Of a stretch of 64,000 bases of DNA, positions 1 to 64,000 are shown piece by piece. The notes under the pieces were generated by a model. The model did not search any database, was not told the origin of the DNA, and was given only the letters and a program-made list of their open reading frames with translations. The stretch is taken from assembly GCA_963836075.1 (NCBI GenBank), contig CAWIIB010000009.1, positions 2,656,001 through 2,720,000 on the forward strand. Direction: 5' to 3'. The position numbers and the translations under genes are program-made. The DNA comes from an uncultured Acidobacteriota bacterium. GTDB taxonomy: Bacteria > Acidobacteriota > JAQAZP01. How positions within the stretch are numbered: the first letter of the stretch is position 1; each line of letters starts with the position of its first letter.

Positions 1-1131
1 TGCATCGGCCTGGGGCATGCCGACCGGGAGGGGGGCAGCAATTGCGGCGAGATTCATGTGTTTCTCAGCCGGCCGCCACTCGATGCCGTGCCCCGGCTGG
101 TGGCCGGGCCGGGGCCGTTGGCTTCGAACCCCTCCGAGGTTCGAGTGTGGGACGCATTTCGTCATGAGGGGTATCTTGAATCCTTCCGGCCCTGGCTGGT
201 GAACGCCTACGGCACGGTGGTGGCCAGCGGTGACCTGGATGGCGACGGGTATGGAGAGATCGTGGTAGGGCCGGGCCCGGGAGCGCACCATCCGCCGCTG
301 GTGGTGATCACCGATGGGGAAGGACAGAGGTTGGATAATTTCCTGGCCTATGGGGTGCGGCGTTATGGGTGCAATGTGGCCTGCGGCGACCTGGACGGGG
401 ACGGGCGGGACGAGATTCTCACCGGGCCTGGGCCCGGGAAGGTTTTTGGTCCGCATGTCCGGGGGTGGGGGTGGAGCGGGGCGGGGGTGAGTCCTCTGCC
501 CGGGTTGAGTTACATGGCGTACGGGACGCTGCGGTTCGGCGTGAATGTCACCTGTGGCGACATCGATGGCGACGACGCGGATGAGATCATCACCGGTGCG
601 GGGCCGGGGGAAGTGTTCGGCCCGCATGTTCGGGGCTGGAACTGGAACGGTTCAACGGTCATGCCCATCGCCGGGGTGAGCTTTCTGGCATACGGGACCA
701 ACCGGTTCGGGGTGAATGTCAGTTGCGGTGATATCGACGGCGACCTGATTGCCGAGATCGTCACCGGGCCCGGCCCGGGGGAGATGTTCGGTTCCCATGT
801 GCGGGGCTGGAACTATGATGGGCAGTCGCTTGCGGTGATGCATGATGTGAATTTCATCGCCTATCCTGAGTTAACGAATGGCTTCGGTTGCGTGGTGGCC
901 TGCGAGGACGTTGACAACGACCGGGTCTGCGAGATACTGACCCTCCCGGGTACGCATCCTGATTATCCCGCCAGCCTGAAGACCTGGAACCATGACGGGA
1001 ATACGCTCGAACTGGTTGAGCGGCGGAATTTCCTGCTCTTCGAAGAGGGTGCCTACGGCGCCGGCGGCCATGTGGCCCTGGGGCGGCTGTGGGATGAGCC
1101 GGGATATCTTGATCCCCCCGGATCTTACTGA
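1..1131 (+). CDS. FG-GAP-like repeat protein, C-terminal part (5'-truncated by the window)
   Basis: Frame open from base 1; repeated units 'vacGDlDGDGxdEIvtGpGpGxxFGPHVRGW...F.AYGt.rfGvNV'. Confidence 0.8.
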   Translation, partial: CIGLGHADREGGSNCGEIHVFLSRPPLDAVPRLVAGPGPLASNPSEVRVWDAFRHEGYLESFRPWLVNAYGTVVASGDLDGDGYGEIVVGPGPGAHHPPLVVITDGEGQRLDNFLAYGVRRYGCNVACGDLDGDGRDEILTGPGPGKVFGPHVRGWGWSGAGVSPLPGLSYMAYGTLRFGVNVTCGDIDGDDADEIITGAGPGEVFGPHVRGWNWNGSTVMPIAGVSFLAYGTNRFGVNVSCGDIDGDLIAEIVTGPGPGEMFGSHVRGWNYDGQSLAVMHDVNFIAYPELTNGFGCVVACEDVDNDRVCEILTLPGTHPDYPASLKTWNHDGNTLELVERRNFLLFEEGAYGAGGHVALGRLWDEPGYLDPPGSY

Positions 1132-1186
1132 TGTCACAAGGTATTGTGCCCTGACCGGGGGCAGGCGTGCTCTCCTCGACGGGCAT

Positions 1187-2896
1187 TCATGCGATCTCTT
1201 TCCATGCCGCTCGCAGCCGCCGGTGACGTTTCAGAGATGCCGCAAAACTGCGTTCACGGGGGCCGCCCTTGGCCCGCATCAGCCGGACCAGTTTCACCTT
1301 GTCCGCGGCCGGCCAGCGAGCGAGGTCGGGGATCGGCCCCACGAGCAGGCAGAAGCTGTTGAAGGCCTCGACTTCGCCGGCACGCCAGCGGGTCTGATCG
1401 ATCGGCCCCAGCAACTGGTGGGCCCGGTGGATGGACCAGCGGCGAGCGCGTTCACGGTCACCGTGGAACCGTTTGCCGATCCAGCGGGTGATCCCGAGGC
1501 TCAGCTCAGCCGGTTCGAAGAGACGATCACGATCCACCGGCCGGAGCTGGAGTTCGAGCGGGTATTGCACGAGGCGCCGCAGTACCCGCGGTGACGTGCG
1601 ATAATGGCGGTCGGCCTCCATCCGGCGCCACTCCCGGCCGGCGGCCTGGCGAAGAGCCGGGTTCTGCGAACGGAACCCGAAACGGTAATAGAACCACAAA
1701 GCCCCGGTCTCGATCGCTTCGGGGTTGCCGGCGCCGATCTGATACGGGTCCACGGTGAAGCGCTCCAGGGCGAAGCGGTGACGGTAGAGCCGCAGCAGCT
1801 GCCCGAAGGTGTTCATACTCTCTCCGCCGCGGAAGGTCTCGAAGATGTTGAGGCCGATTTCACAGCGCCCGCAGAAGACCCACCCGCCCCCGTAAGCGAT
1901 GGGCACGCGGTTTTTCATCAGAATGTAGCCGTAGTAGGTTTCGATCGGCATGCGGTGACCGGGGAGGAGCCCGAACAGCGCGACGTCCACTCCGGCCCCC
2001 ATGTCGAACACCGAAACATCATCCACCGTGGCGCAGGTGACCGGGTCGATTTCGCGGTGCCGCACCGCCAGCACCGAACGAGCGAAATCGATGACCTTTT
2101 CGGCCTGCCGCCGGGGGCAGCGCCCGCCCTTGCCCAGGGGCTCGTCCAGCAGACGGGACACATCGAGTTCACGGGCCAGCGGTTCCCGCTGGTAGCTCGT
2201 CACCCGCCGCGGCAGTCGTGCCAACGTCCGTGAGGCACCAGCGCGGCGCAGCACCCAGCGGATCCGCAGTTCGAACAGATCGAACACCTTGTCGCGAAAC
2301 CGGGGGTCGAGATCGATCCAGGAAAAACGGCGCAGCACCCACAACAGATCTGATTCCCGCTTCGCTCCCTGCCGGCCGCGGGCCATGGCCAACCACTCCC
2401 GGGTGCTCAGGGTCACATCGTCCAGACCGTTGTTCTCCACCGGCTCCACCAGCGAACCGAGCATGGCGTCGAGCCCCTCACCGGCCGACTCTCCATCCCA
2501 GGCGATTTCGGTATCACGGGGGTAGTGCCCGGCCAGCCACGTGGCCAGCTGCACCGAGTACTGGCAATGGGTGACGGTTCCGGCAATCCCCGAGTCGGCC
2601 AGTATGTGCATGTCGGAAGGCTCTTCGCGGGCGGTCATTTCCCTGGCCGCCGCATCCACCCGCTTGAGCTCACCCACCGCCAGATCCAGCATCGGCCGGT
2701 CATCGGGGAAGGCGCAGACAAAGAGCAGGAGTTCGTGATAGTCAAAAAGAGCCGCGGCATCATCGATGGGACAGCGGGAGGCCGCACGCAACAGGCGGCG
2801 GCGCTGAACCCGGGGCCGGCTGCCGTATGCCGTCCTGATCCGGGCCAGGCCGGTGACGATTCCGGCCAGTCCGTCTGTTTCAGCCGATCGATCCAT
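1187..2896 (-). CDS. Hypothetical protein (569 aa)
   Basis: Long ORF with protein-like composition, co-oriented directly downstream of the SDR gene; no family recognised. Confidence 0.65.
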   Translation of the reverse strand: MDRSAETDGLAGIVTGLARIRTAYGSRPRVQRRRLLRAASRCPIDDAAALFDYHELLLFVCAFPDDRPMLDLAVGELKRVDAAAREMTAREEPSDMHILADSGIAGTVTHCQYSVQLATWLAGHYPRDTEIAWDGESAGEGLDAMLGSLVEPVENNGLDDVTLSTREWLAMARGRQGAKRESDLLWVLRRFSWIDLDPRFRDKVFDLFELRIRWVLRRAGASRTLARLPRRVTSYQREPLARELDVSRLLDEPLGKGGRCPRRQAEKVIDFARSVLAVRHREIDPVTCATVDDVSVFDMGAGVDVALFGLLPGHRMPIETYYGYILMKNRVPIAYGGGWVFCGRCEIGLNIFETFRGGESMNTFGQLLRLYRHRFALERFTVDPYQIGAGNPEAIETGALWFYYRFGFRSQNPALRQAAGREWRRMEADRHYRTSPRVLRRLVQYPLELQLRPVDRDRLFEPAELSLGITRWIGKRFHGDRERARRWSIHRAHQLLGPIDQTRWRAGEVEAFNSFCLLVGPIPDLARWPAADKVKLVRLMRAKGGPRERSFAASLKRHRRLRAAWKEIA

Positions 2897-2943
2897 CTTC
2901 GTTCGTCACCTCAATCACCGGGATATCAACCTCAGCCATCCGG

Positions 2944-3645
2944 TCAGAACGGGTTGGTGGCGAAGACCGAGAACTCCGGAATGAAGCCGCGGTTGTCCAG
3001 CTTGAGGGCGCCGACGATGGCGTCGGCGATCTCCCGGGAACGGAGCTTCTTCTCCGAATGCTCCCGCTGGTAGCCGGCCTTGGCCGCAAAGTCGGTCAAC
3101 ACCTCGCTGGGGTTGACCAGCGTGACCCGCACGTTGTGCGGCCGCAGCTCATCGCGCCAGCAGTCGGTCATGCCCCGCAGCGCGAACTTGGACGAGCTGT
3201 AGGCGGTGCTCCCTTTCCCGCCCTTGAGCCCCGAGGTGGAGGAGATGTTGATCAGTTCTCCGCTCTCCTGCTTGACGAACTGCCGCGCGGCCTCCCGGGC
3301 CATCAGGAACGCACCGAAGACGTTGGTGCGGTACACGCCCTCCATGTCGCCGAGGTCCATTTCCACCAGCGGTTTGAACACGCCGTAGCCGGCGTTGTTG
3401 ACCAGGATGTCCAGGCGGCCGTGTTTCTCGATCACGGACGCCACGGTTTCAACCGCGTGAGCCTCGTTTCCCACGTCTCCGGCCATGGCGTCCAGGCCCA
3501 CCGCGTCAGCGGCGGCACGCAGCTTCTCCTCGTCCCGGCCGGTGATGGTCACCAGTGCGCCCTCGTTCTTCAGTGCTTCGGCGATGGCCCTGCCGATGCC
3601 TTCGCTGCCTCCGGTGACCAGTGCCACCGTGCCGTTGATATCCAT
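2944..3645 (-). CDS. SDR family NAD(P)-dependent oxidoreductase
   Basis: TGGSEGIG, NNAG and YSSSK motifs; GGAGG before ATG at 3645. Confidence 0.93.
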   Translation of the reverse strand: MDINGTVALVTGGSEGIGRAIAEALKNEGALVTITGRDEEKLRAAADAVGLDAMAGDVGNEAHAVETVASVIEKHGRLDILVNNAGYGVFKPLVEMDLGDMEGVYRTNVFGAFLMAREAARQFVKQESGELINISSTSGLKGGKGSTAYSSSKFALRGMTDCWRDELRPHNVRVTLVNPSEVLTDFAAKAGYQREHSEKKLRSREIADAIVGALKLDNRGFIPEFSVFATNPF

Positions 3646-3925
3646 GGGTCCCTCCACTACCGGTGTTCAACCGCAGCCCTCCAGACAGTGCGGGGCAGCG
3701 GTGCGTTCAATACTCATCGTTCCATCATTTCACTGTATCATATGGAACTCCCCGGCCCCTCGGCGCTGCTCGAAAACTGCCGGTCCCGAAGGTCCGGGAT
3801 GATACACTGGGGGCCGCTGCCGCGGGGGGGTGCCGCTTTGTTGCGCCGTCACGGGCGGTGTGCTACCATTTTGCCTCGTTTTACCTGTCAGAGCGTGATA
3901 TTCCAATCTCAGGGAACATGAGCAC

Positions 3926-4717
3926 ATGAATGGCGGCGGGCTGGAATACTGGAAGGACTTCGAAGGCGAGATCGAGCCCGGCTCCGAGGAGGAGCAGTTG
4001 CTCGGCACTATCGACGCCGACCGTCTGCCCGCGCACATCGCCATCATCATGGACGGCAACGGCCGCTGGGCCCGCAGCCGCAAGCTGCTCCGGGTCCAGG
4101 GACACCGCGCCGGCATCGATTCGGTGCGCGACACCGTGGAGACGGCCACCCGGCTGAAACTGCAATCCCTGACCCTCTACGCCTTCTCCATGGAGAACTG
4201 GAAACGCCCGGTGGACGAGGTGAGCACGCTGATGAAGCTGCTCCGCAAGTATCTCAAGATCGAACTGAAGACCCTGCTGGACAACAATATCCGGTTCCGC
4301 GTGCTGGGACGGATGGAAGGGTTGGAAGGTGTGATCCAGGAGGAACTGCGCGATGCCGAAGAGCGCACCGCCGGCAACAGCGGCCTGATGTTCAACATCG
4401 CGCTCAACTACGGCGGGCGGGCGGAGATCGTCGATGCCTGCCGCTCCCTCTGCCGGGAACTGCTGGAGACCGGGGCGTCTCTGGAGGACCTGGACGACCA
4501 GTCGTTTGCCCGCCACCTCTACACCGCCGGTCAGCCAGACCCGGACCTGCTCATCCGCACCAGCGGGGAGTTCCGGATCAGTAATTTTCTGCTGTGGCAG
4601 ATCGCCTACACCGAGATCTGGTTCACCGACACCATGTGGCCCGATTTCCGGAAGAAGCATCTGTTCCAGGCCATCATCGATTTCCAGAAACGGGACCGGA
4701 GATACGGGGGCATTTGA
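3926..4717 (+). CDS. uppS: Undecaprenyl diphosphate synthase
   Basis: HIAIIMDGNGRWA, YAFSMENWKRP, LLIRTSGEFRISNFLLWQIAY, RRYGG. Confidence 0.97.
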   Translation: MNGGGLEYWKDFEGEIEPGSEEEQLLGTIDADRLPAHIAIIMDGNGRWARSRKLLRVQGHRAGIDSVRDTVETATRLKLQSLTLYAFSMENWKRPVDEVSTLMKLLRKYLKIELKTLLDNNIRFRVLGRMEGLEGVIQEELRDAEERTAGNSGLMFNIALNYGGRAEIVDACRSLCRELLETGASLEDLDDQSFARHLYTAGQPDPDLLIRTSGEFRISNFLLWQIAYTEIWFTDTMWPDFRKKHLFQAIIDFQKRDRRYGGI

Positions 4718-4752
4718 GCCCTGCCTCATCGGTTGTCCGGCCCGGCGTGTCC

Positions 4753-5574
4753 ATGAAACGAATCCTCACAGCCATTGTCTTCCTGCCGCTGTTCTATGTC
4801 CTGAACAGCCTGCTGCCGCCGGCGGTCTTCGTCTCCTTTGCCGGGCTCTGCGCCGTGCTCGCCGGCTGGGAGCTGTCCCGCCTGGCCAAAGCCCGGGGGC
4901 TGGTGAGCCACTGGCCGCTGAACTCGGCCTGCGCGCTGCTGGTCTGCCTGGCCTTTGCCGCACCGCAGGTCGGCCCGACCGGTGTGAATATGCCGCTGGC
5001 CGCCATGGTGCTGGGCATCCTGGTGTTGACCATGACCTATCTCTTCAGCTGCCGGGAGGTGACCCGCTACCTGGGGTCGCTGGCCGTGGCCCTGCTCAGC
5101 TGTTCCTACATCGGGCTGCTCATCGGTTTCCAGGTGGCCCTGCGGCTGGCCGGGGGGGAGATCCGCGGCGACTACCTCATCTACTATCTCTACATCGTCA
5201 TCTGGATCGGCGATGCCGGCGCGCTGTACACCGGCCGCAGCCTGGGGCGGCACAAGCTGGCCCCGGCGCTCAGCCCGAACAAGACGGTGGAGGGGGCGGT
5301 GGGCAGCCTGGTGGCCTCGGTGCTGGGCTCTCTGGCTGTGCGGGCCCTGTTCATCCCCCAGCTGGGGCTCTTCGATGCCCTGGCCCTCGGTGTGCTGCTC
5401 AACATTCTCGGCCAGCTGGGCGACCTGGCCGAGTCGGGTCTGAAGCGGAGCGCCGGCGTGAAGGACAGCGCCTCCTTCATCCCCGGCCATGGCGGTATCC
5501 TGGACCGCGGCGACAGCCTGCTCTTTACCGGGCCCGCGCTCTACTACTATTACATCCTCCTCATCGTGGGCTGA
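4753..5574 (+). CDS. cdsA: Phosphatidate cytidylyltransferase
   Basis: Multi-TM; SPNKTVEG, GDLAESGLKR..GVKDS...PGHGGILDRGDS; start moved to MKRILTA. Confidence 0.95.
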   Translation: MKRILTAIVFLPLFYVLNSLLPPAVFVSFAGLCAVLAGWELSRLAKARGLVSHWPLNSACALLVCLAFAAPQVGPTGVNMPLAAMVLGILVLTMTYLFSCREVTRYLGSLAVALLSCSYIGLLIGFQVALRLAGGEIRGDYLIYYLYIVIWIGDAGALYTGRSLGRHKLAPALSPNKTVEGAVGSLVASVLGSLAVRALFIPQLGLFDALALGVLLNILGQLGDLAESGLKRSAGVKDSASFIPGHGGILDRGDSLLFTGPALYYYYILLIVG

Positions 5575-5611
5575 GGCGGCGCGCCCCGCACGGGGGCGGA
5601 GAGCGGAACCA

Positions 5612-6784
5612 ATGACCTGCCGTCTTGCCATTCTCGGCTCCACCGGTTCGGTGGGCCGGTCCACCCTCGAGGTGGTGGACCGCCACCCCGATCGTCTGGC
5701 GGTGGCCGTGCTGGCTGCCGGGCGCAATATCCCGCTGCTGCTGGAACAGGCCCGGCGCTACCGGCCGCGGCTGATCTCCCTGGAACGGGAGGAGGACCTG
5801 TCCCTGGTCCGGCCGCTGGCCGGTGAGCTGGGGGCCGATCTGCTCTGCGGCACAGCGGGTCTGACCGCGGCGGCGACCCACGGTGACGCCGACCTGGTGG
5901 TCTCGGCGGTGGTGGGTGGTGCCGGGCTGGCCCCCACGGTGGCCGCGGTGCGCCAGGGCAAGCGGGTGGCCCTGGCCAACAAGGAATCGCTGGTCATGGC
6001 CGGTGAGCTGATCGTCTCCACCGCCCGGCAGACCGGCGCCGAGATTCTCCCCCTGGACAGCGAGCACAGCGCCCTGCAGCAGTGCCTCCACGGCCGTTCC
6101 CTGGACCAGGTGGCCCGGCTGGTGCTCACCGCGTCGGGCGGCCCGTTTCGCGGCTTCACCCGTGAGCGGCTGGCCGGGGTCACCCCGGCCCAGGCCCTGG
6201 ACCACCCTACCTGGGAGATGGGACGCAAGATCAGTGTCGATTCAGCCACCCTGATCAACAAGGGGCTGGAACTGATCGAGGCCTGCCACCTGTTCCAGGT
6301 CTCCCCGTCGCGGGTGGAGGTGCTGGTCCACCCGCAGAGCGTGGTCCATGCCATGGTGGAGCTGGTGGACGGCACCACCCTGGCCCAGTTCGGGCCGGCC
6401 GACATGCGTCTGCCCATCAGGCGCGCCCTGTCCCACCCCGGGACCTGGGCCCCGCCCTTCGAGCCGCTGCTGGACCTGGCCCGACGCCGGCCGCTCTCTT
6501 TCGAGCCGATGGACCATGACACCTTTCCCTCGATCAACCTGGCCCGCCGGGCCATGGAACTGGGGGGGACGGCGCCGGCGGCGTTCAGCGCGTCGAACGA
6601 AGTGGCGGTGGATGCGTTTTTAGAGGGGAGGCTCCCGTTCACCCGCATCTGGGACCTGATCACCGGCGTCCTGGACCGGCACACGGTGCGGCCGGCGGAT
6701 TCGCTCCGGGCGGTGGAAGAGGCGGCCCGGGAAGCGCGTCAGACGGCGAAGCGTCTGATCAACAGTTCGGCGGAGCAGCGATGA
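5612..6784 (+). CDS. dxr: 1-deoxy-D-xylulose-5-phosphate reductoisomerase
   Basis: LGSTGSVG, ALANKESLV, LDSEHSA, LTASGGPF, HPTWEMGRKISVDSATL.NKGLE. Confidence 0.97.
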   Translation: MTCRLAILGSTGSVGRSTLEVVDRHPDRLAVAVLAAGRNIPLLLEQARRYRPRLISLEREEDLSLVRPLAGELGADLLCGTAGLTAAATHGDADLVVSAVVGGAGLAPTVAAVRQGKRVALANKESLVMAGELIVSTARQTGAEILPLDSEHSALQQCLHGRSLDQVARLVLTASGGPFRGFTRERLAGVTPAQALDHPTWEMGRKISVDSATLINKGLELIEACHLFQVSPSRVEVLVHPQSVVHAMVELVDGTTLAQFGPADMRLPIRRALSHPGTWAPPFEPLLDLARRRPLSFEPMDHDTFPSINLARRAMELGGTAPAAFSASNEVAVDAFLEGRLPFTRIWDLITGVLDRHTVRPADSLRAVEEAAREARQTAKRLINSSAEQR

Positions 6785-7881
6785 ACACTGATGTCATGGA
6801 ACAGGGTGCGATGAGACGGCAGAGCCGGCCGGTCTTTCTGGGCGGCCTGCAGGTGGGCGGCGGTGCGCCGGTTTCCATCCAGTCGATGACCAATACCCGT
6901 ACCGCCGACGTGAATGCCACCGCGGCCCAGATCGCCAGGCTGGAGGCCGCCGGTTGCGAGGTGGTGCGGCTGGCCGTGCCCGACATGGCGTCGGCCGCAG
7001 CGCTGGGTGAACTGAAGAAACGGGCCCGGGTGCCTCTGGTCGCCGACATCCACTTCGACCACCGGCTGGCCCTGGCCGCGGTGGACGCCGGGGTGGACGG
7101 GCTGCGGATCAATCCCGGCAACATCGGTTCCCCCCGGCGGGTGGAGGCGGTGGCCCGGGCGGCCGGGGAGCGCGGCCTGCCCATCCGCATCGGGGTCAAC
7201 GGCGGGTCCCTGCCCCGGCGGCTGCTCCGCCGGTTCGGCGGAGCGACCCCCGAGGCCCTGGTGGAGTGCGCCCTGGAGCAGGCGGCCCAGCTGGAGGGGG
7301 TGGGGTTCGGGGCGATCAAGATCTCGCTCAAGGCCAGCGACGTGGCCCGGACGGTGGAATCCTCTCGCCAGCTGGCCCGGCGCACGGACTACCCGCTGCA
7401 CCTCGGGGTCACCGAGGCCGGTGCCGGCCGTCCGGCAATGGTCCGGTCGGCCCTGGGCATCGGCATCCTGCTGGCCGAGGGAATCGGCGACACCATCCGC
7501 GTCTCGCTCACCGGGGATCCGGTGGATGAAATCGGTGTGGCCCGTGATATCCTTCAGGGACTGGGACTGCGGTCCTTCGGCCCGGAGATCGTATCCTGCC
7601 CCACCTGCGGCCGGGTCCAGGCCGAATGCGGCGAGGAGTTCGTCCGTATGTCCGCCGCCATCGCCGAGGGTGTGGCCGGTTTGAAGACGCCGCTCAAGCT
7701 GGCGGTGATGGGCTGTGAGGTCAACGGTCCCGGCGAGGCCCGGGAGGCCGACCTGGGTCTGGCGCTGGGCAGGGGAGAGGGCGTGCTGTTCCGCAACGGC
7801 AGTGTCCTGCGCCGGGTCCCCATTGAGCGGGTGGTTGAGGAATTCATTGCCGAGGCCGTACGGCTCGACACCAAGGAATGA
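6781..7881 (+). CDS. ispG: (E)-4-hydroxy-3-methylbut-2-enyl-diphosphate synthase
   Basis: IQSMTNT, ADIHFD, RINPGNIG, GIGDTIRVSL, SCPTCGR, VMGCEVNGPGE. Confidence 0.97.
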   Translation: MNTDVMEQGAMRRQSRPVFLGGLQVGGGAPVSIQSMTNTRTADVNATAAQIARLEAAGCEVVRLAVPDMASAAALGELKKRARVPLVADIHFDHRLALAAVDAGVDGLRINPGNIGSPRRVEAVARAAGERGLPIRIGVNGGSLPRRLLRRFGGATPEALVECALEQAAQLEGVGFGAIKISLKASDVARTVESSRQLARRTDYPLHLGVTEAGAGRPAMVRSALGIGILLAEGIGDTIRVSLTGDPVDEIGVARDILQGLGLRSFGPEIVSCPTCGRVQAECGEEFVRMSAAIAEGVAGLKTPLKLAVMGCEVNGPGEAREADLGLALGRGEGVLFRNGSVLRRVPIERVVEEFIAEAVRLDTKE

Positions 7882-7890
7882 AATGAGGTC

Positions 7891-10371
7891 ATGGTGAATC
7901 TAAAGAAAGTAGAGGTCAGGGATATCTTCGGCGCTCCAGGCCACCGGGAACTGGCGCTGCTCTGGGCCCTGGGGCTGGGCGGGATGGTTCTCTCGCTGGT
8001 ACTCTTCTTCTCCAGTGCGCCGGGGGCCCACGTCATCGCCCGGGTGGACCAGGACCAGGCTCGGGAAATTGCCATGGACTTCCTCGGCCAGCTTGGAATA
8101 CAGGGCGTGGAGGGGATGAGCGCCATCGAGACCATGAACACCCAGTCGGCCCACTACCTCTACCTCGATGAACGATACGACAGCTGGGAGGAGATCGAAC
8201 GGGGACAGGAACAACTGCCCGTGGGCAACTGGGCCTTCCAGTGGGAGGATGCCGGCTTCTTCGACCCTGTGGCGTCGGACAATTACCGGGTCAACGTCGA
8301 TTTCAACGGCCGGGTGATGGCCTACCGCCACAGCGGCATCGATGACGATTCAGGAGCTCATCCCGGCCGGGAGCAGGCCATGGCCATGGCCGGGAAAGCC
8401 CTCACCGCCGCCGGCATCGACCCGGCCCGTTGGGTGCTGGATGATTATTCGGAGCACAAGATCGAGGAGCGGACCGATTCGCTGCTGACCTGGGTCCCGG
8501 TGGAGCAGGGGGAGGAAGACATCCCCTACAAGATCACCATGACCCTCCACGGCAGCACCCTCGAGGCGGTGCGGATCAATCCCGGGCTGCCCGACCGTTT
8601 CTCCCAACTGGTGGAAAAGCACGAACAGCGGGCGGCCCTGATCCGCGGACTTCCCCGGTCGGTGGCCGGTTTCATGCTGCTGGTGGTTCTCGCCGCCGTA
8701 TTTCTCCGCCGTTACCACCAGGGCGAACTGGGGGTCAACCGTGGAATGCTGCTGGCCTCGATCTTTTTTGTCCTCTACTCCGTGGTGACGGCCATTGTCC
8801 TGCCGATTATCTTCGCCTCCACCGATGTGGGCGTGCTCAACATGGCCCAGGAAAAAGTGTTCATGTCGGTCTTCATGTTCGCTTTCCTCACCTTCGGCGC
8901 CAGCCTGCTGGTTTTTGTGGGCTACTCCGTGGGTGAGTCCTATGCCCGCGAAGGGTGGGCCGGGGTATTGCAGGCGGTGGACGGCCTCTTTGCCCGGCGG
9001 GTCTTCACCCGCTCCTTCGGCTGGTCGGTGCAGACCGGCTACCTTTGCGGCGCCGCACTGCTGGGGCTGGCCTCGGTGGCCCACTGGCTCTCCTACACTA
9101 TTCTGGGCTACCGCTTCCCGCACAGTTTTTCGCACTGGTCGGCATCGTGGCCGGTACTGCTGCTGTTCATCGGACCACTGGCCGGGGCGATATTCACCGA
9201 GACGGCGATCCGGCTTCCCCTCCTGGCCCTGGGCCGCTCCCTGCTCCCGCGGCGGCCGGGTCTCGGTCTGTTTCTCGGCGCCCTGGTCTCCTCCCTCTTC
9301 TTTGTGGTCTACTGCGATTTTCCCGCCCCCGATCATCTCTGGCTGGGTCTGGGGCTTTTCCTTCTCCTCGGCCTGCTGGGCTGTGCGGTGCTGGTCCGTT
9401 ACGGCCTGTTGGCCGCCATCTGGGCTACCTTCTTCAGTTCCATTCTGATTCCCCTGGGGCCGATGTTCACCTCCGGGCTGCCCTCGGTCAGGCTGGTCTC
9501 GATCATCGGTTTCTGCGGGCTGCTGGTGCCGGTGGTCCTGGCGGCGGCAGCTTTCCGCATCCGTCAGCCGGAGGAGGAACACAAGGACCTGCTCCCCGCC
9601 CACATCCGCCGGATCACCGAGCGGGAGCGGATGCAGAAGGAACTGGAGATCGCCCGCCACGTACAGATGAAGCTGCTGCCCAAGGAGTCCCCGCAGCTCC
9701 CGGGCTACGACGTGGCCGGTGTCTGCCTCCCGGCCACCGAGGTGGGCGGAGACTATTTCGACTTCATCAGCCTCGGGCGGGGCAAGCTGGGTATCGCCGT
9801 GGGCGACGTCTCGGGCAAGGGTGTATCGGCGGCGATCTACATGACCCTGACCAAGGGCATCCTGCAGTCCCACGTGGGCTTCGACGATTCGCCGGTGACC
9901 GTGCTGGGCCGGGTGAACAGCCTGATCTACCGCACCATCGAGAAAGGGATATTCATCAGCCTCTTCTATGCCGTGCTCGACACCGCGGCCCGGAAACTGA
10001 TCTACAGCCGTGCCGGCCACAACCCCGGGTTCCTGCTCAAGCAGGATTCCGTCGACTTCGAGTCGCTGCACCCGCCGGGGATGGCCCTGGGGCTGGACGA
10101 GGGCGCCCTCTTTTCCAGCATCATCGAGGAGAATACGGTTTCGCTCACCGCGGGCGACGTGCTCGTCTTTTACACCGACGGGATCACCGAGGCGATGAAC
10201 GTCCGCGAAGAGGAATACGGCGAGGATCGCCTGATGAAGTGCATCTCGCACAACTCCCACCTGCCCAGCAAGCAGATGGTGGACCAGATCACGGCCGACG
10301 TGAACCGTTTTGCCGGCACCCAGCCGCAGCATGACGACATCACCCTGGTGGTGATGAGAGTCCTCGACTAG
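7891..10371 (+). CDS. Membrane-anchored PP2C/SpoIIE-family (RsbU-like) phosphatase
   Basis: N-terminal TM, extracytoplasmic region, many TMs, then EVGGDYFD, GDVSGKG, AGHNP, YTDGITEA, DDIT. Confidence 0.9.
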   Translation: MVNLKKVEVRDIFGAPGHRELALLWALGLGGMVLSLVLFFSSAPGAHVIARVDQDQAREIAMDFLGQLGIQGVEGMSAIETMNTQSAHYLYLDERYDSWEEIERGQEQLPVGNWAFQWEDAGFFDPVASDNYRVNVDFNGRVMAYRHSGIDDDSGAHPGREQAMAMAGKALTAAGIDPARWVLDDYSEHKIEERTDSLLTWVPVEQGEEDIPYKITMTLHGSTLEAVRINPGLPDRFSQLVEKHEQRAALIRGLPRSVAGFMLLVVLAAVFLRRYHQGELGVNRGMLLASIFFVLYSVVTAIVLPIIFASTDVGVLNMAQEKVFMSVFMFAFLTFGASLLVFVGYSVGESYAREGWAGVLQAVDGLFARRVFTRSFGWSVQTGYLCGAALLGLASVAHWLSYTILGYRFPHSFSHWSASWPVLLLFIGPLAGAIFTETAIRLPLLALGRSLLPRRPGLGLFLGALVSSLFFVVYCDFPAPDHLWLGLGLFLLLGLLGCAVLVRYGLLAAIWATFFSSILIPLGPMFTSGLPSVRLVSIIGFCGLLVPVVLAAAAFRIRQPEEEHKDLLPAHIRRITERERMQKELEIARHVQMKLLPKESPQLPGYDVAGVCLPATEVGGDYFDFISLGRGKLGIAVGDVSGKGVSAAIYMTLTKGILQSHVGFDDSPVTVLGRVNSLIYRTIEKGIFISLFYAVLDTAARKLIYSRAGHNPGFLLKQDSVDFESLHPPGMALGLDEGALFSSIIEENTVSLTAGDVLVFYTDGITEAMNVREEEYGEDRLMKCISHNSHLPSKQMVDQITADVNRFAGTQPQHDDITLVVMRVLD

Positions 10372-10527
10372 GGGCCACATCTTTCCGCAGCCGCCAACCC
10401 CGGTTTCCTCCGGGGCGCAGGCGGTTTCCGGGTTCTCTTCCCCCCCGTTGCCCGCCGCAGCCGAACCATCCATTCCAAACTGTTCAATTTAAATATCATA
10501 TGAGGTTTTCATGGGCTTGGCTCGCCC

Positions 10528-10543
10528 TGGCACGCGGGTTGCT
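10528..10543 (+). promoter_or_regulatory. Sigma-54 (-24/-12) promoter
   Basis: TGGCACG-CGGG-TTGCT is an exact match to the TGGCACG-N4-TTGCW consensus, in the intergenic region upstream of comEA. Confidence 0.75.
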
Positions 10544-10846
10544 GATTCAGTGGGCTTGCCGACCGGCGTCCCCCGGTGATCAGTGGTTCTGCCGCGCCCT
10601 CCCGGTTGTCGCGGCGCCGGGTACGGCACGGTCAACCGGACCAGGGGGGGAGGTGATCGGGGAAGTCATGGATCGCACGGTCGACCAATGCGCCTGCCGG
10701 GTATTCCGGCAGTGGATCGGCCAGGCAGGAGAGAGAGAAGCAGGAGCCGCGGGAGAGCGGCTGTCACCGGTCTGGCGGCCGGTGCAGCTGCCTCCCGCCG
10801 GCGAAACCGAACATCTGGTGAAGCAAACCACGAGGAGAATCTTGAG

Positions 10847-11227
10847 ATGAGCGACCACAAACGCAGTGGCAGGTTTTTCTGGCTGACCGTTTTGACGGCC
10901 TGTCTGATGCTGGCGGCGGTGCAGGCCGATTGCCCGGCCTCCACCGGCGCCGCCCCGGCCAAGGCCTCCGCGGCCCTGGAGGGGGTGGTGAACCTGAACA
11001 CGGCCACCGAGTCCGAACTGACCCGGCTCCCCCGGGTGGGTGAGGCGGTGGCCCGGCGGATCATCGCCTTCCGCGAAAAGCACGGTCCCTTCCAGCGGCC
11101 CGAGGACCTGATGAACGTCCAGGGCATTGGCCAGCGGACCTTTGACCAGCTCCGTCCCCACCTGGCGGTGGAGGGGGAGACCACGCTGAAGCCGTTGCCG
11201 ACCGCGGGTAGCAAGGCGAAAAAATAG
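10847..11227 (+). CDS. comEA: ComEA-family helix-hairpin-helix DNA-binding protein
   Basis: Signal peptide; VNLNTATESELTRLPRVGEAVARRII.FREKHGPF..PEDLMNVQGIG; GAGGAG RBS. Confidence 0.88.
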   Translation: MSDHKRSGRFFWLTVLTACLMLAAVQADCPASTGAAPAKASAALEGVVNLNTATESELTRLPRVGEAVARRIIAFREKHGPFQRPEDLMNVQGIGQRTFDQLRPHLAVEGETTLKPLPTAGSKAKK

Positions 11228-11230
11228 TCA

Positions 11231-11695
11231 GTGAGCGAGGGGGCCGGCCCGCTGCCGCCGCGGCCGGCCCCCGTGGATGCGGGTGCCGGCGGTTGGAGCG
11301 GGATCGAGGTGAGGGATCGCTGGGTGTTCGGGGTGGAGGCCAGGGACGGTGTGTTCTTCTGTGCGGCCATGGCCGAGGACGGGACGGTGCGGGCGATGAG
11401 GGTCTTTCCTCCCGGGTCCCGGGGGGTGGAGCAATTCGTCCGTTTCGCCGCCCGGCAGGGGCCGGCACGGCAGCCGCCGGTGATCGGGTTGCTGGACCGG
11501 ACCAGCGGTCCGGCCGGCGTCCGCGACCTGGCCGAGGCGTTCCGGCGGGAGGGGTTCCAGGTCTGTCCGGTGAATGGTGAAACCCTGGCCGGGTCGTGTC
11601 CCGCCGTCGGCCTGGCCCTGGACGGCGGACGGAACTCGCGGCGGGCGGCCCGGGCCATGCTTGCGGCCGGGGTGGACCGGGAGAGGTCGGGATGA
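11231..11695 (+). CDS. Hypothetical protein
   Basis: ORF fills the gap between comEA and the pilin-like gene, with tight junctions at both ends. Confidence 0.5.
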   Translation: MSEGAGPLPPRPAPVDAGAGGWSGIEVRDRWVFGVEARDGVFFCAAMAEDGTVRAMRVFPPGSRGVEQFVRFAARQGPARQPPVIGLLDRTSGPAGVRDLAEAFRREGFQVCPVNGETLAGSCPAVGLALDGGRNSRRAARAMLAAGVDRERSG

Positions 11696-12312
11696 GTGAC
11701 CAGCTGAACCATTCCGGGCACCGCGGCCTCTCGCTGCCCGAGGTCTGCCTGGCCCTCTGCCTCCTCGGGTTGGCTGCCGCCGCCGTGCTGCCCGCCTGCA
11801 CGTCCTGGATCGACGGGGCCCGGCTGGGCGCGGCCAGCAGCCGGGTGACCATGCTCCTGCGCCAGGTGCGCTACCAGGCCATTGCCCGCGCGGTCTGCCG
11901 CGGGGTGGTCTTCGGTCCCGGCGCTGACGGGCAGACGGTGGTCTACCGGGTGGTGGAGGACGGCAATGGCAACGGCATCAGGCGGGCCGAGGTGGAGTCG
12001 GGGATCGATCCGGTGGTGGACGGCCCGGTGGACCTGGCCACCGAGCACGGCGGCGTCCGTTTCGGCATCATCGATACGGAACCGGTTCCGGTTCTCCCTC
12101 CCGGCTCCGGCACACTCACCAACCCGTCCGACCCGGTCCGCTTCGGCTCGTCCGACCTGGCCTCCTTCACCCCCCAGGGCACCTCCTCCTCGGGAACCGT
12201 CTACCTCCTCTCTCCCCGGGGCCGGATGCGGGCGGTGAGCCTCTACGGGATCACCGGCCGCATCCGGGTCTGGGACTACCTGCCGGCACGGGGAATTTGG
12301 GTCCGCCGCTAA
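11692..12312 (+). CDS. GspH/FimT-like prepilin (minor pilin)
   Basis: Class III-like signal 'HRG^LSLPEVCLALCLLG' and FimT-like C-terminus 'FTPQGTSSSGTVYL...YGITGRIRV'. Confidence 0.75.
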   Translation: MSDQLNHSGHRGLSLPEVCLALCLLGLAAAAVLPACTSWIDGARLGAASSRVTMLLRQVRYQAIARAVCRGVVFGPGADGQTVVYRVVEDGNGNGIRRAEVESGIDPVVDGPVDLATEHGGVRFGIIDTEPVPVLPPGSGTLTNPSDPVRFGSSDLASFTPQGTSSSGTVYLLSPRGRMRAVSLYGITGRIRVWDYLPARGIWVRR

Positions 12313-12441
12313 TCCCCTGCGTTTCTTGACTCACCCCACGTGGTGTGTTACCTTTTTCTTTCTTGGTTGCCCGGCCCCGGGCATCCGGTTAACAGACAGT
12401 GTTATCAATTATTTGCGATATGTCTCGGAAAGGGTTTCCCC

Positions 12442-13558
12442 ATGGCCGCCAACGAGAGTTCACCCGTGAAAAAGACGGCGCTCAACGCCGCGCACCGTCA
12501 GCTGGGCGGGAAGATGGTCGAGTTCGCCGGATGGGATCTGCCCACCCAGTTCAAGGGGGTGATCGAGGAGCACATGGCGGTGCGCACCACTGCCGGTCTC
12601 TTCGACGTCAGCCACATGGGCGAGGTGGAGATTTCCGGGCCGGACAGCCTCGACTTTCTGCAGTGGATCACCTGCAACAACGCGGCGAAGCTGAAGGTGG
12701 GGCAGATCCAGTACCTCGGCCCTGATGCACCCGGCGGGCACCTTTGTGGACGACCTGCTGGTCAACCGCCTGGGCGAGAACGAATACATGCTCTGCATCA
12801 ACGCGGCCAACGCGGCCAAGGACGTGGAGTATATCCAGTCCCGGGTCCGGGGCGACGTCAACGTGATCAACCGCAGCGACGACTACGTCCAACTGGCGCT
12901 GCAGGGCCCCAACGCCCAGGCGATCCTCGACCCGCTGACTCCCGCCGACCTGGAGAGCATCAAGTACTACCGCCTGGTGCGTGACACCGTGCTGGACGCG
13001 CCGTCGATCATCTCCCGCACCGGGTACACCGGGGAGGACGGGTTCGAGATCTACACCGCCCCCGAGCACGCGGAGAAGGTCTGGTTCGCCCTGCTGGAGC
13101 GCGGCGAGCAGGGCGGCTTCGGCCTGCAGCCCATCGGCCTCGCCGCCCGGGACACCCTGCGCCTGGAAGCGAAGATGGCGCTCTACGGCAACGATATCGA
13201 CGACAGCACCACGGTCTACGAGGCGGACCTCGGCTGGATCGTCAAGCTGAAAAAGGGCGACTTCATCGGCCGCGACGTGCTGCTGCGGCAGAAGGAGGAG
13301 GGGGTCAAGCGGATCCTCGCCGGCTTCGAGATGGTGGGGCGGGGAATCGCCCGCCACGGGTACCCCATCGTGCATGGCGGCGGGGAGTGCGGCCAGGTGA
13401 CCAGCGGCAGCTTTGCCCCCTACCTGAAGAAGAACATCGGCCTGGGATACGTGCCGACGGAGGTGAGCGAGGTAGGAACCGACATCGCCGTGCTCATCCG
13501 CGGCAGGGAAGTGCCGGCCAGAATCGTTGAAACACCATTCTACAAGCGTCAGAAGTAA
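12442..13558 (+). CDS. gcvT: Glycine cleavage system T protein (one-base frameshift near 12716)
   Basis: KKTAL..AH, GLFDVSHMGE, then in another frame SRTGYTGEDGFEI, ARDTLRLEA; removing one C from 'cagtacctcggcc' restores QYSALMHP. Confidence 0.93.
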
Positions 13559-13617
13559 GGCCTGCCGGAGCAGGGGCGGAGCCCCGTCAATCGGCACAGC
13601 ACGGAGGAGGAGCAGCG

Positions 13618-14001
13618 ATGAACCCGCAGGATCTCCTGTACACCAAGGAACACGAATGGATCAGGGTCGAAGGCGAGGACGGCGTGGTGGGCATCACCGA
13701 TCACGCCCAGAAGGAACTGGGGGACATCGTCTACGTGGAAACTCCGGAAACCGGGGCTGAGGTGAAATCGGGAGACGAGGTGGGCACCATCGAATCGGTG
13801 AAAGCCGTGTCCCCGCTCTACAGCCCGCTCACCGGCGAAGTGCTGGCGGTGAACGGTGACCTGGACGACGCGCCCGAACTGCTGAACCAGGAGCCGTACG
13901 GCGGCGGCTGGATCTACCGCATGCGCCTGGGCAACACGGGCGAACTTGAAGGCCTGATGAAGGCTGAAGACTACGAGAAGATGGTCTCTTCCGAAGAGTG
14001 A
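13618..14001 (+). CDS. gcvH: Glycine cleavage system H protein
   Basis: YTKEHEW, GITDHAQKELGDIVYV, IESVKAVS (lipoyl Lys). Confidence 0.97.
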   Translation: MNPQDLLYTKEHEWIRVEGEDGVVGITDHAQKELGDIVYVETPETGAEVKSGDEVGTIESVKAVSPLYSPLTGEVLAVNGDLDDAPELLNQEPYGGGWIYRMRLGNTGELEGLMKAEDYEKMVSSEE

Positions 14002-14005
14002 CACG

Positions 14006-15355
14006 ATGCGACGCTTTATCCCCAATTCCGATACGGACCGTGCGGCGATGCTCGAGGAGATCGGGCTGAAGGACAGCGAGGAGCTGTTCTCCCACATCCC
14101 CGGGCAACTGCGCTTCCAGGGTGATCTGGATATCCCGGGGCCGCTCTCCGAGCCCGAACTCACCGCCCGGATGGCCGAACTGGCCGAGGCCAACACGGCG
14201 ATCCGGCCCGCCGACGCCTTCATCGGCGCCGGTGCATACGCCCACTACCTTCCGGCGGCCCTGGACGGGGTCATCTCCCGCTCCGAGTTCCTCTCCGCCT
14301 ATACCCCATACCAGGCGGAGATCAGCCAGGGGACCCTGCAGGCCATTTTCGAGTTCCAGACCATGATCTGCCAGCTCACCGGTATGGACGTGGCCAACGG
14401 CTCGCTCTATGACGGGGCCACCGCGGTGGCTGAAGCGGTGCTGATGAGCCTGCGGGTCAGCCGCAACCGCCGCCGGGTGGTGGCCGCCGGCAGCCTCAAC
14501 CCGCTCTACCGCGACGTGATGCGGACCTATCTGAGCAATCTCGACATCCAGCTGGACGAAGTCCCCTTCGACAGTGGCGGGACCGTGGACCCGGGATCTC
14601 TGGCCGGGCAACTGGAGGACGCTTCCTGCCTGGTGCTGCAGCACCCCAACTTCTTCGGCCGGCTGGAGGACGTATCCGGTCTCACCGCGGCGGCCCACGA
14701 GGCCGGCGCCCACGTGGTGGCCGCGGTCTCCGAACCGGTCAGCCTGGGCCTGCTCACCGCGGTGGGCGATCTGGGCGTCGACCTGGTGGCCGGCAACGGC
14801 GCCTCTTTCGGCAACCCGCTCAGCTTCGGCGGCCCGGGTCTGGGCTTCATCGCCTGCCGCCAGAAAATGGTGCGCAGCCTGCCCGGCCGGCTGGCCGGCC
14901 AGACCGTGGACCAGGACGGCCGCACGGCGTACGTGCTGACCCTCGCCACCCGCGAGCAGCACATCCGCCGGGCCAAGGCCACCTCTAACATCTGCACCAA
15001 CCAGGCGCTCTGCGCCACTGCGGCCACCGTCTTCATGTCGCTGATGGGGCAGGACGGCGCCCGCGAGCTGGCCCGGCAGAATGCACTGAAGAGCCACTAC
15101 GCCCGGGGCAGGCTCACCGCCATCCCCGGCGTGGAAGACCTCTTCCCCGGGCCCTGTTTCAACGAGTTCGTGCTGCGTCTGCCCGGTGATGCCGGGCGCG
15201 TGGCCGAGGCACTGCTGAAAGACAGGATCCTGGGCGGCCTGCCGCTGGGCAGTTATTACCCCGATCTGGCCCATGCCATGCTCTTCTGCGTCACCGAGGT
15301 GAACAGCCGGGAGAGTATCGACCGCCTGGCCGCCAGGCTGGAGGGTGCGCTATGA
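14006..15355 (+). CDS. gcvPA: Glycine dehydrogenase subunit 1
   Basis: AYTPYQAEISQGTLQAIFEFQ, SLYDGATA, TREQHIRRAKATSNICTNQ. Confidence 0.96.
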   Translation: MRRFIPNSDTDRAAMLEEIGLKDSEELFSHIPGQLRFQGDLDIPGPLSEPELTARMAELAEANTAIRPADAFIGAGAYAHYLPAALDGVISRSEFLSAYTPYQAEISQGTLQAIFEFQTMICQLTGMDVANGSLYDGATAVAEAVLMSLRVSRNRRRVVAAGSLNPLYRDVMRTYLSNLDIQLDEVPFDSGGTVDPGSLAGQLEDASCLVLQHPNFFGRLEDVSGLTAAAHEAGAHVVAAVSEPVSLGLLTAVGDLGVDLVAGNGASFGNPLSFGGPGLGFIACRQKMVRSLPGRLAGQTVDQDGRTAYVLTLATREQHIRRAKATSNICTNQALCATAATVFMSLMGQDGARELARQNALKSHYARGRLTAIPGVEDLFPGPCFNEFVLRLPGDAGRVAEALLKDRILGGLPLGSYYPDLAHAMLFCVTEVNSRESIDRLAARLEGAL

Positions 15356-16850
15356 CCACCAACGGAACCACCTTCCGGGAGCCGTTGATCTTCGACATCG
15401 GCGGCGAAGGCCGCACCGGTTTTGCGCTCCCTGCCCTGGACGTGCCCGACACCGATCTGGCCGACGTGCTGGGCGAGGGAAACGTGCGTGACTCGATTCC
15501 CGGTTTCCCCCGGGTGAGCGAGGTGGAGGTGGTCCGCCACTTCTACCGTCTCTCCAAGTGGAACTACTGTATCGAGAACGGGCTCTACCCCCTCGGCTCA
15601 TGCACCATGAAGCACAACCCGCGGATCAACGAGGTGCTGGCCCGGCTCCCCGGGTTCGTGGAGAGCCACCCGTTACGGCCCACTTCGGCGGCCCAGGGCA
15701 ACCTGGAACTGCTGCACCATCTATCCGGCCTGCTGGCCGAGATCACCGGCCTGGATGCGGTGACCCTGCACCCCTGCGCCGGGTCCCATGGCGAATTGAC
15801 CGGGATGATGCTGGTCAAGAAGCATTTCGACACCCTGGGTGAGAAGCGGAAAACGGTGCTGATCCCCGATTCGGCCCACGGCACCAATCCGGCCAGCGCG
15901 GTGATCTGCGGTTTTGAAGCGAAGGAGATCCCCTCCGGTCCCGACGGCTGCGTGGACCTGGCACGCCTGGAAGCGGAGATGAGCGAGGACGTGGCGGCCC
16001 TGATGCTGACCAACCCCAACACCCTGGGGGTCTTCGAGCGCCAGATGGACCGCATCACCGAGATCGTCCACTCCCACGGCGGGCTGGTCTACATGGACGG
16101 GGCGAACATGAATGCCCTGCTGGGCAAGGTCCGCCCCGGGGACATGGGTGTGGACGTGCTGCACCTCAACCTGCACAAAACCTTTTCCACCCCCCACGGC
16201 GGCGGCGGCCCGGGCAGCGGCCCGGTGGCGGTGAAAAAAATACTGGAACCCTACCTGCCCCTGCCGGTGGTGACCCGCGTGGAGCAGGACGGGGGCCAGT
16301 GGTTTGAAGAGGACTACAACCGGCCCGCCTCCATCGGCCGCATCGGCGCCTTTTTCGGAAACTTCGGCACCACTGTGCGGGCGCTCTGCTACATCCTCAC
16401 CATGGGGCCTGAAGGCCTGGCCCGGGTCTCCGAGATGGCCGTGCTCAACGCCAACTACATCCGCCGCAAGCTCGAGCCGTTCTTCCATCTCAAGTACAAA
16501 AGCCCAGTGCTGCACGAGGTGGTCTTCGACGACAAGCTCCAGGCCGAGCACGGAGTGTCGGTGGGTGACATGGCCAAGCGGCTGATGGATTTCGGATTCC
16601 ACCCGCCCACGGTGAGCTTCCCCCTGATCGTGCACGGCGCGATGATGATCGAACCCACCGAGACCGAGCCGCGGGAGGAGATCGACCGTTTCATCGAGGC
16701 GATGATCCAGATTGCCGGAGAGGTGAAGAGCAATCCGGACCTGATCACCACGGCGCCCCGCAGCACACCGGTCAGCCGGCTGGACGAGGTGCAGGCGGCA
16801 CGCAAACCGGTGCTCAGGTGGACGCCGGGGGACGGGGGGAAGGGCAGTAG
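15352..16850 (+). CDS. gcvPB: Glycine dehydrogenase subunit 2 (stop apparently lost to an indel)
   Basis: YPLGSCTMKHNP, SAHGTNPASA, LNLHKTFSTPHGGGGPG, ends RLDEVQAARKPVLRW; one extra base in the G-run at 16834-16839 would bring TAG 16848-16850 in frame. Confidence 0.92.
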
Positions 16851-16854
16851 CGCA

Positions 16855-17478
16855 TCAGCTCCAGCGGAACGATTCTTCGGGAAACCCGGTCTGCAGCAGC
16901 AGCTGGTAGAGCAGGGACAGCGGCAGGCCCACCACATTGGAGTAACTGCCTTCGATGTGCTCCACAAAGACGGCGGCCCGGCCCTGGATGCCGTAGCCGC
17001 CGGCCTTGTCGTCCGGCTCGCCGCTGGCCACGTAGCGCTCGATCTCCGATTCGGTGAGCCGGAGGAAGGTTACCGCGGTCTCGGCCACGTCGGCCAGCAG
17101 CTCCCCGCCGTCCGGCGGCAGCACGGTGACCCCGGTGACCACCCGGTGGGTGGCGCCGGAGAGCCCGCGCAGCATCCGCGCCGCGTCCTCACGGTCCACC
17201 GGCTTGCCGAGGATCTCCCCGTTGTTCACCACCACCGTGTCCGCGGCGATCACCCAGTGCTGCTCGTTCCACCTGCCGGCCGTGCGTGCCTTGGAGCGCG
17301 ATACCCGCAACACGAAATCCTCGGGCGGCTCCCCGGGCACCGCGATCTCCGGGACCCTCGACGGCCGGATGATGAAACTGAGCCCGATCTCGCGCAGCAG
17401 CTCGGCGCGCCGGGGCGAGGCCGAGGCCAGAATCAGCCCGGGACCGTTGCCGGTCTGTTTCTCCGGGGTACCTGTCAT
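16855..17478 (-). CDS. maf: Maf family nucleotide pyrophosphatase
   Basis: LILASASPRRAELL, ADTVV, ILGKP, DKAGGYGIQG, NVVGLP. Confidence 0.95.
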   Translation of the reverse strand: MTGTPEKQTGNGPGLILASASPRRAELLREIGLSFIIRPSRVPEIAVPGEPPEDFVLRVSRSKARTAGRWNEQHWVIAADTVVVNNGEILGKPVDREDAARMLRGLSGATHRVVTGVTVLPPDGGELLADVAETAVTFLRLTESEIERYVASGEPDDKAGGYGIQGRAAVFVEHIEGSYSNVVGLPLSLLYQLLLQTGFPEESFRWS

Positions 17479-17498
17479 GGCTGGTGGCCTCTCCGGGA

Positions 17499-17912
17499 TC
17501 AGCCGGAGCGCGCCCGGCTTACCCGCGTTTTCTTTTTTTTTTTACGCCCCGGGGCAAAGAAGCGGCGGTGCAGCATCCAGCCGGCCAGCAGGCCGGGGAC
17601 CAGGCCGAGGTTCAGCCGCAGCACCAGGCCGGTGGTCAGCCGGAAGATCCCGAAATCCGGGCTGGCGGCGGGGAGGAGCTGCAGGGGAACCCCGTGGAGG
17701 ATGAACGCCGGCAACCGGCCCTGCCCGTCCAGCAGCACGCCGGCAGCCCGGAAGAGCGCCATGCCGATGGCGCCGCAGATCAGCAGCAGGGCCGCCAGGT
17801 GCAGCGCCTGTCCGGAGTTGCTGCCGGCCGGGCGGGTGCTAGAAGCCGACCTTCTTGCCGTCCGTGGCCGGGGCTCCGGCGATCTCCCCGAAGTTTTTCT
17901 CGTACTGGCCAA
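17499..17912 (-). CDS. Small membrane protein, possibly DUF4321-like (start uncertain)
   Basis: Hydrophobic 'DFGIFRLTTGLVLRLNLGLVPGLLAGW' segment; sits between the DUF3467 gene and maf. Confidence 0.45.
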   Translation of the reverse strand: MASTRKTSGRSPEPRPRTARRSASSTRPAGSNSGQALHLAALLLICGAIGMALFRAAGVLLDGQGRLPAFILHGVPLQLLPAASPDFGIFRLTTGLVLRLNLGLVPGLLAGWMLHRRFFAPGRKKKKKTRVSRARSG

Positions 17913-18138
17913 TGTTCCGCTTCAGTGCCTCCAGCAGCTGCTTGGCATGAAAGGGTGAAATGATGATCCGGGAGTGGACGGTGAACTCCTTGCGGCCGGG
18001 GACCACCCGGCCGAAATCCACCACGAACTCCGACTGGTTGTGCATCACGTTGGCCAGGTTGACGTATACGCCTTCGGCCACTTTCTCGTCGATTTTCGCC
18101 TTGAGCTGGATTTCTCCCGGTTTTCTTGGCTGGTCCAT
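17839..18138 (-). CDS. DUF3467-family protein
   Basis: VAEGVYVNLANVMHNQSEFVVDF...SRIIISPFHAKQLLEALKRNIGQYEKNFGEI. Confidence 0.85.
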   Translation of the reverse strand: MDQPRKPGEIQLKAKIDEKVAEGVYVNLANVMHNQSEFVVDFGRVVPGRKEFTVHSRIIISPFHAKQLLEALKRNIGQYEKNFGEIAGAPATDGKKVGF

Positions 18139-18384
18139 GGGTTGCTTTCCTGGCTGAGCGTGTCAACAGGGATGACACGCGTTGTCGATGGTAGTGGGCA
18201 GTCCCCGTCCGTCACCTGCCCGGCCGGGACCACCGATCCAGTCTAGTTGGGGGGCTGTTTCAAGTCAAACCACAGATTGTTCCGGCCGGGCAGGTTTGAC
18301 GTTCCTTCAAGGCCTGGCGGATAATGGCCGCGGGAGAGACGATCCATCCCTGCTGACCAGCGCCGCCAAGGAGAGGACGGCCCG

Positions 18385-19488
18385 ATGCACCGCGTGCTTC
18401 ACGTGATTACCTCGCTCGATGCCGACGGCGCCCAGACCCTGCTGATGGACTTCGCCTCCCGCTGCCCGGCACACCGCTGCAGCAACCTGGTGGCCTTCCT
18501 GGTGGGGCCGGGGAAACTGGCCGGGGAAGACCGCTACGCCGGCGTGGAGGTGGCGGACCTGACCCGCGGCGGGGCCTTTGATCTGCGGTCGCTGTTCAGG
18601 CTGAAGCGGCTGATCCGGACGCGGCGGATCGACCTGGTGCACACCCACCTGGTGCACGGGGGGATCCTGGGCCGCTTCGCCGCCGGGCTGGGCGGGGTGC
18701 GCCGGGTGGTGACCACCCGGCATTACGGCACTGAGCAGAAGGAGCGGTCGCTGCTCTACCGCCTGGAGGACCGGATGACCCGCCGCAGCGGCCGGGTGAT
18801 CGCCATCTCCGAGGCGGTCCGCCGGCACCTGGAGGACCGGGGCATCGCCCCGGCGGAGCGGATCCGGGTAATCCACAACGCGCTGGACCCGGAGCTGTTC
18901 GGGGATCAGCCGTCCCCGCCCCGTACGGACCCCGGGCGGGCACCGGCGCTGGGCAGCATCGGCCGCCTGAGGCCCCAGAAGGGGTTTCAGCACCTGCTGG
19001 AGGCCTTCCGCCTGGTCCTGGACCGCCACCCGGCGGCGACCCTGGAGATCGTGGGGGACGGGCCGCTGCGCGGCGAGCTTGAGCTGCGCAGCCGGGAACT
19101 GGGAATCGCCGGTGCGGTGCGGTTTTCCGGCGCCGTGCCCCACGCCCGGATTCCGCAGCTCATCGACAGCTGGGACCTCTTTGTCCTTTCCTCGGTCTGG
19201 GAGGGCTTCGGTATGGTGCTCATCGAGGCCATGGCCCGGGCCCGGGCCACCGTGGCCACCCGGGTGGAAGGGGTGGTGGAAGTGGTGGAGGAGGGGGTCA
19301 GCGGTGTGCTGGTGCCGCCGGCCGATCCCGGTGCCCTGGCCCGGGCGTTGGGCGGGCTGCTGGACGACCCGGACCGCTGTGCGGCCATGGGGCGGGCCGG
19401 CCGGGAGCGGGCCCTGCGCCTCTTCTCCATGGAGACCTTCGTGGAGCAGACTTTGGCCGTCTATGACGAGCTGTGGGGGGAGCGGTGA
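18385..19488 (+). CDS. Glycosyltransferase family 4 (GT-B)
   Basis: VLHVITSL, IGRLRPQKGF, FVLSSVWEGFGMVLIEAMA. Confidence 0.92.
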   Translation: MHRVLHVITSLDADGAQTLLMDFASRCPAHRCSNLVAFLVGPGKLAGEDRYAGVEVADLTRGGAFDLRSLFRLKRLIRTRRIDLVHTHLVHGGILGRFAAGLGGVRRVVTTRHYGTEQKERSLLYRLEDRMTRRSGRVIAISEAVRRHLEDRGIAPAERIRVIHNALDPELFGDQPSPPRTDPGRAPALGSIGRLRPQKGFQHLLEAFRLVLDRHPAATLEIVGDGPLRGELELRSRELGIAGAVRFSGAVPHARIPQLIDSWDLFVLSSVWEGFGMVLIEAMARARATVATRVEGVVEVVEEGVSGVLVPPADPGALARALGGLLDDPDRCAAMGRAGRERALRLFSMETFVEQTLAVYDELWGER

Positions 19489-19817
19489 TGAGCAGCGTCC
19501 GGCGCCGGAAGTTCGTTCCCCTGGGTGACCTGCTGGGCGGCATTCTGGAGCAGGCCCTGCCCGAGGACCGGGGGCTGCGGGCGCAACTGGCAGCCGAGGC
19601 CTTCCTCCGCCTGGCCGGGCCGGTGGTGGCCGGCCGTTGCCGAATCCTCGGTCTGGAAGGCGACACCCTCCGGGTTACCGTTTCCGTCCCCCGCTGGCAC
19701 AAGGAACTGCAGCAGCTGGCCGGGGACTACCTCCGCCGGGTCAACGACGAACTGCCCCCGTCACTGCGGCTGGCCGCCATCCGCTTCCTGGGCCCACAAA
19801 AAAAGCGGGAGCCGTGA
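19488..19817 (+). CDS. DUF721/DciA-family protein
   Basis: 'LGDLLGGIL...GPVVAGRCR..GLEGDTLRVTV..PRWHKELQ...LRRVN...IRF' pattern; coupled to the GT stop. Confidence 0.7.
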   Translation: MSSVRRRKFVPLGDLLGGILEQALPEDRGLRAQLAAEAFLRLAGPVVAGRCRILGLEGDTLRVTVSVPRWHKELQQLAGDYLRRVNDELPPSLRLAAIRFLGPQKKREP

Positions 19818-19827
19818 AGCTCCCGCT
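19797..19827. terminator. Hairpin terminator (U-tract on the minus strand, after tRNA-Val)
   Basis: AAAAAA-AGCGGGAGC-cgtgaa-GCTCCCGCT between convergent transcripts. Confidence 0.7.
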
Positions 19828-19836
19828 CTGGTCTGC

Positions 19837-19911
19837 TGGTGGGCGATACGTGATTTGAACACGTGACTTCTGCCGTGTGAGGACAGCACTCTACCGCTGA
19901 GTTAATCGCCC
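19837..19911 (-). tRNA. tRNA-Val (CAC)
   Basis: Minus strand GGGCGATTAACTCAGCGGTAGAGTGCTGTCCT-CAC-ACGGCAGAAGTCACGTGTTCAAATCACGTATCGCCCACCA; cloverleaf with encoded CCA. Confidence 0.95.
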
Positions 19912-19956
19912 GTTGTCATTCCCGTCCCCGAAAAATCTCCCGAAGACCGGGCCAAA

Positions 19957-19985
19957 AATATAGTTGAAACACCGGAAGGTGTCAA
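19957..19985 (-). promoter_or_regulatory. Sigma-70 promoter of tRNA-Val
   Basis: TTGACA-17 nt-TATATT on the minus strand, 45 nt upstream of the tRNA. Confidence 0.7.
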
Positions 19986-19991
19986 TGGAGA

Positions 19992-20963
19992 TCAGATGTT
20001 CTCCAGGCGTTCCGTGATGCCGAGGCAGATCAGGGTGTCACCCTTGCGGATCACATGGTCAGCGCGGGGGTTGATCTGCAGCGGGCCGTCCGCCGGCTTG
20101 ATGGCCAGGATCATCGCCCCCAGCTGCTGGCGGATGTTCGACTCGCTGAGTTTTAGGTCGCTGAAGGGTGAGTCGGCGTCCACGTGGACCTCGTCGAGCA
20201 TCAGGTCCTGGGCTCGGCCGCCGCTCACCTGGTCGATGAACTCGAGGATGGTGGGCCGCAGGATGGCGTGGGCGATCTTCATTCCACCGATGTTGTAGGG
20301 CAGGATCACCCGGTTGGCACCGGCGCGCATCAGCTTCCCCGCCGAGTTCTCGTCCGCCGCCCGGCAGACGATGAACAGCTCGGCGTTCATTCCCCTGGCG
20401 CTCAGGGTGACGTAGACGTTGTCGGCGTCGCTGTTCAGCACCGCCACCAGGCCCTGGGCCCGGTTGATGCCGCAGTGCTCAAGCTCCGTGTCGTCAGTGG
20501 CGTCACCCACCATGCCCAGCATACCTTCGTGGGCCAGGTCGTCCACCAGGGTTTCGTCCTTGTCCAGGACCACGAAAGGCACGTTGTTGCGCTTGAGTTC
20601 GGCGGCGATCAGGCTGCCCATGCGGCCGTAGCCGCAGATGATGTAGTGATTCTGCAGGCGGCCGACATTCTTCTCCATCTTCTTCCTCCCCAGCACGTCT
20701 CTCAGGCTGCCCTCGGTGATGAACCGGGTGGCGCTGGACCAGACGGCGGCTGCGATGCCCACGCCGAACAGGATCAGCACAATGGTGAAAACCTTCCCCA
20801 GTTGGCTGAGCGGTTTAACCTCGCCAAACCCGATGGTGGTCAGGGTGATCAGGGTCATGTAGAACCCCTCGAGCGGCTTCCAGCCCTCGATCAGGGCGTA
20901 ACCGAGCGTTCCCACCGCCAGGAAAACGATGATGACCAGGATGGCCGTGAGCAGAACCCGCAT
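19992..20963 (-). CDS. Potassium channel protein (2-TM pore + RCK_N/RCK_C)
   Basis: TLTTIGFGEV filter; ICGYGRMG NAD-binding RCK_N; TrkA-C-like tail. Confidence 0.92.
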   Translation of the reverse strand: MRVLLTAILVIIVFLAVGTLGYALIEGWKPLEGFYMTLITLTTIGFGEVKPLSQLGKVFTIVLILFGVGIAAAVWSSATRFITEGSLRDVLGRKKMEKNVGRLQNHYIICGYGRMGSLIAAELKRNNVPFVVLDKDETLVDDLAHEGMLGMVGDATDDTELEHCGINRAQGLVAVLNSDADNVYVTLSARGMNAELFIVCRAADENSAGKLMRAGANRVILPYNIGGMKIAHAILRPTILEFIDQVSGGRAQDLMLDEVHVDADSPFSDLKLSESNIRQQLGAMILAIKPADGPLQINPRADHVIRKGDTLICLGITERLENI

Positions 20964-21123
20964 CGCCCAGCCTCCGCAACCGGGTCGGCGGCGCGTCGTT
21001 GAGAGCCGCCGCCCTCTGTGCTATAACTTCAATCAGCCGAATCGTCAACGTGCCTGCATGGTATGAGAAATCGGGGCTCCTTTCAAGCCGCGCCCCGAAT
21101 CATTTTTTCAGGGGGAGCCTGCA

Positions 21124-22197
21124 GTGACCGGTCCACCGCTGGAGATCGAACAGAGGCCCAAACAGCCATTGGATCCGCCACCCGGGCCGCCGGAAAGGAG
21201 CCGGGGCTTCCTGGTCCGGGAGTGGTTCTTCCTCCTGCTGGTGCTCTGGGCGCTGCTGCTGATCGCCGTCTCGCTGTTCATGCCCCAGCCGCCGGTGGAA
21301 GAGGGTGCCGCCCTGCTTGATGACGCCCCCAACACCATGGAGATCATGGCCCGCCTGGACGCCCGGCCCGGATTGAAGCTTTTTCTTTTCGGCTTTGCCG
21401 GTGGCGGGGGACTGCTCTTTCTGGCCGGGCTGCCCCTGCTGGGCTATTTCCTCTGGCGGCAGCTGGAGGGCGAGCCGCTCCTCGGGACTGCGTCCCCGGA
21501 CGGGTCGGTGTGCTGGGGCCTGTGGGACGTGATCAAGTGCGCCGCGGTCTACTTTCTGCTGCTCCAGGCGCTGGGGGCCCTGCTGGTACTGCTGCTGCCG
21601 GAGGGGCAGGCCGGTGACTACACCCTGGTGGCCGTCTTTTTCGGCAACCTGCTGATCACCCTGATCATCATTTTGCTGGTGGCCCGCCGGGATTCCGGCT
21701 GGCGCCGGTCGCTGGGCCTGGTGGCCGGCAACTTCTGGCGGCGGGTGCGGGACGGGCTGGTGGGTTATGTTGCCTTCTTCCCCCTGCTCATCGCCACCGC
21801 CCTGGTGGCGGTGCTGGCCACACACCTGCTCGGACTGGAGCCGGAGCAGAACCCGCTGGTCCCCATGGTTCTCGGTTCCGACTCCCTCTGGTTCCTCGCC
21901 TTCCTGCTCTTCTTCGGCGGGCTGGTGGGGCCGGTGACCGAGGAGATTTTCTTCCGCGGGTTCTTCTATCCGCCGCTGCGGCGGAGGTTTGGGCGGGTGG
22001 GGGCGATCCTGATCAACGCCTTCTGCTTCGCCGCCCTGCACGGCAACCTGGTCCAGCTGGCGCCGCTGCTGGGCCTGGGGCTGATCCTGGCCCTGCTGCG
22101 CGAACGCACCGGGTCGGTGCTGGCCTCCACGGTCCTGCACTGCCTGCACAACACACTGGTGCTGATCCTGCTCTTTGCCCTCAAGCCGATTCTCTGA
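21124..22197 (+). CDS. CPBP (CAAX protease/Abi) family intramembrane metalloprotease
   Basis: PVTEEIFFRG, FAALH, HCLHN motifs in a multi-TM protein. Confidence 0.9.
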   Translation: MTGPPLEIEQRPKQPLDPPPGPPERSRGFLVREWFFLLLVLWALLLIAVSLFMPQPPVEEGAALLDDAPNTMEIMARLDARPGLKLFLFGFAGGGGLLFLAGLPLLGYFLWRQLEGEPLLGTASPDGSVCWGLWDVIKCAAVYFLLLQALGALLVLLLPEGQAGDYTLVAVFFGNLLITLIIILLVARRDSGWRRSLGLVAGNFWRRVRDGLVGYVAFFPLLIATALVAVLATHLLGLEPEQNPLVPMVLGSDSLWFLAFLLFFGGLVGPVTEEIFFRGFFYPPLRRRFGRVGAILINAFCFAALHGNLVQLAPLLGLGLILALLRERTGSVLASTVLHCLHNTLVLILLFALKPIL

Positions 22198-22209
22198 ATC
22201 ATCGGGTCG

Positions 22210-22339
22210 GTCTAAACCCCTGGGTGCGGTCCAGGGACCAGGCGCACCTCGCTGAAAAAGCGGAGCATACTCTAGTGGTATGTGAGTATTTTTCAGCGAG
22301 GTGCAACGCAGTAGCTGGGCCGCAGACAGGGGTTTAGAC
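22210..22339. repeat. Palindromic intergenic element, copy 1
   Basis: Terminal IR GTCTAAACCCCTG...CAGGGGTTTAGAC; inner IR GCACCTCGCTGAAAAA/TTTTTCAGCGAGGTGC; core shared with 44680-44825. Confidence 0.75.
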
Positions 22340-24462
22340 GGTTTTGCCGGTGAGTTCGCTGAGCGCCGCGCGTATCTGGTCCATCACGATCGGTTTGGGC
22401 AGCACGCGGTCCACTCCAGCCCAGCGCAGCTTGGCGTCGTCCTTCTCCACCCGCCAGCCGGTGAAGAGGAGCACCTTGATCCCGGGGTGGTTGTTCTTGA
22501 TTTCCCGGGTCAACTCCAGCCCGGTCATGCCGGGAATGTCCAGGTCGGTGAAGACGATATCGAACGATTCCTGGTCCAGGCAGCCCAGCGCCCCCTGCCC
22601 GTCCTCGGCGGCGGTCACATCAAAGCCCAGTTCGCGTAGGATTTCGGTCAGCACTTCGCGGACCCCGATTTCATCGTCGACGATGAGGATCTTCTGCCGG
22701 CGCTCCGCGGGCTCTTCCTCCGGCGTGATGGCCGGTGTCCGGCGGTCCAGCCGCGGCAGGCTGATGGTGAACTCGGTCCCCTGGCCCGGGATACTGTTCA
22801 CGTCGATCTCGCCCCGGTGGCGGGTGACGATGCCGTAGACCACGCTGAGACCCAGCCCGGTGCCCCGTTTGCCCTTGGTGGTGTAGAAGGGGTTGAAGAC
22901 GCACTTCTGCACTTCTTCGCTCATCCCCTCGCCGGTGTCGCTGATGGTGCAGAAGATGCGGTCCCCGGCATCCCAGCTGCGGATCTGGATGTTACCGCCT
23001 TGGGGCATGGCATCGACGGCATTGAAGATGATGTTGGTGAACATCTCCCGCAGTTCCGATTCGGAGCCCTTGAGCAGCCCGCTGGCCTGGAGGTCGGTCT
23101 CCAGGGTGTACGCCGCTGCCGGCGAGTGCTCGCTGCCGGTGCGGCCCCACATTGGCCGGGTCAGTTCCACCGAATCGGCGGCGATCTGGTTCAGGTCCAC
23201 CTCGCTCAGGTCGTCGGTGAACTGTTCGGTGCGGGTGAAGTCCCGGATCCGCTTGACGATCTGTTCGCCGTCCCGCGCCGCCCGGGTGACGGTATTGATG
23301 TCGCGCAGGTTTTTGTCGTTACTGATCCGGGCAGTGATCATCTCCAGCCGGGGGATCATCACCCCGAGAATGTTGTTGAAGTCGTGAGCCACCCCCCCGG
23401 CCATCTCACCCAGCGCGCGCAGCTTCTCGCTCTGGCTCATCTTCTGGTAGATCTCGCGCTGGCTGGTGACGTCGCGGATGATTCCCTGGACCCCGCGCAG
23501 TTTGCTCGCACCGCCGTTGTAGAGCGGCTGGAGGGAGAGGGAGAGCCAGCGGTGTGGTGCCGTCGCTGTGGATCCCGCGGAACTCCACGTCACGCGCCGC
23601 CCGTCCCTGCAGTGCGGCCTTGAAGAAGGAGCGCAGCCGGGCCCTGTCGTCGGCGTGGATCCAGGAGAGCTGGCCGCACCAGCGAACCCAGCTGGTCCGC
23701 ATCCAACCCCAGCACGTGCTCCAGGGCGGGGTTGACATAGACCACCCGCCCCTGGCGGTCGACGCCGAGGATGATGTCCGCCGCCGATTCCACCAGCGTG
23801 CGGTATTTCTCTTCCGATCGTTGCGATTCGCGGTAGAGCCGCGCGTTTTCGATGGCCACCGCCGCCTGGCTGGCAAAGAGCCGCAGCAGGTCCAGTTTCC
23901 GCTCGTTGAATGTGCTGACCCGGGTCTGGCTGTCGGCGTAGATCACGCCGATGGTGCGGTTGCCCAGGCGCAGCGGCGCGCAGATGATGGTCCGCAGGGC
24001 CAGGTGGTAGATGCTCTCGTGCATCTTGAACCGCTGGTCGCGCAGGGCGTCGTCCATGTAGAGGATCTTGCGGCTGCGCAGCGTTTTCTGGACAAAGCCC
24101 TGGCTGATGTTGAATTCATCGCCGGCCAGGGTCTGTTTGTGCTTGTCCCGGGCCACGGTGAATTTCAGTTTCCCACGCGGCCCGACCTTGAGCATCAGGA
24201 AACCGCGCTCGGTTCCGGTGAGCTGGATGATGCCGTCGAGAACCTTCCTGATCACGTCGTCCAGGGGTTGGGTGGTGGTGATCGCCCGGTTGATCTCCAG
24301 GAGCAGCTCTTCAACCTCCCGGGGACGGATCAGTCCGTCTCCGGACGCCTCCGTCACCGCGTCCTCCGCGGCCGGCGCGGACTTCCCCTTCTCCAGGGGA
24401 ATACGGGGGCTCATCCGGTCCAGGTTTTTGGAAGTCTCCTCGAAGAGTTCAAGGATGCTCAT
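22334..24462 (-). CDS. Hybrid sensor kinase GAF-PAS-HisKA-HATPase-REC (two frameshifts near 23680 and 23555)
   Basis: GAF ending FASQAAVAIENARLY; PAS split across three frames; VAHDFNNIL; N/G1/F/G2 boxes; REC (ILIVDDE, FTDLDIPGMTG, PKP). Confidence 0.87.
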
Positions 24463-24655
24463 ATACCGCCCCGAGTAAAACTCACTGCCCCCGGTGGCGC
24501 GGCGAAACCAGTTTCCGCCGGGACCGTGACCCGGTCCTCACTCCACCCGCGGGTGAATCATATTGGTGCGGAGAGAAATGGGCTGGAGCAGACCATCCCT
24601 TGCTACCCGCTTTTTCGTCCGTACTATCGGAATTTTCCCGCGGCGGCTTGAATGG

Positions 24656-27600
24656 TCAGGAGGATTTATTTTTCGTGATCCATGCGGCCACTTTGCGGAC
24701 CACCTCGGCCCGATGGCTGGCGCAGAGGTAACCGGACTTCCACTCTCCGTGTCGGGAGCCGAACCGGCTGGCCACTTTGCGAAGCAGGTCAAAGGCCTGG
24801 CGATAGGCGGCCATCGCCTCCTCAGGACGGCCGGTCTGCTCGAGGTGCCGGCCCAGGGCGGCATGGAGAGACTGGAGAAAGTCGGGGTCCTGCACCCCGG
24901 CCAGCTGGTCCAGCAGTTCCCGGCACCGGGAGGCGCACCGGTCATGGGACGGGCCAACGCCGAATCCGCTGCGCACTTCTGATTCCGCCAGCAGCAGTTC
25001 CGCCTGCAAACGCGGGGCATCCATTTTTCCAGTTCTGGCACGGGCCGCGGCCAGGGCCGCCTCCGCTTCCGTGGTTTGCCCCACGGCGGCCAGGCAGCGG
25101 GACGCCAGCAGGGCGGCCCGCACCTGCTGGCGGGTGTCGCCGAGGTTGGTGAACAGGTCAGCGGCCCGATGGCACAGCTTCTCGGCCGCTTCCGGCCGGC
25201 CGGTGCGCAGTGTCAGTTCGGCCTCCAGCAGCAGGCGGTCGGCCGCGGTATAGCCGCCGCTCTCCACGCCGTGCAGGGCGGCGGCGGACTCCTGCAGCCG
25301 TTGGGCGGCGCGGCCGGTGTCGCCCAGGGTGAGAAAGAGCTCGGCTTCCATGTTCATGGTCTGGGTCAGTCCCTGGGTGTTGCCGAGGAATTCGTGGATG
25401 CCGCGGGCGGCGCGCAGATGTTCCAGCGCTTCGCTGTAGCGGCCGCGGTGGAAGTCGCAGACCCCGAGGTTGTAGTGGCTAATGGCCTGGCCGTAGCGGT
25501 TGCCCACCTGTTCGTGGGCCCGCAGACAGTCGAGGTTGAACCGGCCGGCGGTGGAGAAATTGCCCTGCTCGAAGTGCAGGGCTCCCAGATTGGCCAGGGC
25601 GATGGCCTCGAGGTTTCGCTCCCCCCGGTCCTTGAAGATGTCCATCCCCTCGCCGAACAGGCGGGCGGCGTCGTCGAACCTGTTCTGGTGGTAGAGCAGG
25701 TCGCCCAGCAGGACCCGCAGCCGCCCCGACATCACCGTGTCGTCCACCGCCCCCCGTTCCGTGCCCCGCCAGCGTTGCAGGAGGTCAATGGCCTCGTCGG
25801 GCCGTTGCCGGTGTTTCAGCACGTACGCCTCGAGGAAGAGGCAGGATGATTCGCCGCCGGAATGCCCGCAGGCCTGGTAGGCCTCGCGGCAGCCGGCCAG
25901 ATACTGGTCGGCCTCTTCGTACCGTTCGGTCCCGAGCGAGTTGAGGCCCAGCTGCAGCAGGATGTCACCGTGATCCCGGGTCTCCTTCCCGGGGAGTTCC
26001 TCCAGCCCCAGCAGGTAGGTCCTGCGGGCCTCCTCCAGGTCGCCCTGCTTTTCCTGCAGGTAGCCTCGCTCCAGCCGGACCCGGGCCAGCTGCCGGTGCA
26101 GGCCGGCGGAGACGGCGATGGCCTCCCCCTGGTGAATGCGGGCCAGGGCCTTCTCGGTCCGCCCGGCCGCCCGGGCCAGGTTCGCCGACCGCAGGAGGAG
26201 CCGGACGGCGATGTCCGGCGGCACGGTGTCGGCGCCGCCATTGCCGATCAGCGTGTTGTAGACCCGGTTGGCTTCGCCATACCACAGCGCCTTCTCCAGC
26301 AGGCGGCCGTGGTCCAGCCCGGCCTGCCAGGCGCCCACGGTATCGCCGGCCAGCATCAGGTGCAGCCAGGTGAGCGATTCCGGGGCGACACCGGGGGCAG
26401 GAACACCCTGCTGCAGCGCCCTGGCGGCCCGCCGGTGAAATTCCCGCCGCCGGTCCTGCTCCAGGTTGGCGATCACCAGGTTGCGGGTCAGCAGCGAACG
26501 GAAACCGTACACCGGCAGATCTTGGAGCACGCTGGTGGTCAGCAGTTCAGTGCCGGCGCCGGTCAGGGCATGGGCCGCCGCAGCCTCGCCCCCCTCCTCG
26601 TCACCCACCATCCGGGCCACCATCCCGGCGGTGGCCGGGGCGCCGAAAACGGCCAGGGCCTGCAGCGCCTCTGCTCCTGCGGTGACCGCCGCATCCTGGT
26701 GGTGGGCCAGCAGATATCCGGCGGGCGGGGTGAAATCCATCCGGTGCTGCTCCGGGTCGAAGAGCGGTCCGGACGGGTGAAGGGCCAGCGCTCCGGAAGC
26801 CGTGAGGTGGGCCACCGTCTCCTCGGCCAGCAGGGGGATGCCCTCCGATTCGGCCAGCACACAGGCGGTGAGGCTGTCCTCCGCGCCCACCTGGTTACCC
26901 AGCAGCAGGGAGAGAAACCGTGCCAGCCGTTCGCGGTCCAGCGGGCGGAGCCGGATATGCTCCACCTCAGCGCCGTGGGGATGCGCCGCCAGCAGCCGTT
27001 CAGTGGACGGGGCCCCCGGCGTGGCCGTGACCAGGACAAGGATGTCGTTTTCCGGGTGGGCCCTGATCCGGCGCAGAATGTCCGAGACGGTGGCGAACCC
27101 GTGCTCTTCCGCATCGAGAACCACCGCCACGCCGGATCCCTGACGCTGCTGGAAACCGCGGGCCTCCCGGATGAGGTCGTCGGTGTATCGGTCGGGGTCC
27201 CGATCTCCCGCACCGCTCTCCTCGGGTCGGGCAGAGAAGAGGAACCCGGTGCCCGAGGTCTGGGCCAGGCGGCGCAGTTCCAGCACCAGGTGCGATTTTC
27301 CGGATCCCAGTCCACCGATAATCACCGCCGGCGGACTGGGCCCGGCCTGCCTCGATCCCAGACGCTCCAGACGCGCGCGCAGCCCCTCCAGTTGCTCTTC
27401 GGAAACGGTGAACACCGTGTCGGCCACCGCGGAACTGGCCCCCACCGCCCCCGGCTCCAGGGCCCAGGCCGTCCCGGTGAAGAGCCCGAGGTCCCTGATC
27501 ACTTGGTTTGCCGTCTGGTAGCGATCGGCCGGGTCGGCCTGGAGGAGGCGGCCCACCAGGTCTTCCAGAAAGGCGGGCACCGGTTCGTTGTTGCGGGCCC

Positions 27601-28360
27601 GCAGGGGAGGGGGCTCCTGCTCCTCCATACCCGGGCGGCGCCCTTCAGGGAAAGGGAGGCGCCCGGACAGGCCGATGTAGAGCAGGACCCCGAGGGAGTA
27701 CAGGTCGCAGCGATGGTCTTTCTCCCTGCCGGCCAGCATCTCCGGAGCCATGTACTCCGGTGTCCCCCGGAGATGACCGTCGTCGGCCTGCTCGAAGGGC
27801 GTGGAGAGCCCGAAGTCGGTGAGCTTGACCAGCGGCGGGCCCTCCGTCGTCCGGCTGCGGAGGGTGACGATCAGGTTGCCCGGCTTCAGGTCGTGGTGGA
27901 TCAGCCCCCGGGTGTGAATGTGGTGCAGGGCGCGGCAGATGGAGACCACCAGGGGCAGCATCTCCAGGGGCTGCAGCCCGGATACGGCGTCGAGAAATTC
28001 CACTCCGCTGATCCGCTCCATGGTGAAGTAGGCCCGGCCCGATCCGGGGTCCACGCCATAGTCGTACACCGTGGCCAGGTTGGGGTGCCTGAGTCTGGAG
28101 AGCATCTGGAACTCGAAGGTGGAGAGGGTGCGCTCCAGCTGGCGGCCGGAGCCCAGGGGCCGGAAGAGCTTGAAGGCCACCAGTTCCGGGCCTTCTCCGG
28201 GGTTGCTGTCCCGGGCCAGATAGACGTCGCTGAAGTTGCCGCTGCCCAGCAGCTCCAGCAGCTGGAAACGGTCGTTAACCTGGTACGGCAGTTTGATCAT
28301 CCGGGACCTGTGTCGGCGCCCTGGGGGCACGGCTCGAGAGAGCGACTCGTACGCTGTCAT
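24656..28360 (-). CDS. Ser/Thr protein kinase with P-loop-like region and TPR repeats
   Basis: LGSGNFSDVY, HHDLKPGN, LTDFGL, GTPEYMAPE, DLYSLG; GGLGSGKS; C-terminal TPR-like helices. Confidence 0.9.
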   Translation of the reverse strand: MTAYESLSRAVPPGRRHRSRMIKLPYQVNDRFQLLELLGSGNFSDVYLARDSNPGEGPELVAFKLFRPLGSGRQLERTLSTFEFQMLSRLRHPNLATVYDYGVDPGSGRAYFTMERISGVEFLDAVSGLQPLEMLPLVVSICRALHHIHTRGLIHHDLKPGNLIVTLRSRTTEGPPLVKLTDFGLSTPFEQADDGHLRGTPEYMAPEMLAGREKDHRCDLYSLGVLLYIGLSGRLPFPEGRRPGMEEQEPPPLRARNNEPVPAFLEDLVGRLLQADPADRYQTANQVIRDLGLFTGTAWALEPGAVGASSAVADTVFTVSEEQLEGLRARLERLGSRQAGPSPPAVIIGGLGSGKSHLVLELRRLAQTSGTGFLFSARPEESGAGDRDPDRYTDDLIREARGFQQRQGSGVAVVLDAEEHGFATVSDILRRIRAHPENDILVLVTATPGAPSTERLLAAHPHGAEVEHIRLRPLDRERLARFLSLLLGNQVGAEDSLTACVLAESEGIPLLAEETVAHLTASGALALHPSGPLFDPEQHRMDFTPPAGYLLAHHQDAAVTAGAEALQALAVFGAPATAGMVARMVGDEEGGEAAAAHALTGAGTELLTTSVLQDLPVYGFRSLLTRNLVIANLEQDRRREFHRRAARALQQGVPAPGVAPESLTWLHLMLAGDTVGAWQAGLDHGRLLEKALWYGEANRVYNTLIGNGGADTVPPDIAVRLLLRSANLARAAGRTEKALARIHQGEAIAVSAGLHRQLARVRLERGYLQEKQGDLEEARRTYLLGLEELPGKETRDHGDILLQLGLNSLGTERYEEADQYLAGCREAYQACGHSGGESSCLFLEAYVLKHRQRPDEAIDLLQRWRGTERGAVDDTVMSGRLRVLLGDLLYHQNRFDDAARLFGEGMDIFKDRGERNLEAIALANLGALHFEQGNFSTAGRFNLDCLRAHEQVGNRYGQAISHYNLGVCDFHRGRYSEALEHLRAARGIHEFLGNTQGLTQTMNMEAELFLTLGDTGRAAQRLQESAAALHGVESGGYTAADRLLLEAELTLRTGRPEAAEKLCHRAADLFTNLGDTRQQVRAALLASRCLAAVGQTTEAEAALAAARARTGKMDAPRLQAELLLAESEVRSGFGVGPSHDRCASRCRELLDQLAGVQDPDFLQSLHAALGRHLEQTGRPEEAMAAYRQAFDLLRKVASRFGSRHGEWKSGYLCASHRAEVVRKVAAWITKNKSS

Positions 28361-28767
28361 CGGTATCGGGCCCTGACGTCTTGAGTATACTCTGCCAGTT
28401 CCGTCATATCATCCTGTCCTTACTGCTGTGAACAATGAAGAGACCGCAGTGCAGGTAGTCCTGCCTTTTCGATCTTTTTCCGCGAGATTGCTTGACAATA
28501 CATGAAAAATGACTAATATTTGTTGCATAGTGTTGGGTTTTTTGACAGGTGGGAGACTCGACGTTTCTATTAAGCTGTTTTTTTAGAGTAGGATAGCACG
28601 GCGGTTGTGCCGTTTTTTGACACATGCTTCCCCCCTTGGCTGTCTTGACCTCCCATCATTCTTGATCTCATATCATTGGTGTTATGCAGGCGATTGCTGT
28701 TCTTCAGGGGATGATTCTCACCACTGGTGAGGCAGGAGAGCGGCCGCTGCGCTAAAAAGGGGATGCG

Positions 28768-29289
28768 ATGATCAGAGTGGATCGTTTGAGACCGGGGACG
28801 ACGCTGCTCACCGTGCTGCTGGCACTGGTGCTCACCGCTGCTGGATGTTCCTCGCTGAGCGACAACAGCCCCACCGGTCCGGGGGATACCGGAACCGCGG
28901 CCACCTCCAGCGACACCTACGCGGAGGCGTTTATCAGGGCCGATGTGGGCGGCACACTGCTTATGGGGGACAACCGGGTCTATTTCCCGCCGGGAGCGCT
29001 TGCCGAAGATACCCTGGTCACCATCCTCCGGGAGGGTAGCAGCACCACCTTCGAACTTTCGCCGGACGGGCTCGAGTTCTACGCGCCGGTGACCCTGACC
29101 CTGGAGATGGCTCCGGCCGGTGGGTTCGGCGCCAACAAGGGCTTCACATTCCCGGTGATCTACTACTACAACGAAGACACGACCCAGTGGGAGAACATGG
29201 GCGGTGTCCCCGACTTCGGCAAGCGGGTGATCAGCACCCAGATCGAGCACTTCTCCCGTTACGGCACCGGAGTCCCCTGGTTCCACTGA
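28768..29289 (+). CDS. Lipoprotein with ZU5-like beta domain
   Basis: Lipobox LTAAG^C; 'VYFPPGAL...FELSPDGLEF..PVTLTL...IEHFSRY'. Confidence 0.7.
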   Translation: MIRVDRLRPGTTLLTVLLALVLTAAGCSSLSDNSPTGPGDTGTAATSSDTYAEAFIRADVGGTLLMGDNRVYFPPGALAEDTLVTILREGSSTTFELSPDGLEFYAPVTLTLEMAPAGGFGANKGFTFPVIYYYNEDTTQWENMGGVPDFGKRVISTQIEHFSRYGTGVPWFH

Positions 29290-29432
29290 TCACCGGGGAT
29301 ACGCACTCCCATGGACTAATGCAGCCCGCCGCCGGCCGGCGGGCTGTTCCATGTACGGCAGCCGCGGTTCCCGCGGTATACTGTCCGGGCAGCCGCTGAT
29401 CCCCAAACCGGCCCGCGGCCCGACCACCGGAC

Positions 29433-31133
29433 ATGGCCATGAGCGATCGTTCCCATCTCTCGCAGATCCGCCGGGACCTTCTCGATGAGCTGAAGGAGGA
29501 GGTGCGGTTCCACATCGGTCCGGTCCCGCCGTCCCTCAGTCGCTACTACCGGCAATACAAGGACGAGTTCGCCGGGCGGTGGCGCTCCTCCTCCAAGGAG
29601 GAGCTGATCCGCGAACTGCTGGGGGCGAGGCTGGTCATGCTCGGCGATTTCCACACTCTGCGGCAGTCCCAGCGGACCCTCCTGCGAATCCTGCGCGAAG
29701 TGGTGCCCGGCGGGCGGACAGTCCGTCTGGGTCTGGAGATGATCCACACCGTCCACCAGGAACAGTTGGACGGCTATCTGGCCGGGGAGATCGACCGGAC
29801 GGAGTTCCTCCGTGCCGTGCACTATGACACCACCTGGGGGTTCCCCTGGGAAGGGTACGGGGAGATCCTGGATTTCGCCCGCAGCCATTCCATCCCGGTG
29901 CATGGCCTCAACGTGGCCGGCAGCGGCCACGGCCCCGGGCTGCGCAAGCGGGACCGGCACGCCGCCCGTCTGCTGGCCGGGCTGGCCGCCCGCTTTCCCG
30001 ATGATCTGATCCAGGTGGTGTTTGGCGACCTGCACCTGGCCGCGGGGCACCTGCCCCGTGAGACGGTCAGAGAATTGCGACGGGCTGGTCTGGCGAAGGT
30101 GGAACCGCTGGTGATATTCCAGAACAGCGAGACGATCTTCTGGAAGCTGCACCGGCGGCGGCTGCAGCACAAGGTGGACGTGGTGCGCCTGGGTCCGAAC
30201 CGCTTCTGCATCAACAGCACCCCGCCCTGGGTCAAGCTCCACTCCCTCATCTTTTGGGAGCGGAACCGCGCCGACCTCATCCCGGCACTGCTGGCCGGCA
30301 CCGCCGGCGCCACCGGGGACGGGGTGGAGGCGGTTGAGTACAGCGAGCAGCAGGCGGGGATGATCCGCCTGGTGGCCGGCTATTTCGGTATCGATCCGCC
30401 CGGGATGGACGACTTCACCGTGATGACCCTGGTGGAATTGGACCAGTTGCTGGCATCGCTCAGCAGCCTGCCCCGGTTCTCTTCACTGGAGCCGCTGCTG
30501 CTGGGTCGGGAGTCGCTGTTCATTCCCGAGCGGCGGATCATCTTTTTGCGGGGCCCGGACATCAATCACGCGGCGGAGCAGGGAGCGGTGTTTCTCAACT
30601 GGCTCTGCACCTGCTACCGGCCGCAGCCCGACGGCGGGCAGGACGAGTTCTACCGCCGGGTGATCCGCCGCGCCCTGGGGTTCGCCGGATCGCTGGTGGT
30701 CAACCCCCGGCGCAAACACTGGCACGAGGAGGACCACAAACGGTATCTCCGGCGGCACCACCGCCGGCGATCGCGCACCTTCCGGGGAAAGATCCAGCGC
30801 GAGGCCAGCCGCCGGGTGCTGGTCCACCTGCGGCGGGAAAAGGAGCGGCGGTTCGCCGGGGCGCCACAGACAGGGGCGCGGGGCGCGGTGATCAGGTCGA
30901 TCCTCGGAATCGACGACCGGAACCTGCGCCTGGTCTCCACTGGCCTGGGGCAGATCCTCGGCTACCGCCTGTATCACGGTATGCTCCAGGGGGCGGTGAA
31001 CCGGACCGAGGTGGCGGGGCTCTTCTCGATGAAGCTCGACGGGCGGCATGAAGCACGGGATCTGTACCTCGACCTCAAGCAGCGTCTCCTCCGGGTTGTG
31101 CCGGTGGTGATCAGCAAGTCCCACCGATTCTAG
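29433..31133 (+). CDS. ChaN/EreA-like domain protein with C-terminal extension
   Basis: VMLGDFH, LGLEM, 'QLDGYLAGEIDRTEFL....WGFPW..Y..ILDFAR', RDRHAA, VFGDLHL. Confidence 0.7.
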   Translation: MAMSDRSHLSQIRRDLLDELKEEVRFHIGPVPPSLSRYYRQYKDEFAGRWRSSSKEELIRELLGARLVMLGDFHTLRQSQRTLLRILREVVPGGRTVRLGLEMIHTVHQEQLDGYLAGEIDRTEFLRAVHYDTTWGFPWEGYGEILDFARSHSIPVHGLNVAGSGHGPGLRKRDRHAARLLAGLAARFPDDLIQVVFGDLHLAAGHLPRETVRELRRAGLAKVEPLVIFQNSETIFWKLHRRRLQHKVDVVRLGPNRFCINSTPPWVKLHSLIFWERNRADLIPALLAGTAGATGDGVEAVEYSEQQAGMIRLVAGYFGIDPPGMDDFTVMTLVELDQLLASLSSLPRFSSLEPLLLGRESLFIPERRIIFLRGPDINHAAEQGAVFLNWLCTCYRPQPDGGQDEFYRRVIRRALGFAGSLVVNPRRKHWHEEDHKRYLRRHHRRRSRTFRGKIQREASRRVLVHLRREKERRFAGAPQTGARGAVIRSILGIDDRNLRLVSTGLGQILGYRLYHGMLQGAVNRTEVAGLFSMKLDGRHEARDLYLDLKQRLLRVVPVVISKSHRF

Positions 31134-31174
31134 CTCTTGCTTCCGCGGTCCGGGCCAGGTTCACGGACCGGTTC

Positions 31175-31370
31175 TGTGGAAAAAAAACAAAATCCTCATT
31201 TTTGTTCCTGATTTTCGGGAAACTGGCAAGATTCGTGCTAAGGCATGTGTAATCATGGTGATACCACTGTTTCACTTTTCGGTCGATCCGTGCGAAGTCC
31301 TTGGTTCAGCAAGACTTGGAGAAAGCCGCAGTCCCTTTTCCACAGGGTTTTCCACACAAGCTGTTGACAA
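31175..31370. promoter_or_regulatory. Cluster of DnaA-box-like 9-mers; possible sigma-54 site at 31224-31239
   Basis: TTTTCCACA at 31336 and 31348; TGTGGAAAA at 31175; TGTTGACAA at 31362; TGGCAAG-ATTC-GTGCT. Confidence 0.45.
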
Positions 31371-31522
31371 GTGGCACCGGGGCCGGCCCCGGCCGGCGAA
31401 CCGTCCTGTACGTTCCCATTTTCAGCCTGCTATGTTAAAATCAAAATTTGTCACAACTTTTCCGGCCTGATGATCCAGCGGCAACTGCCGTGTACCACGG
31501 TTTGCAGAAAAAGGAGGTCCTG

Positions 31523-32134
31523 ATGAGCAGGAATGGGATCCGGGGAATCGCCTTCTTTACGGCGGCAGCGATACTCCTCGCGGCCGGCCCCGTTTTTATT
31601 GCCGAAGCCCGCGCCACCGAGGCCCAGCCCGGGGCCGAGCAGGCCATCGAGACCATGATCAAGGCGATCAAGGAGGACAATGCGCCGATCAGGAACCGCA
31701 TGTTCTTCAGGCTTCGCGATATCGGAGAGCCGTCGGTGGAACCGTTGATCGCCGCTTATGCCGCCAACAGCGAATTGCCGGTGCGGCAGTACATCATCAA
31801 CATGCTCGGCTGGGTGGGCGGGGAACAGGCCTACGAGTTCATCTCGGAGAAGGTCACCGACCAGCGGGCCGAAATCCGCCAGAAGGCCGCCGAAGCCCTC
31901 TGCACCATCGATGACAAACGGGGCATCCCGCTGTTGATCCAGGCGCTGGACGACAGTGACGAAAACGTCCGCATCGCCGCCATCGTCTCCCTCGGCGTGA
32001 TGGAGGATCCCCAGGCCATCAAACCGCTGAAAAAGAAACTCAACGATCCCAGCCCCCGGGTGGCTAAGTTTGCCGAGAACTATCTCGAGCTGCTGGCCAT
32101 CACCTACCCGGAGGCCGAGACCGGCGGCGAATAG
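31523..32134 (+). CDS. Secreted HEAT-repeat (PBS lyase-like) protein
   Basis: Signal peptide; repeats such as LIQALDDSDENVRIAAIVSLG. Confidence 0.82.
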   Translation: MSRNGIRGIAFFTAAAILLAAGPVFIAEARATEAQPGAEQAIETMIKAIKEDNAPIRNRMFFRLRDIGEPSVEPLIAAYAANSELPVRQYIINMLGWVGGEQAYEFISEKVTDQRAEIRQKAAEALCTIDDKRGIPLLIQALDDSDENVRIAAIVSLGVMEDPQAIKPLKKKLNDPSPRVAKFAENYLELLAITYPEAETGGE

Positions 32135-32158
32135 CGCCCCGGTTGCGGAGAGACCTCA

Positions 32159-32887
32159 ATGCCCACACCAGCCGCAGAGATCATCGTCGCCATCGATGTG
32201 CCCACCGTGGACCAGGCGCTGGACCTGGCCCGGAAACTTGAAGGCCAGGCCGACCTGTTCAAGGTGGGCCTGCAGCTCTTCTCCGCCGAAGGCCCCGGGA
32301 TCGTCGAACGTCTCTCGGCCACCGGGACCAGGGTCTTTCTCGACCTGAAGTACCACGACATCCCCAACACCGTGGCCGGCGCGATGTTGGAGGGCTGCCG
32401 CTGCGGCGCGGCCATCGTCAACCTGCATGCGTCGGGCGGTCCGGCGATGATGACCGCCGCGGCCGAGGCGGCCCGGCGGTTCAGCGAGGAGAGCGGTCGT
32501 CCCCAGCCGCTGCTGGTGGCGGTCACCGTGCTGACCAGTCTCGACGAGCAGGCCCTGGGCCGTGTGGGGATTGACCGGCCGGTGGAAGAGCAGGTGGTGG
32601 GGTTGGCCCGCCTGGCTCAGGAATGCGGTCTGGGCGGTGTGGTGGCTTCGCCCAGGGAAGTGGTTTCGATCAAGGCGGCCTGCGGGGCCGATTTCAAGGT
32701 GATCACTCCCGGCATCCGGCCGGCCTGGTCCGCTGCCGGGGACCAGAGCCGTTTCACCTCTCCCGCGGAAGCGGTGAACCTCGGCTCGGACTACCTGGTG
32801 ATCGGCCGGCCGATCACCGGGGCGGAGGATCCGCCCGGGGCACTGCAGCGGATCCGGGACGAAATCGCCTCCGCCGCCCGGCCCTGA
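32159..32887 (+). CDS. pyrF: Orotidine-5'-phosphate decarboxylase
   Basis: IVAID, FKVG, FLDLKYHDIPNTV, VTVLTS, TPGIRP, DYLVIGRPIT. Confidence 0.97.
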   Translation: MPTPAAEIIVAIDVPTVDQALDLARKLEGQADLFKVGLQLFSAEGPGIVERLSATGTRVFLDLKYHDIPNTVAGAMLEGCRCGAAIVNLHASGGPAMMTAAAEAARRFSEESGRPQPLLVAVTVLTSLDEQALGRVGIDRPVEEQVVGLARLAQECGLGGVVASPREVVSIKAACGADFKVITPGIRPAWSAAGDQSRFTSPAEAVNLGSDYLVIGRPITGAEDPPGALQRIRDEIASAARP

Positions 32888-32913
32888 CCGGCGCCCCCTG
32901 CGTCCATCACTCT

Positions 32914-33711
32914 TCAGTCCCCGGAGGGTTCCGCCTGCGTTCCCAGCAGGTCCAGCGATCGCCGCGCAGCCCTGATCACAGCGCCGTCCTCCTCCGCCTC
33001 GAGCAGCGCTTCCAGCCGGGCCGCCGATGCCGGCTCACCAATCCTCCCTGCCGCTACCGCGGCTTTCTCACGCACCGACGACGCTTTGTCGCCCAGTGCG
33101 ATGTGAATCAGTTCCGTTCCCTTCGGACTGCCGATTTCACCGATTGCCCAGCAGACGTTGGCCCGCTGCAGTTCGTCTCCGCCGTCGAATAGTTTCCGCA
33201 GCCGGCCGATGGCTCCGGGATTGTGGTAGAGCCCCACCGCCCAGGCGGCATAGGCCCGGGTTGCGGGGTCCGGGGCTTCCAGCAGAGTGAGCAGCGGGCG
33301 GTATCCGGTCTGCAGCGGGTGGTTGTTCATGATGAACACCGAGATGGCGGTGTGCTGCACTTCAAGGTTCTGGTCCTCGAAGGCCTTGATCAGGGCCGTG
33401 GTCACCACCTCCGACGGGTGGCCGATGGCCGAGGCCGCCGCGGCCTGCCGGACCTGGGGTGCGGGGTCGGAGAGGCCGGCGGCCAGGGCCGTCTCCACAT
33501 CCGGTCCCTGGAGCGTGGCCAGTTCCCCGTAGGCCGCTACCCGCTCCTCGGTGGACCCGGAACGGGCCTGGTCGAGAAAGAAGGGCACCCCCTGGCCAAA
33601 GAGGCTTCCCGTCACCAGGAGCAGGCACAATGCCGGGCCGGCGCGGCTGACGGCCCGCAGCAGGGCGAAGCGTGCAGTGGCGGGGCAGTGGCGAATCCTG
33701 GTCTGGTCCAT
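32914..33711 (-). CDS. HEAT-repeat protein with putative signal peptide
   Basis: Repeats LSDPAPQVRQAAA, DPATRAYAAWAVG, DKASSVREKAAVAAG; GGAGG before ATG at 33711. Confidence 0.78.
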   Translation of the reverse strand: MDQTRIRHCPATARFALLRAVSRAGPALCLLLVTGSLFGQGVPFFLDQARSGSTEERVAAYGELATLQGPDVETALAAGLSDPAPQVRQAAAASAIGHPSEVVTTALIKAFEDQNLEVQHTAISVFIMNNHPLQTGYRPLLTLLEAPDPATRAYAAWAVGLYHNPGAIGRLRKLFDGGDELQRANVCWAIGEIGSPKGTELIHIALGDKASSVREKAAVAAGRIGEPASAARLEALLEAEEDGAVIRAARRSLDLLGTQAEPSGD

Positions 33712-33968
33712 GGGTCGAATACCTCCATCCTTGGCATAGTCGTTGATCTCCGGCGACCGGTTCGGTTGCGCGGGTGCGAGTTTATGGTAGCAGAAGGCCG
33801 GGCCGGTGAGAAAGGGGGGAGGAAACGGGGTGGCCGCTGTTGCGGACCCGCTCACGATCTTCTACACTTTTTAGAGAGACCATAACGCCGGCGGCCGGAG
33901 TTGAGGGGGCGGCGCGGCAGATCAGGGCACGGGTCCTTGGCGTCCCGGAGCCCGGAGAATGTGAACCA

Positions 33969-34910
33969 ATGAAAAAGTATCCCACAGTTTCATGTGCAGC
34001 GCTCCTCCTGGTCATCTGTTTTCTCGGCGGGCTGGTCAGCCTGCCGCTCCAGGCCCGGGACTTCTCCATGTTCGACAAGGTCAGCGGCGCCGAACTGGTG
34101 ATCGTGGGGCGGGTTGTGAAATACAAGACCAAGGCTGAAATCGAGGTGCTGGAGGTGTTGAAGGGGGAGTGGTCCGAGAAGACGCTGGAGATCCGCTTCC
34201 GCACCGCCAACTACGAGCGGCAGAAGATCGGTGTCGAGAAGATCCAGTTTTTCGAGGATGAACGGCTGCTCCTCTTTCTCCAGGCCCGTGACGACAAGGC
34301 CCGCAGCAAGGGGCGCTTCATTCTCTACCCCGAGGACATGCGGGGCCGCCTGGAGCTGCACGACGACGAGGAGGCCCGGCTGATCCTCGAGGCGGTCAAC
34401 ACCTGCGTGGGAGCCAGCTTCACCAACCGCGAGGAACTGCGTGAGATCTGGCGGCAAATGGCCCGGGAACGAAACGTGTATCTCCGGCTCTGCGGCCTGG
34501 AGAGCCTCGAATATGACCGGGCCCTGGATCTGGACGCGCTGCCGCTGCTGGCTGCGCTCTACAACGACCGCTACCCGGTGATTCGCAGACGGGCGCTGCA
34601 GCTGACGTCGGTGGTGGTCCGCTTCCGGCCCGAAAGTTTCCGCGACACGCCGGAGCGCGAGATTCTGATGTACGAAGTGCTGCCCCTGCTGGAGGACGAG
34701 CACGAAGAGGTGCGCCTCGAGGCGGTGAGCACATTGCAGCATTTGGGGGATCAGCGGGTGCTGCCCACACTGCGCCGAATCAGCCAGAGCGACCCGGTTC
34801 AAGAGGTCCGTCTGGAAGCCACGCGGGTGATTTTCCAGGAGGAGTCCGGCTGGCTGACGGCCAGTGAGCCGCCCCCTGCCCCGGCTGAATCAGAAACACC
34901 GGAAAGATGA
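33969..34910 (+). CDS. Secreted protein with C-terminal HEAT repeats
   Basis: Signal peptide (LQA^R); LLEDEHEEVRLEAVSTL, DPVQEVRLEA. Confidence 0.75.
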   Translation: MKKYPTVSCAALLLVICFLGGLVSLPLQARDFSMFDKVSGAELVIVGRVVKYKTKAEIEVLEVLKGEWSEKTLEIRFRTANYERQKIGVEKIQFFEDERLLLFLQARDDKARSKGRFILYPEDMRGRLELHDDEEARLILEAVNTCVGASFTNREELREIWRQMARERNVYLRLCGLESLEYDRALDLDALPLLAALYNDRYPVIRRRALQLTSVVVRFRPESFRDTPEREILMYEVLPLLEDEHEEVRLEAVSTLQHLGDQRVLPTLRRISQSDPVQEVRLEATRVIFQEESGWLTASEPPPAPAESETPER

Positions 34911-35061
34911 AATCAATTTAGCGAAGTTGATTAATAGGCTTAATTATCTGAAGGTTGTGCATGAATTTTATTCATTTTCTTTGGGGACTGTGCTAGAGTC
35001 AGGCTACAAACCCCGGGGGGCGGATACGGACCCCCGGGAGCGTTCGATCCGGAGTGAGGGC

Positions 35062-35931
35062 ATGAAACTTCACAAACCGATCCTGGAACTGGTGCGGCGG
35101 ACGTCCACCCAGTTGCCTGCCGACGTGCTGAAGGCCATCCAGCGCCACCGTGATCGAGAGGAGCAGGGCTCCCCGGCCAGAAGCATCCTCGACGCCCTGG
35201 AAAAAAACGTTCGCCTCGCCCGGCGCAACGGCACCCCGGTCTGCCAGGACACGGGGATTCCGGCCTTTGCCATCAGCCATCCGGTGGAGATGGTCCAGGA
35301 GGAAATAGTCACCGCGATAAAGTGGGCGGTCCGCCAGGCCACCCAGCTGAACTTTCTCAGGCCCGATGCGGTGGATTCGATCACCGGGGTCAATACCGGC
35401 AACAACATCGGCCATGGCTTCCCGGCGATCAGCCTGCACCAGTGGGGCCGGCGGTTCCTCAAGGTGGAGCTGCTGCTCAAGGGGTGCGGCAGCGATCTGT
35501 TCAGCAGGCAATATTCGCTCCCCGATGGACAGCTGAAGGCCGACCTGGGCCTGGAGGGCGTCCGGCGCTCTGTCCTCGACGCGGTGTACCGGGTCCAGGG
35601 CCGGGGGTGCGGTCCCGGTGTGCTGGGCGTGGGCATCGGCGGTACCCGATCCACCGGCTACCGCCAGGCCGACCACCAGTTGTTTCGCAAACTGGACGAC
35701 GAGAACCCCAACCCGCAACTGGCCCGGCTGGAGGAGGATCTCCTGCGGCAGGGCAACGAACTGGGCATCGGTCCCATGGGCCTGGGCGGGCAGACCACCC
35801 TGCTGGCGGTGAAGATCGGAAACGAGCACCGGCTGCCTTCATCCTGTTTTGTCTCCGTATCCTGGATGTGCTGGGCCTGTCGGCGAAAGACCATGAAACT
35901 GTACCCGGACGGAGAGGCCCGGTATGCGTAG
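35062..35931 (+). CDS. Class I fumarate hydratase/tartrate dehydratase-like, alpha subunit
   Basis: PVCQDTG, TGVNTGNN, GCGPGVLGVGIGG, LGIGPMGLGG, MCWACRR (three Fe-S Cys present). Confidence 0.88.
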   Translation: MKLHKPILELVRRTSTQLPADVLKAIQRHRDREEQGSPARSILDALEKNVRLARRNGTPVCQDTGIPAFAISHPVEMVQEEIVTAIKWAVRQATQLNFLRPDAVDSITGVNTGNNIGHGFPAISLHQWGRRFLKVELLLKGCGSDLFSRQYSLPDGQLKADLGLEGVRRSVLDAVYRVQGRGCGPGVLGVGIGGTRSTGYRQADHQLFRKLDDENPNPQLARLEEDLLRQGNELGIGPMGLGGQTTLLAVKIGNEHRLPSSCFVSVSWMCWACRRKTMKLYPDGEARYA

Positions 35932-36523
35932 AAGAGACAAGAACGTGCGGCAGCTGAAACTCCCCCTGGCCGAAGCGGCGGTGCGGGAACTGCGGGCCGG
36001 GGAGTCGGTGGATCTGAGCGGCGTGGTCCTCACCGCGCGGGGGTCGGGGCACCGCTACCTGCTGGACCAGGAACCGCGCCTGCTCAGCGACCTGCTGCAC
36101 CACGGCGGCATCTATCACTGCGGCCCGGTGGTGCGCAAGATGAAACGGAAGGAGGAGTGGAAGATCGTGGCTGCCGGTCCCTCATCCAGCATGTTCCTCG
36201 AAGAATATACCGCCACCGTGATCGCCCGCTACGGCGTCCGGGTGATTATCGGTGCGGGGGGGATGGGCGCAGGAACGCTGGAGGCCTGCCGCCGGCACGG
36301 TGCGGTCTACCTCGCGGCGGCGGGCGGCGCCGCCGCGCTGCTGGCCGGAACGGTGGTCCGGGTCCACGGGGTCTCGAAGCTCGATTTCGGTATTCCCGAA
36401 GCCCTGTGGGAACTGGAGGTCCGGCACTTCCCGGCACTGGTGGCCATGGACACCCACGGCGAAAGCCTCTACCAGCGTGTGGCCCGCACTTCGGAGACCC
36501 GCTACCGGGAACTGGTGTTGTAA
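35924..36523 (+). CDS. Class I fumarate hydratase-like, beta subunit (degenerate motifs)
   Basis: LRAGESVDLSG, IYHCGPVV, GAVYLAAAGGAA, PEALW, AMDTHGESLY; overlaps the alpha stop. Confidence 0.85.
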   Translation: MRRRDKNVRQLKLPLAEAAVRELRAGESVDLSGVVLTARGSGHRYLLDQEPRLLSDLLHHGGIYHCGPVVRKMKRKEEWKIVAAGPSSSMFLEEYTATVIARYGVRVIIGAGGMGAGTLEACRRHGAVYLAAAGGAAALLAGTVVRVHGVSKLDFGIPEALWELEVRHFPALVAMDTHGESLYQRVARTSETRYRELVL

Positions 36524-36527
36524 TCCC

Positions 36528-39500
36528 ATGAATCCCCGTCCTTTCCGATCCTCCCCGGTCCTGCTGCTGATCTTCATTTCCGGGGCTGCCGGCCTGGTCT
36601 ACCAGGTGGCCTGGATGCGCCAGCTGCAGCCCGCCATGGGCGGATCGGTCTATTCCGTCACCGCGGTGCTGGCCTCATTCATGGCCGGCCTGGCCTTGGG
36701 AAGCGCGGCCATCTCCCGGGTGGCGGCCCGGCTGAAGCGGCCGCTGGCGGTGTATGCCGGTCTGGAACTGTTCATCGCCGGCTGGGGCCTGCTCTCCCCG
36801 CTGCTGCTGTCGCTGGCCGCGCCGGCCTTCAACGTTCTGCACCCGGCGGCGGGCGGCGGAGCGTCCGACCCCGCCCTGGCCGCCTGGCGCTTCCTGCTGG
36901 CCTTCCTGCTGCTGCTCCCGCCCACCCTGGCCATGGGGGCCACGCTGCCGGCGGTGGCCCGGTTTTGCCGGCCCATCAGCCGCCACAGCGTGGGGCGGCT
37001 GATGGGCCGGCTCTATGCAGCCAGCTCCGCCGGCGCCGTCTGCGGAGCACTGGGCGCCGGGTTCCTGGTCCTCCCCGCCCTGGGTCTGGCCGGCGGCTGC
37101 CGGCTGGCCGCCCTGGGCAACCTGGCCGCCGCCGGCGGCGCCTGGCTGCTGCACCGGCGGCGGGGCACTGCCCCTGGCCCGGTGGAGGGTGAAGCGCCGG
37201 ACGGTGCCGCCAGCGGTGTGGAACCGCTGCGGGGCGTGGGGTCCCGTCTGCGCACCGTCCACCTCGCCGCACTGCTCAGCGGCGCGGCGTCCATGGCCCT
37301 GGAGGTGGCCTGGAGCCGGAACTTCGCCTTGCTCTTCGGCTCTTCGGTCTATGCCATTTCCCTGGTGCTGGCCGCCTTTATCGGCGGCATCGCGCTCGGG
37401 GCCTATGTGCCGTCCCGGTTTTTCGACCGCTGGGGGCCCGGCCGGGTGCCGGCCGCCGCGGCACTGGCCCTGGCTGCCGCGTTCACCGCCCTGGTGGCCG
37501 CCTCCGGCTCGGTCCTGCCGCTGGTTTCCCTGCGGCTGTTCTGGTGGTCGGGCGGCGCGCCGGCCCTGGCCTACCCGCTGCAGCTGCTGCTGGCCGGCCT
37601 GATCCTGCTCCCCGGCACCTTCTGCACCGGGGCAGCCTTTCCGCTGCTGGTGCGCACTCTCTCCGTGGATGGCGGCCGGCCGCCGGAGCAGGCACTGGGC
37701 ACGCTCTACGCGGTGAACACCGCCGGGGCCGTGGCCGGGACCGTGCTGGCCGGTTTCTTCGTGCTGCCGGCGCTGGGTATGGAGCGGACCTCGCTGTCCG
37801 GTTCCGCACTGCTGGCCCTGGCCGCCGCCGGACTGCTGCTGGGGGGCCGGCGGCGCTGGTGGCAGCCGCTGCTGCCGCTGGCCCTGGTCTGCCTTGCGGC
37901 CCTGCCGGTGATGCTGCGCCCCTGGGACCAGGACCTGGTCACCAGTGGCCCCTTTGTCTATGCCGGCATCTACCGCGAGATCGCCGCCCTGGACCGGGCC
38001 TGGGACCCGCAGCGGGAGACCGCCGGTGAGGACCGTCCCTGGACCACCGCCGCCGATGACCCGGTGGCGGCGACACCTTCCGGTTTCCAGGGCCTCCGGG
38101 AACTGGTGCGGGCCCGTGGCGAACTGATCTGGCACCGCCAGGGCGCCGACGCCTCGGTGGCGGTTCGGCGGTCGGCAACCGGCACCCTTTCACTGCAGAT
38201 CAACGGCAAGACCGATGCCTCCACCGGCGGGGACATGAAGCTTCAGCTGCTCAGTGCCCGCCTGCCCCTGCTGCTGCACCCCGACCCGCGGGAGGTCTTT
38301 CTCCTCGGCCTGGCCAGCGGGGTGACCCTCGGCGCGCTGCTGGAGCACCCTGAGGTGCAGCGGGCCACCTGCGCCGAGATCTCGCCGGCGGTGGTGCAGG
38401 CCTCCCGCTTCTTCGATGCCGTCTCCGGCGCCCCCCTGGACGATCCCCGGGTGGAGCTGGTGGTGGAGGACGGCCGCAGCGTGCTCCAGCGGACGGCGGC
38501 CGGTTCCTTCGACGTGATCATCTCCGAGCCCACCAACCCCTGGATCGCCGGGATGGCCGACCTCTTCTCGGTGGAGTTCTTCCGGCTCTGCCGCAGCCGT
38601 CTGGCCGATGGAGGGCTCTGCTGCCAGTGGGTCCAGAGCTATGCCCTGGAGACCGGCGACCTGCGGCGGGTGACCGCCACCTTTGGCGCGGTCTTCCCCC
38701 GGGCCACCCTGTGGGCCGAGAAGGCCGCCGGTGGTGACTACCTGCTGATCGGCTTTGCCGACGGCCCGCAGGTCCGGGTCACCGGCCGGGAAGAGCTGGC
38801 CCGGCGGATGGCCGATCCGGGGCTGACCTGGTGGGGGGGGATGGACGACCTTCCGGCCCCGCTGCAGCTGCTGGGCCACCTGGCCTGCGACACGGCGGGA
38901 CTGGCCGGTTTTTGTGGCGGCGCTCCGCTGATCACCGACGACAACATCAGCCTCGAGTTTTCCGCCCCCCTGGCCCTGCACCGCCGAACCCTGGCCGGGA
39001 ACCTCGAGGCGCTGCTGCCGCACCGGGCCAACCGCGGGAACCTGCCGCCGTGGCTGCCCCTGGGCGGGGAGGCCGAGGCCGATGATTTGGCCGCGTTGCT
39101 CACCTCCCAGGCCGAACTGGAGATGGCCTGTCTGGCCGCCCTCGGCATGGACCTGGAGACGGCGGTGCTCCACCTGGAGGCCTCGCTCTCCGCGGACCGG
39201 GGAAACCCCGAAGCCCGGGAGTTCCTCTACGCCGTGGCGCCGGCCTTCTGCGGCCGGCTCACCGCCGCCGGCCAGCCCGCGGCCTCGCTGATCCTCTGCC
39301 GGCTCTACCTGGTCCGCCGGCCGGACGAGACGGGGATGCTGGTCGAGGAGGGCCGGGCCCTGGCCGCCCTGGGCCTGCACGAGGCGGCGGTTTCGCGGTT
39401 CCGCCGGGTGGCTGCGGCCAGCCCCGGTGACGGGGAGGCGCTGAACCAGCTGGGCCTGGCCCTGCACCGGGCCGGGGACACCGCCGGTGCGCAGGAGACG

Positions 39501-39881
39501 TTCATTGAAGCAGCCCGTCTGGCGCCGGGTGTGGCCGGCCCGTTGGCCAACCTCGGGGCGGTGCTGCTGGAGGCGGGGAAGGCCGACCAGGCGGAGATCT
39601 ATCTGAACCGGGCGCTGGAGCTGGACCCGGCCCACGCCTCGGCCTGCAACAACCTGGCGGTGCTGCTGCGCCGCGACGGCCGTATCGAGGAGGCGGTGCT
39701 GCTCTACCGGCAGGCCATCGAGGCGGCCCCCGAACGGCCAGAGTTCAGGATCAACCTCGGCGTTCTCCTGGAAGCGATGGGGGACAGTGGGGGTGCGGCC
39801 GAGCAATACCGGGCGGTGCTGGAGTATGATCCGGAGAACGGTGAAGCGGCGGCGGGTCTGAGGCGGATTGCCGGCCCCTGA
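36528..39881 (+). CDS. Fused MFS-like membrane domain / spermidine synthase-like domain / TPR protein
   Basis: SGAAGLVYQVAW.R, LLPPTLAMGATLP, INGKTDAS, LLGLASGVT, EDGR, FDVIISEPTNPW, then TPRs. Confidence 0.88.
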   Translation: MNPRPFRSSPVLLLIFISGAAGLVYQVAWMRQLQPAMGGSVYSVTAVLASFMAGLALGSAAISRVAARLKRPLAVYAGLELFIAGWGLLSPLLLSLAAPAFNVLHPAAGGGASDPALAAWRFLLAFLLLLPPTLAMGATLPAVARFCRPISRHSVGRLMGRLYAASSAGAVCGALGAGFLVLPALGLAGGCRLAALGNLAAAGGAWLLHRRRGTAPGPVEGEAPDGAASGVEPLRGVGSRLRTVHLAALLSGAASMALEVAWSRNFALLFGSSVYAISLVLAAFIGGIALGAYVPSRFFDRWGPGRVPAAAALALAAAFTALVAASGSVLPLVSLRLFWWSGGAPALAYPLQLLLAGLILLPGTFCTGAAFPLLVRTLSVDGGRPPEQALGTLYAVNTAGAVAGTVLAGFFVLPALGMERTSLSGSALLALAAAGLLLGGRRRWWQPLLPLALVCLAALPVMLRPWDQDLVTSGPFVYAGIYREIAALDRAWDPQRETAGEDRPWTTAADDPVAATPSGFQGLRELVRARGELIWHRQGADASVAVRRSATGTLSLQINGKTDASTGGDMKLQLLSARLPLLLHPDPREVFLLGLASGVTLGALLEHPEVQRATCAEISPAVVQASRFFDAVSGAPLDDPRVELVVEDGRSVLQRTAAGSFDVIISEPTNPWIAGMADLFSVEFFRLCRSRLADGGLCCQWVQSYALETGDLRRVTATFGAVFPRATLWAEKAAGGDYLLIGFADGPQVRVTGREELARRMADPGLTWWGGMDDLPAPLQLLGHLACDTAGLAGFCGGAPLITDDNISLEFSAPLALHRRTLAGNLEALLPHRANRGNLPPWLPLGGEAEADDLAALLTSQAELEMACLAALGMDLETAVLHLEASLSADRGNPEAREFLYAVAPAFCGRLTAAGQPAASLILCRLYLVRRPDETGMLVEEGRALAALGLHEAAVSRFRRVAAASPGDGEALNQLGLALHRAGDTAGAQETFIEAARLAPGVAGPLANLGAVLLEAGKADQAEIYLNRALELDPAHASACNNLAVLLRRDGRIEEAVLLYRQAIEAAPERPEFRINLGVLLEAMGDSGGAAEQYRAVLEYDPENGEAAAGLRRIAGP

Positions 39882-39894
39882 GGCCGGTGTGCTT

Positions 39895-40647
39895 TCAGAT
39901 CCCGGCCATCCGGACGGCCAGCTGCTCCGCGGTCATCGCCGCCCGCTGCGGCCCGTCGAAGTCGGCCACCACCCGGCCGCGGCCCAGCACCACCGTCCGC
40001 TCGCCCAGGTCCATGGCCAGATCCACCCGGTGGGTCACCGCAATGGTGGTCAGTCCCCGTTCCTCCACCATCCGGCGGGTCAGCTCGAGGATCTTCCGTT
40101 CCGAGCCCGGGTCGAGGGACGCGGTGTGCTCGTCCAGCAGCAGCACCTGCGGCGTGCGCCAGACCGCCATCAGCATGGTCAGGGCCTGGCGCTGGCCGCC
40201 GGAGAGATGGGAGACCGGGGAGTCGAGACGCGATTCCAGGTCCATGTCGAGGCTGGAGAGGGTCTCGCGGAAGTGCCGCCGTTCGGCTGCGCCGATCCCG
40301 ATCTTCAGGCCGCGCCGCCGGCCGCGGGTGGCGGCCAGCCGGAGGTTCTGCGCCACGGTCATTTCGGGGGCGGTGCCCAGGCAGGGGTCCTGGAAGACCC
40401 GGCCGATGAGCGGGGCGCGGCGGTGCACCGGCCAGCCGGTGACCTCGGTGTCGCCGATGCGGACCGCTCCCCGGTCCAGCGACACCGTGCCGGCGATGGC
40501 GCCCATCAGGGATGACTTGCCCGAGCCGTTGGCCCCGGCCACCACGATGAAGCGCCCCTGGCGCACGCTGAGGTCGAGGCCGTCCAGCGCCCGCACCTCG
40601 CTGCCGTTGCGCCCGAAGACCTTGACCAGCCCGGTCACCTTGATCAT
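39895..40647 (-). CDS. ABC transporter ATP-binding protein
   Basis: GANGSGKS, VFQDP, LSGGQRQ, LLLDEHTASLDP, VTH. Confidence 0.93.
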   Translation of the reverse strand: MIKVTGLVKVFGRNGSEVRALDGLDLSVRQGRFIVVAGANGSGKSSLMGAIAGTVSLDRGAVRIGDTEVTGWPVHRRAPLIGRVFQDPCLGTAPEMTVAQNLRLAATRGRRRGLKIGIGAAERRHFRETLSSLDMDLESRLDSPVSHLSGGQRQALTMLMAVWRTPQVLLLDEHTASLDPGSERKILELTRRMVEERGLTTIAVTHRVDLAMDLGERTVVLGRGRVVADFDGPQRAAMTAEQLAVRMAGI

Positions 40648-41510
40648 GGTCCCTCCTCCTGGCGGCCGCCGGCGGCCCGCCGGGCGGTGCGGGTGAAGAG
40701 CAGCGCCGCCAGCACGAAGAGGGCGGTGAGCAGTTTGAGATCCCGCGGGGCCACCCCCGAGGCCAGGGCCAGGGAGATGAGCAGTCGAAAGAGCACCGCG
40801 CCCAGCACCACACCGAAGAGGGTCAGCGGCAGCTTCCGGCGACCGGCGGCGGCCTCCCCCAGAAAGACCGAGGCCAGGCCGAGGACGATCATCCCGAAGC
40901 CCATGTTGATGTCGGCAAAGCCCTGGTAGCGGGCCACCAGGCCCCCGGAGAGGGCGGTGAGGCCGTTGGCCAGGGCCACTCCGGCCACCCGGGTCAGCTC
41001 CACCCGGCCCCCCAGGGCGGAGAGCATCACCGGGTTGCTGCCGCTGGCCCGCAGGGCCAGGCCCATGTCGGTGCGAAAGAGCAGCACCAGCAGGCCCCAG
41101 ACGGCCACGGCCAGCAGCAGGTGGGTCAGCAGGAAGGACGTGTCACCCGGCGTCTCCGATCCGTCAAAGCGGTGCAGCAGGGGAATGTTGGGCCGGCCCA
41201 TGATGCGCAGGTTCACCGAGTAGAGGGCGGTCATCACCAGGATGCCGGAGAGCAGGGCCCCGGCGCCCAGCCGGGTGTTCACCAGCCCGGTGAGCGTGCC
41301 GGCGGCCATGCCCGCAGCCACGGCGGCGGCCAGGGCGGCGGCCGGGGCTGCGCCGGCCGCCGCCAGCACCGCAAAGAGCGCGGCACCCAGGGTGAAGCTG
41401 CCGTCCACGGTGATGTCGGGGAACCTGAAGATGCGGAAGGTGATGAAGACGCCGAGGGCCAGAAAGGCGTAGGCCAGTCCCAGCGCGCACGCTCCGGTGA
41501 TCAGATCCAT
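40644..41510 (-). CDS. ABC transporter permease
   Basis: LGVFITFRIFRFPDITVDGSFTLG, ALYSVNLRIMGRPN, QGFADINMGFG. Confidence 0.9.
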   Translation of the reverse strand: MDLITGACALGLAYAFLALGVFITFRIFRFPDITVDGSFTLGAALFAVLAAAGAAPAAALAAAVAAGMAAGTLTGLVNTRLGAGALLSGILVMTALYSVNLRIMGRPNIPLLHRFDGSETPGDTSFLLTHLLLAVAVWGLLVLLFRTDMGLALRASGSNPVMLSALGGRVELTRVAGVALANGLTALSGGLVARYQGFADINMGFGMIVLGLASVFLGEAAAGRRKLPLTLFGVVLGAVLFRLLISLALASGVAPRDLKLLTALFVLAALLFTRTARRAAGGRQEEGP

Positions 41511-41592
41511 TCCGCGTCTCCGTTCCCTTCGGTCCCAGGAAGCGGATGGATTGTACCCCACGGCGGCCCGTCAGTCACGCGTCAGCCGATAC

Positions 41593-42558
41593 TCAGGTGG
41601 TCTGCTCCGGTTTCACCGAGTGCTTGCTGATCGACAGCAGTTCGGGGTCGATCCCTTCGAGGATCGCCAGGGTCCAGGAGCGGACGAAGATGTGGATCGG
41701 CGCGGTGATCGTCTGGTAGATCACCGGCAGCACCCCGATGCAGCAGGTGAAGCAGGCCACCGCCACCCCCAGCGCACCGGTGACGATATAGATCACCAGG
41801 CGGAAGAGCAGGTAGACCATCAGGTCGCCGATGTGGCGGCGCCACAGGGCGATAGATTTCTCCAGGGCGCCCAGCAGGTCGATGCGGTGGATCACCATCA
41901 CCGGGGTGACGAAGTCGCGGACCAGCAGGTCGGCCAGGCCGATCAGGATGGCCAGCGGGATGTAGAGCGCCACGAAGGGCAGCAGCGAGACCAGAGAGCC
42001 GGGGAAGGAGAACTCACCGGCGGCGGCCACCCGGATGATCCCCCAGGCCGGCAGGGCCAGCAGCAGGACAAAGCACCAGAAGAGGAGGATGAACACCGCC
42101 ACCCGCCAGAGAAAGAGGCTCCAGGCCGGCCGGGATGCGTTGCGCCAGGGCACGGCGACCTCGGCCTTGTTCTCCATGACGTTCTCCAGGAGCATGAAGT
42201 GACCCCGGGCGCCCAGATACTGGATGATCACGGCGATGAGATTGATCAGGATGAAGGCGGCGACGGCGATGAGCATGATCCATCCCACATGGTCCACCAC
42301 CCACTGGGCCGCCTGCTGCAGGTCCTGGGGGCCGTTTCCGTGCCGCTGGCGGCTCAGCTTGTCCTGGAGCCGGCTGCCGCCCCAGCCTCCGGAGTCGGCG
42401 CTGATCAACTGGGCCAGGAAGATGACAAAGCCCAGCACGAACCACTTGGCGATGTCGAACGGTTCGAAGAGCATCCGGCGGGTATGTTCCAGGGCCGGAG
42501 TGAACGCATCCACCGGCGACCTGTCGGCGCTGCCCTTTTTCAATGTCGTCTCGTTCAT
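41593..42558 (-). CDS. Hypothetical membrane protein
   Basis: Multiple TM helices starting at MNETTLKK; the upstream part of the long ORF is antisense to epmA. Confidence 0.7.
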   Translation of the reverse strand: MNETTLKKGSADRSPVDAFTPALEHTRRMLFEPFDIAKWFVLGFVIFLAQLISADSGGWGGSRLQDKLSRQRHGNGPQDLQQAAQWVVDHVGWIMLIAVAAFILINLIAVIIQYLGARGHFMLLENVMENKAEVAVPWRNASRPAWSLFLWRVAVFILLFWCFVLLLALPAWGIIRVAAAGEFSFPGSLVSLLPFVALYIPLAILIGLADLLVRDFVTPVMVIHRIDLLGALEKSIALWRRHIGDLMVYLLFRLVIYIVTGALGVAVACFTCCIGVLPVIYQTITAPIHIFVRSWTLAILEGIDPELLSISKHSVKPEQTT

Positions 42559-42726
42559 TTTCCGCACCCCCTGCTGGATGAATAGACCGTCGTCGGCCGA
42601 GATACACTCCGCCGGTGGAATGTCGATTACACCCAATCTTACGTCGGTCCGCTCGGAAAAGTTTTGTCCGTTGACTTTTTTTGGCGGCAAGGCCACCATT
42701 CGTGGGACACTTGGGGAGGGCGCGGT

Positions 42727-43659
42727 ATGAGCAGTCAGGCCGAACAGAAGACGCTGGAACTGAGGGACCGGGTCATTCGCGGTATCCGGTCCTGTTTTCA
42801 CCGCCGCGGGTTTGTGGAGGTGGAGACGCCGAACCTGGTGCCCGCCCCGGGCCAGGAGGTCCACCTGGAGGCCCTGCCGGTGACCTGCCGCGGACCGGCC
42901 GGCCGGCCGCGGAAGCGCTGGCTGCACACCTCGCCGGAATATGCCATGAAACGCCTGCTCTCCCGGGGCATGGAGCGGATCTTCCAGATCTGCAAGGTCT
43001 GGCGTGACGGCGAGGGCGGGCCCCGGCACCAGGTGGAGTTCACCCTGCTGGAGTGGTACCGGGCCGGGGCGGACTACCACAGGCTGATGGATGACTGCGA
43101 GGGGCTGCTCCGCGAGACCGCCCGGCGGGCCGGGACCTTCCCCCGGTTGGGGCGCGCGGGAAACCATGTGCTGGTGGACGCTCCGTTCGAGCGGATCACC
43201 GTGGAAGAGGCTTTTCGCCGCCACGCCGGACTGGAGCTTCCCCCGGCAGAGGATGACGACCTCTTCTTCCGCACACTCCTCGACCGGGTGGAGCCGCGGC
43301 TGGGCCGCGGCCGGCCCACCTTCCTCACCGAGTACCCGGCCCGCATGGCCGCGCTGGCCAGGCTCAAGCCCGGCAACCCGTCGGTGGCCGAGCGGTTTGA
43401 ACTCTATGCCGGCGGACTGGAACTGGCCAACGCCTTCACCGAGCTGACCGACGCCGCGGAGCAGCGCCGCCGCTTTCTCGCCGAGCAGGAAGAACGGCGG
43501 AGCGCCGGCCGCGAGGTCCACCCGCTGGATGAAGACTTTCTCGCCGACCTGAAGCGTATGCCCCCTGCCGCCGGTATCGCCCTCGGTGTGGACCGCCTGG
43601 TGATGCTGGCTGCCGGCGCCGAGACCATCGGCCAGGTGGTGGCGTTTCCGGAAGGGTAG
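42727..43659 (+). CDS. epmA: EF-P lysine aminoacylase (EpmA/GenX)
   Basis: FVEVETP, LHTSPEYAMKRLL, EFTLLEWYR, ERFELY, ELANAFTELTD, GIALGVDRL; no anticodon-binding domain. Confidence 0.93.
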   Translation: MSSQAEQKTLELRDRVIRGIRSCFHRRGFVEVETPNLVPAPGQEVHLEALPVTCRGPAGRPRKRWLHTSPEYAMKRLLSRGMERIFQICKVWRDGEGGPRHQVEFTLLEWYRAGADYHRLMDDCEGLLRETARRAGTFPRLGRAGNHVLVDAPFERITVEEAFRRHAGLELPPAEDDDLFFRTLLDRVEPRLGRGRPTFLTEYPARMAALARLKPGNPSVAERFELYAGGLELANAFTELTDAAEQRRRFLAEQEERRSAGREVHPLDEDFLADLKRMPPAAGIALGVDRLVMLAAGAETIGQVVAFPEG

Positions 43660-43669
43660 CGCTCCCCGG

Positions 43670-44548
43670 TCAGGGCGCCAGGATCTTCACCGCATCCGGC
43701 TCCACGCGGATCTCATCCGAGTCGGGTTTCAGCGCATCGCCGTCGACCTGGAAACAGTCCACTGCATCGGTGGAAAACCGGAGTTTGTTTGTCCGGCCGC
43801 TCCAGACCCATTTCTTCCGGAGATGTGTCCCGGTGAGAATGGCCCACAAGATCCTGAGAGGGCCCAGGGGGCCGGGACTGCGGAACAGAACCACGTCCAG
43901 CAGACCGTCGTGCATATCCGCCCCACGAGCCAGGATCTGATCGCCGGCATAGCGGGCGGCATTGGCGAAGAGCGCGAAATGGGCCGTTCGGGGACCGGAG
44001 CCGTCACCCGTATCCACCGTTATGGGCCGGCTCCGATACCGGGGCATCTTGAACAGTGCGGTCAATGCGTAGGAATATCGCCCGAACCACCGTTTCAGAG
44101 CGAGGGGGTTTTGCCGCACCACCCAGGCATCGTAACCATAGCTGACCATCAGCAGGAACGGATGGCTGCCGAACCAGCCCAGGTCGAAGGAGCGAGCCGG
44201 GGTGTTCAGAATGGCCCGGGCCGCTTCCCGGGGATCGAGGGGGATGCCCACCTCCCGGGCAAAGACATTGACCGTGCCCAGGGGAATGATGCCCAGCGGC
44301 GTGGAGGATTGAACCAGGGCTCCCAGCGCCTCGTTGATGCTGCCGTCACCGCCGGCCACGATCACGGCATCGAACCCCTCCCGGCATTCCCGGGCCAGCC
44401 GGGCGGGATCCCCCGGGGCTGCCGATCTGCTGACCTCCAGATCCACCCCTCCCTCACGCAGGATCTTCTCCACCTCCGGCAGGTGCTGTCTGATCCAACC
44501 TGGCCGTGAGGTGGGGTTGACGACCAGCCGGGCTTTCCTGATCTTCAT
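43670..44548 (-). CDS. Diacylglycerol/lipid kinase family (YegS/DgkB-like)
   Basis: LVVNPTS, AGGDGSINE, IPLGTVNVFAR, DGLLDV, QVDGD. Confidence 0.9.
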   Translation of the reverse strand: MKIRKARLVVNPTSRPGWIRQHLPEVEKILREGGVDLEVSRSAAPGDPARLARECREGFDAVIVAGGDGSINEALGALVQSSTPLGIIPLGTVNVFAREVGIPLDPREAARAILNTPARSFDLGWFGSHPFLLMVSYGYDAWVVRQNPLALKRWFGRYSYALTALFKMPRYRSRPITVDTGDGSGPRTAHFALFANAARYAGDQILARGADMHDGLLDVVLFRSPGPLGPLRILWAILTGTHLRKKWVWSGRTNKLRFSTDAVDCFQVDGDALKPDSDEIRVEPDAVKILAP

Positions 44549-44679
44549 CGCGGGGCTCTCCTGGGGGATCTTCATCGCAAACCCTGTTCGCCTGAGCGTA
44601 TATCAGCAGGGTGCTCCGGCACAATAAAGGGCCGGCCGGACTCCTACTGGACTCGTCCTGCTCTGCCGATATAATGGCC

Positions 44680-44825
44680 TGAAGCGGTTTCATAACCTCG
44701 GCTGAGGCCCGATAACGGCGTTGCCGGTTTCCTCGAAATGCTCACATACCACAAGAGTATGCTGCGCTTTCTCGTCAACCGTCGCCTGGTTCTCGAACCT
44801 CAGCCGAGGTTATGAAACCACTTCA
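44680..44825. repeat. Palindromic intergenic element, copy 2
   Basis: 28-bp terminal IR with one mismatch (TGAAGCGGTTTCATAACCTCGGCTGAGG); core shared with 22210-22339. Confidence 0.75.
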
Positions 44826-44886
44826 AGGTCTTTTCGTCTCTCAACAGCCGGCGCAGCTGTACGGCTTTCTTATCGAGGTATGGCAG

Positions 44887-46678
<1,792 letters not shown>

Positions 46679-46801
46679 CGGGCGCCCCGCGGCGGGGCGC
46701 GGTTGCTCCGGCGGTTTCATGGACATATATATTATATGGATATGGACCATCGAGTGGCCGGGCCGGCAGGTTCGGGCCCCTGGATGCCGAAGGAGATGCT
46801 C

Positions 46802-49346
46802 ATGACCGACGTCGGCCGTCCGAAGCGTGAACGGGTCCCAAAGCTGTTCGCCGGCGCAGCGCTGGCCGCGATCTTCCTCGTCTGGGCGGCTCCGGCCCGG
46901 GCCCAGCTGTTCGGCGCCAGGATGGATTTCGCCACTGCCGGCGGTGCAAACGCCATGGCGGTGGGCGACTTCGACGAGGACGGCGGGCCGGACCTGGCTG
47001 TGGCCGACACCAGCGGTGTCTCGGTGATGCTTGGCGCCTGGTACGGCACGTTTCACGCACCGGTCCACTACGGGACGGGTGAATCGCCCCGGGACGTGGT
47101 TACCGCCGATTTTAATGGTGACGGCCATGCCGACCTGGCCGTGGTCAACAGAATGAGCGCCACGGTCTCGGTCCTGCTGGGCGTCGGCGACGGCACCTTC
47201 CAACCCCCGGAGGACGTCGACGTCGCCATCACACCCACCGCGATCCATGCCGCTGATTTGGACGGTGACGGGGATGTGGACCTGGCCCTGGTCTGCAACA
47301 TCTTCGACGATGATCTCGCGATCCTGCTGGGCAACGGTGACGGCAGTTTCCAGGTGGCTCATACCTATGACGCCTGGGACTATGCCCGCTCGGTGACCGG
47401 TGGTGATTTCGACGGTGACGGGGATGTGGACCTGGTTGTGGCCAACGAATTCCAGAGTGAGATCAGGGTCTTCCGCGGCAACGGTGACGGCAGCTTTGGC
47501 TGGGGTGGCACCTACACTGTGGGCGTCAATCCCTGTGCCGTGGATGTGGCCGACCTGGATGGTGACGGGATTCTCGACCTGGCCGTGGTCAACGACGGCA
47601 GCAACTCGGTATCGATCCTTCTCGGTGACGGCGACGGTACGTTTCAGGCGGGTCGCAGCACTTTACCGGGCCTTTCGGGGGGCCCCGTGACGTGGTGGCC
47701 GTCGACCTGGACGGCGACGGTGACCGGGACCTGGCGGTGGCCAATGAGTATGGCGGCAGCCTGGCCGTCCTGCCGGGCAATGGAGATGGCAGTTTCGGGG
47801 CGGCCGTGCAATACGGCATCGGTGAGTACGCCGACCCCCGTGCGGTGGCGGTGGTCGACCTGGACGGTAATGATCGCCTGGACCTGGTGGGGATCAACCG
47901 AGGCTGGGGAAGCGTGTCGGTCTTCATGGGCCGGGGGGACGGTAGTTTCCGCATCCCGCCGGTTTATGGAACCGGCGACCGTCCCTGGTGCTCGAGCAGT
48001 GGCGATCTGAACGGCGACGGGCACGACGACCTGGTGATGGCCAACTGGGATTCCGACGACGTGTCTGTGCTGCTGGGCTATGGCGGCGGGATCTTCGCCC
48101 CGGCCGTCTCCTATGCTGTCGGATCACGCGCCTGGTCGGTGGCTGTCGGTGAGTTGAACGGTGACGGTGCGGCTGACCTGACGGTTACCTGCGACGTGGG
48201 CGGGTATGTGGCGGTGCTGCTGGGGAACGGTGACGGCACGTTTCAGGCAGCTCTGGACCAGGCGGCGGGCGGCGGCACCTGCGGTGTGATCATCGCCGAC
48301 ATCGATGGCGACGGCTTCACGGACCTGGCCGCTTCGAACTACATCGACGGCACGGTTTCCATCCACATCGGTTTGGGTGACGGCACCTTCCAGCCGGCGG
48401 CGCACTATACCGCCGGCGACCGTCCCTACGACCTGGTCCTGGCCGACCTGAATGGCGACGGGTTCGGCGACCTGGCCACACCGAACGATGACGGGCATGA
48501 CGTGACGGTGCTGCGGGGCAACGGGGACGGGACATTCCAGGCGCCGCAGCATTTCGCCGTGGGGTATCGACCCTGGTCCATTGTCGCGGCCGATTTCGAC
48601 GGTGACGGTGCCATCGACCTGGCCACGGCCGACTCTTCCAGCGATACCGTCTCGGTGCTGCTGGGCAACGGTGATGGCACGTTCCAGGCTCCGGCGGCCG
48701 CCCCGTGGGCGTGCTGCCCAGGGGAATGGTCACCGGTGATTTCGATGCCGACGGCCACCCCGATCTGGCGGTGGTGAACTATGGCAGCGAAACGGTATCC
48801 GTCCTCCTGGGACGCGGTGACGGTACCTTCCAGGACACTATATTTTTCGGGGTCGGCAAGGACCCGGCGGGTGTGACCGTGGGCGACCTGGACGGGTTCG
48901 GTTCGCCGGACCTTGCGGTGACCGGCAGCGGGGACAACTCGGTGACCGTGCTGCTCAACCGCAAGGGCCCCCTGGTGAACACGTGCTCAGCCGGGCTCGG
49001 CTGCCTGCCGGCGGCGGGTACGCTCCCCTTCGAAACCCGGATGACGGCGACGCTGATCAATCATTACGCGGGCTGCAGCCGTCGCATCGCCGCCCGGATC
49101 GATATCCTGCTGGCCGGAGGCCAGCCGGTCTCCAGGTGGCGGGCCGGGTTTGCCAACGTGATGCCGGACAGCAGCCTCCAGGCCGGCTGGGCCACCACCC
49201 TGCCGGCGCTGGGGACGCTGGCGGGGGAGAACCGCTTCACCATCGTGGCCGAGGATGTCACGCCATATCCCTACAACGCCCCGCCATACCCCCGGGCCGG
49301 GGATACCGGCACGGGTCACTGCACGGTGACGGGCGTCGCCCCCTGA
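46802..49346 (+). CDS. Secreted FG-GAP/VCBS repeat protein with shared C-terminal domain (frameshifts near 47670 and 48700)
   Basis: AAGGAG RBS, signal peptide (ARA^Q), many 'DlDGDGxxDLav...vsvLLGnGDGtFq' repeats continuing across three ORF pieces. Confidence 0.82.
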
Positions 49347-49547
49347 CCACATGGCCGGAGTCCCGGCTCAAGATTCCGGTTGAACTCCGGGCGGCGTTCC
49401 CGCGCTGCACCTCCCATCCCTGCCTGGGGACATGGTGAAGTTGACTCCCGCTGCAGGAATCGCTGACCTTAAAAATCCATCAATCTATGGTTAAGCGGTT
49501 TGGTGCTTGCCTTGGACGGAGGATCGTTGCCGGGCCACAGGGGCAAA

Positions 49548-49577
49548 CCGCGGCTCCGGTTGTGAACGGAGCCGCGG
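49548..49577. terminator. Hairpin between convergent genes
   Basis: CCGCGGCTCCG-gttgtgaa-CGGAGCCGCGG. Confidence 0.55.
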
Positions 49578-49601
49578 CGTGGTGATCGGAGAATTGCCGC
49601 T

Positions 49602-50705
49602 TCAGGGGGCCATCGCCGTTATGGTGCAGGCATCCACTGCCAGGTCACCGGAAAGAGCGTACGGCGGCTGGTTGTAGGGCGCTGGGGTGACATCCGCGCC
49701 GTGCAGGGTGAAGATGTTGTCACCCACCAGGGTGCCCAGGGCCGGGAGGGACTGCACCCAGTTGGTGGCGAAACTCGAGCCGCCGGCCACGTTGGTGTAG
49801 CCGGCGCGCCAGCTGGAGAACTGGGTCCCCGCGGCCAGCTGCACGTCGATCCGTGCTGCCATGGTGCGGGTGAACGGTGTGTGGTTCACCAGCATGGCCT
49901 GCTGGCCCACGCTGAAGGGCAGCGTGCCGGACTCCGGTGAACAGTCGAAACTCACCGTCAGCGTGTCGCCGATCCACCCGGCCTCGTCCATGGCGGCCTG
50001 CAGCACGTCCTTGTCGCCGACGTTGCTCTGCACGAACACCACCACGTTCAGGTCGCCGGCCGACCAGCCGGAGTCGACGGTATACGAGCGGGTGAAGCTC
50101 ATGCTCTGACCCGGTCCGGTGAGCGTGAACGGCTCGTCGGCGAGCACGGCCCGGGCCATCCCCGGCTCACCCTCGTAGACGTTGTCTTCGGTGATCACCG
50201 TGTGCACGACGTTGCTGGTGGTGAAGATGAACCCCGTGGAATCGATCTGCACCTCGACCATCAGGTCCAGTCCGTCCAGCGTGGAGACCACAGTGATCTC
50301 CAGCGGGCTGGATACGGCCAGGTGGCTGGAGACGATGGGATCGTAGGTGGAGAACATGGAGCTGCCGGAAGAGCCGAGCACGTCCTCCCAACCCTCGAAG
50401 AAGGCGTGGGGCTGGCCCGGGGAGCCATACCAGCTGTGCCTGGCATCCCCCTCGGGAATCTCGAATTCGTCGTTGTAGTGCCAGAAAAGCGGAATCAGCT
50501 CGGTATTGTCATACACGCCGACCAGACCGTCGAAACCCGCGACCGCGGATGGGCAGTTCGGTCACCAGGTGGCGGTGAACAGCTCACCGAGTACCGTGCG
50601 GTCGGCCGCGGTGGCGGCGCCGGCGGTGAGGATCAGACAGTAGAGCAGGGCCGCGGCCCGGAGGGCCGTGACACGGATGGGGTGAGCGCGAAAGGTGGTA
50701 TTCAC
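49602..50705 (-). CDS. Putative secreted selenoprotein, Omp28/thioredoxin-like (UxxC), with shared C-terminal domain
   Basis: ORFs 50562-50771 and 49602-50516 are in frame across one TGA (50562-50564): VLGELFTATW-U-PNCP; signal peptide; Omp28-like 'LNVVVFVQ..DKDVLQAA'; SECIS-like hairpin. Confidence 0.8.
50535..50550 (-). promoter_or_regulatory. SECIS-like hairpin
   Basis: AUCCGC-GGUC-GCGGGU; loop starts 17 nt after the UGA. Confidence 0.65.
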
Positions 50706-50896
50706 TGGTCTTGTCTCCCTGAGATTGTCCTTTGTTCTTTCGGTTGCAGTCGTGGCACAGACTGATTTCATTCGATTGCCTACTATTCTTATAGACTAAT
50801 TGGGCTATTCAGGCAAGTTTTTTTAAAAAATAATCAATTCCGTTGAGGCAGGGAGGGAGCGTATTTTCAAAAGTCTCGAGCCAGGATCGTGGCGGC

Positions 50897-53185
50897 TTAG
50901 AAGGACCCGGCGGCCACGGCCGTACCGTGACGCCAAGTCTCGGGGAACGCCTGGAGGGTGAAAATCAGGCTGATATCGCCGTCAGCGTAGGTGTACGCCG
51001 CCACCCGGCAGTCGATACAGGGATCGGACCCGCCGCCCGCCAACAGATCGTCCCGCCCGTCGCCGTCCAGGTCGGAGCCGGCATGGATCCGGGCCCCGAA
51101 CCGCGCCTCCTCCAGCGGCCAGGCAAAGAAGGTCAGCCCCGGCAGTGGTGTCACGGCCCCGCCATCCACGTTCCAGCCGCGGATGTGGGCGCCGAAAATA
51201 GGCCCCGGCCCTGGTGCAGTGGCGATCTCGTCGATTCCATCCCCGTCGAGGTCGCCGCAGGCGACATTGACCCCGTATCTCAGGGTGCCGTAGGCAAAGA
51301 AACTGACTGCGGGAAGCGCAGTTGCCGTTCCGCCGTCCACGTTCCAGCCGCGGACGTGGGGGCCAAACACATCCCCCGGCCCGGCGCCGGTGACGATCTC
51401 GTCCACGCCATCGCCGTCAATATCGCCGCAGGCCACGTTGACCCCCCATCTGAGCGTACCGTAGGCGAAGTAGTTGACCCCGGCAAGCGGGCTCACCGTG
51501 CCGTCACCGCAGCTGAAACCCCGGACGTGGGGGCCGAATACGGGCCCCGGCCCGGAGCCGGTGACGATCTCGTCGGTCCCGTCCCCGTTCAGGTCGCCGG
51601 CGGCGACATTGACCCCCCAGCGGGGTGTGCCGTAGGCCTGGAAGCTCAGACCGGGCAGTGGGATCCCCTGGTGAGTGAAGACCCGCACGTACGGGCCGTA
51701 GATCGCCCCTGGCCCGGCCCCGGTGATGATCTTGTCCGTCCCGTTTCCATCAATGTCGCCACAGGCGAGGTTGACGCCATAGCGGTCGCCGCCATAGGCC
51801 GCGAACTCGACCGCGTGGACGGCATCCTGCTCCGCCGGGAAGCCCCGGACCAGCGGCGGATGAATGCCATCTCTCGCCGGTCCGGGCCCGGCCACCAGTT
51901 CCACCACCCGGTGGTGCCAGCCGAGGTCGGCCACGTCCCGGTCGGCCAGGCCGTCGGTCCTGGTGGTGCCGCGAGGTGAAACTCCCGCCGGATCGCCGGC
52001 ATCGAGGCAGGGGCTGTTCGTTGTCTGTCCGGCCGCTGTCTGGGAGAGGCAGTACCCGCCAGGGGGGCCTTCGGCGAAGAGCGGGTCGGCATCGATGTTC
52101 CCGGTTCCCGGCCAGCCGTCCTGCACGTCGGACCAACTGACCGAAGGGCTGACACCGGCGGCCACTTGGATTCCGTGCATCCCATGGCTGGCATGGTTGG
52201 CCCAGATGATGCTGCGGGTAACCGACAGGCTGTCACCGTCTTCGGCAAAGATCCCGGCTCCATCCCAGGCCTCGTTGACGGCCAAAGTGCAGCCATCAAC
52301 CACGGTTGCGGTTTCATCCCCGTGGTAGAGACCCGCGCCCTCCACCGCCGAGTTGCCGAAGATCAGGTTGTTCTCCAGGGTCAGCAGGCCCGACCCGCGA
52401 TGGCAGACTCCGCCACCCCAGCCATCGGAGTAGTTTTCGCTGATCACGCAACCGGTGACCGTCGGCGAAGCCTCGGAGAGGACATAGATCCCCCCGGCGT
52501 CGCCATACATCGAGCCGTTGCCATGGATCAGGCTGTCCCTGATCAGCGGGGCAGCGTCCGTCACATGGATCCCGCCACCGCCGCCGTAGGCGGTGATGTT
52601 CCACTGGATCGTGCAGTCGCTGAATTCCGGGGAGCCCACCCTCCCGCAGTAGACGCCGGCGCCGTAAACGGCGCTGCAGCCGTGGATCTTCAAGTTGCGC
52701 AGCCGTGCTGTCGTTGGTCCGGCCACATAGATGCCGCCCCCGGTTTCGGCGTGGCAGTTGTCGATGTCGCAGTTGCGGATGGTGGGGGAGGCGTCGCGGA
52801 TGTAGAAGCCGCCGCCCATCAGATGGTGATACCCGTTGCGGATGGTGAAGCCGTCCACCACCGTAACCGGCCCCTCACCGGTTTGGAAGCGGAACCCGTG
52901 GGCCTGCAACTCGGCATCGATGATACAGGCTTCCCGCCCGCCCTCGGAGACCAGGCGCACCTCCTTGCCGTGGAAATCGAGACGCCGGTTACCAGGGCCG
53001 CTGTAGGTGCCGTCGGCCACCAGCACCGTGTCGCCGTCCACGGCGGCGTCGAGGCCCTCCTGGATGGTGGTGTATTCGCCCGGGACACGGAGGATGGCGG
53101 CCGCTGACGGGAGATGGAAGGCTGCAAGACAGAACAGTATTCCGACCGCGAAGCCGGTGGACTGAAAATTGCTCGGCCGGATCAT
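50897..53185 (-). CDS. Secreted right-handed beta-helix protein with C-terminal FG-GAP-like repeat module
   Basis: Signal peptide; VPGEYTTIQEG..AA.DGDTVLVADGTY; GGG-containing beta-helix repeats; GNIDADPLF; then GPGPG..FGPHVRG repeats. Confidence 0.85.
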   Translation of the reverse strand: MIRPSNFQSTGFAVGILFCLAAFHLPSAAAILRVPGEYTTIQEGLDAAVDGDTVLVADGTYSGPGNRRLDFHGKEVRLVSEGGREACIIDAELQAHGFRFQTGEGPVTVVDGFTIRNGYHHLMGGGFYIRDASPTIRNCDIDNCHAETGGGIYVAGPTTARLRNLKIHGCSAVYGAGVYCGRVGSPEFSDCTIQWNITAYGGGGGIHVTDAAPLIRDSLIHGNGSMYGDAGGIYVLSEASPTVTGCVISENYSDGWGGGVCHRGSGLLTLENNLIFGNSAVEGAGLYHGDETATVVDGCTLAVNEAWDGAGIFAEDGDSLSVTRSIIWANHASHGMHGIQVAAGVSPSVSWSDVQDGWPGTGNIDADPLFAEGPPGGYCLSQTAAGQTTNSPCLDAGDPAGVSPRGTTRTDGLADRDVADLGWHHRVVELVAGPGPARDGIHPPLVRGFPAEQDAVHAVEFAAYGGDRYGVNLACGDIDGNGTDKIITGAGPGAIYGPYVRVFTHQGIPLPGLSFQAYGTPRWGVNVAAGDLNGDGTDEIVTGSGPGPVFGPHVRGFSCGDGTVSPLAGVNYFAYGTLRWGVNVACGDIDGDGVDEIVTGAGPGDVFGPHVRGWNVDGGTATALPAVSFFAYGTLRYGVNVACGDLDGDGIDEIATAPGPGPIFGAHIRGWNVDGGAVTPLPGLTFFAWPLEEARFGARIHAGSDLDGDGRDDLLAGGGSDPCIDCRVAAYTYADGDISLIFTLQAFPETWRHGTAVAAGSF

Positions 53186-53532
53186 CTTGAACCTGTTCTC
53201 CCGGCGATCATGCTGGTCACCCAGCCGCCGAGGAGGCTGGAGGACAGGATGATCAGCGCCGACCAGCCCAGGCCGGAGCCGACTCCCTGCTTCAACTGTT
53301 CGAGTCCGATGTTTCCGAGGAAGAGCAGGATGAGCAGGTAGGCCGGCGCGATCAGGGCCAGGGACCAGGCCCCGAATTTGTGCGGCCTTATTGCGGCGGC
53401 GATGCTGGAGGCCACCAGAAACACCACCGCGTCAATATAGAGGAAGATCGGCAACATTCCATAGATGACCTTGCCGATCGCCAGGGTCATACCCACGCCG
53501 AGACAACAGAAGAAAAATCTTGTATCGCTCAT
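53182..53532 (-). CDS. Small membrane protein (about 4 TM)
   Basis: Four hydrophobic segments; stop overlaps the downstream start; GAGGG RBS. Confidence 0.65.
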   Translation of the reverse strand: MSDTRFFFCCLGVGMTLAIGKVIYGMLPIFLYIDAVVFLVASSIAAAIRPHKFGAWSLALIAPAYLLILLFLGNIGLEQLKQGVGSGLGWSALIILSSSLLGGWVTSMIAGRTGSR

Positions 53533-54057
53533 CGGGATTCCCTCAGCATGGTTAAGATATTAAACATATATATACGAAACGTTTCCGACGGCAATTGGTT
53601 CGGTGATTAGTGAAAATTTCGTGTCAAGAGAATCGGTGATACGAACTCCGAACCCTCGCCGCGTGATCTCGAGATCAACCGGTATTCCAGGAATTCCACT
53701 TCCGCCAGTTGCTGAAATTCAACTGTTGAAGAGCGTTTCGGCCATGTTGAATTCCCCTCGGTGAATGCTATTATCCCCCTCGGAAATTGTCAACGTAGGG
53801 ATCGGTAAAATCGAATCGCTTGAAATGGAAATTCGCTCACCATAAATAGGTAATAACATACCGCCTGGGCGGAAGAGGTGATGCGGCGTTGAGTATGCGG
53901 GGGATGGTATCTGAATTCAAATTTCGGGGAGGACCGGCATCGTCGGTCACACGTGTAGTCCGGACGGTTCCACCATGCCGCTGATCAGCATCTGTCCGCG
54001 AAGATACAAACAGGACCAGACCTGAGTCGGTTATCCCGCCAGCGGAACCCGGGCAGG

Positions 54058-55771
54058 CTACTCCCCGTTGTTCTTCAGCAGGCGGTAGTTGCGGCGCCGG
54101 GCGATGGGTTTGGGGTAGGGGTAGTCGGTCTTGCGCAGCAGCAGCTCCTCCACGCTGTCCGGGTCGCCGGCGCCCTGCTCGGCGGCCTGGGCGGTGATGG
54201 AATCCAGGTTGGACAACAGCACCCGCACCAGTTCCGGGTCGAGAACGCTCCCCGACAGCTGCTCCAGTTCGGTGGCTGCCGATTCCAGCAGCTCGGCGGA
54301 CGGCCGGAGGTGCGAACCGGTGAGCAGGTCAAAGGTGCGGCAGAGGGCCAGAATCCTCGAGCCCAGAGGGATCTCCCGCCCGCGGAGCCGGTGCGGGGCT
54401 CCGGAGCCGTCGTAGTGCTCTCCCTGGTGGCGAATAATCCGCAGGGCTTCTTCGGGCAGACCCAGCGGCCGGAGAATCTCCACCCCCCGTTCCACCGGGT
54501 CAATGCCCGGGATGTCTGCGTTGCCGGCAGCGGAATCGCCAAAGGCCCCCACCTCGTGCAGCAGGGCGGAGGTACTTGAGCACCCGGATGCTCTGCGGCT
54601 TGGAGAGCAGGCGCCGGCCCAGCTCCACGGCATAGAGCGCGGTGTGGCGGCAGCGGGTGCGGGTGGCCGGGTCGTGCAGGCCCAGGGCCCGCAGCAGCGC
54701 TGACACCGCGCCGGCCAGGTGGTGCTGTTTGACCTGGGGTACCAATTGCGACGCGCTGGCCTTTCTCCGGGCCGGCTTGTCGTGGCTCTGCGGCTTCCAG
54801 CGCATGCTGCTGGTGATGAACTCCAGGTTGTTTTTCTGGCTGCAGAGGAAGTAGCGGTTGCGCCCCATCTTCTGCACCGAGGCCAAGGCGCTCTCGGCCA
54901 GGGCCAGCAGCTGTTCCGGGCGCTCCAGGTGGTTGTGCGGGTAGCAGGAGATGCCCAGGGTGATGGTCAGCGGCGGGGTGAAGCGCTCCCGGCCGGAAAA
55001 GTGGGCCTGGATGCTCTCGCGGACCCGCTCGGCAAAGGCGATGGCCCCGGGGACCTCGGTGTTGGGCAGCAGGATGCCGAATCGTCCCTCGGCCACGTGG
55101 GCCAGGATGTTGTTGCCCCGGGAGGTCCGGGCCAGCACCCGGGCGACGCTCTCGATGGCCGCGTCGCGCTCGAAGAGGCCCGTTTTCCGTTCGATGGCCT
55201 GCAGCCCGTCCACCTCGGCCACGATGCAGGAGAGCGGCTCCTTGAACCGCTCCACCCGTTTGAACTCCTCCTGGAGCCGGCGCACCAGGTAGTTGCGGTT
55301 GTAGAAACCGGTCTGGTCGTCGAGGAAGCGTTTGTCTTCGGGGAGCGGTTCGGTGGCCTGCTCCATCCTCCGCTTGAGACCGCAGAGATACTGGAGGCGC
55401 AGGGTCACTTCCTGCCGGTCGAAGGGCTTTTGCTGCACGCCGTCGGCGCCGGAGCGCACCGCTTCCAGGCGGGGTTTTACCCCCCGGCCGCCGTGGAGGT
55501 AGAGCAGCGGCACGTAGGGCAGGTTGGTGCCGTCAAAGGCGGTGCGGATTTTTGAGCTGAGGCTCAACGCCTGCCGGGTGGTCAGCCGCTCGCTGAGCAC
55601 GACGCAGTCCGGGCCCAGACGGCGGATCTCGTCCAGCAGGGCATCGTCGGTTCGGGGCGTGCAGAAGCGAAACCCCTCATCCTCCAGGGATTGCGCCAGC
55701 TGATCCACGAACCCGCTCCGCTCACCGATCACCAGGATGGTATGCTCCCGGTTCTGGTTGTGATCGCTCAT
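54058..55771 (-). CDS. REC-GGDEF-HD-GYP-like protein, degenerate, frameshift near 54570
   Basis: REC-like N-terminus (GADG...KPF); DDQTGFYNRNY...GGDEF-fold segment; HD-GYP-like 'EHYDGSGAPHRLRGREIPLGSRIL'. Confidence 0.8.
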
Positions 55772-55920
55772 CCGCCCGCCTGTCTGGAAGTCTGGTAAAA
55801 AAAGCCCTCGGGTGTATTCAGAAACCTTTTCGGCTCTTCCGGTGAAAATATTGACTACACGATGGACACCTGCAACAATGATACCTGTTTACCGAACCCC
55901 AGTGAAGGAAAAGAACCACC

Positions 55921-56283
55921 GTGATCTATCTCCTCATTCTGCTTGTACTCATCTCGGCGGCAACCCTGGCGCTGGTCTGGTTCCTGCTCAAGCGATTCAC
56001 CGGGCACCTGCAGCTCCAGGAGCACCGCCTGCTGCGGATGGAACGGCTGGTCAGCGACCTCTACCAGGAAAAAACGGTCAGCCTGGTGCGCCAGATGCAG
56101 GGCCGGATGAGGATCGAGCACGAAGCTCACCGGCAGGCGCTGAACCATTCGGGCGAGGCCTGGGACGAGGTGGAGGCCCTGTTCCGGGACGAGGACAACA
56201 ACTTCTCCACCGCCCTGAGGATCCTCCTCGAGGCGCGCCGGATGTACGAGGAGCGGATGAAGCTCCTCGACCGTTTGAGCTGA
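55921..56283 (+). CDS. Hypothetical membrane-anchored helical protein
   Basis: N-terminal TM followed by a charged helical region. Confidence 0.6.
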   Translation: MIYLLILLVLISAATLALVWFLLKRFTGHLQLQEHRLLRMERLVSDLYQEKTVSLVRQMQGRMRIEHEAHRQALNHSGEAWDEVEALFRDEDNNFSTALRILLEARRMYEERMKLLDRLS

Positions 56284-56483
56284 ATCGGCCGGCTCCGGAT
56301 GCCCCGCACCCCGGGGGGCGAATATTTTCATGAAATATTTGATTTCCGGTTTTGCTGATGATAGACTCCCCCTCTTTGAATGTTCGGCTGTTTTTCGGCA
56401 AGTATGCCTTATGAATATATTTGCCTTGAGGTAATTTTTTTCACACGAGGGGCTCTCGAAACCTGGAAGGGGCTGATTTCTGA

Positions 56484-56684
56484 ATGGAGAACCCGCTGGA
56501 AGTAAAGGTTCAGGATGACCTGGAAAAGGCCATCCGGGTGCTGAAACGGAAGATTGCGCGCAACGGTATTCTCAAGGAGCTGAAGAAACGACGGTTCTAC
56601 GAGAAGCCCAGCGAGCGGCGCAAACGCAAACGGATGGAAGCTGCCAAACGCCGCAAGAAAGCGATGCGGACGGGCCGCTATTGA
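56484..56684 (+). CDS. rpsU: 30S ribosomal protein S21
   Basis: LEKAIRVLKRK...GILKELKKRRFYEKPSERRKRK. Confidence 0.95.
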   Translation: MENPLEVKVQDDLEKAIRVLKRKIARNGILKELKKRRFYEKPSERRKRKRMEAAKRRKKAMRTGRY

Positions 56685-56693
56685 TCCTGGCGG

Positions 56694-56742
56694 AAAAGAA
56701 CCGGTAACGACGCCCTGGGCTCTCGTCACCGGTTCTTTTTTT
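56694..56742 (+). terminator. Rho-independent terminator after rpsU
   Basis: AAAAGAACCGGT..ACGA...TCGT.ACCGGTTCTTTTTTT. Confidence 0.75.
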
Positions 56743-56783
56743 GTCCGGACGTACCGCAGGCGCCGGTATTGATGGGTGGGAAG

Positions 56784-58190
56784 ATGTCGAAGATGGCCGG
56801 GGATGCCGCCGACGATCCCTATCGCGGGTATCGCGGGGCGGCCAGGGATAAGCTGGAAGCATGCGGTGTGCGGGTCTGGAGCGAAGTGACCGCCGACACC
56901 ACCAGGGGCGGGTTCCGGGGAATCGTCCTGCCGCGATCCGAAACCGCCGACGACCGTCACGTGGTGCTCAAGCTGAAGACCGGGTACAACGTGGGCCTGG
57001 AAGTGGACTCCATCCTGGCGATGGAGGAAAAGGGCTACCGCAAGATCACCTATAAAATCCCGGCCAAGGATGTGCCCCACAACCCGGACCTGCCCAACGT
57101 GACCCTCTTCGGCACCGGCGGCACCATCGCCAGCCGTCTGGACTACCGCACCGGCGCGGTGATCCCGGCCTTTTCACCGGGCGAGCTCTATGGCGCCGTC
57201 CCAGAGCTGGCCGAGATCTGCAACCTGAAGACCATCAAACTCTACGGCGAGTTCAGCGAGAACATCGGCCCCGAGCACTGGAAGGGCACCGCCGAGGCCG
57301 TGGCCCGCGAGATCGAGGCCGGCGCCGGGGGGATCGTCATCGGCCACGGCACCGACACCATGCATTTCACGGCGGCGGCGCTCTCCTTCATGCTCCAGGA
57401 CCCTCCGGTGCCGGTGGTGATGGTCGGCTCCCAGCGCTCCAGCGACCGTCCCTCCTCCGATGCCGCCCTCAACCTGATCAACGCCTCCCACGCCGCGGCC
57501 TATGGCGACATCGCCGAGGTGATGGTCTGCATGTTCGGGCCCACCAGCGACCAGTACGACCTGCTGCACCGCGGCACCCGGGTCAGGAAGATGCACTCCA
57601 GCTACCGCAGCACCTTCCGCACCATCGGTGACATCCCCCTGGCCATGATCTCCCCCGGCAACTACCGCATACTGCACAAGGAGGTCAAGAAACGGCGCAC
57701 GGACCGCTCCGTGAAGCTGAACACCAGCTTCGAGGAGAAGGTGGCGCTGGTCTCCTACTACCCCAACATGCAGCCCGACGTGCTGAACAGCCTGATCGAC
57801 AACGGCTATCGCGGCATCGTCATCGCCGGCACCGGGCTGGGCCACGTGAACAAGGTGGTCTACCCCGTGCTGCAGCGGGCCAGGGACGAGGGCGTGGCGG
57901 TCTACATGACGGTACAGACCCTCTGGGGCTACGTGCAGATGTATGTCTACGACACCGGGCGGGATATGATGGAGCTGGGAGTGATCCCGGCGGCCAACAT
58001 GCTGCCCGAGGTGGCCTATGTCAAGCTGGGCTGGGTGCTGGGCCAGACCGACGACCTGGACGAGGTGCGGCGGCTGATGCTCACCCCGGTGTCCCACGAG
58101 ATCACCGACCGCGAGCCGCCCAACGGCTACCTGATCTTGCAGGGCGGCATCCCCGAAGTGGAAGAGTACATTCTCAGTCACAGGAAATAG
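56784..58190 (+). CDS. gatD: Glu-tRNA(Gln) amidotransferase subunit D
   Basis: GatD-type N-terminal domain (GIVLPRSETADDRHVVLKLKTGYNVG), then GTGGTIASRLDYRTGAV, HGTDTM, VGSQRSSDRPSSD, HRGTRVRKMHSS.R, MLPEVAYVKLGWVL. Start could be 56769-56793. Confidence 0.92.
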   Translation: MSKMAGDAADDPYRGYRGAARDKLEACGVRVWSEVTADTTRGGFRGIVLPRSETADDRHVVLKLKTGYNVGLEVDSILAMEEKGYRKITYKIPAKDVPHNPDLPNVTLFGTGGTIASRLDYRTGAVIPAFSPGELYGAVPELAEICNLKTIKLYGEFSENIGPEHWKGTAEAVAREIEAGAGGIVIGHGTDTMHFTAAALSFMLQDPPVPVVMVGSQRSSDRPSSDAALNLINASHAAAYGDIAEVMVCMFGPTSDQYDLLHRGTRVRKMHSSYRSTFRTIGDIPLAMISPGNYRILHKEVKKRRTDRSVKLNTSFEEKVALVSYYPNMQPDVLNSLIDNGYRGIVIAGTGLGHVNKVVYPVLQRARDEGVAVYMTVQTLWGYVQMYVYDTGRDMMELGVIPAANMLPEVAYVKLGWVLGQTDDLDEVRRLMLTPVSHEITDREPPNGYLILQGGIPEVEEYILSHRK

Positions 58191-58203
58191 ACGGCGGCTT
58201 TGA

Positions 58204-60171
58204 TCAGCAGCCCAGCCTGGCGGCCAGCAGTTCCGCGGCCTGGCGGCCGGGGACCCGTCCGCCCACCCGGGACATCAGCAGGCCCATGGTGTGGCGCTGC
58301 CGCTGTGCCGGTCCGGCAAAGGGGATCTCCGCGGTGAGCGCCAGGGCGGCGTCCGCCTCGGTTTCCAGATCGGGCAGCGGTTGCCGGGGGTCGAGACCCA
58401 GGCCCTGGAGGGCCTGGTCCAGCGCCCCGTCACCATCCCCGCCGCTGGCGGTTTCGGCGAGCAGCGGCAGCAGCGGCCGCAGGGCTTCGGGGTAGAGCTT
58501 TTTCTCGGCCAGCAGGCGGAAGAGCTGGAAGAGATCGTCGTCGGTGATGCTCTGCACCCGGTTGGTGAGGCGGGCGGCATGCTTCAGTTCTTCCAGCAGA
58601 GTGGAGGCCACCAGCCGCGGATCCAGATCCAGCCGGGACAAGACCTGTTCGGCCAGCGCCCCCCGTGGTGAGACGGCCAGGGCGCGGGCCGCCGGGGCGG
58701 CCAGCCCCCGGACGGCAAAGGCTTCTTCGCGGTCCCACGGTTTCGAGTTCAGCACGGCGGTGATGCGGGCGATCCGGTCATCGCCGATGGCTTTTGGCGG
58801 CATGTCGGTGTCGGGATACATCCGGTCCGGCCCGGGAAGGATCCGTTCGAAGTCGGTCCGCCCGTCGGGCCGTGGCTGCCGGGTCTCGCTGGGCACGCCC
58901 TCGGCCGCTTCGGCGGCGCGGATCACCACTTCCTCGGCCGCGGTGGCGGTGTCTCTTTCCGGTCCCCAGACCAGGACCACGGCGTCGTCAGCGCCGGCGG
59001 AACACTCCTGCCGCACCTCGTCCCAGATCCGGCGGTCCGGCGCCCCGGCCGCCTCTCCGTCGGCCTGCTCGGCGTGGTAGAGGTTGGGCATCCGGTCGAG
59101 ACAGGCGATGACCCGCACCCGGCCGCCCAGCTCGTCGGCAAAGCAGGTTTCCGGCTGGGTGGGCCAGGGGAGGATCCCTTTGAACCCCTGCAGCCTGACA
59201 GCCCGGACGTTCAGCCCGGCATCGCCGTCCTCCGCCAGGTGCGTGCTGATCCTGCTGTCGCCGCCCCGGTGGCGGAAGAGGTCGGTGACCTCCACCGTGC
59301 TGTGGCCGTCTCCCTGCACCGATTCGGGGGTGATGCCGCGGGTCCGCAGTTCATCCCTGATGTCCAGCAGCGCCTTGTGCCGGTGGGCCTCCACCAGCAC
59401 CAGCTGCTCGATCAGCGGGATTCGCGACACCCCCTTGACCTCCACCCGGGTGGAGCCATCGATGCTCACGTTCACGTCCTGGCGGGCCGCTCCGGCGCCG
59501 CGCCGCACCTTGCCGGTGACCCGGGCCAGCCGGGCCAGCTCCCAGCCCACCGCCGCCGCTTCCTCGGGGGTGTACATTTCCGGTTCGGTCACCGTCTCGC
59601 AGAGCGGTATGCTCAACCGGTCGGTACGGTAGGTCATGATGTGGCCGATGTCGCTCACCTCGCGGCAGGCGTCCTCCTCCACGGCCAGCTGGCGGATGCC
59701 GATAGTCCGGCCGCGGAAGGGAATCCCGCCGTCCACGCCGATGATGGCCGTGCGCTGGAAGCCGGCGGGGATACTGCCGTCCAGATACTGCTTGCGGATG
59801 ATGTGGATTTCCCCCACCAGGCTGCAGCCGAGCATCAGGGCCAGCTCCAGCGCGATGTCCAGGGCCTGCTCGTTGAGCTCGAAGGGCGGGGCGTCGTCCA
59901 TCTCGTAGGTGCAGACCGACTCGCTGTTCAGGCGGTAGATCACATCCTTGCGGGTTTTGAACTCCATCAGCGCCGTGCCGTCGTATTCCCCCATCTCGGA
60001 GAGGGTGGGGCGCATGTGACGGAGCACCTCGGCGTCGAAGCGCTTGCTGTAGAGGCGCGCCGGGCAGCGGCAGAAGAGTTTTTTTTGGGTCAGCAGCTGC
60101 TGGTGGATTTCCAGGCCGCAGCGGAAGCCCAGCCCCCGGAAAGCGCTGTCGGACAGAAGCTGAAAGCTCAA
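58204..60171 (-). CDS. gatE: Glu-tRNA(Gln) amidotransferase subunit E
   Basis: CGLEIHQQL..KKLFCRCP, RPTLSEMGEYD..AL.E, RKQYLDGSIPAGFQRT, EEDACRE, RRGAGAARQDVNVSI...RVEVKGV, insertion domain, GVPSETR, LPGPDRMYPDTDMPP; TTG start after GGAGGGAG. Confidence 0.92.
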   Translation of the reverse strand: MSFQLLSDSAFRGLGFRCGLEIHQQLLTQKKLFCRCPARLYSKRFDAEVLRHMRPTLSEMGEYDGTALMEFKTRKDVIYRLNSESVCTYEMDDAPPFELNEQALDIALELALMLGCSLVGEIHIIRKQYLDGSIPAGFQRTAIIGVDGGIPFRGRTIGIRQLAVEEDACREVSDIGHIMTYRTDRLSIPLCETVTEPEMYTPEEAAAVGWELARLARVTGKVRRGAGAARQDVNVSIDGSTRVEVKGVSRIPLIEQLVLVEAHRHKALLDIRDELRTRGITPESVQGDGHSTVEVTDLFRHRGGDSRISTHLAEDGDAGLNVRAVRLQGFKGILPWPTQPETCFADELGGRVRVIACLDRMPNLYHAEQADGEAAGAPDRRIWDEVRQECSAGADDAVVLVWGPERDTATAAEEVVIRAAEAAEGVPSETRQPRPDGRTDFERILPGPDRMYPDTDMPPKAIGDDRIARITAVLNSKPWDREEAFAVRGLAAPAARALAVSPRGALAEQVLSRLDLDPRLVASTLLEELKHAARLTNRVQSITDDDLFQLFRLLAEKKLYPEALRPLLPLLAETASGGDGDGALDQALQGLGLDPRQPLPDLETEADAALALTAEIPFAGPAQRQRHTMGLLMSRVGGRVPGRQAAELLAARLGC

Positions 60172-60254
60172 CGGATCTCCCTCCCGGCCACCATTTTCCC
60201 CGGCGGCACGCTGTCCCGAGCCGGTCAATGCCCGGCAGGGGTGCAAGCCGCGCT

Positions 60255-60283
60255 ATCTTAAATGGGGCCCGGCGGAGTGTCAA
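60255..60283 (-). promoter_or_regulatory. Sigma-70 promoter upstream of gatE
   Basis: TTGACA-17 nt-TAAGAT on the minus strand. Confidence 0.6.
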
Positions 60284-60653
60284 GATTTCCCGTTGCCGCG
60301 ATGCGAAGAAGAGACTTGACATCCGGACGCCGCGGACCAATATTAGATCCTGTCAGCGCACCCTGCTCGAAAAGCGACTGTTCGACTCCCGGCCCCGCCA
60401 TCCGGATGAGCCTTGTCTGCTGTCCCTGCTGCTCCAACGGGCCGCCAACCCGTGCCAACTGAATTTTCCAGGTTGACATAATTATCGTTAATGAAGGTCA
60501 CCTGCTGTTCCGATAGGAGGAGCAAGGGTGTAGTGACCGCTCCACGGTAGCAGTGGAGACGTGTTTCCCGGTGCAGTGTCCGACGAATTCGCTCTCACAA
60601 CCGAATTCAATACTTATCTGTTTTGCGTTTCCGTAAAGCGGAAGGTGTCACCA

Positions 60654-61478
60654 ATGAAAGACACAACCAAGCAGGAACAAAGTGTCGAGGACCGGTCCGG
60701 CATTGTCGGCTCAATCCGGACCGACAAACTGAAACCGCTGGCCAGTCCTCTTGAGCGGCGCGGGAGCGGTCCGCTCACCGCCGCCGAGCAGCTGCGACAG
60801 CGTGAACGCCTGACCGCCATCGGCGAGATGGCCACCACGCTGGTCCACGAGATCAAGGCCCCGCTCAATGCCATTGGCGGGTTTGCCCGGTCGATGCTGA
60901 AGAACAACACCGGTCCGGTCTCCAACAAGGAACCGCTGGGCATCATCGTCAACGAGGTGTCCCGGCTGGAGCAGTTGCTCGACAACGTCATCGGCTTCGC
61001 CAACCCCGAGCGGATGCAGCTGGTGTCCTGCTCGATCAACCGCCTGGTGGCCGAGACCGCGGCGATCCTGGGGCCGATGTGCCGGGAGTCGAAGATCGAG
61101 GTGCGGATGGCTCTGGCCGAGGATCTGCCCGATCTGCTGCTGGACCGCAACCAGGTCCACCAGGTGCTGGAGAACCTCTGCGCCAACGCCAAGCAGGCCA
61201 TGCCCCGCGGCGGCGAGATTTCCGTGACCACCCGCCTGGTGGGCCGGGAAGTGGAGGTGCGGGTGGTGGACACGGGCCACGGCATCCCGCAGCTGCTGCA
61301 CCGGCGGGTCTTCGAGCCCTTCTATTCCACCCGCAGCATGGGAACCGGCCTGGGACTGGCGGTGACGGCGCGGGTGATGGCCGGCCATGGCGGATCGGCC
61401 TTCCTCGACGGCACGGTGACCGACGGCGCGGCCTTCTGCCTCCGTTTTCCTGTTCCGCAGACCACCCGTGGTGCATAG
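60654..61478 (+). CDS. Histidine kinase (HisKA + HATPase, no obvious sensor domain)
   Basis: IGEMATTLVHEIKAPL, QVLENLCANA, DTGHGI, FEPFYSTR..GTGLGL. Confidence 0.88.
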   Translation: MKDTTKQEQSVEDRSGIVGSIRTDKLKPLASPLERRGSGPLTAAEQLRQRERLTAIGEMATTLVHEIKAPLNAIGGFARSMLKNNTGPVSNKEPLGIIVNEVSRLEQLLDNVIGFANPERMQLVSCSINRLVAETAAILGPMCRESKIEVRMALAEDLPDLLLDRNQVHQVLENLCANAKQAMPRGGEISVTTRLVGREVEVRVVDTGHGIPQLLHRRVFEPFYSTRSMGTGLGLAVTARVMAGHGGSAFLDGTVTDGAAFCLRFPVPQTTRGA

Positions 61479-61528
61479 AAAAACCCTTCTCCCGATCCGA
61501 CCGTTGCGGACCGCGAGAGGGGTTTTTC
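61478..61528. terminator. Bidirectional hairpin terminator
   Basis: GAAAAACCCTTCTC...GAGAGGGGTTTTTC between convergent genes. Confidence 0.65.
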
Positions 61529-61549
61529 AATTCCGTTGCCGGGCCGGGA

Positions 61550-62272
61550 TCAGTAGCGGCCCACGTCCTCGGGGATGCGGGTGGTGATCATGTCGCTGCC
61601 GGGCTGCCAGCCGGCCGGGGCGGCGTGGCCCGGGTTGGCGGCCACCGCCTGCATCGCCTTGACCTGCCGGATCAGCTCCTGCACATTGCGGCCCACCGGA
61701 CCGGCCAGGACTTCAACGCCCTTGATCGTCCCCTGGGGGTCGATGATGAACCGGCCGCGCTGGTTGAGACCCATGTTCGCCATGTAGACGCCATAGGCCC
61801 GGGACACCGCGCCGTTGGGGTCCGACGCCATGGCGTACGCTACGTTCTTCACCGTGGGGGAGGTTTTCTTGAACATCAGGTGGGAAAAAATGGTGTCGGT
61901 GCTCACTGCGATGACTTCAACACCCAGACCCTGCAACTCGTCGTAGACGTCTGCGACCGCAGACAGTTCGGTGGGTCAGACAAAGGTGAAGTCGGCGGGG
62001 TAGAAGCAGACCACCCGCCACTTCCCGTCGTAGTCGGAGAGCTTGACCTTCTTCACTTCATCACCCACCACGGCATCCAGCTCGAAGTTGGGAGCCTTCA
62101 TCCCGGGCAGGGGCACACCGCTCACCGGCTGGGCGGCATCCGCCACTGGCGCTGTGGCCTGGGGCGTATCGGCATCCGGGGTGCCGCAGGGCCCGAGTAC
62201 TTCGGCGGCGCAGGTGCCGGGGATCAGGAGCAATACCGCCACAATGGCGGCGGCGGACAGGACAGTTTTCAT
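61550..62272 (-). CDS. Selenocysteine-containing AhpC-type peroxiredoxin with signal peptide
   Basis: In-frame read-through [10 protein letters not shown](TGA 61976-61978)-PTEL; VSTDT.FSH; RGRFIIDP.G; GRNVQELIR. Confidence 0.9.
61949..61964 (-). promoter_or_regulatory. SECIS-like hairpin
   Basis: GUCUGC-GGUC-GCAGAC; loop starts 17 nt after the UGA. Confidence 0.7.
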
Positions 62273-62511
62273 CGAGTATCTCCTCTGGTTTACGGGTCAC
62301 GCGGCAGCGGATCCGGCCGCGACGCTCACTCCACAGTCACGCGTAACCCTATAATTAATGTAGGGATTAGCTCCCATTGGCCGACACCAGTTAGATGATC
62401 ATCAGCACGATTGGTTACATGTTTTTCAGAATAATTCAGGATGGTTGGGACAGGGGGGCAAGAAGGTAAAGTGTGGTGCGGGGCCGGACCGGGTCCGGCC
62501 CCAGGGATGAA

Positions 62512-63882
62512 TTACTGTTTCACCGCCTCGATGGCGCCTTCCACCAGGTCCCGCATCTCCTGCAGGCGTTCTGCGGTCAGAGCTTCGAAACGGAGCACCA
62601 GCACCGGCTGGGTGTTCGATGCCCGGGCCAGGGCCCAGCCGTCGGGGAAGACCACCCGTACCCCGTCCACGTCGATGATCTCGTGGTCCTTGCTCAGGCG
62701 CTCTTTCAGCCGTTCGATGAGCGGGAATTTTTCTTCGTCGGGGCACTCCACACGGATCTCAGGGGTGGAGACGGTCTTGGGCACATCGGCCAGCATGGCG
62801 GTCAGCGGCACATCCGAGGAGGCGGCGATGTCGATCAGCCGGCAGGAGGCATAGACCGCGTCGTCAAAGCCGTAGTAGCCGTCGGAGAAGAACATGTGGC
62901 CGCTCAGCTCGCCGGCCAGTTCGGCGGCGGTCTCCTTCATCTTGGCCTTGATCAGCGAGTGGCCGGTCTTCCACATCACCGCGTTGCCGCCGTGGGCCCG
63001 GATGTCGTCGTAGAGCGTGGTGGAGGCCTTGACCTCGGAGATGATGGTGGCTCCCGGCTTGCGGGAGAGGATCTCCCGGGCGTAGAGGATCAGCAGCTTG
63101 TCGCCCCAGATGATCCCCCCCTTCTCGTCCACCGCGCCGATGCGGTCGGCGTCGCCGTCGTAGGCCAGGCCGAGGTCGGCGCCCTCGTCCACCACCCGCC
63201 GGCGCAGTTCCGCCAGGTTCTTCTCCACCGTGGGGTCGGGGTGGTGGTTGGGAAAGGTGCCGTCCACGTCGCAGTAGAGTTCCACCACGTCGCAGCCCAG
63301 CCGGCGGAACAGCTGGGGGGCCACCAGGCCGCCGGTGCCGTTGCCGCAGTCCACCACCACCTTGAGCGGCCGCTTGAAGTTGAAGAGGCTGCTCAGTTCG
63401 TCGAGATACTCGGGGATGATGTCGTAGCTGTCCACCGCCCCGGTGCCGCTTGCCAGGTCGCCGCCCTCGATGACCCGGCGTACCTCCTGGATCTGGTCCC
63501 CGTGGAGGGTGCTGGTGCCCACGCAGAGTTTCATCCCGTTGAACTCCGGCGGGTTGTGACTGCCGGTGATCATTATCCCGCCTTCCTTCTCCAGCTTGTG
63601 GATCGAGTAGTAGAGCAGGGGAGTGGTGCAGAGACCGATGTCGGTGACCTGGATCCCGGCGGCCAGCAGGCCGCGGGTCAGGGCGGCGGAGATGCGCTCC
63701 GAGCTGAGCCGGCAGTCGCGGCCGAGGCTGATCCGCTTGCGGCCGTCCCGCTGCAGCATGGTGCCGAAGGCCCGGCCGATGGCCTGGACCACGTCGTCGG
63801 TGAGGTCATCAGCGGCGATGCCCCTGATGTCATATTCCCTGAAGATCGATGGGTTGAACTCCACCGCTGCGCTCTCGTTCAT
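62512..63882 (-). CDS. Phosphomannomutase/phosphoglucomutase (AlgC-like)
   Basis: FREYDIRG, ITGSHNP, FPNHHPDP, DGDADR, GELSGH, RASNTQP. Confidence 0.95.
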   Translation of the reverse strand: MNESAAVEFNPSIFREYDIRGIAADDLTDDVVQAIGRAFGTMLQRDGRKRISLGRDCRLSSERISAALTRGLLAAGIQVTDIGLCTTPLLYYSIHKLEKEGGIMITGSHNPPEFNGMKLCVGTSTLHGDQIQEVRRVIEGGDLASGTGAVDSYDIIPEYLDELSSLFNFKRPLKVVVDCGNGTGGLVAPQLFRRLGCDVVELYCDVDGTFPNHHPDPTVEKNLAELRRRVVDEGADLGLAYDGDADRIGAVDEKGGIIWGDKLLILYAREILSRKPGATIISEVKASTTLYDDIRAHGGNAVMWKTGHSLIKAKMKETAAELAGELSGHMFFSDGYYGFDDAVYASCRLIDIAASSDVPLTAMLADVPKTVSTPEIRVECPDEEKFPLIERLKERLSKDHEIIDVDGVRVVFPDGWALARASNTQPVLVLRFEALTAERLQEMRDLVEGAIEAVKQ

Positions 63883-63897
63883 TGTTCCTCGCTCCCT

Positions 63898-64000
63898 TCA
63901 GGCCGTGACCAGGGTGCCCACCGGCTCTCCCTGGGCCGCCTTTAAAATGGCATCATGATCGAAGATGTTGAAAACCACGATCGGGATGTTGTTTTCCATG
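63898..64000 (-). CDS. pyrH: UMP kinase C-terminal end (truncated by the window)
   Basis: My translation ...MENNIPIVVFNIFDHDAILKAAQGEPVGTLVTA* matches the PyrH C-terminus pattern. Confidence 0.75.
   Translation of the reverse strand, partial: MENNIPIVVFNIFDHDAILKAAQGEPVGTLVTA

Follow-up and report, generated by a model that had tools for sequence, protein, structure and literature searches.

GatDE has been quoted as a signature of archaea, and its tie to A1-U72 tRNA-Gln serves to account for the fact that archaea never acquired GlnRS. The enzyme is called archaea-only in the available parts of a 2009 study and of a 2022 review, and its recognition of the A1-U72 pair of tRNA-Gln is reported in the accessible portions of two papers (PMC2330236, PMC9499178). 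For GatCAB, the part available of PMC2811023 gives the 3-10 turn K183-E186 of GatB as the element that reads the first tRNA base pair, and the corresponding part of PMC4206432 describes Deinococcus, Thermus and Bdellovibrio as keeping GatCAB beside GlnRS and AsnRS. In the literature searched on GatDE we found no description of a bacterial GatDE; supplementary or genome gene tables (e.g., Additional file 2 of PMC3927822) could list bacterial gatD or gatE. Here, we analysed a gatD and gatE pair in a 64,000-nucleotide stretch of DNA (the whole of which is called the window) and its relatives, which apparently form a large and undescribed bacterial branch of the family.

Results

The window encodes both subunits of a GatDE amidotransferase

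The gatD and gatE genes are convergent, and their stop codons lie 13 bases apart (Table 1). In GatD, Pfam detects a GatD_N domain (PF18195, 44.2 bits) followed by an asparaginase core (Asparaginase, PF00710, 178 bits; Asparaginase_C, PF17763, 111.3 bits), which is the domain order of GatD. The protein scores 519.5 bits on the NCBIfam equivalog TIGR02153 (cut-off 324) and 512.5 bits on NF003217 (cut-off 310), and it also reaches 386.7 bits on the asparaginase model TIGR00519. Among solved structures, it matches 2d6f_A with 425 bits and 1zq1_A with 414 bits, compared to 139 bits or less for asparaginases. T114, T190, D191 and K269 align with T101, T177, D178 and K254 of 2d6f_A, which we take to be the essential asparaginase-type Thr, Thr-Asp and Lys, and the predicted catalytic residues of GatD are thus intact. 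In addition, GatD keeps 93 of the 110 columns conserved in the canonical archaeal rows, and its identity is 64-74% across bacterial phyla compared to 40-46% to canonical archaeal GatD.

Table 1. Features at the gatD and gatE locus, in window positions.
Feature	Position	Strand	Remarks
rpsU (S21)	56484-56684		
Terminator-like hairpin with U-run	56698..56742	+	behind rpsU; gatD starts about 40 nt further on
gatD	56784..58190	+	468 aa; start ATG 56784, alternative ATG 56793; open reading frame 56769-58190 (+), opening at TTG 56769
gatE	58204..60171	-	655 aa from TTG 60171; convergent with gatD; open reading frame 58204-60246 (-), opening at TTG 60246
Shine-Dalgarno-like GGGAGGGAG	60177..60185	-	5 nt before gatE TTG 60171; read from the sequence
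Sigma-70-type promoter-like site TTGACA-17-TAAGAT	60255..60283	-	upstream of gatE; 10 of 12 consensus positions, consensus match only

GatE scores 396.4 bits on TIGR00134 (cut-off 319.55) and 478.1 bits on NF003107, where it exceeds the cut-off of 456 by a narrow margin of 22 bits. GatB models give it 124.6 bits or less against cut-offs of at least 314.8; on TIGR00133 (GatB, cut-off 314.8), GatE reaches 105.8 bits and the real GatB of the genome 515.6 bits. The solved structures 1zq1_C (324 bits) and 2d6f_C (293 bits) are matched over the full length, compared to 69 bits or less for GatB chains, and the identity of GatE to the GatB of the same genome is 28% over 280 residues. Residues 11-647 align with residues 10-621 of 1zq1_C through the cradle, insertion, helical and tail domains. 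The insertion domain lies between the cradle and helical domains: Pfam GatB_N covers residues 43-491, i.e., with a large insert, and GatB chains align only at about 100-274. At the position of the GatB 3-10 turn K183-E186, GatE carries a short basic loop, GKVRRGAG, which is two residues shorter than the equivalent in the genome's own GatB. Taken together, the full open reading frames, the model cut-offs passed and the full-length structure matches bear out a preliminary description of this DNA, which had claimed two intact subunits, a GatD with an N-terminal domain and an asparaginase-like core, and a GatE with its insertion domain; where that description had left the grouping to be checked, the proteins fall on the GatD side rather than with AnsA and on the GatE side rather than with GatB.

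Two motifs of canonical GatE are changed in the bacterial branch, which we call type 2; the term denotes the branch with all bacterial GatDE examined and some copies from the Thermoplasmatota phylum. The tail motif GXXAXGX is absent from the window GatE, which has PAQRQRH at that place. None of the 83 bacterial and 13 type-2 archaeal rows carries the pattern G..A.G, compared to 8 of 16 canonical rows, and the stretch in its place is more basic (mean K+R of 3.4, compared to 2.6 in canonical rows). The insertion-domain motif (canonically ...HSDELPxYGI) is reduced to ...HSD... in the window GatE, which keeps 77 of the 112 columns conserved in canonical archaeal rows and scores 324 bits against 1zq1_C compared to 648 bits for a canonical archaeal GatE. 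By the same measure, GatD is undiverged (414-425 bits to the solved enzymes, compared to 416-431 bits for a canonical GatD of the Thermoplasmatota phylum). The loss of both motifs suggests that the specificity of GatE may differ.

The genes belong to a bacterial chromosome

The genes sit 2.71 Mb into a 3.52-Mb bacterial contig of a genome that carries a bacterial 16S rRNA gene, and their neighbours are bacterial (rpsU and the genes for a GGDEF response regulator, a histidine kinase and a phosphoglucomutase). Two further genomes of the genus have contigs that are colinear with window positions 54081-64000 at 80-89% nucleotide identity, and rpsU adjoins gatD in both, which shows that the stretch is not chimeric. 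The GC3 values of gatD (0.908) and gatE (0.881) are like those of five neighbouring genes (0.72-0.91), and by this measure the genes are ameliorated. Comparison within the genus gave a dN/dS of 0.09-0.10 (gatD) and 0.25-0.27 (gatE), values like those of neighbouring genes (0.02-0.38); as judged from these ratios, both genes are under purifying selection. Elsewhere in the assembly, gatA and asnS show frame switches; the gatD and gatE frames are intact. In the region 56300-60700, two promoter-like sites were found compared to 0.6 expected (shuffle mean; sd 0.8). The fold of 56690-56750, around the hairpin behind rpsU, has an energy of -28.5 kcal/mol (z = -4.29), and 0 of 200 shuffles were as stable; the consensus scan of 56300-60700 did not list this hairpin. 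The earlier picture of a bacterial neighbourhood beside rpsU, of GC-rich genes like their surroundings and of a sigma-70-type promoter and Shine-Dalgarno sequence for gatE thus holds, the promoter as a consensus match, and the chimeric contig that it had named as a way to be wrong was not found.

GatDE is widespread in bacteria

Of 401 genomes sampled from the window's phylum, 61 have GatE. In a set of 41 phylum-mates, the 12 with GatD are also the 12 with GatE, and whole families keep the genes (8/8 in f17 and 3/3 in f13). Among the 80 closest loci in a collection of 185,579 species, 67 carry a bacterial label, and these come from at least 16 phyla; a Caldithrix abyssi genome is among the loci. 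Relatives were seen on complete bacterial chromosomes and on contigs of more than 1.5 Mb. Together with the 16S and S21 genes and the 3.5-Mb bacterial contig of the window's genome, these counts contradict the background statement of the preliminary description that GatDE is specific to archaea.

The two genes run gatE to gatD on one strand in 64 of the 83 loci that hold both, and the convergent order of the window's genus is a rearranged one. Eight of 58 loci, bacterial as well as archaeal, have a glutamine synthetase gene (glnA) in the ±6-kb flank of gatE; it is directly beside gatE in five loci with a Krumholzibacteriota-type GatE and in two Thermoplasmata loci, and about 3.9 kb away in L078. 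Apart from glnA, an MFS transporter and a polysaccharide-synthesis protein (6/58 loci each) recurred most often among the annotated neighbour families. A larger neighbour cluster (10/58 loci) corresponds to an open frame antisense to gatE and was taken as spurious.

The bacterial enzymes form one clade

The GatE tree was built from 45 bacterial rows, 11 archaeal type-2 rows and, as the outgroup, 11 canonical archaeal rows. All 45 bacterial rows fall into a single clade (UFboot 96, SH-aLRT 90; recovered in 94% of bootstrap trees), which stands above a grade of the 11 type-2 rows of the Thermoplasmatota phylum. The GatD tree is broadly congruent, with two bacterial rows placed outside the archaeal type-2 clade without strong support. 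Counted relative to the rows of the window's phylum as one clade, the well-supported branches force at least seven changes. The tree would most likely reflect one transfer from archaea to bacteria, followed by spread between bacterial phyla. Since the archaeal comparison rows come from 24 archaeal genomes of one phylum (Thermoplasmatota), the donor and the direction are not firmly settled. A relic of LUCA in bacteria was also considered and is disfavoured because bacterial GatD is at no greater distance from the solved archaeal enzymes than a canonical GatD of the Thermoplasmatota phylum (bit scores above). The old, ameliorated archaea-to-bacteria transfer proposed earlier therefore stands in part: the tree agrees with an archaeal origin and GC3 with amelioration, but the clade spans many phyla and the transfer is not peculiar to this genome.

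Hosts of GatDE keep other routes and a bacterial-type tRNA-Gln

The window's genome also has GlnRS (732 bits), AsnRS, two GluRS, four AsnB-family genes and GatCAB, whose GatB, GatA and gatC-like genes are located elsewhere. More widely, 46 of 48 GatDE-bearing bacterial genomes hold GlnRS and/or GatB; the two with neither are MAGs of unknown completeness. GlnRS is present in 10/12 holders of the phylum sample and in 30/36 named holders elsewhere, and GatDE is the sole amidotransferase found in 5/12 and 15/36, respectively. Both tRNA-Gln genes of the host have U1-A72 and G73, and U1-A72 also occurs in all nine tRNA-Gln genes found in five GatDE-positive, GatB-negative phylum-mates; the only host tRNAs with A1-U72 are tRNA-Trp and tRNA-Val(GAC). 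Since the host has no A1-U72 tRNA-Gln, the enzyme must use a U1-A72 tRNA or another substrate. The question of whether GatDE replaces GatCAB or GlnRS is answered in the negative for this genome, and the 1-72 pair, singled out earlier for inspection, is not the archaeal one.

No match to an archaeal-type ND-GluRS, the known docking partner of GatDE, was found at E ≤ 1e-50 in the 41 phylum-sample genomes, and both GluRS of the window's genome are of bacterial type. One gltX is located immediately upstream of tRNA-Gln(CUG) and tRNA-Glu(CUC). GluRS copy number does not track GatDE. With GatCAB and two GluRS retained in the genome, it is plausible that Glu-tRNA(Gln) is supplied. Among the structure matches of the two host GluRS, a Thermus GluRS chain ranked 9th and 11th.

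Discussion

We think it fairly probable that the pair is a functional heterodimeric GatDE amidotransferase of single archaeal entry, which probably acts on the bacterial-type tRNA-Gln in parallel to GlnRS and GatCAB. Its substrate tRNA, its source of Glu-tRNA(Gln) and its physiological role are what we infer as follows. Type-2 GatDE would have reached bacteria in a single transfer from archaea, after which the two genes would have travelled between bacterial phyla as one module. On the model of the solved archaeal enzyme, GatD would be an asparaginase-type amidase that frees ammonia from Gln or Asn, and GatE would phosphorylate, then amidate, the Glu on Glu-tRNA(Gln). One of the two bacterial GluRS would charge the U1-A72, G73 tRNA-Gln with Glu, and GatDE would provide a second route to Gln-tRNA(Gln) or clean up mischarged Glu-tRNA(Gln) alongside GlnRS and GatCAB. 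Points against this view are the apparent redundancy with GlnRS, a host tRNA-Gln with U1-A72 where A1-U72 is reported for GatDE, the absence of archaeal-type ND-GluRS matches in the bacterial holders, the two motifs lost from GatE and its narrow margin on NF003107.

The host tRNA-Asn shares U1-A72 and G73 with tRNA-Gln, the tail stretch has become more basic, and GatDE is the sole amidotransferase found in the holders counted above, all of which would suit a GatDE of changed specificity that amidates Asp-tRNA(Asn), alone or, as bacterial GatCAB does, with Glu-tRNA(Gln), and provides for tRNA-dependent Asn synthesis where GatCAB is missing. One phylum-mate that is 99% complete (G019) has GatDE and no AsnB-family gene, AsnA or GatB. 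However, AsnRS is present in 12/12 phylum-sample holders, and four of the five holders without GatB have AsnB-family genes (G003, G024, G035) or AsnA (G018), so that G019 alone fits a need for Asn synthesis. The insertion domain, which the accessible part of PMC2943598 reports to keep GatDE from ND-AspRS, is still present, an archaeal-type AspRS was not found in the phylum-sample holders (one AspRS match per genome), and the window's genome has GatCAB, AsnRS and its AsnB-family genes. We regard this explanation as unlikely.

A role outside translation, with the chemistry kept and turned to another acyl substrate or to the regulation of nitrogen or glutamine metabolism, could account for the redundancy with GlnRS and/or GatB in nearly all holders, for a GatE that has diverged beside a GatD that has not, for the two lost motifs and for the loci with glnA in the flank. 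It is quite improbable, given that the tRNA-binding architecture is retained over the full length of 1zq1_C, that conservation extends to the basic loop next to the first base pair, that the gene adjoins rpsU in the window's genus and that no non-tRNA substrate is known for the GatDE family. The same redundancy in the window's genome and the rearrangement to a convergent order in the genus might also be expected of a decaying or neutral relic of the old transfer; intact frames in an assembly in which gatA and asnS show frame switches, dN/dS of 0.09-0.27, retention in whole families and a GatD so similar across phyla make a loss of function very unlikely. As for an artefact of assembly or binning that put an archaeal fragment into a bacterial genome, the estimated contamination of the assembly is 4.61%, but the position deep within a large contig between bacterial genes, the same order in two congeners, relatives on complete chromosomes and the matching GC3 leave this explanation scarcely credible.

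Besides the parallel tRNA-Gln route that we prefer, we put forward a bolder reading that we hold to be tentative and rather doubtful: type-2 GatDE would be re-specified and not spare, having lost the two motifs and reading U1-A72, and could, in cells with GlnRS as well, be dedicated to the correction of Glu-tRNA(Gln) or act as an amidotransferase for both Glu and Asp. The lost tail motif would be the one that keeps archaeal GatDE off tRNA-Asn, and the lost insertion-domain motif would lie in the domain that docks archaeal GluRS. If this were true, the enzyme family would not dictate the first-base-pair rule (GatDE with A1-U72, GatCAB with U1-A72), and the case for co-evolution of GatDE with archaeal tRNA-Gln would need revision. 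Under either reading, a monophyletic bacterial GatDE that occurs in many phyla, beside GlnRS and with U1-A72 tRNA-Gln, and that is under purifying selection contradicts the archaea-only distribution. It offers a natural experiment in how an amidotransferase changes its tRNA partner, in why cells keep an indirect route beside a direct one and in the transfer of translation parts across domains. Cultured members exist in the lineages of some holders (Caldithrix abyssi), so that these questions are open to bench testing.

Comparison with known systems

The closest system is the archaeal GatDE of Methanothermobacter thermautotrophicus (2D6F) and Pyrococcus abyssi (1ZQ1), which has the same two subunits in the same domain order; the window pair aligns with it over the full length, keeps the GatD catalytic positions, the GatE insertion domain and the short basic loop, and passes the equivalog cut-offs. 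In contrast to the archaeal enzyme, the window's host is a bacterium with a U1-A72, G73 tRNA-Gln instead of A1-U72, bacterial GatE lacks GXXAXGX and has the HSDELPxYGI motif cut short, and its score against the solved enzymes is about half that of a canonical archaeal GatE. Bacterial holders have no archaeal ND-GluRS partner, their GatDE coexists with GlnRS, and the usual gene order is gatE to gatD, whereas it is gatD to gatE in archaea. Type I L-asparaginase (AnsA) shares the asparaginase fold of the GatD core, seen in both Pfam domains and in the TIGR00519 score, but GatD adds the GatD_N domain, is paired with gatE, and scores higher on its own equivalog and on solved GatD than on the asparaginase model and structures.

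Bacterial GatCAB (e.g., of Staphylococcus aureus, 2DF4/3IP4) performs the same reaction chemistry, its GatB is a paralogue of GatE with a common cradle domain, and its tRNA partners (U1-A72) would be those of bacterial GatDE. It differs in that its amidase is the amidase-signature protein GatA and not the asparaginase-like GatD, and GatDE has no GatC. GatE has the insertion domain and, in place of the U1-A72-reading 3-10 turn of GatB (as given in the part available of PMC2811023), a shorter loop; it falls far below the GatB model cut-offs, and the genome has GatCAB genes of its own elsewhere. Deinococcus, Thermus and Bdellovibrio, as far as the accessible part of PMC4206432 describes them, show the same apparent redundancy of an amidotransferase kept beside direct synthetases; there the enzyme is GatCAB, retained for tRNA-dependent Asn synthesis, whereas here it is GatDE, often in the company of asparagine synthetase genes.

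Results

The window (G000:C9:2656001-2720000) lies within a 3.52-Mb contig of a 6.23-Mb genome (G000; 10 contigs, 64% G+C), and in it two long open reading frames, gatD and gatE, converge with their stop codons 13 bases apart. The gatD product contains the Pfam domains GatD_N, Asparaginase and Asparaginase_C and reaches 519.5 bits with TIGR02153, the GatD equivalog model (cut-off 324). The gatE product has a GatB/GatE catalytic domain that is stretched over residues 43-491 in Pfam; NF003107 gives it 478.1 bits (cut-off 456) and TIGR00134 gives it 396.4 bits (cut-off 319.55), and its scores on GatB models are far under their cut-offs. Among solved structures, 1zq1_C (324 bits) and 2d6f_C (293 bits) aligned with window GatE from end to end, and GatB chains aligned with its cradle domain alone (at most 69 bits); 1ZQ1 is the Pyrococcus abyssi structure. 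Window GatD matched 2d6f_A with 425 bits and 1zq1_A with 414 bits, compared to at most 139 bits for asparaginases, and T101, T177, D178 and K254 of 2d6f_A, which we take to be the essential residues of GatD, are aligned with T114, T190, D191 and K269 of the window protein. 2D6F is given as the Methanothermobacter structure in passages of two papers (PMC2330236, PMC2811023). An intact GatD and GatE pair at this site, as read in the preliminary description, is thus borne out by Pfam, the NCBIfam equivalog cut-offs and the matches to solved structures.

The genes neighbouring gatDE encode ribosomal protein S21 (rpsU), a GGDEF response regulator, a histidine kinase and a phosphoglucomutase, and the 16S rRNA gene of G000 matches the bacterial model with 1598.8 bits. 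Contigs of two congeners (G001 and G002) are colinear with window positions 54081-64000 at 80-89% nucleotide identity. Because of this colinearity the rpsU-gatD-gatE junctions are no assembly chimera, and the synteny takes the place of the read-continuity check that the preliminary description had called for. GC3 is 0.908 for gatD and 0.881 for gatE (0.72-0.91 in five neighbours). In comparisons with the two congeners, gatD has a dN/dS of 0.09-0.10 and gatE one of 0.25-0.27, both inside the neighbours' range of 0.02-0.38. The window pair is a genuine GatDE of the type-2 branch (all bacterial GatDE examined and some copies from the phylum Thermoplasmatota), and it is maintained by selection.

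The promoter-like site and the Shine-Dalgarno-like GGGAGGGAG of gatE were found as described earlier. rpsU is followed by a strong terminator-like hairpin, and only about 40 bases separate this hairpin from the gatD start (hairpin and gap together, window 56698-56784). In this gap a consensus scan found no promoter-like site on the + strand, and no terminator-like site was found between the convergent gatD and gatE. Several ARAGORN calls in G000 are over-long or odd, including a 94-nt tRNA-Ile(GAT) in the window and a 98-nt call with a four-base anticodon, and these are probably false positives.

Features of the gatDE region and of related loci
Feature	Location	Strand	Remark
gatD ORF	window 56769-58190	+	long ORF, converges on gatE
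gatE ORF	window 58204-60246	-	long ORF, converges on gatD
Promoter-like site TTGACA-17-TAAGAT	window 60283-60255	-	consensus match, upstream of gatE
Shine-Dalgarno-like GGGAGGGAG	five bases before TTG 60171	-	read from sequence
Terminator-like hairpin and U-run after rpsU	window 56698-56742	+	-28.5 kcal/mol, z = -4.29
tRNA-Ile(GAT) call	window 15687-15780		ARAGORN; not reported by Rfam tRNA model
Four-base-anticodon tRNA call	C9:1307917		ARAGORN
gatA, two frames	G000:C9:2934320-2935709		474.8 and 46.9 bits
asnS, two frames	G000:C9:2336284-2337553		270.4 and 177.9 bits
gltX beside tRNA genes	G000:C1:1157766-1159635
Frame over gatE then gatD	G003 (L125:2712-6347)		1212 aa
Frame over gatE then gatD	G035:C38 (L014)		1222 aa
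GatE copies of an archaeal genome	G041:C37:2454-4367, G041:C207:436-2310		one canonical, one type 2
GatE copies of an archaeal genome	G053:C38:12581-14485, G053:C37:15518-17413		one canonical, one type 2
GlnRS/tRNA-Gln site, type-2 archaeal MAG	G042:C16:8551-10614		L129, L133
GlnRS/tRNA-Gln site, type-2 archaeal MAG	G043:C44:8248-10159		L130, L134
tRNA-Gln gene pair, type-2 archaeal MAG	G058:C6:51851-53711		L131, L135
GlnRS and YqeY-like tail frames	G007:C75:37481-39691, G004:C1:228745-231120, G039:C2:2229011-2231254, G022:C6:178958-181201

In 41 genomes sampled from the window's phylum (among them G000 itself and the unpublished G025, a non-holder), GatE was above the cut-off in 11 and just under it in a twelfth (446 bits), and GatD was above the cut-off in exactly these 12. 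A wider draw at E<=1e-100 gave GatE in 61 of 401 genomes and 41 of 227 genera, with a family-level pattern (8/8 genomes in family f17 and 3/3 in f13; 0/25 in f19, 0/33 in f27 and 0/27 in f29). When one genome from each of 185,579 species was scanned, 564 stretches encoded a relative, and the best 80 of them were kept. These best 80 are labelled Bacteria (67), Archaea (8) or no rank (5), and several are on complete chromosomes or contigs above 1.5 Mb; the bacterial loci in this set bear at least 16 NCBI phylum names, including Ignavibacteriota (14), Myxococcota (8), Bacteroidota (6), Calditrichota (6) and Krumholzibacteriota (5). By tblastn, window GatD shares 64-74% identity with its counterparts in other bacterial phyla and 69-72% with those of some Thermoplasmatota MAGs, compared to 40-46% with the canonical GatD (the usual archaeal form) of the same archaeal phylum. 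For window GatE, identity is 44-56% to other bacterial and type-2 archaeal copies and 31-39% to canonical archaeal copies.

GatE trees were built with FastTree (114 rows) and, more carefully, with IQ-TREE on a 67-row subset (11 canonical archaeal, 11 archaeal type-2 and 45 bacterial rows), after dropping the window's own copies (L003, L004), a duplicate (L020), and rows with fewer than 450 residues or under 150 bits; all archaeal rows are from one phylum (24 genomes). The two trees agree. The IQ-TREE result splits into a clade of canonical archaeal rows (100/100) and a clade of the other 56 rows (100/100). Within the latter, all 45 bacterial rows group together (96/90, recovered in 94% of 200 bootstrap trees), with the archaeal type-2 rows as a grade beneath them. 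The sister of the window's genus is two Myxococcota-labelled MAGs (94/91). Well-supported branches force at least seven label changes among rows of the window's phylum and Myxococcota-labelled rows, and every same-phylum group of GatE rows is paired with a Myxococcota-labelled MAG; because of these label changes and pairings, we infer that the window's phylum would be Myxococcota and that the GatDE module has probably moved repeatedly between bacterial phyla.

The GatD FastTree (80 rows) is congruent in outline with that of GatE: canonical archaea separate from the rest (100), and the sister group of the window is the one seen with GatE. Its five archaeal type-2 rows are monophyletic (100); however, two bacterial rows branch outside that clade with weak support. 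Against the solved euryarchaeal chains (1zq1/2d6f), GatD scores 431/416 bits for canonical archaeal, 430/409 for archaeal type-2 and 414/425 for the window protein; the corresponding GatE scores are 648/570, 413/381 and 324/293. By this gauge, which is independent of the trees, GatD of the bacterial branch lies within archaeal diversity, which argues for a transfer from archaea and not for a separate ancient bacterial line, and GatE, the tRNA-binding subunit, is strongly diverged. In each of two archaeal genomes, G041 and G053, a canonical GatE (804 and 751 bits) is accompanied by a type-2 GatE (647 and 548 bits), so that both types are present together, as paralogues or through a second acquisition.

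Gene order was tallied over 83 loci with both genes. The order gatE then gatD on one strand was found at 64 loci, every one bacterial, and gatD then gatE at 10 (nine canonical archaeal and one Stahlbacteria MAG); the pair is divergent at 6 (five archaeal type-2 and one Planctomycetota MAG) and convergent, as in the window, at 3 (two congeners and one Planctomycetota MAG). No neighbour family besides gatD and gatE recurs widely across the 58 loci with flanks, and gatD and gatE behave as a module of their own. At 8 of these 58 loci (L026, L036, L056, L058, L096, L078, L023, L033) a glutamine synthetase gene is found within ±6 kb of gatE: directly upstream on the same strand at five loci with Krumholzibacteriota-type GatE, just downstream of gatE at two Thermoplasmata loci, and about 3.9 kb upstream in a Rhodothermaceae locus (L078). 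In two genomes (G003, G035) a single stop-free frame covers gatE then gatD, and at three canonical archaeal loci (L105, L109, L112) one open frame of 838-1100 aa runs through gatD then gatE; these frames may encode fused GatDE polypeptides.

According to two papers (PMC2330236; PMC9499178), GatDE recognises archaeal tRNA-Gln by its A1-U72 pair and its D-loop. Both tRNA-Gln genes of G000 and its tRNA-Asn have U1-A72 and G73, and only its tRNA-Trp and tRNA-Val(GAC) have A1-U72. In five holders (bacterial genomes with GatDE) that lack GatB, all 9 distinct tRNA-Gln genes found are U1-A72 (8 with G73, one with A73). Since these bacterial tRNA-Gln genes are U1-A72, the first pair that the bacterial enzyme meets is turned the other way round. 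Archaeal genomes with type-2 GatE (G042, G043, G058) have A1-U72 but G73, and a canonical archaeal genome (G068) has A1-U72 and A73; ARAGORN starts several archaeal tRNA genes one base early, and the pairs were read by hand.

Two of the Thermoplasmatota-labelled MAGs with type-2 GatDE also encode GlnRS (743 and 732 bits on TIGR00440 in a genome search), with its gene between tRNA-Gln(CUG) and tRNA-Gln(UUG), both A1-U72 and G73; in G058, two tRNA-Gln genes are spaced as in the GlnRS-bearing MAGs. A cut GlnRS copy from a Thermoplasmatota-labelled MAG scores 794.5 bits on the GlnRS/YqeY-fusion model. The genes around GlnRS in these MAGs are not diagnostic of domain. According to a 2022 review (PMC9499178), GlnRS is absent from all archaea.

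Of the columns conserved in the canonical archaeal rows, with a single miss allowed, window GatD retains 93 of 110 and window GatE 77 of 112. The loop facing the first pair was mapped from the S. aureus GatB 3-10 turn (K183-E186) through G000 GatB to window GatE, where it is of the GatE type, short and basic (GKVRRGAG); this loop is presented in part of PMC2811023 as the counterpart of the GatB element that reads U1-A72. The two residues preceding the conserved RQD are TI in canonical, SV in archaeal type-2 and AA in bacterial GatE; in window GatE this AA pair occupies residues 228-229. The insertion-domain motif is ...HSDELPxYGI in canonical GatE, is half kept in archaeal type-2 and is reduced to ...HSD... 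in bacteria. This domain has been proposed to form a pocket that docks archaeal ND-GluRS and excludes ND-AspRS (PMC2943598, in part), and the motif's loss would fit the absence of archaeal GluRS in bacteria. The strict tail-domain motif G..A.G was seen in 8 of 16 canonical rows but in 0 of 13 archaeal type-2 rows and 0 of 83 bacterial rows; window GatE has PAQRQRH at this site, around residues 618-624.

G000 has GlnRS (732.4 bits, cut-off 425.8), GatB (515.6 bits, cut-off 314.8), gatA, a gatC-like gene just upstream of gatA (39.8 bits, under the cut-off of 47.1), AsnRS, four AsnB-family genes and two bacterial GluRS (497.6 and 452 bits). The gatA and asnS genes each switch frame at a short C run, and asnS is intact in both congeners; these switches are probably assembly indels, with real frameshifts possible. 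The preliminary description had raised the question of whether GatDE replaces GatCAB or GlnRS, and for G000, with its GlnRS, GatB and GatA, the answer is no. All 12 phylum-sample holders encode AsnRS, 10 of them encode GlnRS and 6 a full GatB, and one more has a GatB fragment at a contig end; five have GlnRS without GatB (G003, G018, G019, G024, G035) and two have GatB without GlnRS (G014, G031). In 36 named holders of other phyla, for which MAG completeness was not given, GlnRS was found in 30 and GatB in 19 (both in 15, GlnRS only in 15, GatB only in 4, neither in 2). Another route to Gln-tRNA(Gln) is thus present in 46 of 48 holders. No archaeal-type GluRS or AspRS was found in the 41 phylum genomes, with one strong match per genome in either search, and GluRS copy number did not correspond to the presence of GatDE. 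One gltX of G000 is followed immediately, in the same orientation, by tRNA-Gln(CUG) and tRNA-Glu(CUC), and glnS and gltX are adjacent in several phylum-mates (G018, G019, G029, G035, G011).

Discussion

GatDE "occurs exclusively in archaea" according to a passage of PMC2811023. Our literature search of titles and abstracts, with most subscription papers and supplements outside its scope, found no description of GatDE in bacteria, and the consulted portion of a 2014 survey of bacterial GluRS and GlnRS (PMC3927822) does not mention GatDE, GatD or GatE. Automatic annotation would already name the window's gatD and gatE, because both are above the NCBI cut-offs; the new part is therefore the recognition and characterisation of the type-2 branch, not gene detection.

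The pair most likely amidates Glu-tRNA(Gln), the family's own function. The substrate would be a U1-A72 tRNA-Gln supplied with Glu by a bacterial GluRS, and the GatDE route would run parallel to GlnRS and GatCAB. That G000 retains GatCAB and two GluRS suggests that it makes mischarged Glu-tRNA(Gln). The altered GatE motifs, whose roles are those published for other enzymes, leave room for an altered specificity, which might include Asp-tRNA(Asn); however, genomic support for the Asp-tRNA(Asn) reading is thin, as G019 is the only holder without AsnA, AsnB-family genes and GatB. In some phylum-mates the GlnRS frame continues into a GatB/YqeY-like tail domain (about 792-832 aa), and these frames resemble the GlnRS-YqeY fusion of Deinococcus.
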